Shown here one piece after another: positions 1-64,000 of a stretch of 64,000 nucleotides of DNA. The translations under genes and the position numbers were made by a program. The notes under the pieces were generated by a model, which searched no databases, had not been told where the DNA came from, and saw only the letters and a list, made by a program, of their open reading frames with translations. This DNA is from Candidatus Scatovivens faecipullorum (GTDB taxonomy: Bacteria; Bacillota; Clostridia; TANB77; CAG-508): positions 3,694 through 67,693 of the forward strand of contig DVLG01000055.1 in assembly GCA_018715625.1 (NCBI GenBank). The letters are read 5' to 3'. Every line of letters starts with the position of its first letter. Within the stretch, counting starts at the first letter, position 1.

Positions 1-10131: not shown

Positions 10132-10388
10132 ACTAACGGAGCAATCGAAATATCTGTATTTCGATTCCCTATTCTTATTATAATTTAAAATAATGAAAAT
10201 TGCAATATAAAACTGCTAGTAGAATTATATTGCACATAACAATTTAGATTATATTATTAATCGTATATTTCGTGATTTAATACCACTTGGCTATAATTTA
10301 GATGTTAAATGTGTTAATAATTATAAAGATTTTCTTGATGATGATTTTAATGTTAATTATACATTAAAAAAAGGTTGCTTAAAATAAA

Positions 10389-10428
10389 ATAGTCTATTCT
10401 TCAATATTTGAGAAATAGGCTATTTTTG
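10389..10428. terminator. hairpin terminator downstream of the convergent minus-strand gene
   Basis: ATAGTCTATT (10389-10398) / AATAGGCTAT (10414-10423) followed by TTTTTG. Confidence 0.45.
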
Positions 10429-10462
10429 ATTTCTAATAAATATGTATAACGAACTAAAATTT

Positions 10463-10861
10463 CTAATCAATTTGTTTTGTTATCTCTTTTTTTACTAATG
10501 GTAATATTGCAAAATATACTATAATAACAATTATTGCTTCAAGTTTATATGCTATAGCAAACACTATACATTCTATAATAGTGAATATTATTAAGTTTCT
10601 CATTATCGTAGAAATATCTTCTTTAGAAGCAACAGTTTCTTTAGCAAATGATGCAGAAATACTAAATTTCCAAGTAATATAAGCAATTGCAATTTGTAAT
10701 AGAATTAATAATAAAAACTCTAATATTGCTGGTAATGTCATTATTCCTATAATTCCTATTGCTAAACTATGAAGTAGTGCAAATGGAATTTCCCATAATA
10801 TTTTTTGAATAATTAATGATTTTGTTATTTTTGATGTAGATACAATTTCCTTATTCCTCAT
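10463..10861 (-). CDS. small polytopic membrane protein
   Basis: 132 aa with three to four hydrophobic helices, immediately downstream of the 683-aa gene on the same strand. Confidence 0.5.
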   Translation of the reverse strand: MRNKEIVSTSKITKSLIIQKILWEIPFALLHSLAIGIIGIMTLPAILEFLLLILLQIAIAYITWKFSISASFAKETVASKEDISTIMRNLIIFTIIECIVFAIAYKLEAIIVIIVYFAILPLVKKEITKQID

Positions 10862-10917
10862 GTTTTACTCCTTTCACAAAATTAAAAATTTATTATATGT
10901 CTTTATAAGGTTATATT

Positions 10918-12969
10918 CTATTTTTGTTCATAGTCATCATCTCTACTTAATGAATCTTTTTCTTCTTTTATAGTACCTTTTGGAATATTAAGATGATTAA
11001 ACTTATTTTGATCTATACCTTGTCTTAATTGTTCATCAAAAGAAATTGGTTGTTCTGTTTTTGAGCTATTACCATTATTAATTTGTTCTTTTGCTTTGTC
11101 TTGATTTTCAGAGTATTCATCTTTTTTTCCAAATACTGCTTGAATAGATGCACCAAGTCTTGCAAAAAATCCTTTTGAATTATCTTTATTTTTCATATCT
11201 CTCATATTAGCAAAAACACGCTTAATTTTTCCTATGAATGAATTATCTTGTTCTACCATTGCCATATTTTGAGATGTTTCTTCAGAAATTTCGTGTTCAG
11301 GACTTGTAACAGTTTCTTGTGTATGTTCTTCAGGAATAATTTTAGTTTCTTCTACTGGATAAAATTGTTCTGATAATTTAGGCGCTTTTGGTTGTTCTTC
11401 TAGCATACTTTGCTTTGTTTGCTCTGTATTAGCTTGTTCTTTTTGAGCTTCAATAGCAGATACATTCATATCTACTGCATTATCTTGAAAATATTGACTA
11501 ACTATTTCTCCTAATTCGCCATCTAATTGTGCATCTCTTTCTTGAATGTGTTCTTGATTTATGGCTTTATCAAATTGTTCAAAAAATTCTTTTTTTTGTT
11601 CTTCATTACCTAAAATATTAAACAATTGACCATTGAAATTTACTTTTGATAATAATCCAGCTATTGATTGCTCCATACCAAATTTAATTAGTTTTTTATT
11701 AAAAAATTGACATAGTCTATCATTCTTCCATGTTGATAATTCTTTAATTTCATCATCATCTATTCTGCTTAAAAAATTAATGTATGTACTCAAATTCTCT
11801 TTTATTTCTTCTTGTGAAAAATTTGCTTTTGCTAATGCACTAGGAATTTGTTCGATTTCTTGTAAAAGTTTCATATTAAGATTCGTTTTTTGAGAATCTA
11901 ATACATTTGATACATCTGAAAATGCTACTTTTTTAGTTATTCTATTTTTAACACTAGGCAAATCAGATGACAATCTACGTATCTTTGTTTTATCAGGTTT
12001 CTTTTGAGTTTTACTTTCTGATGTTAGTGACTTAGGATTTTTTACTACTTTCATTCCATAACGGCGAACTCTATCTTGACTTTTTTGCATTCTCTCTACT
12101 ACTTGCTCTGTTAATTTTCCCTCTTTCTCCATAGCAGCATGCATTTCATCAGATGCTTGAATGTGCTGTTCGTTAAAGAATTCTATAACCTTATTTGCTA
12201 ATATTTTTTTATCTTTGAAAACATCTTCCAATGTCATTTTTGGGTTTTGCCTAGCCAAAAAGTCTGTAAATCCCATAAAATCTGGACTGTTTTGTATTTC
12301 ATTAATATTGACATCTCCCCAAAAAGTTATAGCATCTTCTTCTGACATTTCTTTACCATCTGCAATCCATTCATAAATTTCTTTATTAGTCTTGCTAGCT
12401 TCTTCTAATGTTGATTGATCTTTTTCATTAGTTGCTTTCAAACTATCTTGATGTAACATATCAGCATAGTCTTTAGCTACTTTTGCTTGTTGAGGTTTAG
12501 ATAAATTACTCCAATTTCTTATTATTATTTTTCTATCTTCATTAGATAAATTTCTAAAATTGTTTACCATTTTATCTACTACAGCTACTGTTAATATATT
12601 TTCTACTATATACCTCTTGTCATTTTTTAATACATAAGGAGCATCTCTTCTTAAATCTATACCCTCGCGCTCTGCTTCCTCGATTTTAGCTTTTACAATT
12701 GTTGCAGTTATTTTTGTTACTCCTAATATGTCTATATTTCCAACGCTATCAATAAACCCTTTAAACTTTTCATCAGGATCTACAGATAATTCTTGAAGCA
12801 CTAATTCTTTCCCCACATCGTTTAGAACTGATATAGCAGAATTAATACTTTGAGCTATAGAATCTTTTTCTTTGTCTTGCTCTACAAGAGATTTTAACTT
12901 AAACGAATTATTATTTTTTACTATCTCATCTACAATAGCATTTACTTTATTAGGATTTCCACCTGCCAT
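10918..12969 (-). CDS. large hydrophilic protein of unknown function
   Basis: 683-aa uninterrupted ORF, E/K/Q/D-rich, predicted helical. No catalytic motif, signal peptide or known domain recognised. Confidence 0.6.
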   Translation of the reverse strand: MAGGNPNKVNAIVDEIVKNNNSFKLKSLVEQDKEKDSIAQSINSAISVLNDVGKELVLQELSVDPDEKFKGFIDSVGNIDILGVTKITATIVKAKIEEAEREGIDLRRDAPYVLKNDKRYIVENILTVAVVDKMVNNFRNLSNEDRKIIIRNWSNLSKPQQAKVAKDYADMLHQDSLKATNEKDQSTLEEASKTNKEIYEWIADGKEMSEEDAITFWGDVNINEIQNSPDFMGFTDFLARQNPKMTLEDVFKDKKILANKVIEFFNEQHIQASDEMHAAMEKEGKLTEQVVERMQKSQDRVRRYGMKVVKNPKSLTSESKTQKKPDKTKIRRLSSDLPSVKNRITKKVAFSDVSNVLDSQKTNLNMKLLQEIEQIPSALAKANFSQEEIKENLSTYINFLSRIDDDEIKELSTWKNDRLCQFFNKKLIKFGMEQSIAGLLSKVNFNGQLFNILGNEEQKKEFFEQFDKAINQEHIQERDAQLDGELGEIVSQYFQDNAVDMNVSAIEAQKEQANTEQTKQSMLEEQPKAPKLSEQFYPVEETKIIPEEHTQETVTSPEHEISEETSQNMAMVEQDNSFIGKIKRVFANMRDMKNKDNSKGFFARLGASIQAVFGKKDEYSENQDKAKEQINNGNSSKTEQPISFDEQLRQGIDQNKFNHLNIPKGTIKEEKDSLSRDDDYEQK

Positions 12970-13139
12970 AATTATTTTCCTTTGTAAACTATAAAAATTT
13001 ATTATATTTCAATAATATTGTATAAATATATAGTTTAATTTACAATTACATTTTATTATCATTTTTGTAACATTTTTCTTGAAAATTGACATAATATGTG
13101 ATAAACTATAATTAATTTTATATAAAGGAGATTTTATTT

Positions 13140-13715
13140 ATGGGAATATTTGATGATGATGATGATGAAATCAGAGCTATTGCAAAAAAAGAAGCAAGTC
13201 AATTTGAGCCTCAAGAACTAAGTGAAAGAAATGTGCAAGCGATATTCAATCGTTGTTTAGACACATCTGAAGATAGACAAACCACATCATTTGCTACATT
13301 ATTTCCTCCTGAATTAGGATATGAGTATGACCCCGATTTACAAATTTGCTTTAATAATGCAGAACTATTGAAAAACAAAAAAAATATAAAATATTTATAT
13401 GGACAGTTAAAAGAAGTACATAGTCAAAAACCAAAGGAAAGAGTTAGTATTAGTGATTATACTTTTGATTATTCTGGGAAACATTGGTCAACCGATAAAG
13501 GAACCATTATGGAACTATTATATTTAGGTGTACATTATAATATTCTTTTAATTGAACCATTTAGAGCTCAAGATGATACATCTAGAATTTTTTTAGAAAA
13601 GCCTATAAAACCTACCCTTTCCCCAAAAGATCCTAATTTTCCAGCTTGGTGGGAAGAACATAAGTCAGAATGGGAAGAACCTAAAAAAGAAGGAAAAGAA
13701 CCTGCAGATGACTAA
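13140..13715 (+). CDS. hypothetical acidic protein
   Basis: 191 aa with AAGGAG upstream. (GAT)5 run encodes D5 at codons 5-9. Divergent from the 683-aa gene. Confidence 0.5.
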   Translation: MGIFDDDDDEIRAIAKKEASQFEPQELSERNVQAIFNRCLDTSEDRQTTSFATLFPPELGYEYDPDLQICFNNAELLKNKKNIKYLYGQLKEVHSQKPKERVSISDYTFDYSGKHWSTDKGTIMELLYLGVHYNILLIEPFRAQDDTSRIFLEKPIKPTLSPKDPNFPAWWEEHKSEWEEPKKEGKEPADD

Positions 13716-13726
13716 TTAAATAAAAA

Positions 13727-13761
13727 AATACTACTAGTACCATAAATACTAGTAGTTTTTA
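13727..13761 (+). terminator. rho-independent terminator
   Basis: ACTACTAGT (13731-13739) / ACTAGTAGT (13748-13756) followed by TTTTT. Confidence 0.6.
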
Positions 13762-14422
13762 TTGAAATTTTTCATATTTTAAATTATAATAAGAATAGGG
13801 AATCGAAATCAAAAGATTTCGATTGCTCCGGAAAAAGAAAAATCTTTCACTAAATCCGCTTGGAATTTCAGATTAGTGGAAGATTTTTATTTTGCATAAG
13901 TATTTAAAACAAAAATATTATAAAACAATTTAAAAAATATATTTTAGTATTAATTCATGCAGTATAATCATTTTCTTATCATATCCATCAATAAATATTA
14001 GATAATGACTAATATCAATTTCTGATAGTTCTAAATATTTTAAAATGTATTCTTTTAAAGTATAATCACTTGTTTTATTATATTTTTCAATTAAAGAACA
14101 AATTGCTTCACCGAATTATGTCATAGCTTAATTCTTTATCTATGGAGTTTTTACTTCCACTTATTATTTCGATCTCCTTTCCAATTACTTCATATATCTT
14201 TTCTATTTTTACAATCTCTTTATTAATTCTTTTCATTAGAAATCCTCCTTTAAATTTAAACTTTTGTTTCTTATTTATTTGAAATATCGTTGTTTTAAAT
14301 TTATCGGAGCAAAATCGAAATCATCTGAAATTCGTTTTTATACCCTATTCAATTTTCAATGTACCATAGTTTATAACTATGATGTACAATTATAGTATAA
14401 CACGATTTACATAATTTTACAA
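13747..14422 (-). repeat. module copy 2 (inverted relative to 9641-10221)
   Basis: Same order of elements on the minus strand: promoter TTGTAA-N17-TATACT (14422-14394), leader hairpin, AGGAGG RBS, frameshifted small ORF, terminator, AATCGAAAT/ATTTCGATT hairpin. Confidence 0.8.
13930..14236 (-). CDS. paralogue of the 9783-10074 small protein, about 101 aa. The frame is interrupted at CGG-TGA (14113-14108) and continues in +1.
   Basis: Segment 1 is MKRINKEIVKIEKIYEVIGKEIEIISGSKNSIDKELSYDIIR, then stop. Segment 2 (+1) is EAICSLIEKYNKTSDYTLKEYILKYLELSEIDISHYLIFIDGYDKKMIILHELILKYIF. Both halves are open and only distantly similar to copy 1. Confidence 0.5.
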
Positions 14423-14688
14423 TTATTCATTTCTTTTCTTCACAAATTAATATATAAAAAATTTAAAAAAATTTTATGCCTTGTAAAGGTTAAATTTTAT
14501 AATAAATTCTGCAAAAATCTAAAGCGGAATTTAATGTTGGAATAATATTATAATAACAGTTCAATAAAATTTTGCAAACACCATAGTTTGCAAAATCGCA
14601 CTTTACATAAAGTTGATTTAATGTCTGAAATATGCTATAATTAAGTATATGGCAATATTGTTTATAAAATGATATGGAGGAATACATT

Positions 14689-15360
14689 ATGATGAAAAAA
14701 GACAAAAATTTCAAGACTGAAGCTGAGAAACGAGTGGATATCATTTTACAGGATGAGGAAATAAAGGAACTTATCCGGGAACTTGTAATCAAAACTGATC
14801 AAAAAGGAGGAAATCAAACTAATTTATTCAATGCAATAAAAAGAGTATGGAATGAGACTATCGAGAAGGAAGATGACTCAGAACCATATTTGCTGACAGA
14901 TGCGGATGAACAGTTTATTCAAAAAATTGATGCTTTTATGGAGAAATATGGTGAAGCATTAATTAAAGAAAAACATAAAGACTGTAATCAATCCCATATG
15001 GAAAGATTTTCAAACCAGTATAGAATAACATTAATTTTGTTATATTTGGTGTTCGAACATGAAGAAAAGGTAACTCAAAAACTTTTGCTGAAGTATGCAA
15101 AAGATTGTTTTGATATAAAACCTACCTACTTTCCTATACAATTATATGTACGTGAGATATCTTACTTCTTTAGTGCGCGTCTACGTTATGTAGAAAATGA
15201 TGGTAAAATAGAGCTAATGTATGATAGTCATAGCTTTTATGGCGAAAGCTTGATATGGCTGGAAGATTTTGAAAAATTCAGATTGCAATATAGATATTCC
15301 AGAAGATCTTGCGCAGAGACCGCCATCTATGTAGTTTGGGTTCTAAATAAGTTCTTTTAA
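14689..15360 (+). CDS. hypothetical protein (compositionally GC-richer than its surroundings)
   Basis: ATG 14689 lies 8 nt after GGAGG (the track ORF starts at 14674). No family recognised. Contains an in-frame CGG codon. A GC-rich terminator follows. Confidence 0.5.
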   Translation: MMKKDKNFKTEAEKRVDIILQDEEIKELIRELVIKTDQKGGNQTNLFNAIKRVWNETIEKEDDSEPYLLTDADEQFIQKIDAFMEKYGEALIKEKHKDCNQSHMERFSNQYRITLILLYLVFEHEEKVTQKLLLKYAKDCFDIKPTYFPIQLYVREISYFFSARLRYVENDGKIELMYDSHSFYGESLIWLEDFEKFRLQYRYSRRSCAETAIYVVWVLNKFF

Positions 15361-15376
15361 ATTTCATATCTCATCA

Positions 15377-15410
15377 GGCTGGTGGATCACACCAGCCGTT
15401 TTCTTTTTAT
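15377..15410 (+). terminator. rho-independent terminator
   Basis: GGCTGGTG (15377-15384) / CACCAGCC (15390-15397) followed by GTTTTCTTTTT. Confidence 0.75.
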
Positions 15411-15620
15411 TTTACTTAAAATATAAACTATTTATACTAAATAATATATGTCTTAAATTAAATAAGAAGCGCATTTTATTTAGTAATACAATACATAAAT
15501 TATTATAAAAATTTGATTTTTTAAAATAAATTCTTGTATATATAAAAAATTAATAATAAAATATATAAAAATAAATTATATTTTAATTTATAAATTTAAT
15601 AAAGTTAGGAGAGTTAGAAA

Positions 15621-18227
15621 ATGCATAATCTAAAAGAAGATGTTGACGTGCAAGAAATGTACGGTAAAGACAGTAAGCTTTTGAAAGACAAGTTTTTAGA
15701 AAAATACAAAGTAAAGGAAACTGGACTTTCAAACAAACAAGCTGAAGAAAATATTCGTAATTTAGGTTTAAATGAAATTAAACAAGCTAAGCCTAAAAAA
15801 TGGTATCATTATTTTCTTGAAAGCTTGCTTACACCATTTAATCTTATTCTTATAGGAATATCTATTATTTTGGTGTATACAGACATATATTTAGCAGAAG
15901 TACCTAGTTATGCTAACATTATTGTAATAGCAATTTTAGTTATAGCAAGTACTCTACTAGACTTTTTTGAATCATATAAATCAAATAAAGCAGCTGAAAA
16001 GTTAAAAGAAATGGTTGCTACCACAGCAGTAGTTATTAGAAATGGTAAAGAAGTTGAAGTACCTGTAAAAAATGTAACTCGTGGAGATATTATTTTATTA
16101 TCAGCAGGAAGTATGATTCCAGCAGATTTGAGAATAATCGAAGCAAAAGATTTATATGTTGGACAATCTTCTTTAACAGGAGAATCAGATAGTGTTAAAA
16201 AGACTGTAGAATTGGAAAATTCTGATGAAGAAGTTGATAGTATTGCAGATTTAAACAATATTTGCTTTATGGGAACAAATGTTATTTCTGGTTCAGCAAA
16301 AGGTGTAGTTATAAAAACTGGAGATTCAACATATTTTGGAAAAATTGCTCATACAATAAGCTCTGGAAAAGAAAAAACAGCTTTCCAAAAAGGAATAGAG
16401 AATATTAGTAAATTATTAATAAGATTTATGCTAATAATGATTCCACTTGTTTTCATAATAAATGTTCAAAAACATGATATTGTTTTAGCATTTACTTTTG
16501 CTGTTGCAATAGCAATATGTATAACACCTTTATTATTACCAGTTATATTATCATCAAGCTTATCTAAAGGTGCTGTTAGAATGTCTAAAAAGAAAACCAT
16601 AGTAAAAAAATTAGATTCTATTCAAAATTTTGGAGCTATGAATATCTTATGTACAGATAAAACAGGAACTTTAACAGAAGACAGAATAGTTCTTGAAAAA
16701 TACCTAGATATAAAAGGTGAGGAAGATACAAGAGTTTTAAAACATGCTTTCTTAAATGCATATTTTCAAACAGGGCTAAAAGGAAGTATAGATGAAGCTG
16801 TTATAAAAAGAGCAGAAGAAAATAATATAAGTGATATATCTAAGAAATATAAAAAAATAGATGAGATACCTTTTGATTTTTCTCGTAGACGTTTATCAGT
16901 AGTTGTATCTGATGGAACAAAAAAACAATTAATCACAAAAGGTGCAGTTGAAGAAATTTTAAATATTTGTACGATGATTGACTATAAAGGTGAAGTAAGT
17001 CCAATTACAAAAGAAATAAAATCAAATATAGAAAAAATTGCAAAAGAATTAAATGAAGAAGGTTTAAGAGTTGTTGCAGTATGCCAAAAAAATGATATAG
17101 AAAATATAAAAAAATTTGATGTGGCAGATGAAAAAAATATGGTTTTAATGGGATTTATAGGATTTTTAGATCCACCAAAAGAAACTGCAAAAGAATCAAT
17201 AGAGAAATTAAACAATGCAGGAATAAGAGTTATAGTACTTACAGGAGATAATGCAGAAGTTACAAGATGTGTATGTAATAAAGTTGGAATAAACTCTAAA
17301 AATATTGTATTAGGAAGCAAAATTGATAAACTTTCAGATATGGCGTTATTAAGACTAACAAAGAAAACAAACATATTTGCAAAACTTTCACCTATACAAA
17401 AAGCAAGAATTGTAAGAATTTTAAAACAAGCTGGAAATATTGTAGGTTATATGGGAGATGGAATTAATGATAGTCCATCACTAACAAATTCTGATGTAGG
17501 GGTATCTGTAGACACAGCAGTAGATATTGCCAAAGAATCAGCAGATATAATTTTACTTGAAAAAGATTTAAATGTATTATTAGATGGTGTAACAGAAGGA
17601 AGACGTACTTTTGTGAATTTGATGAAATATATAAAAATGGCAACAAGTTTCAATTTTGGAGAAGTTGTTTCAGTAATTATAGCAAGTGCATGTTTACCTT
17701 TCCTTCCAGAAACACCAATTCAATTATTAGTTGAAGGATTACTTTATGATTTTGGTCAAATGACAATTCCTTTTGATAATGTTGATAAAGAACTTTTAGA
17801 AAAACCTAAGAAATTGGATATTAAAAGTTTAAAAAGATTTATGCTATTTATGGGACCAGTAAGTTCATTATTTGATTTAGTTGTATTTACTTCATTATGG
17901 TTTGTATTTATGGTAAGAGATGTTACACATTTCCAAACAGTATGGTTTACTTATAGTATAGTTTCAAACTTAATAGGAATGCACATTATAAGAACAGCAA
18001 AATTACCTTTTGTACAAAGTAATGCTCATAAAGCAGTATATATTTCATCAACATTGTTAATTTTAGTAGGTATAGCAGTACCATTTACAGCACTAGGTGC
18101 TGCAATAGGACTAGCTCCACTTGCATTAAGAGATATAGGATTAATATTTGGTGTAACTTTCTTATATTGTATAATTGCAAGCATAGCAAAGAAGATATAT
18201 ATTAAAAAATATAAAGAATGGATATAG
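15621..18227 (+). CDS. mgtA: magnesium-translocating P-type ATPase
   Basis: 868 aa. P-type motifs TGES, ICTDKTGTLTE (phosphorylated Asp), VLTGDN, MGDGINDSPSL. N-terminal LSNKQAEENIRNLGLNEI and overall size fit the MgtA/MgtB subfamily. Confidence 0.88.
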   Translation: MHNLKEDVDVQEMYGKDSKLLKDKFLEKYKVKETGLSNKQAEENIRNLGLNEIKQAKPKKWYHYFLESLLTPFNLILIGISIILVYTDIYLAEVPSYANIIVIAILVIASTLLDFFESYKSNKAAEKLKEMVATTAVVIRNGKEVEVPVKNVTRGDIILLSAGSMIPADLRIIEAKDLYVGQSSLTGESDSVKKTVELENSDEEVDSIADLNNICFMGTNVISGSAKGVVIKTGDSTYFGKIAHTISSGKEKTAFQKGIENISKLLIRFMLIMIPLVFIINVQKHDIVLAFTFAVAIAICITPLLLPVILSSSLSKGAVRMSKKKTIVKKLDSIQNFGAMNILCTDKTGTLTEDRIVLEKYLDIKGEEDTRVLKHAFLNAYFQTGLKGSIDEAVIKRAEENNISDISKKYKKIDEIPFDFSRRRLSVVVSDGTKKQLITKGAVEEILNICTMIDYKGEVSPITKEIKSNIEKIAKELNEEGLRVVAVCQKNDIENIKKFDVADEKNMVLMGFIGFLDPPKETAKESIEKLNNAGIRVIVLTGDNAEVTRCVCNKVGINSKNIVLGSKIDKLSDMALLRLTKKTNIFAKLSPIQKARIVRILKQAGNIVGYMGDGINDSPSLTNSDVGVSVDTAVDIAKESADIILLEKDLNVLLDGVTEGRRTFVNLMKYIKMATSFNFGEVVSVIIASACLPFLPETPIQLLVEGLLYDFGQMTIPFDNVDKELLEKPKKLDIKSLKRFMLFMGPVSSLFDLVVFTSLWFVFMVRDVTHFQTVWFTYSIVSNLIGMHIIRTAKLPFVQSNAHKAVYISSTLLILVGIAVPFTALGAAIGLAPLALRDIGLIFGVTFLYCIIASIAKKIYIKKYKEWI

Positions 18228-18239
18228 AAAGTGAGTGGT

Positions 18240-18278
18240 AAAACGAAAGTAGGCTCAAAAAAGTTTACTTTCGTTTTC
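18240..18278 (+). terminator. rho-independent terminator
   Basis: AAACGAAAGTA (18241-18251) / TACTTTCGTTT (18266-18276) followed by T. Confidence 0.7.
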
Positions 18279-18326
18279 AACATATATTTATATTCTTCAT
18301 ATTATGCAGTATAGGAGGAATGTAAA

Positions 18327-18866
18327 ATGTATTGTTGTCATAATAATTATAAAAATATAAAAATATTTTGCATAATAAATTTTATAATTTTAATTAGCAT
18401 TATTATATTTTTAATTATTACTTTTTTAAATAATAGTGAGAATAATAAAAGTATATTAGTAGCCATAGCAAAATCTGAAGATAACACACAAATAGGAAAT
18501 GCTATTATAAATTTTAGTGAAAATCAAATTATAGAAGGAAACGCTTTAAGTCATGAGGAAGGTCAAAGTCAAATAAATATAAATAAGGATGGAATTTATC
18601 AAATATCATATCAATTAGAAGGAGTTGATAATGGAACATCAACAAATTTTAATTTTAATTCTATCTTAATAGTTAATAATAATCCATTAAATGATACATT
18701 AAATGAAGGCGCTGTACTTAATGAAGAGATTGTAAATAATAGATATACTTTAACAAGTACAGTAATATTAAAACTAAATGAAGGAGATATACTGCAGTTG
18801 GGAGCATTGTCTTTAGAAAACATAACATATCCGAGTGCACGTATAGATATAGAAAAAATAAATTAG
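18327..18866 (+). CDS. membrane-anchored protein with a possible C1q/BclA-like beta-sandwich C-terminal domain
   Basis: 179 aa with an N-terminal hydrophobic anchor. C-terminal patterns DGIYQISYQL and LNEGDILQLG resemble C1q/TNF-like jelly-roll domains. Tentative. Confidence 0.35.
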   Translation: MYCCHNNYKNIKIFCIINFIILISIIIFLIITFLNNSENNKSILVAIAKSEDNTQIGNAIINFSENQIIEGNALSHEEGQSQININKDGIYQISYQLEGVDNGTSTNFNFNSILIVNNNPLNDTLNEGAVLNEEIVNNRYTLTSTVILKLNEGDILQLGALSLENITYPSARIDIEKIN

Positions 18867-18883
18867 AAAACTAAAAAAATAAA

Positions 18884-18919
18884 AAATGTAAACACGAATA
18901 TTTGTGTTTACATTTTTTA
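18884..18919 (+). terminator. rho-independent terminator
   Basis: ATGTAAACAC (18886-18895) / GTGTTTACAT (18904-18913) followed by TTTTTT. Confidence 0.7.
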
Positions 18920-18923
18920 TTAA

Positions 18924-19043
18924 TTAATCAATATTAAATTCATTTGAGAATATATCAATATATCCATTATCATAAACAGATTTTACAATTCTATAAGTTC
19001 CAGAATCTAATGTTTTAAAATCTTTTCCATAATTTACTTTCAA
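18924..19043 (-). pseudogene. 39-codon C-terminal fragment paralogous to the end of the 20241-21701 protein
   Basis: Minus-strand translation is LKVNYGKDFKTLDSGTYRIVKSVYDNGYIDIFSNEFNID-stop. Compare ...LYGELEKGEYRLVKEIYNNGRTYLTVEFTIE-stop of the 489-aa protein. Confidence 0.45.
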
Positions 19044-19179
19044 TAAAAAATTTATAAATTCTTATTGAATTTATAGTATAAAGCTTATTTATATCAAATT
19101 TTCACAAAATTAATTTATACATAATTTTTATATTATAAATATATTTTGTTAAATTTTAGATGCTTTTAAATTCTATTTA

Positions 19180-28567: not shown

Positions 28568-29182
28568 ATGAAAATATCAAAAAATACAATAATAAAATCT
28601 ACAGTTGTTATAATTATTTTAATAATTATTATATACAATTTTTTTAGTTCTAAAAAAAATGAAGAGATAAATTATAGCAATATTATAATTAGTGAAGACG
28701 AAAGTAAAACGGAAAATAAAATTGAAGAAGAAATTATAAAGGTATATGTTACAGGAGAAGTTAAGTCACCTGGAGTTATAGAACTAGAAGGTGATTCTAG
28801 AATTGAAGATGCTATAACTTTAGCAGGTGGAATAACAGAAAAAGCTAATTTATCAGAAGTGAATTTAGCATATTCTTTAGAAGATGGACAAAAACTATAT
28901 ATACCTAGTATAGATGATAAAGAAGAAGTTGAATATTTGACTACAGAAAATGGAGAAAATATACTTGAAACAAACAAAGAAGGTAATGGAAAAATAAATA
29001 TTAATACAGCTAGCCTAGAAAAGTTAGAAACATTGCCTGGAGTAGGAGAAGCTTTAGGAAAAAGAATTATAGAATATAGGGAAGAAAACGGTAAATTTGA
29101 AAAAATAGAGGATTTGAAAAATGTAAGTGGAATAGGAGATAAGAAGTTTGAAAGTTTAGAAGAGTATATAGTTGTAAAATAA
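28568..29182 (+). CDS. comEA: ComEA-family DNA receptor (SLBB + tandem helix-hairpin-helix)
   Basis: TM anchor, SLBB-like IKVYVTGEVKSPGVIELEGDSRIEDAITLAGG, C-terminal ININTASLEKLETLPGVGEALGKRIIEYREENGKFEKIEDLKNVSGIGDKKFESL. Confidence 0.88.
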   Translation: MKISKNTIIKSTVVIIILIIIIYNFFSSKKNEEINYSNIIISEDESKTENKIEEEIIKVYVTGEVKSPGVIELEGDSRIEDAITLAGGITEKANLSEVNLAYSLEDGQKLYIPSIDDKEEVEYLTTENGENILETNKEGNGKININTASLEKLETLPGVGEALGKRIIEYREENGKFEKIEDLKNVSGIGDKKFESLEEYIVVK

Positions 29183-29393
29183 GTCTAAGTTTAGTAAACT
29201 ATTGTATATTGATACTAATATAATAAGTGAAAATTTAGAAAAAAGATTTTATGAATTATATAGTTGAATGTAAGAATAATATATTTGTTACAATATAAAA
29301 ATTATATAAAATTACATATAGTAATATTATAAATATATAAAAAGAGAACCATAAAATGATTCTCAATTTATATATGGTAATTTGGGATTTTTC

Positions 29394-29747
29394 TTATTTT
29401 AAAGATTTCCACTCATCTTCTTTAAAGCCTATTAAAACTTTATTGTTACCTATTAAAATAGGTCTTTTAATAAGCATTCCGTTACTTGAAAGTAATCTAA
29501 TTTTATCATCATCAGAACAGTTTTTTAGTTCTTCTTTTAAATTCATACTTCTATATAGTAAACCACTAGTATTAAAAAATTTATTTAAAGGTAATCCACT
29601 CATTTCAATTATATCCTTTAATTCATCATAAGTAGGTGTTTCTGTTACAATATGTCGTTCTGTATATTTTATATTATTTTCATCAAGAAACTTTTTAGCT
29701 TTTTGACATGTTGAACATTTAGGATAACATATAAAAATATAGTTCAT
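29394..29747 (-). CDS. ArsC/Spx-family thioredoxin-fold protein
   Basis: 117 aa. N-terminal CSTC redox motif in MNYIFICYPKCSTCQKAKKFL and C-terminal IKRPIL...GF are typical of the ArsC/Spx/YffB family. Confidence 0.8.
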   Translation of the reverse strand: MNYIFICYPKCSTCQKAKKFLDENNIKYTERHIVTETPTYDELKDIIEMSGLPLNKFFNTSGLLYRSMNLKEELKNCSDDDKIRLLSSNGMLIKRPILIGNNKVLIGFKEDEWKSLK

Positions 29748-29997
29748 TTCATTACTTCCTTATTATGTATTTAGGTTTTATGGAATACCTATAACCAGAG
29801 TATCAATCACGTACTTTAACATTATATCACGTTTTTATGTAAATTTCCAGTTTTTTGTGAAAAATGTTTAGAAAATGATTAGATTAAAATAGTAAATAAA
29901 TAATCAATGTTATTGATTCAATTAAAGTTATTGTTCTTTAAAAAAGTGTATGATATAATTCTTTTGGCTAGAAATACTATAAAAATAAGGAGAAAGT

Positions 29998-31617
29998 ATG
30001 GAAAAGAAACAGAAAAAAATAGTTATAATATTTTCGATTTTAATTGGAATATTTTCGATAGGAATAGTAGGAAAGACTTTTCAAAATGATACTTTTTTTA
30101 ATATATCAATAGGAAAATATATATTAGAAAACGGAATAGATATGAAAGAACATTTTTCTTGGATTCAAGGATTAACATATACGTATTCTCATTGGGCTTT
30201 TGATATTATTATGTATTTAATTTATAATAATTTTGGATTTACAGGAATATATATATCGATAATATTATTTTCTATTTTAATTAATATTGTTTTATTCAAT
30301 TTGTTAACAAAAAGAGGAAAACAACCAGTTATAGCATTTATAATAACTTTAATTTCAGCATACATAATCAGATCTTGTTATACTGCAAGGTCGCAGATTG
30401 TTTCTTTTCTATGTTTTATAGTGGAAATATATTGTATAGAAAAATTTATAGAAACTAATAAAAAAAGATATGCTGTGTTATTAATTGTACTTTCAATTAT
30501 AGTAGCAAATTTTCATGCAGCAACTTGGCCGATGTATTTAGTACTATTTTTACCATATTTTGCTAGTGCATTTTTTAATTTTATATCTCCTAAAAATCGA
30601 TATGTGTTATTGAAAAAAAGATATCAAAACAAATTAAAAAATGTTCCCAAAGATTCTAAAAAATCAAGAAAATATGAAATTAAGGTAAACTATTATGCAG
30701 ATATTTTAGAAAAAATAGAACCACCCAAATATGAAAAAATGGTAAGAAGAGAAAATTATAATATAAAAAATTTAGTAATTTTATTTGTAATTATATGCTT
30801 TACAGGGTTAATTACACCAATTTATGATACGCCATATACTTATGTAATAAAATCAATGTTTGGAGAAAGCAATTTTGAAAATAATGCTTCTGTAGATTTT
30901 ATAATGGAAATGCAGCCAATTACACCAGCATATAGTACAGATTTAGTAGTATTTTTAATTATATTATTAGCATTTTTAATTTTTATGCCTACTAAATTAA
31001 AATTAGAACAAGGTTTTTTAATATTAGGTTTATTATTAATGACTATAATTAGTGCAAGATACGTATATTTACTAGTTTTTCTTGGAAGTTATGTTCTTAT
31101 GGATTTGATTACACAATGTATAGCAAAGTTTATTCCAGAAGATATGCAAAAATTAGAAAATATTTTAGTTAGCAAAAAGGGAATTATTATATTATCAATA
31201 CTTATTATTTTGTTTGTATTACCTGAATTTTTAGAAATAATTGTAGAAGATTATGTAGATGAAGAGTTATATCCAGTAGGAGCTGTAGAATACATTAAAG
31301 AAAATTTAGATTATAAAAATATGAGAATTTATAATTCATATAATAATGGTAGTTATTTAATGTTAAATGAAATTCCAGTATTTATAGACTCTAGATTAGA
31401 TGTATATTGTAGTGAATTTAATGATACAGATGTGTTTTACGATTTTACGCAAGTATCATTAGGAAAAGTTAACTATGAAGATGTTTTTAAAAAATATGAT
31501 TTTACACATATTTTGATATATAATACAGATATAATTTATAATTATATAAAATTAGACCATAATTATAAAGTTTTATATGAAGATGAAAACTTTACATTAT
31601 ATGAAAGAAATGTATAA
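29998..31617 (+). CDS. large polytopic membrane protein (possibly GT-C-type glycosyltransferase)
   Basis: 539 aa with about ten or more hydrophobic helices and a soluble C-terminal domain. Architecture only, no diagnostic motif. Confidence 0.4.
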   Translation: MEKKQKKIVIIFSILIGIFSIGIVGKTFQNDTFFNISIGKYILENGIDMKEHFSWIQGLTYTYSHWAFDIIMYLIYNNFGFTGIYISIILFSILINIVLFNLLTKRGKQPVIAFIITLISAYIIRSCYTARSQIVSFLCFIVEIYCIEKFIETNKKRYAVLLIVLSIIVANFHAATWPMYLVLFLPYFASAFFNFISPKNRYVLLKKRYQNKLKNVPKDSKKSRKYEIKVNYYADILEKIEPPKYEKMVRRENYNIKNLVILFVIICFTGLITPIYDTPYTYVIKSMFGESNFENNASVDFIMEMQPITPAYSTDLVVFLIILLAFLIFMPTKLKLEQGFLILGLLLMTIISARYVYLLVFLGSYVLMDLITQCIAKFIPEDMQKLENILVSKKGIIILSILIILFVLPEFLEIIVEDYVDEELYPVGAVEYIKENLDYKNMRIYNSYNNGSYLMLNEIPVFIDSRLDVYCSEFNDTDVFYDFTQVSLGKVNYEDVFKKYDFTHILIYNTDIIYNYIKLDHNYKVLYEDENFTLYERNV

Positions 31618-31797
31618 ATTATTAAGTATAAATTTATGAAAAACTATCCTTTATTTTATGTTAAAGGATAGTTTTTGTTTAACTTTAAGGGTAAACTACT
31701 TCAGTTATACCCGTGGAATTTTATTAAAAGTTAACAAAAATAAATCTATTTATTTTTGTTTGTGAGTATTAAAAATAATTAAATAAAACTTATTTTT

Positions 31798-33175
31798 TTA
31801 AAAGGGAAGAGTAACTATTTTTTCAAGTTTAATATGAACTGGGGTACCTTTTAAATCAATAACAACCGTAATTATATCTGTTGCATCAAATTTTGACATT
31901 TCGAATGTATCATAAAAATCAAATTCCTTTAAATCTTTTGAAAAATTATATTCATGGTTTCTTTCAACAATATCTGAAATACTAAATATCTCATTATTTG
32001 AATTAACTACATAGCAACCATCTGTTTTACTTTCCCAAGTATCGGGTACTTCTCCATTAATTCTTATAGGAAATTCGTTGTTCTTGTATTCTATATATAA
32101 ATCTGCATAATACTCATTACCATAGAAATTAATAAAGTTTTCCTTGTCATGAAGAATTTTTCCGATTTATATTTTCATTTGCGTTCAATTCTTTTTCACG
32201 TTTTAACAGCTCTTCTGGGTAAATTGGCTTTTCTGTATTTAATAATTTAAGTCCAAGTTCAAATCCTGTATCTGTTAATTTAGCCTCATAAACATTTATA
32301 TCTTCTCTTTCACATTCAATTACTCTATATGAAATATTAGTACGATTATACATTATTTCAGGAACTTCTAAAGTAAAATTCCAATTTCCTTTTAACGTAA
32401 TTTTTTTCGCTTCATTTTCATTTAAAAATGGTTCTGTTAATGTAATTTCTGTAAAATATAATTTTAATTGTTTTGATTTTGGATAATCGTTTGATGATAC
32501 AAAATTACATGTTAAATTAAAACCTAGCATATTATCTTTATCATAAAAATTGTTTATATTGGCATTATTAGAAAATTTATCTAATTCTGATAAATCGTAA
32601 TTTAATCCATTTTTATTAAAAAACTCTTTAACAGCATTATCATTAGATTTATTTAAGTAAAGTATTTCATTATTTTCATCTATAATAAATAAATCAGATA
32701 ATTCTAATATATAAGAACCTTCATAATCTATATTGCCATTTTTAACTTTTCCTAAGTCAACATATTCATTTATTTCATTTTCAATTTCAAAAGAAAAATT
32801 AATACTTAAATTTTTATCTGTTATTAAAAACTCACTAACATTACACTTCATATTTATATTAGCATTTTTTTCATTATTTTGATATATTTCAACTGTTTGA
32901 ATTGTAGAAGCTTTTTCATTTTTTTCAATATATCCATTATCTACAGCAGTTTGAACTCCTTTTCCTAATCCAAATTTATCTTTTATTATTTTTCCAATAT
33001 CCTTTGCAAAAACCGTACCTGTTATAAACATTATACAAACACAAGCAACTAAACCATATTTTTTTATATTAAAAACTTTTTTAGAAAATTTTTTCTTATT
33101 TTCATCACTTTTAATCTGTGATATAGCAATTCCTAACTTAAACTTTTGCTTAATATCTTCATTGTTTTCTTTCAT
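31798..33175 (-). CDS. DUF4179-like anti-sigma-associated membrane protein. The frame is broken near 32147-32165.
   Basis: The main ORF 32147-33175 (342 aa, TM anchor YGLVACVCIMFITGTVFA, then AVDNGYI) overlaps the sigma gene by ATGA. A further 121 codons (GKILHDKENFINFYGNEYYADLYIEYK... to TAA 31798) are open in the +1 frame. Confidence 0.6.
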
Positions 33176-33732
33176 TTTTCCCTCCTTATATTAAGTTCTT
33201 TTTTTATTTTCTTTCGGACTCTATACAATCTGGTTTTTACATTAAATTCTGACATATTCAATTCTTTTGCGATTTCTTTAATGGATTTTGAAGAGTAATA
33301 GAACATATTAACAATTTTAAAATCAATTTCTTTTAATGTTTTAAACAATTTTTCAATTATTATAATTTCTGGTCTTTCTTCCATATCTATATTATTTTCG
33401 CAATCAGTTAAGATTTCTTCATAGTCAGATATATTATATGTAATATGCCTTTTTCTTAATTTTTCCTTAATTAGATTCTTAGTTATGCCAACAATATACG
33501 CTTTTAATGAATACAAAATATTATCTTGATTCTTCCATAGCATAAAAAACGTATCTAATAATATTTCTTCTTTATCTTCATAGCTTAAACTATTCGCCAT
33601 ATTATTGATTATTGTATTAATGTATGGTGTATAGTCATCTATTATTTTATCCCAATCTATTTGATTACTCACTTTGTAATAATCTTCTATTTGCTTTAAA
33701 TCATTCAATTTTTTACTCCTTTCATAAAACAT
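33172..33732 (-). CDS. ECF-type sigma-70 family RNA polymerase sigma factor
   Basis: 186 aa. Region 2-like LLDTFFMLWKN...AYIVGITKNLIKEKLRKR and region 4 HTH SIKEIAKELNMSEFNVKTRLYRVRKKIKKEL. Confidence 0.8.
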   Translation of the reverse strand: MFYERSKKLNDLKQIEDYYKVSNQIDWDKIIDDYTPYINTIINNMANSLSYEDKEEILLDTFFMLWKNQDNILYSLKAYIVGITKNLIKEKLRKRHITYNISDYEEILTDCENNIDMEERPEIIIIEKLFKTLKEIDFKIVNMFYYSSKSIKEIAKELNMSEFNVKTRLYRVRKKIKKELNIRREK

Positions 33733-33828
33733 TTTACATCTACATAGTGTTAATAACTATAAAAAAAGTAACACTTTTTATAAGATAATTTTATTATAAT
33801 AAGAGAGGAATAAATGCAAAATCTATGA

Positions 33829-34203
33829 ATAAAAGCTGAAAGTCAAAATAATAATAAAGAACAACTATTATTCAAACTAATTAATCAGAAATATACTAGA
33901 AGAACAAATGTAAATTCAGAACTTCAAAGAATTTTAAAATCGCAGTTTGGAATAACTGGTATTTCTACACATAGCTTAAGACACAGCTATGGTACAAGGT
34001 GTGTAGAAAGTGGTATGGCTCCTGTTGTAGTGCAAAGGCTAATGGGACATACAGATATTACAGTAACATTAAATACTTACACATCTGTATTTGATAAATT
34101 TAAAGAAGCTGAATTAGATAAAGTAAATAAATATTATTTGAATGAAAATTTAATATCAACAAGTGAAAATCTATTACTAAATAATGAAAAAGATTTAATA
34201 TAA
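33829..34203 (+). pseudogene. C-terminal remnant of a tyrosine recombinase/integrase
   Basis: The open frame from 33829 encodes ...GISTHSLRHSYGTRCVESGMAPVVVQRLMGHTDITVTLNTYTSV... This carries the HxxR, GH and catalytic Y boxes, but the N-terminal two thirds and a start codon are missing. Confidence 0.7.
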
Positions 34204-34403
34204 TCATTATCCTTATGTTGTTTGAAGTCTGAAACCATTGATACTACTATTGTTTCAAAGACTTACTCAAACAAAACACAAACAAATCTTACTATTTACA
34301 TAAATTGTTTGAGTGGTTGTTTAAAAGTTAATAAAAATTAATATTTGTGAAAAAAGATTAACAATAGTGAAAGTACTGAAAAATAAGCTTTTTCTCAAAA
34401 ATA

Positions 34404-34439
34404 GAAAAACCGTTAATTTTTAAAAATTAACGGTTTTTC
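34404..34439. terminator. perfect 36-nt palindromic hairpin
   Basis: GAAAAACCGTTAATTTTTAAAAATTAACGGTTTTTC. Confidence 0.6.
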
Positions 34440-34447
34440 ACTATTCT

Positions 34448-34966
34448 TTGGTTGCGGGAAAAAAATTAATCAAAATCAACGGAAGTAGTTTTTATGAAAA
34501 CTTTACATTCAAATTTTTTAAGAAGTCCGCTGCCATTCTTTTGGCATTTGCTTTCATTTTCACAAGTCTTGCAGTATCTCCTGTAAAGACATATGCGGCA
34601 GAAGCTTCAACGGTAAAAGTATCGGATTCGGCGACATCACGGTCTCGGATAATCATTTCTTCAGATAGCGTTGTAGACCACAGGAATAGCTACAGAAGTG
34701 CCAATTTTACAACTGCAAGCTCAAATACACGCATACATCATAGTATGAGTTACTACATTTTCTGCAGTTCTGCCAACGTAACATTTGACATAGAAGTATA
34801 TAGAAGCAATGGAACGTTTTATACAAAACAAAATTTGTCAGCGAATAATCCTCTTGCTTCAGCCGTATTTTACCTTGAAGGTAATACTACTTATTATTTC
34901 AAAGTAATACCTAGTAAGAATGATGTTAAATACGACTTTGCATATAATATATACTACGACAAATAA
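34448..34966 (+). CDS. secreted hypothetical protein (GC-richer)
   Basis: 172 aa with signal-peptide-like KKSAAILLAFAFIFTSLAVSPVKTYA/AEA. Two in-frame CGG codons. Start codon uncertain (TTG 34448). Confidence 0.45.
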   Translation: MVAGKKLIKINGSSFYENFTFKFFKKSAAILLAFAFIFTSLAVSPVKTYAAEASTVKVSDSATSRSRIIISSDSVVDHRNSYRSANFTTASSNTRIHHSMSYYIFCSSANVTFDIEVYRSNGTFYTKQNLSANNPLASAVFYLEGNTTYYFKVIPSKNDVKYDFAYNIYYDK

Positions 34967-34990
34967 AAATTAAATTCCGTTCATCCATAG

Positions 34991-35019
34991 AAAAAGGCGA
35001 AGTCTGCTTCGCCTTTTTG
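34991..35019. terminator. bidirectional terminator
   Basis: GGCGAAG (34996-35002) / CTTCGCC (35007-35013), flanked by A5 and T5. Confidence 0.7.
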
Positions 35020-35038
35020 TTAATTTTATTTACTTTTA

Positions 35039-35791
35039 TTATTCTATATAACTGTAAGTATCTCCTTGAGGTTCTATATGTGTAACTTCACATTCTCCAT
35101 TTTCTTTATATTTTCTATATACAAATTCATATTCGCCACTATCTTTATAAGCTTGTATATCTGGCTTTTTAATATCATCATCTGTTACAGTTCCAATTTC
35201 ATAAGTATTTTCATAAGTTATTGTTTCTCCATCAAAAAATTCTTTAAGCTTTAAAACAAAACCTGTTTCTTTTTCTATCCATAATGTTGCTTTATCTACT
35301 TGAAATTTATTACTTACAAATATTTTATAACATTCCTTATTATTTATATTTTCAATGCCACAATATTTATAATCTTGATTCATATTATCAATATCTACAC
35401 AAAAAATACCAGTAAATCTGTTAGATTTATCAGTTACAGTGCTAATGTTTTCTTCATCATTTTCATTGATATATACAATTTTATCTTCTTCTGAAATAGC
35501 TATATAAACTTTCTCATGACTGTTTATATATACACAGTCATTTTCACTACTATTACTCGTTTTTTCCTTATACTCACTATCTTTCCAATATCTATCTATC
35601 TCTGTAGTTCCATATTTATCAGATGTTTTAACTGTATGGACATGTAAATTATTATAATTATTAAGATTTTGTGTTAATTCATACATTGGTTTTTCTGTTT
35701 TATAATAATTTACTTTTAAATATGCTAATATCCCAATTACTACAATCAATATAGTTATTAGTATAGCAATTATAATTTTCTTTTTTTTCAT
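35039..35791 (-). CDS. membrane-anchored LolA-like / lipoprotein-sorting-fold protein
   Basis: 250 aa, N-terminal KKKKIIIAILITILIVVIGILAYL. Segment KECYKIFVSNKFQVDKATLWIEKETGFVLKL resembles the LolA-like/DUF4367 family. Tentative. Confidence 0.4.
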   Translation of the reverse strand: MKKKKIIIAILITILIVVIGILAYLKVNYYKTEKPMYELTQNLNNYNNLHVHTVKTSDKYGTTEIDRYWKDSEYKEKTSNSSENDCVYINSHEKVYIAISEEDKIVYINENDEENISTVTDKSNRFTGIFCVDIDNMNQDYKYCGIENINNKECYKIFVSNKFQVDKATLWIEKETGFVLKLKEFFDGETITYENTYEIGTVTDDDIKKPDIQAYKDSGEYEFVYRKYKENGECEVTHIEPQGDTYSYIE

Positions 35792-35885
35792 ATAGTTTTC
35801 CTCCTATTTATTATATATATTTTGATAATATCTTAAATAACTATATTTGTAAATATAAAAAATATAAATTGCTATTAGAAATTCT

Positions 35886-36251
35886 CTATATAAATCTTAT
35901 TAATTCATCAATAAAATTTTTATTAGTAAATATATTTTTATCATATTCATATCCAAAAACCATTTCAAAATTTTTTTCACACTTTTTTATATCTCTACTA
36001 TCAATAACATATTGTATTGAACGTCTTATTTGAAATTTGTTCATACTTTTAATTTGTTTACTTATTTGTTCATATATATTTTCAAGCTTAATAAATTCCA
36101 TATCTGAATTTGCTAGAATTATTATCGCTAAGTATATTAGTTTAGCACCTTGATTACTTGTTTTTATTCCAAGCTTTCTTAATATATTATAAGTATCAAA
36201 TGCTAATTTCTTTTTATTTAATTTCTTATCATCACAAATTTGTCTATTCAA
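35886..36251 (-). CDS. Spo0A C-terminal-domain-like DNA-binding protein
   Basis: 121 aa. IKTSNQGAKLIYLAIIIL...IYEQISKQIKSMNKFQIRRSIQYVI...FTNKNFIDELIRFI follows the Spo0A_C pattern (G..Y...AI ... erAIRhaI ... ptN.eFI). Common on clostridial mobile elements. Confidence 0.5.
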   Translation of the reverse strand: MNRQICDDKKLNKKKLAFDTYNILRKLGIKTSNQGAKLIYLAIIILANSDMEFIKLENIYEQISKQIKSMNKFQIRRSIQYVIDSRDIKKCEKNFEMVFGYEYDKNIFTNKNFIDELIRFI

Positions 36252-37030
36252 GTTATTTTCCCCTTAAATCTTCATAAGACTTAAACTAGTTGAATTTTAA
36301 ATTTGTGTTAGCTAACTACAAACTTATTGTGGCAGGTTTACATAAATAACTCAAAAACATAAAATTTGTACTGTGTGCAATAGAATTTGCATATAGTGCA
36401 AATTTATGTATTAAAAATAACTTGTTTTTATAATAAATTAAGCACAAATTTACAATTTTTAATATATTTCATAAAATTTTGCACAGAGTGCAAAAAAAGA
36501 AAGCACGGAGAAACTCAATTACAAAATCCCTGCTTTCTTATGTATTTTGTGTCTTAATCACAAAACTTATATTAATCTAAACTATTGCGAGTAGTTTAGT
36601 TAGCAACTTAATTATGAATGAAATCTGTATTAAAAATCAGTATTTAAAATGATTTTTTGGGAAAAATATTTTCTACAGTGATAAATGACTACACATTTAT
36701 AGAATTTTTTATAATTGGATAAGCACCAGGACATCCGTCCACCAATAAATATTTTCACCTTTAATTTCTCCTGTGTTAAATTCTTATAAGTAATAATCAA
36801 CATTGTAAAATAAGAAACTAAGTAAAAATAAATGTGCCAAAATTTGTATAGTATATAAAATTAGGGATTTGCAATTCATAATTGCAATGTATATTGATAA
36901 TAAAGCATTGATTTAATGAATGATTTAAATATTAAGCCTTTAAAATCATTTTACTACTTATTAAGTTATGATTATTATACATGTTTTCATCTAATAATTA
37001 AACAGAAATTTATTTTTTTAAAAATAAGTA

Positions 37031-37059
37031 TTGACAAATGGTGTTTTAGGTAGTATAAT
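37031..37059 (+). promoter_or_regulatory. consensus sigma-A promoter of tRNA-fMet
   Basis: TTGACA (37031-37036), 17-nt spacer, TATAAT (37054-37059). Confidence 0.75.
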
Positions 37060-37075
37060 TGTTTTCGTTAAACAT

Positions 37076-37151
<76 letters not shown>

Positions 37152-37243
37152 AACTTGTATCGTTACAGCTATCTAAGTTGTAGCGATTTTTTATATTCTT
37201 CAAGCAGTTTACAATAATGCTTGAAAATAGCACTATTATGTCT

Positions 37244-37278
37244 AATTGGGGAAAAGTTGGGGAAGAAATCCTCAAAAA
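37244..37278 (+). repeat. 35-bp direct repeat, left copy (candidate att or arm site)
   Basis: AATTGGGGAAAAGTTGGGGAAGAAATCCTCAAAAA is identical to 63533-63567 and contains an internal TTGGGGAA duplication. Confidence 0.85.
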
Positions 37279-37418
37279 CTATTGATATTTCTAATGAATT
37301 TTCAGTAAAAGACTATGGGAAACCTAATTTTATATTTAGTAGTCTTTTACTTTTTTTATCGTGAAAAATTTAATGACTTTTTAAATCACTTTAGTGAAAT
37401 TTGAAAAAAGATTTTAGA

Positions 37419-38621
37419 CTAGTTTTTTTGTAGTAACAAGTTTTGTAATACATTTCCTGCATTTCTATTATGAGAAATAATAGGGTGTACATAGAAATTA
37501 AATGTTGTTGTAATTTGTGCATGACCTAATCTTGCTGCTACTACTGCTACATCAATATTTTGCGATATTAAAAGTGTAGCATTTGTGTGTCGTAATCCGT
37601 GAAAGTTAATTACAGGTAGTCCTATTTGTGCTACATATTTTACAAACCATTTGCTAATTGTAGAAGGGTGCATAGGTTTGCCATCAGCTTGTACAAATAA
37701 CCTATTAGAATTCGTCCATAATTCGCTGTAGAATGATTTTTGTTCATCATACCATAACTTATATTCTTCAAGCAAAGAAACAACGAAATCAGGAATTGCT
37801 ACTTCTCTAATAGAACTTTCTGTTTTTGGTGTTTTAGTAAATACACCTTTGTCTGCTAAATATTGACTAGAACGATTTATACTTACTATACCAGTTTTAA
37901 AATCTACATCTTGCCATTCTAATCCCATAAGTTCTCCGAGTCTTACACCAGTAAATATTGTTAAGATGATTGCAACTTTGTATTTAATTTGTTCTTCACT
38001 AAGTTCTGTTAGATTTTCTAGTAGTATTTTACATTGTTCATCATCGTAATATCTTCTTTTAGGTTTCATTGCTTTAGGTGGTTGAACTCTTTCTGCTGGA
38101 TTAGATACAAGTAATTGCCAATATATAGCTTTGTGTAGCATTGCACGAAGTAGTCTGTGATGTTCTAATATTGTCTTACCAGATAAAGGTTTTAAAGTTT
38201 TCTTACCATTGTTACTTTTCTTTCTAACTAATTGTGTATCTCTACTTAATAAATCATAAAATTGCATAATATCTGTAGGTTTTATTTTATTAATATAGAA
38301 ATGTCCAAAGTAGGGAAGAATTCTTGTTTCTAACATTCTGCAATATCTTTTATATGTTGAAGGTGCAAGTTCTTTTGAACCATAATCTCTTTTCCATATT
38401 TCCGTGAATTCAGAAAATTTAAGAGATTTTCCTTCAATTACAAGACCATTTTGAACATCAGCAACAAATTTAGCAAGTTCTATTTGAGCATCTTTTTTAG
38501 TTCCGTGTATTGTTTTTGTATGCTTAATTAGCTTCCCATTTAGGTCATAGCCATTTGTACATACTAACCTGTAACTATCTTTTCCTCTTTTTTCAATACT
38601 CCCAGCCATTACCTTTTTCAC
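37419..38621 (-). CDS. int: tyrosine-type site-specific integrase
   Basis: 400 aa. N-terminal SAM-like/AP2-like domain. Catalytic boxes FTGVRLGEL (R), HGLRHT (HxxR), LGH, and Y in FNFYVHP. Confidence 0.9.
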   Translation of the reverse strand: MKKVMAGSIEKRGKDSYRLVCTNGYDLNGKLIKHTKTIHGTKKDAQIELAKFVADVQNGLVIEGKSLKFSEFTEIWKRDYGSKELAPSTYKRYCRMLETRILPYFGHFYINKIKPTDIMQFYDLLSRDTQLVRKKSNNGKKTLKPLSGKTILEHHRLLRAMLHKAIYWQLLVSNPAERVQPPKAMKPKRRYYDDEQCKILLENLTELSEEQIKYKVAIILTIFTGVRLGELMGLEWQDVDFKTGIVSINRSSQYLADKGVFTKTPKTESSIREVAIPDFVVSLLEEYKLWYDEQKSFYSELWTNSNRLFVQADGKPMHPSTISKWFVKYVAQIGLPVINFHGLRHTNATLLISQNIDVAVVAARLGHAQITTTFNFYVHPIISHNRNAGNVLQNLLLQKN

Positions 38622-38838
38622 CTCCTTTCAGGCATAACTATGGGTGGGAGAGGATAATATATTTGTTAACAATATAAATTATACAATCAATGATAACAAA
38701 TTGCAATAAGATTCATAAAAATAATTAAAATTCATATGGAATAATGTGTCGAAAAATGTCAAAGCTTGTCATATCAATATATCTATGGACTTTTAACAGA
38801 AAATGTGATAAAATTTGACAAAATGAAAGGAGAAAAAA

Positions 38839-40755
38839 ATGGATGATGAAAAAATTTTAGATGTACTAAATAAATATATAGAAAATCCTAAAATGCAATA
38901 TGCAATTTTAATTGATGGAGACTGGGGAAGTGGAAAAACATATTTCATAAAAACTAAATTTGTAAAGAATAATAAGAATATTATATATATACCTCTAAAT
39001 GGAATAAAAAATAGGGAAGATATAGATAAAAAGATATATTATAAAATATTAGAAAATAATATGCCAGAGAAAATTACAAAATCAAAAGGATTTTCAGCTT
39101 TTAAAAAAACTAGTGGGGCTATTTTTGTTATTTCTAATGAAATTATAAAAAATGTATTTAAAATAGATATTTCTGGAGTAAAAAATTTAAATGCTAGTGA
39201 GATAATAAGTTTATTCAAAAATATATCTGATTATGTAATAGTATTTGATGATTTAGAAAGATGTGAAATGCCTATTAGTGAAACTTTAGGTTATATTAAT
39301 GATTATGTTGAACATAAAAATGTAAAATGTGTTATAGTTGCAAATGAGCAAGAGATAAATAAAATTAATTATGACAATAATTATGAATTAAAAGTAATGT
39401 CTTGTTTAAATGATAATATAGATTATGGCGAAAAACAAGGAAAAGATATATTTACTAAAATAAATAATGAAGAAAATAAAAAAGTAGATATACCTAAAAT
39501 TAAAAATAGAATTTTAAATATGTACGATGGAAATAAAAAATATAAAGCAATAAAGGAAAAGTTGATTGGTATAACAATTAAATATATTCCTGATATTAAT
39601 AAAGTATATGATCAATTAATAGTGGAATATAAAAAAAAGAATAAAGATTTATATGAATTTTTAAAAGAAAACAAAAATAAATGTATCAATATTATAAAAC
39701 TTAATAATTGCAATAACATAAGAACTATGATTTTTATATTAGATAGATTTGAAATTTTATATAACGAAATAAATAGATTAAATATAGATAAAAAATATTC
39801 AATTATCAATCTAGTATTCATTAATGTGATATTTTCTTCAATAGGAATAAAGAAAGGAATAGATATTAAACAAATATTATCTGGAGTAATGTATTCTAGT
39901 GCTGCATGCTTAACAGAAGATGTAAGACAAAATAATAATAATTATTATACGGCATTTAATTTTGTTGATGATTTTATACTTGATGGGAATATTGATAGAA
40001 GTAAAATGTTAGGAAGTATACAATATTATTTAGATATTAATTATGAAAATATAGAAGATGATGATCCTTATAATAAATTAAAAGTTTACTGGGAATTGGA
40101 AGATGATGAAATAAAAAATGCTATGCAAGAAATTTTAGTTAATATAAAGGCTAATAAATATAATTATAAACTATTTCCTAAAATAATATATAGTTTATCA
40201 TGTATAGAAAATTTAAATTTTGAAAAGGAAATAATTCAAGAAATCATTACTGAAATGGGAAAATACATTGAAAACAATGAGATTGATTATATAGATTTTC
40301 ATGTTTTTACTAGAGATGAGCAAGTGACTAAAATATATAACAAAAATATAAAATATATTAAAGATAAAATGGCTTTTAGTAGTAAAAATAAAAACATTAT
40401 TAATTTAAAGGATATATTTGAGTCAAAAGATTGGGGAGTAAAACTGAATGAATATATAAGAGAACAAGATTGTATTGAAAAAAAACAATTTTTAAATGAA
40501 TTTGATATAGATACTATTGTAGAAAAAATAAAGAATAGCAATAGTAAAAATATTTATAATTTTAAATATTGCATTGACAGAATATACAATTTTTCAAATT
40601 TAAAGGACTTTTATATAAATGATCTTGAAAAGATGGAACAATTAATAGAAAAATTAAAAGATATCGATAAAGACAGTTTTGGAATTACAAAAAAAGAAGC
40701 TATAGAATACCTAATTAAAACATTAAAAGAAAAGATAAAATTATTAGAACAGTAA
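38839..40755 (+). CDS. KAP-family P-loop NTPase
   Basis: 638 aa. Walker A GDWGSGKTYF. Walker B in the KAP-typical context YVIVFDDLERCEMP. Long helical C-terminal region. Confidence 0.75.
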   Translation: MDDEKILDVLNKYIENPKMQYAILIDGDWGSGKTYFIKTKFVKNNKNIIYIPLNGIKNREDIDKKIYYKILENNMPEKITKSKGFSAFKKTSGAIFVISNEIIKNVFKIDISGVKNLNASEIISLFKNISDYVIVFDDLERCEMPISETLGYINDYVEHKNVKCVIVANEQEINKINYDNNYELKVMSCLNDNIDYGEKQGKDIFTKINNEENKKVDIPKIKNRILNMYDGNKKYKAIKEKLIGITIKYIPDINKVYDQLIVEYKKKNKDLYEFLKENKNKCINIIKLNNCNNIRTMIFILDRFEILYNEINRLNIDKKYSIINLVFINVIFSSIGIKKGIDIKQILSGVMYSSAACLTEDVRQNNNNYYTAFNFVDDFILDGNIDRSKMLGSIQYYLDINYENIEDDDPYNKLKVYWELEDDEIKNAMQEILVNIKANKYNYKLFPKIIYSLSCIENLNFEKEIIQEIITEMGKYIENNEIDYIDFHVFTRDEQVTKIYNKNIKYIKDKMAFSSKNKNIINLKDIFESKDWGVKLNEYIREQDCIEKKQFLNEFDIDTIVEKIKNSNSKNIYNFKYCIDRIYNFSNLKDFYINDLEKMEQLIEKLKDIDKDSFGITKKEAIEYLIKTLKEKIKLLEQ

Positions 40756-40779
40756 AAAGGTAATAAAGGAAGTGTAATA

Positions 40780-42054
40780 ATGTCAGTTTGCTATTTTGAT
40801 GATAAATATGATGATAAATATGATTGCCAATACGAGGTAAAAAAAGATGGAATAGAAGTAACAGTTGATTACGATATTGATGAAGAAATACCAGCAATTA
40901 ATGGAGCGAGAACATTTGGAAGTAATACAGAATTTAAGAAAAGAGATATTTTAATTATTGATCAAAAAACAAAAATGAATTATTTATTAAAAAAAGCATA
41001 TTATTATGGTCATTCAGAGGTGTTCGGAACTCCAGATGGAGGAGCTAAAACAAAATTTTTTTCAAGTTATTATTTTAAAAATAGAAGCTATGAAAAGTTA
41101 TGTGATATACCACATGGAAATAATATAAAAAAAGTTAGAGTTTATAGCAACATAATAAATGAATTTATAGGTTATCCAAGTTTATCTAGAAAAAAAACAG
41201 ATAATGAGTATATTATTAAGTTAAAAAAAGATACAATAAAACAAAAAGTAGAAATAAATAGTAATAATATAAAATCTTTAGTAGTATCAGATGATTGGAA
41301 AAGCGAACTAAGTAGAAAGAATAACAAAATAGATATTAGACTAAATGGATATGTTGAAATTGAAATGGATAAAAGTATTGGCTATGAAGAAGTGTATGAA
41401 TATGTAAATGAGTTAACAATATTTTTTCAATTATTAAAACCATATAGATTTAACATTGATAAGGTTATGGTAGAAATTAATAAAACTTTTTTTGAGCTAT
41501 GTATTCCTATGAATGAAATTAAGTATAATAGTTCACATGTTAATAGTAGTGTAAAAGACGATTTGCTACAGTTTCTATTTAAATGTTATACAAAAATACC
41601 ATATAGAAATAGTAATAATGAAATAAGAAATATTCCATTTATAGTATTACATACTTCAAGAAATATAGAAGATAATTTTTTAATGTTTTATAGATTTATA
41701 GAGTGTTATTATAAGCAACAACCAATAAAAGGGATAAAGAATTCATTTATAAGGTATAGTATTGAAAATAATTATAAAGATAAAGAGAAAATTCAAAATA
41801 TTGAGAATTTAGAACGTGAAATAATATGTTTAAGAAATCATTACGTACATAATGGATATCATATAACAAATAAAAAGTTATATATATCATTCAAGAAAAT
41901 AGGAAAAAAGGCAAATCCCAAAAATTATAGAGCAAAGAATGTTGATTTTAACTGGATATATGAAAGAACGAAAATATTGTATAAAATAGTTATAGACATA
42001 ATATTTAGAGAAATGCTACAATATGATAATTATGAATTTAATAAACATTTCTAA
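40780..42054 (+). CDS. HEPN-motif protein, ApeA-like architecture (putative RNase effector)
   Basis: 424 aa, 24 nt after the KAP gene. C-terminal helical domain with FLMFYRFIECYY ... ICLRNHYVHNGY (R-N-x3-H = HEPN Rx4-6H motif). The beta-rich N-terminal ~250 aa is reminiscent of the ApeA N-terminal domain. Motif-level call. Confidence 0.5.
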   Translation: MSVCYFDDKYDDKYDCQYEVKKDGIEVTVDYDIDEEIPAINGARTFGSNTEFKKRDILIIDQKTKMNYLLKKAYYYGHSEVFGTPDGGAKTKFFSSYYFKNRSYEKLCDIPHGNNIKKVRVYSNIINEFIGYPSLSRKKTDNEYIIKLKKDTIKQKVEINSNNIKSLVVSDDWKSELSRKNNKIDIRLNGYVEIEMDKSIGYEEVYEYVNELTIFFQLLKPYRFNIDKVMVEINKTFFELCIPMNEIKYNSSHVNSSVKDDLLQFLFKCYTKIPYRNSNNEIRNIPFIVLHTSRNIEDNFLMFYRFIECYYKQQPIKGIKNSFIRYSIENNYKDKEKIQNIENLEREIICLRNHYVHNGYHITNKKLYISFKKIGKKANPKNYRAKNVDFNWIYERTKILYKIVIDIIFREMLQYDNYEFNKHF

Positions 42055-42062
42055 TCAATATA

Positions 42063-42095
42063 AAAGTAGTACAAATTATAAGTACTACTTTTTAT
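42063..42095. terminator. bidirectional hairpin between convergent genes
   Basis: AAAGTAGTAC (42063-42072) / GTACTACTTT (42082-42091). Confidence 0.6.
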
Positions 42096-43330
42096 TTATC
42101 TTGTTCATCTACCCATTTCGCAAATTCTTTATTAGAAATTTTTCCAGAGCATACATCCTTATACATTTGTTTTCCAGTTTTTCTATATTCTTCCAAATCT
42201 TTTTGATACATATCTATTTCAGGATTTCGTTTAGCTCTAAGTTGTTTTCTACTTCCGATTTTTCTATATTTATCATATGTTGTATCATTTTCTTTTTTTC
42301 TTTTTTGATATTCTTTATTCCCAATATCTTTACATGTCATATTGTCTTTAGTAATTCTATCACAATAAGTAACAGTCTCTTTATGAGTTATAAAGTATCT
42401 TCCACAATTACCACAAATTTTAATATGCATTTTGTTTACAGCAACTACATTGAATAAGGTAATATAAAAACTTGTAAATAAGTTAGTAGTTTCAAATTGT
42501 TGAAGACTATTAAGTTTTCTACCAGTAGGATCTATTTCCTCAATGGCAGAGACCAAAACATTTATATCTTCAAGTCCAATTAATTCTTTTCTTATAGGAA
42601 AGTCATTATATTGATAATCCAATAAGTCTGTTGAATGAAAGTCTCGTTTAATTTTTGTAAAAGTATCCTGATATAATTGATTGTATAAGAAAAATATTTG
42701 TTTATGTGTTAAATATTTCATATCAAAAGGATTATTAATTTTATAAACGAAATTAACACATTTCTTAAAAAGACTTTGATAATATATTAAATTCCCCTTT
42801 TCTTTATCATAGTATTTTTTAGCTATCCCAATTATTTCATTTATAGGATATAAAGTATCTAATTCAATATACTTAATATCTTTATCATCTAATTTATCTA
42901 TAAAATAATCAAAGAAATTTATAAAAAACAATAAATAATCATTAAATACATCAAAATTATAGCTTATAAAATCTAATAAAGATAGATCATAGTGTTCAAC
43001 AGAAGATGTTGGCTCAAAAACTATATAACCTTTTAAATCTTCTACATTATCTTTAAAAGAAAGAGGAACAGACTCAACAGTTTTATCAATTTCTACTATT
43101 GATTTTAATTCACTTATTATTTTTTCTCTTTCTGATTCAGAATTTGCATTTTCCAATTCTAAAACTAATTGCCCAAATTTTTCATCAGGTGGAATAGTCC
43201 TTAAATTTGCTAAATATTTATTATTAGTTTTGCTTATAGGTTTACTCAAATAAGATCCAGAAGTATGGATAAATATTTGAGCAAAATATGAAGCATCAAA
43301 AGAAATACCTATTTTATTTTTTCTTTCCAT
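42092..43330 (-). CDS. zinc-ribbon protein typical of this class of clostridial integrative elements (DUF6076-like)
   Basis: 412 aa. C-terminal CGNCGRYFITHKETVTYCDR...MTCKD Cys cluster followed by a basic helical tail. Lies between integrase-side cargo and the xis/replication module. Family name from memory, not verified. Confidence 0.45.
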   Translation of the reverse strand: MERKNKIGISFDASYFAQIFIHTSGSYLSKPISKTNNKYLANLRTIPPDEKFGQLVLELENANSESEREKIISELKSIVEIDKTVESVPLSFKDNVEDLKGYIVFEPTSSVEHYDLSLLDFISYNFDVFNDYLLFFINFFDYFIDKLDDKDIKYIELDTLYPINEIIGIAKKYYDKEKGNLIYYQSLFKKCVNFVYKINNPFDMKYLTHKQIFFLYNQLYQDTFTKIKRDFHSTDLLDYQYNDFPIRKELIGLEDINVLVSAIEEIDPTGRKLNSLQQFETTNLFTSFYITLFNVVAVNKMHIKICGNCGRYFITHKETVTYCDRITKDNMTCKDIGNKEYQKRKKENDTTYDKYRKIGSRKQLRAKRNPEIDMYQKDLEEYRKTGKQMYKDVCSGKISNKEFAKWVDEQDK

Positions 43331-43516
43331 ATCTAATCTCCTTTGTTAACAAATCACAAAAAAACCAAAAGTTTTGCTTTGATAACTGAATTCTCTAAAT
43401 TTAATAGGATTTTATCATAAAGCGTGGTAAAATTCAATTAGTTAACATGAAAAAACATATAAAACTTGTTAACGAGAATTGACAGACTAATATACCTAAT
43501 GAAAGGAGGCGATTTT

Positions 43517-43717
43517 ATGGAACTACAAAAAGTACAAAGAACTACACTAACAATGAAAGAAGCAGCAGAGTATTTAGGAATTTCTTATTGGTTAATTAAT
43601 CAATTAGTAAGAAAAAAACAAATACCATGCTCCAAAGTTGGTGGAAAATTTCTATTTAGAGTTCAAGCATTAGATGAATATTTAAATAGAAAAGAAAAAG
43701 AATCAGTTAGTTACTAG
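43517..43717 (+). CDS. xis: excisionase-family helix-turn-helix protein
   Basis: 66 aa from ATG 43517 (AGGAGG upstream). LTMKEAAEYLGISYWLINQLVRKKQIPCSKVGGKFLFRVQALDEYL matches the MerR-like excisionase DNA-binding domain. Confidence 0.7.
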   Translation: MELQKVQRTTLTMKEAAEYLGISYWLINQLVRKKQIPCSKVGGKFLFRVQALDEYLNRKEKESVSY

Positions 43718-43745
43718 CTAACAGGGAAAGAGAGGAAAGGAGGAT

Positions 43746-44264
43746 ATGTATGAATTACCTTGGTTTAAAACAGAAACTAATATTTTTTCAAACAGAAAGA
43801 TTCAATTGATTTTAAAATTAACTGATGGAGATACTTATTTTAGAGTATGGATACAGCTAATTGCATTAGCAGTTGAATGTAATAACAAAGGAAGATTAGA
43901 AATAGGAGACAATAATCCTATGACAATAGAAAATTTTTCAAAGATTATGGGAAAATCTAAGAAAAAAATAGAAAAGATTTTAAATAAGTTTCTAGAATTA
44001 GAAATGTTAATAAAAGAAGGGGAAACATTTCTAATAAAAAATTGGGACAAATATCAAAGTATTGAAAAGTATGAAAAATATCAAATGCAAAACAGAGAAA
44101 GACAAAAAAGATATCGTGAAAAATTAAAAAGTGAAAATGAAAAAAGTAACGTTATTCAAACGTTAAGTAACGGAGAAGAAAAGAATACAAAAGATTTAAG
44201 AATAAGAAAAGAAGAAAAAATAAGAGAGGAGAGCGAAAATGGTTTTAGAGAATACAAAATATAA
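43746..44264 (+). CDS. phage replisome-organizer N-terminal-domain protein
   Basis: WFKTETNIFSNRKIQLI...GDTYFRVWIQLIALAVECNNKGRL...MTIENFSKIMGKS...FLELEMLI follows the replisome organizer N-terminal domain pattern. Basic C-terminal tail. Confidence 0.65.
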   Translation: MYELPWFKTETNIFSNRKIQLILKLTDGDTYFRVWIQLIALAVECNNKGRLEIGDNNPMTIENFSKIMGKSKKKIEKILNKFLELEMLIKEGETFLIKNWDKYQSIEKYEKYQMQNRERQKRYREKLKSENEKSNVIQTLSNGEEKNTKDLRIRKEEKIREESENGFREYKI

Positions 44265-45075
44265 CGAAGTTATTCATAAAAAATCGAAGAAATGTGAATT
44301 TTGTGGCAGAGAATTAACTCCAATTGGACTTGATTATTTATATGCTAATTTTTCTCCAGATAATATTGAATATGAAAGATGTACTTGCAAAAAGTCACAA
44401 GAATATTGGAATGAGAAAGATAAACAAGTCTATGAAATTACAAAAAGAAAACATTTTAGAGAGTTTATAAACAAAATATATAAACAAAACTATATTGGTA
44501 GAAAATTTCAAGATTTAAACTTTGAAAATTTTAATAGTAATTCTGAAAATGAATTAGCCATAGCAATTGCTAAGGACTATGTAAATAAAAATATTACAGG
44601 TGCAAATACCAATGGACTGATAATAATGGGCGAGTCAGGAGTTGGAAAAACACATTTAGCAGCGTCAATTGCTAATAAATTAATTGAAAATGACAAGATA
44701 GCGCTAATGGGAAGATTAACAACTTTATTAGATATGATAAAGGAAACTTTTAAAGATAATACAAAGTCGGAGAATGAATTAATTGAGCTATATTCAAATG
44801 TAGATATGATAATAATTGATGATCTAGGAACAGAAAAAATAAGTAACTGGGCATTAGAAAAATTATATACAATAATTGAAAATAGAAATGAAAATAGATT
44901 ACCAATAATTATTACAACAAGATTTGATAAGCAAGGATTAATTGAAAGATTTAACAAATGCCAGGATGAACAATTGGTAAATGCGATTATCTCAAAATTG
45001 TATCAAATGTGTTATGGAGTAACACTAAAAAATATAAAAGAAAAAGCTAGCACAAGCGACCAAACTAAATGCTAA
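44239..45075 (+). CDS. DnaC/IstB-like AAA+ ATPase (helicase-loader-like)
   Basis: Walker A GESGVGKTHLAASIANKL, Walker B MIIIDDLGTE, N-terminal Cys4 cluster. Overlaps the upstream gene by 26 nt. Confidence 0.75.
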   Translation: MVLENTKYNEVIHKKSKKCEFCGRELTPIGLDYLYANFSPDNIEYERCTCKKSQEYWNEKDKQVYEITKRKHFREFINKIYKQNYIGRKFQDLNFENFNSNSENELAIAIAKDYVNKNITGANTNGLIIMGESGVGKTHLAASIANKLIENDKIALMGRLTTLLDMIKETFKDNTKSENELIELYSNVDMIIIDDLGTEKISNWALEKLYTIIENRNENRLPIIITTRFDKQGLIERFNKCQDEQLVNAIISKLYQMCYGVTLKNIKEKASTSDQTKC

Positions 45076-45148
45076 CTTAAATGATTGTAACTATATTTTA
45101 ATACAAAAAATTGAAAAAGTAAATAGAAAAAAGAAAGGATTTGATAAT

Positions 45149-45535
45149 ATGAAGGTTTATAAAGGATATAAAGAAATAGAAATAAAAGATATAAAAGGAG
45201 TTAAATATAACAGAATTTGTAATAGAAATTTAGAAAAGGTTTCTAGATATATGGAAACAATAAAAAGAAATGGAATTAAGAAACCATTTGAAATTATTCA
45301 AAAAGAAAATGGATATTATATTTTTAGAGATGAAGCAAGATTAGTAGCAGCGAAAGCAGCAGGATATGACAAAGTTCCATGCTTAATAAGAGATATAAAA
45401 CAAGAAATCTTATTAAGAAAAATAAATAGAATATTTAAAGTAGAAGATGAAAATCATGAAGTAAAAGGTAATATGGATGATGAAGAAAGATTGAATTTTT
45501 ACAAAAATAATTATTATAAATTAAATAATTTATAA
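45149..45535 (+). CDS. ParB N-terminal (ParB/Srx-fold) domain protein
   Basis: 128 aa. ...TIKRNGIKKPFEIIQKENGYYIFRDEARLVAAKAAGYDKVPCLI resembles the ParB-like nuclease/NTPase N-domain. Confidence 0.55.
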   Translation: MKVYKGYKEIEIKDIKGVKYNRICNRNLEKVSRYMETIKRNGIKKPFEIIQKENGYYIFRDEARLVAAKAAGYDKVPCLIRDIKQEILLRKINRIFKVEDENHEVKGNMDDEERLNFYKNNYYKLNNL

Positions 45536-45664
45536 TAAAAAATAAGAAGAAAAGTACTTGGATTTTAACAAAAAAAGTCCAAGTATTTTCAAAATAAGGT
45601 GTGCATTTGATATAAAAAAAGAATAATTTTAGTACTAAAAAGAAGCATATTGTTGTCCTAACAA

Positions 45665-45715
45665 GCAATGAATTTCGTCAGCTCGAAATTCTAAATGGGG
45701 AAATTCCCCAATCCC
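45665..45715 (+). other. candidate oriT (inverted repeats directly upstream of the relaxase gene)
   Basis: GAATTTCG (45670-45677) / CGAAATTC (45684-45691), and the palindrome GGGGAAATTCCCC (45697-45709), 30-70 nt upstream of the relaxase start. Position-based inference only. Confidence 0.3.
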
Positions 45716-45740
45716 CTTTTTAGAAGAGAGGAGAAAGCAA

Positions 45741-47126
45741 ATGGCAACAACAAAAATATGGAAAGTACGAAAGAGATTAGATCATGTAATTAACTATGCA
45801 ACAAATGAAGAAAAGACAAAAAATATTTATAGCAAATATGAAATGGATGAGTTTGATAGTATCAGACAAGTAATGACTTATGCAACCAATCCAGATAAAA
45901 CAGAAGAGCAATTTTATACTACAGGGATAAATTGTGAAATAGAAGATGTAGTTAAACAAATGCAATTTGTAAAAATATTTTATGGAAAAGAAAATGGCAT
46001 ATTAGCATTTCATGCATATCAATCTTTTAATGAAGGAGAAGTTACTCCAGAGATAGCACATGAAATTGGAGTAAAACTTGCAAATGAAATGTGGGGAGAT
46101 AGATTTCAAGTTGTAGTATCTACTCATTTAAATACAAAACATCTCCATAATCATTTTGTAATTAATTCTGTGTCATTTAAAGATGGAAAAAAGTATTATA
46201 GTAATTTGAGTAATACAGCATTATTAAGAAAAACATCAGACGAAATATGTGAAGAATATGGTTTAAGTATTTTAAAAGAGAAGACTTGTAAATCTGGAAT
46301 TAATTTTGAAAACTTTTATAAAAAATCTATGAGAGATTCAGATTATTATAAATTTGCAAAAGAAGATATAGATTATGCAATAGAACATTCGTGGACTTAT
46401 AAAGAATTCTTAAAAAGATTAAAAGAAATGGGATATGAGGTATATTTTAGAGCTAATAAAATTAGTGTGAGAAGGTATCCACATAAAAGAAATATTAGAA
46501 TAGAAAGAGCATTTGGAGAAGAATATTCTATTGAAAATATTCAAAATAAAATTCGTAGTAGATATCCAAGTAGAGAAGAAGTAATAAAACCTAAAACTTA
46601 TGATAGAAGATTATTTTATAAAGGTAGTACAAAGAAATTAAGAAAACCTAAAGGAATAATTGCTTTATATTATTACTATTGCTATTTATTAAAAGTATAT
46701 CCAAAGAAAAAATTAAACTATAAACTTACTCCAGAAATGAGAGAAGAAGTAAAAAAGATGGACAAATATTCTGAACAAATAAGGTTTATATGTAAGTATA
46801 AATTAGAAACTATAAATGATATAGATAATTTAAAAGAGGAGAAAAAAGAAGAATTACAAAAGACTTTGAATACAAGGAATAGGTTGTATTATAAAAGGCA
46901 GAAATTAGATAATGAAAGTGCAAAAGATGCTGTGACCAAAGAAATAATTAATGTTACTTCTGATATAGAGAAAGTTAGGAAAGAGATTAGGTTATGTGAT
47001 GAAGTCAGAGATAATGCTAGGAAGATGAAAGAGCAATTAAAAGAGATGAAGGAAAGGGAACAGGGAAAAGTAAAAGATAAGAAATCAAAAGAAAAAAAGA
47101 ACAAGGAGAGGAGATGTGATAGATAA
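45741..47126 (+). CDS. relaxase / mobilization nuclease (MobP-type, Relaxase domain)
   Basis: 461 aa. N-terminal catalytic region with HAYQSF and the His-triad-like STHLNTKHLHNHFVINSV. K/E-rich coiled C-terminus. Confidence 0.8.
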   Translation: MATTKIWKVRKRLDHVINYATNEEKTKNIYSKYEMDEFDSIRQVMTYATNPDKTEEQFYTTGINCEIEDVVKQMQFVKIFYGKENGILAFHAYQSFNEGEVTPEIAHEIGVKLANEMWGDRFQVVVSTHLNTKHLHNHFVINSVSFKDGKKYYSNLSNTALLRKTSDEICEEYGLSILKEKTCKSGINFENFYKKSMRDSDYYKFAKEDIDYAIEHSWTYKEFLKRLKEMGYEVYFRANKISVRRYPHKRNIRIERAFGEEYSIENIQNKIRSRYPSREEVIKPKTYDRRLFYKGSTKKLRKPKGIIALYYYYCYLLKVYPKKKLNYKLTPEMREEVKKMDKYSEQIRFICKYKLETINDIDNLKEEKKEELQKTLNTRNRLYYKRQKLDNESAKDAVTKEIINVTSDIEKVRKEIRLCDEVRDNARKMKEQLKEMKEREQGKVKDKKSKEKKNKERRCDR

Positions 47127-47156
47127 AATTGGCACAGAAATGTGCCTAAAATTATT

Positions 47157-47207
47157 TCTTGAAATATTCAAGAAAATCTTGAATAAAAATATCATAAATG
47201 ATAAAAT
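47157..47207 (+). promoter_or_regulatory. promoter with C-box-like operator upstream of the HTH gene
   Basis: Palindrome TCTTGAA-ATA-TTCAAGA (47157-47173) plus a third TCTTGAA half-site (47177-47183) overlapping -35 TTGAAT (47179-47184). 17-nt spacer, -10 TAAAAT (47202-47207). Confidence 0.5.
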
Positions 47208-47243
47208 CTTTTTAGAGTAAAAAATTAAATAGGGGGTCTCTGA

Positions 47244-47444
47244 ATGACTATAAGTTATGACAGACTATGGAAATTAATGATAGATAAAAAAATAAATAAA
47301 ACACAATTATGTGAAAAAGCAAGAATAACTACAAATGCAATGGCAAAGTTAGGAAGAAATGAGACTGTTCAAATAGAAACTTTAGCTAAAATATGTGAAG
47401 TTCTTGAATGTAGTGTTGATGATATATTAGAGATAGAAATTTAA
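47244..47444 (+). CDS. Cro/C1-type (XRE) helix-turn-helix regulator, controller-protein-like
   Basis: 66 aa. KTQLCEKARITTNAMAKLGRNETVQIETLAKICEVLECSVDDIL. First gene of a tightly packed operon (18-nt gap to the next gene). Confidence 0.7.
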   Translation: MTISYDRLWKLMIDKKINKTQLCEKARITTNAMAKLGRNETVQIETLAKICEVLECSVDDILEIEI

Positions 47445-47462
47445 TAAATAGGAGATTACAAA

Positions 47463-48431
47463 ATGTTTAATGAACTAATTGATATTAAAGAAGAAAATTT
47501 GTTATCAGTTGATTCTGAATTATTAAATATTCTTTTAAAAGATAATAGTAGTGGTCGAAATATTATATGGGCAACAAATGACTATAAATATAATGGAATA
47601 GGATTCGAATTTGAATCTGAAATAACTATTAGTAAAATAACTGGATCATATAAAGATTTAATTAAACCTCGTTCTAAAAAAAATAAAGAAGAAAAAGAAG
47701 CTAGATCAAAAAATAATGCAGAGGTTTTTACACCATCGTGGATTTGCAATGAACAAAATAATTTGGCAGATGAATCATGGTTTGAAAGGACAAATGTATT
47801 TAATAGATCTGGTAATAAAGGTTGGATAACAAATTACAATAAAATTGAATTTAAAGGAAAAACTTGGCAAGATTATGTTAAAAGTACAAGATTAGAAATC
47901 TCATGTGGAGAAGCACCATATTTAGTGAGTAGATATGATACTGTTACAGGAAAGTCAATTAAAGTAGAAGATAGAATTGGACTGTTAGATAGAAAATTAA
48001 GGATTGTATCTGAAAATAATTTAAATGAAGAAGAATGGATAGAATGGTCAATTGTTGCAGTAAAGAATGTATATGGGTTTGATTGGCAAGGTGATAATAT
48101 TTTATTAGCTAGAGAAAATTTATTATATACTTATATTGATTATTATTACAATAAATTCAATAAAAAACCAGATATTAAATTAATAAAAGAAATTGCTAAT
48201 ATTATAAGCTGGAATATATGGCAAATGGATGGTATTAAATATGTGATACCAAATAGTTGTAAAAACGAGAAGGTAACAGAAATAACATTATTTGGAAATA
48301 TAACAAAAGAGTATACTTGCGAAGGTTGTAAAACAGGAAATAATAAAAAGCATAATGGTATATATTGCAAGATAATGAATTGGGACACAAATAGAAAAAT
48401 TAAATTTGAAACATTATTAAAGAAAAAATAG
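47463..48431 (+). CDS. unknown protein with isolated methyltransferase-like motifs (EVFTP, GEAPY). Candidate partner subunit of the helicase-methylase.
   Basis: 322 aa, AGGAG RBS, 8 nt before the 1362-aa gene. NNAEVFTPSWICNEQNN resembles gamma-class MTase motif X, and RLEISCGEAPYLV resembles a degenerate motif IV. No AdoMet motif I (FxGxG) seen. C-terminal Cys pairs (CKNEK, CEGCKTGN, YCK). Confidence 0.35.
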   Translation: MFNELIDIKEENLLSVDSELLNILLKDNSSGRNIIWATNDYKYNGIGFEFESEITISKITGSYKDLIKPRSKKNKEEKEARSKNNAEVFTPSWICNEQNNLADESWFERTNVFNRSGNKGWITNYNKIEFKGKTWQDYVKSTRLEISCGEAPYLVSRYDTVTGKSIKVEDRIGLLDRKLRIVSENNLNEEEWIEWSIVAVKNVYGFDWQGDNILLARENLLYTYIDYYYNKFNKKPDIKLIKEIANIISWNIWQMDGIKYVIPNSCKNEKVTEITLFGNITKEYTCEGCKTGNNKKHNGIYCKIMNWDTNRKIKFETLLKKK

Positions 48432-48439
48432 GAGGAATA

Positions 48440-51400
48440 ATGGAAGGAAAAGAAATTATAGATAATATCATAATTGGTAGAGTTGAGCCATATATTTATG
48501 CATTTACAACTAATACTGTGCCTAACTATTTAAAAATAGGTGATACATATAGACCTGTTAAAATTAGACTAAATGAATGGAAAAAATATTTTCCTGATTT
48601 AAAAGAAGAATATAAAGAAAAAGCTATGATTAATTCAGATGTCTTTTTTAGAGATTATTCTGTACATAAATATATTGAAGAAGAATTAGGAAAGGCAAGA
48701 TTAAAAGAAAAAGATATATCAAAAGAAATCTATTATTCAAATGAATTTTTTAAGAATGCTATAGATACAGATGTGAAAGAGGCTATTGAAGATATTAAAG
48801 AAAGTTATGAAAAAAATGATAATAAATATCAGTATTATGATGCTAACACAAGTCTTCCAGAAATATTTCAGTATAAGAGAGAAGAAAAAGAATGGCAGCC
48901 AAGACCAAATCAAAAAGAAGTAATTGAGAATTTTAAAAAGGCAAGAAAAAATGGAAGAAAAAATTTACTTATGTATGCAGTTATGAGATTTGGGAAATCT
49001 TTTACTTCAATGATGTGTGCAAAAGAAATGAATGCAGATTTAGTAGTAATTGTTTCTGCAAAAGCGGATGTAAAGCTTGAATGGAAAAGAAATGTTGAAA
49101 TCCCTAAAAATTTTGAAGGGTATAGTTTTATTACTGCTGAAGAATTATCGAGAAATAATAATGAAATAAGTGAAAGATTATCTAAAGGTGAAAAGGTAGT
49201 TGTATTTTTGACATTACAAGATTTGCAAGGTGATTTAATTAAAGAAAAGCATAAGGATTTATTTAAAAATAAAATTGATTTATTAATCGTTGATGAAACT
49301 CATTTTGGAGCAAGAGCAGAGAAATATGGTAAAATATTAGAAAGTACAAAATATGAAAAAGATATAAAAGATAAGCACCATAAAGAAGAAAGTAATATTA
49401 ATGACTTAAATGAAAATTTAAAAATTTTAGATGTTGATACGACATTACATTTATCAGGAACACCTTACAGAATATTGATGGGAAGCGAATTTGAAAAAGA
49501 AGATATTATTTCTTTTTGCCAATTTTCAGATATAGTAGAAGAACAAGAAAAATGGAATAATGAGAATATTTTAAATGATGAAATTAAAGAATGGGATAAT
49601 CCATATTTTGGTTTTCCACAGATGGTAAGATTTGCTTTTAATCCAAGCAAAAAGGCAAAAGAAAAATTAAAGGAATATCAGAAAAATGGATATACATATG
49701 CTTTTTCTGCTTTATTAAAACCAAAATCTATAAAAAAAGCAGATGATGATTCTCATAAAAAATTTGTAAATGAACAAGAAATATTAGAGCTTTTTGAAGT
49801 TATTGACGGATCTAAAGAAGATGAAAATGTATTGGGATTTTTAAATTATGACAAAATAAAGCAAGGCAAGATGTGTAGGCACATTGTGTGTGTTTTACCA
49901 TATTGTGCATCATGTGATGCATTAGAAGAATTAATAAAGAATAACAAGAATAAGTTTAAAAATCTAAATGAATATGAAATTATTAATATTTCTGGAGTAG
50001 ATAATTCTAATCAATATAGGACTATTGCTGAAATAAAAGATAAAATTAGAGAATGTGAAGAAAATGATGTGAAAACATTAACTTTGACAGTTAATAGAAT
50101 GCTAACAGGTTCAACAGTTGAACAATGGGATACGATGATTTATTTAAAAGATACATCATCTCCTCAAGAATATGATCAAGCTATTTTTAGATTACAAAAT
50201 CAGTATATTAAAAAATATGTAGATAATGAACAAAATGTTATAAAGTATAATATGAAGCCACAAACATTATTAGTGGACTTTGATCCATATCGAATGTTTG
50301 TATTACAAGAGCAAAAATCAAAGATATATAATGTAAATGTAGAAGAGTCTGGAAATTCATTGCTAGAGGAAAGGTTGAAAAATGAATTAAGAATTTCACC
50401 AATAATTACAATAAATAAAAACAAGATTGTAGAGATTGAACCTAAGAATATAATGGATGCCGTAAGTGAATATTCAAAAGAAAAGGGTGTAATGGACGAA
50501 GTAAATGATATTCCAGTAGATTTAAAACTATTAGAGAATGATGAAATAAAAAATGTTATAGATAGACAAGCTGAACTTGGCTCAAATAAAGGATTATCAG
50601 TAGATAATACCAGTGATGAAGATGGAGATGATTTAGATACATCTACATTTGATTCAGAAGATAATACAAATGGCGATACAACAGATAGTAATGGTAGTGA
50701 AGAAAATATAGAAATAAATAATGAAGAATCAGTAAATTATGAGAAAAAAATTCGAACATATTTTGCTAGAATATTATTTTACTCCTTTTTAACTAAGGAT
50801 GATGTTATTTCTTTACTTGATGTGGTTAAAAGTATTGATTACACTGAAGATAATAAGAGAATTGCAAAAAATCTGGGGCTAAATAGTATTATATTAAAAC
50901 TGATGAATGACAGTATGGACGTCTTTAAATTAAGTCAATTGGATTATAAAATACAGAATATCAATAAGTTATCACATGATGAATCATTAAAAACGCTAGA
51001 ACGAGCAGAAGTTGCAATGAATAAATTTAAAAAAATATCACAGTCTGAAATTATTACACCAATAAATGTATGCAAAAATATGTATGATTTAATTGATAAA
51101 AAAGAATTAATAGAAATATGCAATAATAACGGAAAAATTCTAGATATTGCTAGTAAAATGGGCGAATTTTCAATAGGATTGTATGAAGTATTATTAGAGA
51201 TAGGTCTTAGAAAGGACAATTTTAATAATATAATTTATTCAATACCAACATCTAGTATTGCATATGAGTTTACAAGAAAAATATACGATATACTTGGATT
51301 AAATATAGAAAATATTGCTCTATTATTTAATAGTTATGATTTATTAAGTATAAAAGATAGAGATGGAAATGTAGACTATAACGAACTAAACAATTATTTA

Positions 51401-52528
51401 TTGCAAAATAAAAAATTTAATGAAATAGAATTAGAGAAAAATATGTTTTATGTTAAAGGAGATGAAAGAATGAAATTTGATTTAGTAGTTGGAAATCCAC
51501 CATATCAAGAAGAATCAAATAGTAAAAGTAGTAGTAATGCTCAAAAACCAAGAACTAATATATTTCAACATTTTCAAGAACAGGCAATGTCTCTTACTCA
51601 TAATAAAACAGTATTAATTTATCCAGGAATTAGATGGATACATCAATCAGGAAAAGGGTTAAAAAAATTTGGATATAATTTAATTAATAATTGTAACCTT
51701 GAAAGAGTATCTTTTTATCCAAATGCCAAAGAAATATTTGATGATACAGATATACCAGATGGAGTAGCAATAGTAGTAACAAATAAAAATAAAAAAGATA
51801 GTGGATTTAAATATGATTATATTGTAAATAACAAAAGTGTTTCCTTGAAACAGAATAATCCAGGAGATGATTTATTAATTATTAATCCTAAAGATATAGA
51901 TATTGTTGAAAAAATTAAACAATTTGTAGTGAAAAATAATTTAACATTTTTAAGTAGTGAAATTTTGCCTAGAGGAGATTCTTTATTTGGTATAGATAAT
52001 GATTTAATTATAAAAAATAAAGAAAAATCAGAATTATTTAATGGACAAATCATTGACTATAAAAATAAGATTAAAGTGCTAACTAACGATAAACCTGGTC
52101 CAGCAGGAAGAACAATGTGGTTCGTAATTGATAAAGATTTAATAGCTAAAAATGTAAAATATATTTCTGAATGGCAGGTAGTTGTTTCTAGTGCACATCC
52201 AGGAGGACAGGATGGAAGAAATAATCAGTTAGCTATTGTAGATAATCATAGTGCTTTTGGTAGGGCAAGAGTAGCTTTAAAATCTTTTGAAACAGAAAAA
52301 GAAGCTAGTAACTTTAAGAAATATATTAATAGCAAATTTGTAAAATATGCATTATTATTAACAGATGAGGCTTTAACATCATTGGCAAAATATGTACCAA
52401 ATTTTAAAAATTATATAGATAACACAATAATTAACTTTTCTGAGCCAATAGATGTTCAATTATATCAATTGATTGGATTAACTGAAGATGAAATAAAATA
52501 TATTGAATCAAAAGTTAAAGAAAATTAA
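48440..52528 (+). CDS. fusion protein: GIY-YIG-like (T5orf172-type) domain + SF2/SNF2-like helicase + gamma-class N6-adenine DNA methyltransferase with Eco57I/TaqI-like C-terminal region
   Basis: 1362 aa. N-terminus YIYAF...YLKIGDTYRPVKIRLNEW...SNEFF. Helicase motif I AVMRFGKSFT, II LLIVDETHFG, III LHLSGTPYR, V/VI LTGSTVEQWD...QAIFRLQNQ. Acidic D/E/S/T linker. MTase motif X SEIITPINVCKNM, motif I-like KILDIASKMGEF, motif IV DLVVGNPPYQ. Confidence 0.7.
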   Translation: MEGKEIIDNIIIGRVEPYIYAFTTNTVPNYLKIGDTYRPVKIRLNEWKKYFPDLKEEYKEKAMINSDVFFRDYSVHKYIEEELGKARLKEKDISKEIYYSNEFFKNAIDTDVKEAIEDIKESYEKNDNKYQYYDANTSLPEIFQYKREEKEWQPRPNQKEVIENFKKARKNGRKNLLMYAVMRFGKSFTSMMCAKEMNADLVVIVSAKADVKLEWKRNVEIPKNFEGYSFITAEELSRNNNEISERLSKGEKVVVFLTLQDLQGDLIKEKHKDLFKNKIDLLIVDETHFGARAEKYGKILESTKYEKDIKDKHHKEESNINDLNENLKILDVDTTLHLSGTPYRILMGSEFEKEDIISFCQFSDIVEEQEKWNNENILNDEIKEWDNPYFGFPQMVRFAFNPSKKAKEKLKEYQKNGYTYAFSALLKPKSIKKADDDSHKKFVNEQEILELFEVIDGSKEDENVLGFLNYDKIKQGKMCRHIVCVLPYCASCDALEELIKNNKNKFKNLNEYEIINISGVDNSNQYRTIAEIKDKIRECEENDVKTLTLTVNRMLTGSTVEQWDTMIYLKDTSSPQEYDQAIFRLQNQYIKKYVDNEQNVIKYNMKPQTLLVDFDPYRMFVLQEQKSKIYNVNVEESGNSLLEERLKNELRISPIITINKNKIVEIEPKNIMDAVSEYSKEKGVMDEVNDIPVDLKLLENDEIKNVIDRQAELGSNKGLSVDNTSDEDGDDLDTSTFDSEDNTNGDTTDSNGSEENIEINNEESVNYEKKIRTYFARILFYSFLTKDDVISLLDVVKSIDYTEDNKRIAKNLGLNSIILKLMNDSMDVFKLSQLDYKIQNINKLSHDESLKTLERAEVAMNKFKKISQSEIITPINVCKNMYDLIDKKELIEICNNNGKILDIASKMGEFSIGLYEVLLEIGLRKDNFNNIIYSIPTSSIAYEFTRKIYDILGLNIENIALLFNSYDLLSIKDRDGNVDYNELNNYLLQNKKFNEIELEKNMFYVKGDERMKFDLVVGNPPYQEESNSKSSSNAQKPRTNIFQHFQEQAMSLTHNKTVLIYPGIRWIHQSGKGLKKFGYNLINNCNLERVSFYPNAKEIFDDTDIPDGVAIVVTNKNKKDSGFKYDYIVNNKSVSLKQNNPGDDLLIINPKDIDIVEKIKQFVVKNNLTFLSSEILPRGDSLFGIDNDLIIKNKEKSELFNGQIIDYKNKIKVLTNDKPGPAGRTMWFVIDKDLIAKNVKYISEWQVVVSSAHPGGQDGRNNQLAIVDNHSAFGRARVALKSFETEKEASNFKKYINSKFVKYALLLTDEALTSLAKYVPNFKNYIDNTIINFSEPIDVQLYQLIGLTEDEIKYIESKVKEN

Positions 52529-52563
52529 TAACAAGCAACATAAAGATAGAAAGGATGATTTAT

Positions 52564-54360
52564 ATGCCAAATTTTGAAGTGAATAATGTATCAGTAAGTA
52601 CTTTATTAGGATTTGTAAGTGATGAAACTATTGCTATTCCTGAAATTCAAAGGCCATTTGTATGGGATTCTACAAAAGTAAGAAATTTAATAGATTCGTT
52701 ATATAAAGGTTATCCAGTAGGATATATAATTACATGGAAAAGCCCAGATGTAAAATTAAAAGATGGAACATCTTCTGAAGGAAAACAAGTATTAATAGAT
52801 GGGCAACAAAGAATAACAGCATTAACAGCAGCTTTATTGGGACAAGAAGTATTGGATAGTAATTATAAAAAGAAAAGAATAAAAATTGCTTTTAATATAA
52901 AAGAGGAAGAATTTCAAACATTAAATCCTGCAATAGAGAAACAAGATGAATGGATACCAGATATATCAGAATTTATGAAAGATGGAAATATAGATACATG
53001 GCAATTTGTTACTGATTATTCAAATAAATATGAGATGAGTCCAAATGAGGTAAACAAAAGAATTAATAAATTATTAGCAGTAAAGAATGTTACTATCGGA
53101 AGAATAGAATTAGGTTCATCATTAGATATAGATACAGTTACAGAAATATTTGTTAGAATTAATTCTGAAGGTGTAGTTTTATCTCAAGCTGATTTTGCTA
53201 TGTCAAAAATAAGTGTTAATGAACAATATGAAGGAAACGATATAAGGAAAGCTATAGACTATTTTTGCCATTTTGCTAAAACTCCTGTTGATTATGATAA
53301 TATAAAAAATAATGATATTGAATTTAGCAAAAAAGACATATTTAAGCAAATTAAATGGATAAAAGATAAAAATGAAGATTTATATTTACCTTCTTATACT
53401 GATGTTTTAAGAGTGGCATTTACATATAAATTCAAAAGAGGAAAATTATCTGATTTAGTAAGTTTATTATCAGGACGTGATTTTGAAACTAGAGAATACC
53501 GTGAAGATATAGTTGAGGATAGTTTCAAAACGTTATATGATGGTGTGAAACAATTTGTAAATCAAAGCAATTTTGAAAGATATATTATGATATTAAAATC
53601 TGCTGGTATTATAGATGAGAGTTTGGTAAGATCTCAAAATGTTTTGAATTTTGGATATATATTGTATTTAGTATTGAGAGAAAAGAATATTGAGCCAAGT
53701 AAAATCCAAACTCTAGTAAGAAGATGGGTTGTGATGTCTATTCTAACTCAAAGATATACTTCATCTCCTGAATCAGCTTTTGACTATGATATTAGAAGAT
53801 TAAATGATAATCAAGATATTGAAAAGTATATTAGAGAGGAAGAAGAAAGACAATTAACAGAATCATTCTGGACAAATTACTTAGTAGATAGACTAAATAC
53901 ACCTGTTACAAGTAGTCCTTTCTGGAAAACATTTTTAGCAGCACAAATATTTTTAGGAGATAGAGGATTTCTATCAGATAGTATAAAAGTGCAATATCTG
54001 ATTGAAAATAGAGGAGATGTACACCATATTTTTCCTAAAGATTATTTAAAAAAGAATGGATATAACAATAAACAACAATATAATCAAATCGCAAATTTTA
54101 CTATGTTGCAAACAGAAATAAATATTGCAGTAAGTAACAGAGCTCCAAAGGATTATATGGCAGATATTAAAGCACAATGCAATGGAGAAGAAAATAAATA
54201 TGGATTAATTAATTCAGAAAAAGATTTATATAAAAATTTAGAAGAAAGTGCTATACCTAAAGATATAATTAATATGTCCGTTGAAAATTATGAGGAATTT
54301 TTACAGAAAAGAAGAGTTTTAATGGCTAATAAGATTAGAAAATACTTTAATAAATTATAA
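52564..54360 (+). CDS. GmrSD-like DUF262 + DUF1524/HNH protein (type IV, modification-dependent restriction family)
   Basis: N-terminal IPEIQRPFVW and IDGQQRITAL (DUF262 signature). C-terminal GDVHHIFPKDYL...NQIANFTMLQTEINIAVSN (His-Me/HNH-like DUF1524). ATG 52564 is preferred to 52555 on RBS spacing. Confidence 0.75.
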   Translation: MPNFEVNNVSVSTLLGFVSDETIAIPEIQRPFVWDSTKVRNLIDSLYKGYPVGYIITWKSPDVKLKDGTSSEGKQVLIDGQQRITALTAALLGQEVLDSNYKKKRIKIAFNIKEEEFQTLNPAIEKQDEWIPDISEFMKDGNIDTWQFVTDYSNKYEMSPNEVNKRINKLLAVKNVTIGRIELGSSLDIDTVTEIFVRINSEGVVLSQADFAMSKISVNEQYEGNDIRKAIDYFCHFAKTPVDYDNIKNNDIEFSKKDIFKQIKWIKDKNEDLYLPSYTDVLRVAFTYKFKRGKLSDLVSLLSGRDFETREYREDIVEDSFKTLYDGVKQFVNQSNFERYIMILKSAGIIDESLVRSQNVLNFGYILYLVLREKNIEPSKIQTLVRRWVVMSILTQRYTSSPESAFDYDIRRLNDNQDIEKYIREEEERQLTESFWTNYLVDRLNTPVTSSPFWKTFLAAQIFLGDRGFLSDSIKVQYLIENRGDVHHIFPKDYLKKNGYNNKQQYNQIANFTMLQTEINIAVSNRAPKDYMADIKAQCNGEENKYGLINSEKDLYKNLEESAIPKDIINMSVENYEEFLQKRRVLMANKIRKYFNKL

Positions 54361-54363
54361 ATT

Positions 54364-54417
54364 AAAGAAAAGCAAAATAATGATGTAGTTTTTTTACATG
54401 ATTATTTTGCTTTTTTG
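54364..54417 (+). terminator. terminator hairpin, copy 1 of a ~55-nt repeat shared with 59442-59498
   Basis: AAGCAAAATAATGATGTA / TACATGATTATTTTGCTT stem followed by TTTTG. AGAAAAGCAA.ATAA..ATGTA...ATTATTTTGCTTTTTTG is shared with the Fic terminator. Confidence 0.7.
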
Positions 54418-54431
54418 TGGGAGATGAAAAA

Positions 54432-54866
54432 ATGTTTAATAATAAGGAAATAGGTAATAAAATTAAAAATTTAAGAAAAATAAATGGATATACTCAAGAA
54501 GAAATAGCGGAAAAACTTGATATAGGAGATAGAATTAAAATATCAAGAATAGAAAATGGCAAGCAAAGTATGACTGCAAATGAAATGATCAAATTTTGTA
54601 AATTATTAAATATTAGTTTGGATAGTTTGATTAATAATGAAAATTTGTCATCTGAAGACTTTATAGATATATCAAAAAGATATATTTTTAATGAAAAAGT
54701 TGATATTGAAGAACGAAAAGAAGTGGTAAAAAAATTATATATTGAATTAGCTAATAAAGAATTATCTAATATTGATATGTATAACCAGATGAACAAAAAT
54801 AATTCAAAAGTTAAAGAAAGTTCAAATAATGCAATAGAAAAATATAAAATTGATGATATAATTTAA
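54432..54866 (+). CDS. XRE-family helix-turn-helix regulator with a C-terminal extension
   Basis: IGNKIKNLRKINGYTQEEIAEKLDIGDRIKISRIENGKQSMTANEMIKFCKLLNISLDSL. ATG 54432 is preferred to GTG 54417. Confidence 0.7.
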   Translation: MFNNKEIGNKIKNLRKINGYTQEEIAEKLDIGDRIKISRIENGKQSMTANEMIKFCKLLNISLDSLINNENLSSEDFIDISKRYIFNEKVDIEERKEVVKKLYIELANKELSNIDMYNQMNKNNSKVKESSNNAIEKYKIDDII

Positions 54867-54883
54867 AATAAGAGGTGAAATGA

Positions 54884-56545
54884 ATGAATATTGTAGAATT
54901 ATTAAAAGCAAAGGAAAACACGGTTACATTATTATATTATGGGAAAAATGATATGGCTAGTGGATTTCAAGTTAAAACATTAATTGATAATTTTGATGAT
55001 ATAAATAATTATTATAATACTAAAACACTAAAAATTGATAATTTAGATGATTATATAGATTATATTTTTATTGATACATTTTCACAGCTAAAAGAGATAT
55101 TACCAATGGTGCGAGACGATTTAAAGAAAAAAGTATCTACAGCAATTAATGATATAATTGCTGTTAAAGAAAGGTATAAAAAAAGAGATATTAATAAATA
55201 TATAAAAAATAATTATGAAATTATTTTATCAAGGGAAAAATTGAAACAGTATGAACTTAGAGCATATGAAATAATTGAATATTCTTTAAATTATATAAAG
55301 TCAAATTTCCAATATTTTAAAGAAAACTATGAATTATACAAATATATTGTTGAGAACTATGCATATAAAATATTTTATAATTTTAATGATTATAGAGATA
55401 TTTTTATGAAATATCCTGAATTAAATGATGTACTATTTTCAAAACAAATAATAGAAGGACAAATGTCTACAAAAATAAAGGACTTAAAAGATGCATTAAA
55501 AATGATTAAAAAGAACAATGTAAAACTATTTAAGGACAGTATAGGAATAGTATATAATATGGTAAAAAAAAGATCTTTTAATACTGATATCGAAAAAGTT
55601 ATGTATACTTATGATGATATAAAAGAAACAATGAGACTATTTGAGGCTCTTGGAGAAAATGCATTATATGACGAATTTAATGAGGAATTAAAAAAACAAG
55701 ATATAATTTTGAATGATTATATAGTAAAAAATGGATATCATTCAAAATTTGAAATAAGCATAAATGATTTGGTAAAAGTATTTGAGGATGAAAAATTAAG
55801 TTGGGAAATAAAATCATTGATGATAACACATACTAGAAGAAATAATAAGATGTGCAGTAGAATCCAATCTGCCATTGAGAATAAAGTTCAATCACAACTA
55901 ATAGATAAGATTGGTTCTACTAATATAGATGTAAATGATTATTTTACGTATTCAGTTCAAAATCATTTATCTATAACAATGATATTAGGAAAGTTAATGA
56001 TAAATTATATGCTTTCAGATGATTATAGATTTAAAGAGTTAATTAATTATATGTTTGCAGGTATAGCAAATTATATTGAACAAAATAATATTGACATTCC
56101 AAATATAGATGATGATTTTAATATGTTGAATTATGCACTAAAAAATTTATTAATTGAAAATCAAAAAGAAGAAAGAGATAATTTAGTTTGTGAATACTGG
56201 AATTATAATGTATTACATTTAAGTATTGGAATTATAGAAAAAGTATTAAGGGAAATATGTTATAAATTTATAATTGTAAACAAATATATACCATATAAAA
56301 ATTTAACAATAGATAATATTTTGTCATTGCCAGAAACAGAAAATTTCATGGGACAAGCTAACATTAGAGCTTTTAGATATTATTTAACATCTTATAATAC
56401 TGTTGGAAAAAATTTAAGAAATGATATTTGTCATTATAATAATAATATAAAGGAAATCTGCACATATGAAAATGTATTAGAAGTAATTTACATTCTTTTA
56501 ACAATAAGTAATGAATTATTATTAAAAATTATAGAAAAGAAATAA
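54884..56545 (+). CDS. large helical protein with a DUF4209-like / HEPN-motif C-terminus
   Basis: 553 aa, AGAGGTG RBS, 17 nt after the XRE gene. C-terminal ...RAFRYYLTSYNTVGKNLRNDICHYNNN (LRN and R-x4-H). Confidence 0.5.
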   Translation: MNIVELLKAKENTVTLLYYGKNDMASGFQVKTLIDNFDDINNYYNTKTLKIDNLDDYIDYIFIDTFSQLKEILPMVRDDLKKKVSTAINDIIAVKERYKKRDINKYIKNNYEIILSREKLKQYELRAYEIIEYSLNYIKSNFQYFKENYELYKYIVENYAYKIFYNFNDYRDIFMKYPELNDVLFSKQIIEGQMSTKIKDLKDALKMIKKNNVKLFKDSIGIVYNMVKKRSFNTDIEKVMYTYDDIKETMRLFEALGENALYDEFNEELKKQDIILNDYIVKNGYHSKFEISINDLVKVFEDEKLSWEIKSLMITHTRRNNKMCSRIQSAIENKVQSQLIDKIGSTNIDVNDYFTYSVQNHLSITMILGKLMINYMLSDDYRFKELINYMFAGIANYIEQNNIDIPNIDDDFNMLNYALKNLLIENQKEERDNLVCEYWNYNVLHLSIGIIEKVLREICYKFIIVNKYIPYKNLTIDNILSLPETENFMGQANIRAFRYYLTSYNTVGKNLRNDICHYNNNIKEICTYENVLEVIYILLTISNELLLKIIEKK

Positions 56546-56554
56546 GGTGGTTTA

Positions 56555-57553
56555 GTGTTTGAAAATATATTAAATGAATTAAATAATTTAAAATGTTATA
56601 ATTATAAGATTGATATTCCAGTGGATGAGGAAGGCTATATTGATAAAGAATGTCCAAATCAAGAGTGCTTATATCAATTTAAAATTTTTGCTGAAGATTG
56701 GAAAAATATTTGTAAAGATGAAGCGATATACTGTCCAAGATGTGGAAAAACGGCTACATCAGATAAATGGTTTACAACAGAACAAATAGAAGAGAGTAAA
56801 AAAAGAGCAATAGAATCTATAAACTATAGAATTGGTAGTGCATTAGAAAAAGATGCAAGAATTTTTAATAGAAAACAAAAAAATAATTTTATAAAATTAA
56901 ATATGAAGGTATCTGGATTTAAAAAATTTGAGAATAATTTACCTTTATCATGTAAAGAATTAATTGAACAAAAAGTAGAATGTAAACATTGTCATACCAG
57001 ATATGCTGTTATTGGTTCTGCATTTTATTGTCCAGCATGTGGGCAAAATTCAGCAATTAATACATTTGAAGAATTTATTAAAACAACATACTCAAAATTA
57101 AATAATTTGGATAGAATTAACGACGCAATAGAAAACAAGGATGATGCTAATAGAATAATAAGATCTTTGTTAGAAAGTATTCCAAATGATTTGGTAGAAT
57201 CAATACAGTGCTTAAGTGAAGCTGTATATGATTCGTTGCCAAATAAAAAGATATTAAAGAAAAATCTTTTTCAGAGAATTGATGATAGCAATAAGCTATG
57301 GAAAGAAGCTGTTGGCACTTCATTTGAAAATTGGTTAACTAATAATGAGTTTGAGAGGATGAAAGTATATTATCAAAGAAGGCATCTTTTAATACATACT
57401 AATGGAATTGTTGATGAAGAGTATTTAAATAAAACAAATGATAGTAATTATAAAGTTGGAGAAAGAATTGTTTTTGATCAAAAAAGTGCATTAGAATTTA
57501 CTAATATTATAGAAAAGGTAGGAGAAGGAATAAAAAAAATAAGTGAAGAGTGA
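56555..57553 (+). CDS. double zinc-ribbon protein with a C-terminal HEPN-like helical domain
   Basis: 332 aa, GTG start 9 nt after the upstream stop (AAGGTGG RBS). CPNQEC...CPRCG and CKHCH...CPACG ribbons. C-terminal YYQRRHLLIHTNGIVDEEY (R-x4-H). Confidence 0.45.
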   Translation: MFENILNELNNLKCYNYKIDIPVDEEGYIDKECPNQECLYQFKIFAEDWKNICKDEAIYCPRCGKTATSDKWFTTEQIEESKKRAIESINYRIGSALEKDARIFNRKQKNNFIKLNMKVSGFKKFENNLPLSCKELIEQKVECKHCHTRYAVIGSAFYCPACGQNSAINTFEEFIKTTYSKLNNLDRINDAIENKDDANRIIRSLLESIPNDLVESIQCLSEAVYDSLPNKKILKKNLFQRIDDSNKLWKEAVGTSFENWLTNNEFERMKVYYQRRHLLIHTNGIVDEEYLNKTNDSNYKVGERIVFDQKSALEFTNIIEKVGEGIKKISEE

Positions 57554-57782
57554 TGATAATGTTTTTCATTACAGGCAATGTTAATTTACAATTTAAAAGA
57601 TATAACGAGGATAGATTTCTAATATACGCTGAAAATGCATATAAAAAGTATTTCTAAACAAACTGAAAATTTGCGGAAAATTAAGCTAATTTAACAGGAG
57701 TTTTGTGACAAAATTACAGAATGCAAATTCAAAAAGTCACGAATTGAGAAGGTTTGAAAACAAGTAAATAATAAAAAACAAA

Positions 57783-57826
57783 AACTCTAGTTATACTAAT
57801 TTATAAACTAGAGTTCTTATTTTTTC
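57783..57826. terminator. bidirectional terminator
   Basis: AACTCTAGTT (57783-57792) / AACTAGAGTT (57806-57815), with A-rich sequence before and T-run after. Confidence 0.65.
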
Positions 57827-57869
57827 TTTAAATTCATATAAAGCGCCTATTCCTTTCACATAAATTTAT

Positions 57870-58058
57870 TTAGAAAAATGAAACTATAAATTTCAAATAT
57901 TCTTTTTGAACAAAATTAAGATTATAATTTTTATCGATTTCATTAGATAAAGTTTCTTTAATGCAATCCTTGTACGAAATATTACCATATGATGCATTAT
58001 AATAGAAATTAATTTTGTTCAGTAAGTTATAATTTGAAATCAAATATAATTCCGCCAT
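57870..58058 (-). CDS. small hypothetical protein
   Basis: 62 aa. Strong AAGGAGGTG RBS 6 nt upstream of the ATG on the minus strand. No family. Confidence 0.45.
   Translation of the reverse strand: MAELYLISNYNLLNKINFYYNASYGNISYKDCIKETLSNEIDKNYNLNFVQKEYLKFIVSFF

Positions 58059-64000: not shown

Follow-up and report, generated by a model that had tools for sequence, protein, structure and literature searches.

The three genes at 54432-57553 of the window, which is the whole 64,000-nucleotide stretch of Candidatus Scatovivens faecipullorum DNA that was analysed, are seen here, with rather more confidence than doubt, as two separable modules and not as one trio. One is a HEPN effector controlled by an XRE protein, the other is an independent 'embedded' zinc-ribbon HEPN-like effector, and both travel as cargo of a mobile element. 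An earlier note had taken the genes for a three-gene module of no named kind. A PADLOC profile search bears out the second part, as the trio matches no named system. The first part is not supported, since XRE and pB occur without pC in two of six lineages (L010-13 and L017) and the majority of 52 dereplicated pC loci have no pB. Both XRE-pB and pC are unnamed variants of a well-known kind, and are predicted to be RNA-cutting defence or toxin modules.

Organisation of the locus

All three reading frames are on the + strand, and their coordinates and translations are as first described, as are the gaps of 17 nt between XRE and pB and 9 nt between pB and pC. The XRE frame (144 aa; 54432-54866, +) has an ATG start 8 nt downstream of GGGAG, pB (553 aa) occupies 54884-56545 (+), and pC (332 aa; 56555-57553, +) has a GTG start preceded by GGTGG. 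No terminator was found between the three genes, and at this locus the XRE-pB and pC modules are probably co-transcribed.

Two flanking terminators had been proposed to enclose the genes. Both hairpins are real and each is followed by a T run, but the upstream one should not be read as just the preceding gene's terminator. It is a palindrome, AAAAGCAAAATA-N23-TATTTTGCTTTT, at 54368..54414 (+), with 12-nt arms of 21-24 nt spacing and a 3′ edge 4 nt upstream of the XRE ribosome-binding site; the fold of 54361-54440 has a free energy of -23.5 kcal/mol (z -6.75), which none of 200 shuffles equalled. Its arms are preserved although the genes upstream of XRE-pB vary, with at least four different ones among the six lineages sampled; its outer arms are identical across XRE-pB lineages, the sole change being one left-arm base in L001/L016; and it is missing from all pC-only loci in the 1.07 Mb scanned. 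Judged from these sequence comparisons, it belongs to the XRE-pB cassette as a conserved element and marks its 5′ boundary, though it could still be a terminator and no more. A second copy, about 80% identical, is at 59446..59494 (+), at the junction of the Fic and HamA genes, and in L018 and L032 a similar second copy stands ahead of a CBASS operon.

The downstream hairpin, terminator-like and at 57783..57826 (+), is about 230 nt beyond the pC stop codon (fold of 57770-57830, -12.5 kcal/mol, z -3.83, equalled by 1 of 200 shuffles) and is the probable 3′ end of the cassette transcript. A consensus terminator scan detected neither of the flanking hairpins because their stems are AT-rich. No sigma-70 consensus promoter was found by consensus scan between the upstream hairpin and the XRE start. 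Within the 3′ end of the XRE gene there is a promoter-like site, TAGAAA-16 nt-TATAAT with a TG extension (54835..54862, +), which scores 10/12 with the TG in the consensus scan and has -35-like and -10-like blocks conserved across six lineages; it is possibly a separate promoter driving pB and pC.

XRE and pB

The first protein, taken at the outset for an XRE regulator, is a Cro/C1-type helix-turn-helix (HTH) protein by its Pfam matches (HTH_19, 2e-12; HTH_3, 7e-10). The HTH is at about aa 7-71 and is followed by a conserved C-terminal extension of ~70 aa; five aligned orthologues of the protein have a mean column identity of 76%. Its PADLOC matches are to HTH_VI, PDC-M69A, Control_protein (1.6e-7) and capH (3e-5), and the HTH region has weak NCBIfam matches to the HipB, PezA, HigA and MqsA antitoxin families. 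It is predicted to be a regulator and/or antitoxin of pB. An XRE orthologue and the hairpin are directly upstream of pB in all six lineages in which pB is at least 54% identical, namely the window, L023, L018/L032, L001/L016, L010-13 and L017, and with varying genes upstream of it XRE-pB is a two-gene cassette.

In pB an all-helical N-terminal region of ~440 aa with TPR-like repeats leads into a HEPN domain of the DUF4209/C6orf70 type, which makes up the C-terminal part (about aa 445-553). The motif string TVGKNLRNDICHYNNN, which had been placed at the end of pB, is present, but it lies 33 residues before the C-terminus. The R-N-x3-H signature is RNDICH (R512, N513, H517; 56417-56434, +; translation confirmed). 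Together with E452 these three residues are invariant among 37 pB homologues of identity down to 22%, and at least 90% of the 37 also have R456, from the E-x3-R pair. PF13910 is matched by 35 of them (best 1e-6), one, P0064, reaching 26.5 bits against a cut-off of 22.3 bits, while pB itself at 19.2 bits (1.3e-3) is under that gathering cut-off. The AlphaFold2 model of pB (pLDDT 89.4) is all helical, and a Foldseek search with the whole protein, dominated by TPR/helical-repeat matches, gave nothing significant and no solved HEPN structure. With the motif, the conserved pair that precedes it and the profile matched via homologues, pB is on sequence grounds a member of the DUF4209/C6orf70 HEPN family, as had been surmised. 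Its own clade is rare, there being 4 loci among 185,579 species-representative genomes, all from Clostridia or Lachnospiraceae MAGs.

pC and the nature of its C-terminal domain

In pC a double zinc ribbon (aa 16-165) is followed by a long helix and a helical C-terminal domain (aa 166-332) with R-H-x3-H. The two CxxC...CxxC ribbons and the R-x4-H motif that had drawn attention to it are present and conserved. There are four CxxC pairs, whose cysteines are kept in nearly all of those of 143 representatives (mutually <50% identical) that possess the N-terminal region. The motif, RHLLIH (R276, H277, H281; 57380-57397, +; translation confirmed), is invariant among 52 homologues and kept in 142 of the 143. 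The conservation of R and H that had been put forward as a check is accordingly seen in both large proteins, complete in pB homologues and nearly so in those of pC. The PADLOC profile PDC-M14A matches pC at 4e-16, restricted to aa 16-165.

The family of the C-terminal domain is large, 1,729 clusters at E <= 1e-3. Is it a HEPN family? No Pfam family covers the domain in pC and no Pfam HEPN model matches it; among 26 family members, one has a weak RiboL-PSP-HEPN match (E 0.012) in the Pfam profile search. A PDB sequence-profile search with pC gave nothing, and profile comparison of pC with pB revealed no link. In the AlphaFold2 model (pLDDT 90.9) the motif sits in helix 263-281, and HepT/HEPN toxins make up about 20 of the top 50 Foldseek matches in the PDB, at E-values of 0.08-1.7, none of them significant, with probability up to 0.80 and target-normalised TM-scores of 0.42-0.54.

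The domain is probably a divergent HEPN RNase. The alternative that fares best, though it is unlikely, is that the conserved R, H, H, D and Y residues make up a site of another sort in a helical bundle, one that binds metal or has some other catalytic or regulatory role. On that view pC might, for instance, be a nucleic-acid-binding zinc-ribbon protein that serves BREX-like systems as regulator or accessory factor. The profile and fold results just given would suit that, as would the invariance of N237, D287, Y290 and D296, which are outside the classic HEPN signature, and the translational coupling of pC to BrxC and PglX in many loci. Against it, R-H-x3-H agrees with the published R-phi-x3-H consensus of HEPN domains (phi being N, D or H) and is in a helical domain, its retention is near complete, HEPN toxins take ~40% of the top 50 PDB matches yet are a tiny share of the PDB, and pC is also found far from any BREX genes.

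The mobile element and what the modules may do there

Upstream of the cassette are a type IIG enzyme (48440-52528) and a GmrSD_N/HEC-05 protein (52555-54360), and downstream are a Fic/PDC-S72 protein (58325-59437) and Hachiman (59566-62761; HamA a weak match, HamB at 1e-50). The reported GmrSD, Fic and Hachiman neighbours, and their being inside a mobile element, all hold. Integrase, relaxase and TnpV are encoded elsewhere in that element, and a 16-nt direct repeat is present at 37107, within tRNA-Met, and again at 63675. XRE-pB and pC are cargo of an integrative mobilisable element of ~26.6 kb at tRNA-Met, in which defence neighbours, integrase, relaxase and att repeats occur together. Related loci carry type I R-M, CBASS and Cas9, and pC is also found inside BREX operons. 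GenBank phages have no homologue of pB or pC, and IMG/VR viral contigs have no pB and pC in only 5 loci. Being carried by a mobile element would suit phage-defence genes and, equally, genes for plasmid or element addiction.

How might the modules act? In the first, consisting of hairpin, XRE and pB, two copies of pB would come together, if pB behaves like those HEPN enzymes that have been characterised, and share a composite R-N-x3-H site for metal-independent RNA cutting, with the helical N-terminal region as a putative sensor or autoinhibitor. XRE would act as repressor of the operon, with the conserved palindrome as its possible binding site, and might in addition neutralise pB itself, in the manner of type II antitoxins and R-M controller proteins. 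The second module would be pC alone, a self-contained 'embedded' effector whose zinc ribbons may bind nucleic acid or a partner protein and whose helical domain carries the catalytic-type R-H-x3-H. Both may be RNases of the abortive-infection or backup-suicide sort, or else addiction toxins.

That they are toxin-antitoxin or addiction modules stabilising the mobilisable element, and not anti-phage, with XRE as pB antitoxin and pC as a solitary toxin otherwise restrained, is rather unlikely. Type II toxin-antitoxin pairs typically have the HTH protein first and the large effector second, an order that is seen at XRE-pB together with the HTH domain and the conserved upstream palindrome; the antitoxin families weakly matched by the XRE HTH, the carriage of both pB and pC by integrative or mobilisable elements and plasmids, and HepT toxins of HEPN-MNT systems being the closest structural matches of pC, all point the same way. 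However, pB and pC, at 553 and 332 aa, far exceed the typical size of type II toxins, pC is without a conserved small partner gene, and the neighbours are consistently defence genes, with pC embedded in BREX operons. Addiction and defence roles are, moreover, not mutually exclusive.

Co-occurrence and separability

Returning to the reading of two separable modules, the co-occurrence that had been suggested as a check is found for the XRE-pB pair; for the trio it fails. The complete trio was seen in four lineages and nowhere else, namely the window, L018/L032, L023 and L001/L016 (L002, from the L001 lineage, is a truncated copy and breaks off within pB), and three distant pB relatives, in L014, L015 and L019, have neither an XRE nor a pC partner. 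Conversely, pC adjoins pB in only 2 of the 52 dereplicated pC clusters. Away from this locus pC is usually found within BREX operons or directly behind other large genes of mobile elements, and homologues of pC at 71%, 63%, 55% and ~45% identity are without pB in a wide variety of settings. At least 11 of the 52 clusters are BREX-embedded, pC being placed between brxC and pglX and often close to a Schlafen-HATPase-wHTH gene. Elsewhere it is next to a Schlafen-type protein, follows the gene of a type IV coupling protein, or has a kinase on one side and an HNH protein on the other, with Cas9 not far away; on plasmids it comes after a PLD protein or after a P-loop NTPase. Plasmids of other phyla are among the loci with pC but no pB. 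In a neighbour-joining tree the pC copies from trio loci are monophyletic, and their being one clade points to a single event in which one pC lineage was captured behind XRE-pB. The 9-nt gap, the common strand and stable co-inheritance over ~66-91% identity are also compatible with a functional pB-pC partnership within the clade.

HEPN active sites require two domains, and pB and pC each have just one HEPN-type motif. It is nevertheless improbable that XRE, pB and pC are obligate partners in one three-gene defence system, with the two HEPN-type proteins cooperating, for example as a hetero-dimeric composite RNase: the short gaps on a common strand with no intervening terminator, and the persistence of the whole trio across four of the lineages sampled, whose identity runs from ~91% to 66-71% and whose three proteins diverge in step, have to be set against the loci where pB and pC are apart, and characterised single-HEPN enzymes homodimerise, therefore needing no second protein. 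Just as doubtful is a broader idea, that pC stands for a large and unnamed family of RNase effectors of a portable, 'plug-in' sort, each working with whichever large protein is encoded directly upstream (BrxC in BREX, a KAP-like P-loop NTPase or a coupling protein on plasmids, pB here), so that the single HEPN-type domains of pB and pC would at this locus make up an asymmetric composite RNase under XRE control; if true, the trio would be a genuine new kind of dual-HEPN system.

Comparison with known systems

A 2013 survey (Anantharaman et al. 2013, PMC3710099) classed C6orf70/ERMARD-DUF4209 as a HEPN family, present in R-M-related operons, and described its bacterial members as catalytically active and fused to TPR repeats. 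The correspondence with pB extends to the PF13910-type C-terminal domain, the E-x3-R and R-N-x3-H signatures, the helical-repeat N-terminus and type IIG, type I and GmrSD enzymes as neighbours, though pB alone scores just under the Pfam cut-off. In the DUF4209 literature searched, neither the conserved XRE partner nor the 5′ hairpin was found, nor was a reported test of a bacterial member. XRE resembles R-M controller (C) proteins, CapH and XRE-type antitoxins in being a short Cro/C1-type HTH protein encoded first in its operon, directly after a palindrome, which for XRE is conserved. However, its matches to them are restricted to the generic HTH region, the C-terminal 70 aa being without a match, and the arm length and spacing of the palindrome differ from those of classic C-boxes.

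HepT toxins (HEPN-MNT), helical RNases of small size, carry an R-x4-6-H motif and are active as dimers. Their structures (for example PDB 5yep, 6m6u, 7ae8) recur as the best matches to the pC model, but sequence identity is ~10% and the E-values, 0.3-1.7, are not significant; there is no MNT antitoxin gene near pC, and pC has an additional zinc-ribbon half. With PDC-M14, a two-gene candidate for phage defence in PADLOC-DB v2 (CAS_00078, FAM_02625>>FAM_00494) the likeness is in the double zinc ribbon, which matches PDC-M14A almost end to end, while that profile, of 152 positions, does not cover the R-H-x3-H domain. As PDC-M14B had no match in XRE, pB or pC (E <= 1) or in the flanking GmrSD and Fic proteins (E <= 0.001), pC was rejected as a PDC-M14 instance and is a relative of one component only. 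What singled out PDC candidates was their location inside BREX, DISARM or type I R-M systems, and pC is embedded in the same way.

Stand-alone RNases of the HEPN or Schlafen type, in or next to BREX and R-M operons, have been proposed as a second line of defence, those of BREX as 'backup suicidal effectors' (PMC12839542). The brxC-pglX location of pC, with its frequent Schlafen-HATPase-wHTH neighbour, agrees with this proposal, although a zinc-ribbon HEPN family is not named in the main text of that paper. HEPN nucleases of the PrrC/RloC type are likewise embedded in R-M loci (PMC3710099), but their ABC ATPase domains are absent from pC. Embedding as a guide to function ('guilt by embedding') is a published idea (10.1101/2024.01.29.577857) with which the embedding of pC in BREX agrees. 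A search of pB and pC with the HEC-08 profile of PADLOC-DB v2 gave no match, HEC models being present there (HEC-05 matched the GmrSD neighbour). HEC-08, a HEPN plus zinc-finger/zinc-ribbon protein, defends, and its defence is lost on mutation of the motif histidine (Payne et al. 2024, 10.1101/2024.01.29.577857). Its HEPN domain is DUF3644 and comes first, whereas in pC the zinc ribbons come first, and its host system is Hma where that of pC is BREX. Like pC, it is a single protein with HEPN or HEPN-like and zinc modules that is embedded in a larger defence system, and it is the best functional analogue of pC.

Three adjacent genes and their flanking hairpins

The 144-aa helix-turn-helix protein (XRE; 54432-54866), the 553-aa DUF4209-type protein (pB; 54884-56545) and the 332-aa double-zinc-ribbon protein (pC; 56555-57553), for which bare coordinates here and below are those of the window, are all encoded on one strand as an earlier note had described, here the forward one, with the gaps of 17 nt (XRE-pB) and 9 nt (pB-pC) that it had given. 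The ATG of XRE comes 8 nt after GGGAG, and the GTG start of pC is preceded by GGTGG. The motif strings reported for the two large proteins were located on the forward strand, RNDICH of pB at 56417-56434 and RHLLIH of pC at 57380-57397, and the hairpins proposed on either side of the genes are both present and fold far better than shuffled sequence, at -23.5 kcal/mol (z -6.75) upstream and -12.5 kcal/mol (z -3.83) downstream. As their stems are AT-rich, both were overlooked by a simple terminator scan. Between the pC stop codon and the terminator there are ~230 nt of non-coding sequence (57554-57782), possibly an untranslated tail or the relic of something longer, for which an Rfam search gave no match, whereas in L018 (L numbers denote fetched loci with relatives of pB or pC) pC ends in an overlap with a metallophosphatase gene. 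Within the 770-nt gap between pC and the Fic gene, a short, divergently oriented reading frame for 62 aa (57870-58058, reverse strand) has a strong ribosome-binding site, AAGGAGGTGA, and no family match.

The pC family

What kind of protein is pC? The double zinc ribbon ascribed to it was confirmed at residues 16-165, which match PADLOC PDC-M14A at 4e-16, and seven of its eight cysteines are invariant among 52 homologues, with C146 present in at least 90%. Also invariant there are N237, R276, H277, H281, G284, D287, Y290 and D296. The helical C-terminal domain is covered by no Pfam model, and a search of 1.84 billion representatives with its profile gave 1,729 clusters at E <= 1e-3; in 142 of 143 representatives drawn from these clusters, mutually less than 50% identical, R276, H277 and H281 are all present, and so the motif has held up on wider comparison. 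Its form, R-H-x3-H, agrees with the published consensus of the HEPN RNase superfamily, R-phi-x3-H. With the structural model, a confident one (pLDDT 90.9), HepT-type HEPN toxins make up ~20 of the top 50 PDB matches, at a probability of at most 0.80 and TM-scores of 0.42-0.54. Since none of these matches is significant singly, the conserved motif notwithstanding, pC is graded as probably HEPN-like. Profile searches of solved structures with pC and with its C-terminal alignments gave nothing meaningful, profile-profile comparison of pC with pB, full-length and domain-only, detected no similarity, and Pfam scans of the C-terminal domains and longer relatives found only uninformative fused domains, one match being a chimera with biotin carboxylase. 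A Foldseek search of viral structures gave just three phage proteins (best E 1.5e-4), all uncharacterised and therefore providing no functional lead. That the chemistry of pC is something other than HEPN would sit comfortably with these searches; the near-universal retention of the motif and the recurrence of HepT-type toxins point the other way, and we consider it unlikely. As a HEPN-like protein, pC would be a single-gene effector that travels inside other operons, its zinc ribbons binding nucleic acid or a partner and its R-H-x3-H domain cutting RNA.

Stand-alone double zinc-ribbon proteins of ~130 aa match the N-terminal half of pC only. One is on a Kocuria rosea plasmid (L105 5058-5456), where its gene comes after a 'nucleotide-binding protein' gene, and another on an Arthrobacter plasmid (hit H13); they are probably the true PDC-M14A-type genes, and this suggests that the zinc-ribbon module pairs with varied effectors. 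P0186, a 575-aa NCBI protein, looks as if a pC-like C-terminus had been joined to the helical domain of a BrxC.

XRE, pB and a conserved palindrome

XRE is an ordinary Cro/C1-type helix-turn-helix protein (HTH_19, 2e-12) with a C-terminal extension of ~70 aa without assignment. Its helix-turn-helix region has only generic likeness to restriction-modification controller proteins, CapH and XRE-type antitoxins, and an NCBIfam scan yielded generic helix-turn-helix matches and zinc-ribbon noise, nothing more. pB scores 19.2 bits against the Pfam DUF4209 model, just under the 22.3 cut-off; the model is matched by 35 of 37 pB homologues, several of which exceed the cut-off. Its motif too is conserved, R512, N513 and H517 being invariant, along with E452, down to 22% identity, and R456 present in at least 90%. 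DUF4209 is the C6orf70/ERMARD HEPN family, whose catalytic activity was predicted in a 2013 survey that also noted bacterial members in TPR-repeat fusions and restriction-modification-related operons (PMC3710099). AlphaFold2 gives a confident, all-helical model of pB (pLDDT 89.4), and a Foldseek search with the whole model was swamped by TPR and other helical-repeat matches and is therefore uninformative on the HEPN part. A profile search of solved structures with the pB alignment gave nothing meaningful, and phage and plasmid collections contained no match to pB.

The upstream hairpin (~47 nt, 54368-54414) has the outer arms AAAAGCAAAATA and TATTTTGCTTTT and a flanking AAGA. All six XRE-pB lineages share the arms, the AAGA and the distance to the GGAG ribosome-binding site, unchanged but for one left-arm base in L001/L016, despite proteins only 54-66% identical to those of the window and differing upstream genes (GmrSD-like, DUF4268, a helicase fragment and an unrelated 610-aa gene). 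It was taken in the earlier note for a terminator; the hairpin stands, but conservation with XRE-pB beside such different upstream genes is not what a mere terminator of the GmrSD gene would have. Apart from its copies before XRE-pB it was found in only two places in the 1.07 Mb fetched: the Fic-HamA junction of the window, 5′ of Hachiman (59446-59494), and the CBASS operon of the single lineage L018/L032, where it precedes the first gene and again abuts the ribosome-binding site (L018 11924-11966, L032 9253-9294; their XRE-pB copies are at 6484-6530 and 3813-3859). Invariant arms around a variable inner stem point to recognition of the sequence, for instance as an operator for XRE, and not of hairpin shape alone. 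At defence-cassette junctions the recurring element may act as a terminator common to them, as an operator or as a junction that aids exchange. As no RNA family was matched by Rfam in 54200-59600, it is no known riboswitch or leader. The scan between hairpin and XRE revealed no consensus sigma-70 promoter, so the clone proposed earlier (54364-57826) may miss the XRE promoter; a weak -10/-35 within the palindrome is only a reading of the sequence. Inside the 3′ end of XRE, just 5′ of the pB ribosome-binding site, is a promoter-like site, TAGAAA-16-TGATATAAT, with an extended -10 (54835-54862), both blocks of which are conserved in the six lineages; it may be an XRE-independent promoter for pB and pC.

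As with every activity ascribed here to XRE, pB or pC, the working of this cassette is a prediction: XRE would repress the operon and possibly neutralise pB, and pB would be a HEPN RNase with an active site formed by the pairing of two HEPN domains and with its helical-repeat N-terminal region as infection sensor or off-switch. Could the cassette and pC instead be addiction modules, and not defence? Carriage on mobile elements would suit either role, and this alternative is compatible with the working just set out; with so much of the surroundings given over to defence, we think it quite improbable.

Two modules

Gene neighbourhoods were examined at 110 related loci. Where pB has at least 54% identity, an XRE orthologue is directly upstream in six of six lineages (the window, L023, L018/L032, L001/L016, L010-13 and L017), and XRE and pB identities fall in step (87.5/87.3%, 60/66%, 59/56% and 62/54%). 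L010-13 and L017 have XRE-pB without pC, an HTH-Fic gene coming next after pB, and XRE and pC are both missing beside three distant pB relatives of 24-28% identity. The pC family is much larger, with at least 559 metagenome-contig hits, and pB adjoins pC in only two of 52 dereplicated pC clusters. At least 11 of the 52 are in or beside type 1 BREX phage-defence loci; the usual position is between brxC and pglX, where pC stands 11 nt from the adjoining gene or overlaps it by 8-20 nt. Others are 5′ of a Schlafen-HATPase-wHTH gene or of a Fic-wHTH gene; one is next to Cas9 with a kinase gene on one side and a TM2-HNH gene on the other, one is downstream of a relaxase and coupling-protein pair, and plasmid-borne copies follow a PLD-like gene (Aliarcobacter) or a P-loop NTPase gene (Sinorhizobium). 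No homologue of either large protein was found in GenBank phages; in IMG/VR, pB likewise has none and pC is on five viral contigs. By neighbour joining, pC from loci with all three genes groups into one clade, nested among pC of other contexts; on the simplest history, a single pC lineage was acquired in one event behind a pre-existing XRE-pB cassette and has been co-inherited since. The three-gene module that had been proposed is thus not supported, and what is inherited is a gene pair (XRE-pB) plus a single gene (pC). A true three-gene or hetero-HEPN system would account for the tight spacing and the several lineages with the trio, and is very unlikely given how seldom pB and pC adjoin.

pC is nearly always immediately 3′ of a large same-strand gene, with gaps of -20 to ~110 nt (L004 7001-8002, L037-L049, L054, L056-58, L067, L070, L075, L098, L104 7001-7990 and L008 7001-8014). 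Often the product of that gene is a P-loop NTPase: BrxC, a type IV coupling protein or the NTPase encoded on S. meliloti pSmeSM11a.

The island and its mobile element

The neighbours named earlier are there, as a GmrSD/HEC-05-type enzyme, Fic (PDC-S72) and HamA with HamB of Hachiman, and they are accompanied by a type II methyltransferase and a type IIG enzyme. With this island context, the family of pB and the motifs, the proposed HEPN and defence roles are for the most part supported, HEPN membership of pC being probable. The mobile-element setting is also borne out by an integrase adjoining tRNA-Met (37076-37151), replication genes, a relaxase and TnpV. A direct repeat of 16 nt, exact in both copies (CTCATAACCCGAAGGT), is in the tRNA-Met anticodon arm (37107-37122) and just beyond TnpV (63675-63690); it likely marks the att sites of a ~26.6-kb integrative mobilisable element, which carries the entire defence cargo along with the integrase, a KAP NTPase, the replication genes and the relaxase. 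On its reverse strand the element encodes the KAP-family P-loop NTPase (38839-40755) and a DUF6076 protein (42092-43330), and in L033 a DUF6076 protein is directly 5′ of pC (2787-3959).

In three contexts pB or pC is followed by a Fic-domain gene (window 58325-59437; L010 8861-9802 and L017 5775-6710; L025 7035-8027), for which reason Fic was considered as a module member. The Fic genes are of three kinds (Fic-wHTH, HTH-Fic and another Fic-wHTH), unrelated or only distantly related, and Fic is therefore treated as an ordinary island neighbour, not a member; recurrent HEPN-Fic neighbourhoods already had general mention in the 2013 survey (PMC3710099).

Significance

If the predictions hold, the window provides two easily cloned candidates for defence or toxin modules. 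A test of pB, which has a dedicated XRE partner and a conserved cis element, would be the first of a bacterial DUF4209 protein by the literature found. The pC family, zinc ribbon plus R-H-x3-H in ~1,700 clusters, is widespread and has been missed by annotation, Pfam being without a C-terminal model and PADLOC v2 having the N-terminal half only; in the sampled BREX-embedded loci it is a recurrent brxC-pglX insert and could serve to probe the proposed 'backup effector' role in BREX. For annotation there is a caution, that close spacing and common terminators do not make a system. XRE-pB and pC are unnamed, predicted variants of a type of immune effector that is very common in bacteria, in a setting with hundreds of similar candidates already, and the most useful leads are pC as a widespread BREX insert absent from annotation libraries and the conserved palindrome of XRE-pB.

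Comparison with known systems

pB belongs to DUF4209 HEPN, a family already known by prediction, as does human ERMARD, its activity likewise predicted. The literature searched contained no description of the XRE partner and hairpin of pB, and no experimental work was found on DUF4209, PF13910 or PDC-M14, or on any bacterial DUF4209/C6orf70 HEPN protein. pC was rejected as PDC-M14, as component A alone matches, over half of pC, and component B has no match in XRE, pB, pC or the flanking GmrSD and Fic proteins. It was also rejected as HEC-08, there being no profile match and the domain order being reversed. The main text of a 2026 BREX survey (PMC12839542) names no zinc-ribbon HEPN family; the embedding of pC would match both the 'backup suicidal effectors' in BREX operons of that survey and the 'guilt by embedding' of another study (10.1101/2024.01.29.577857). 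In the latter HEC-08, a HEPN protein with a zinc finger, was shown to defend and to require its motif histidine, and by analogy pC may work like the HEC-08 class.
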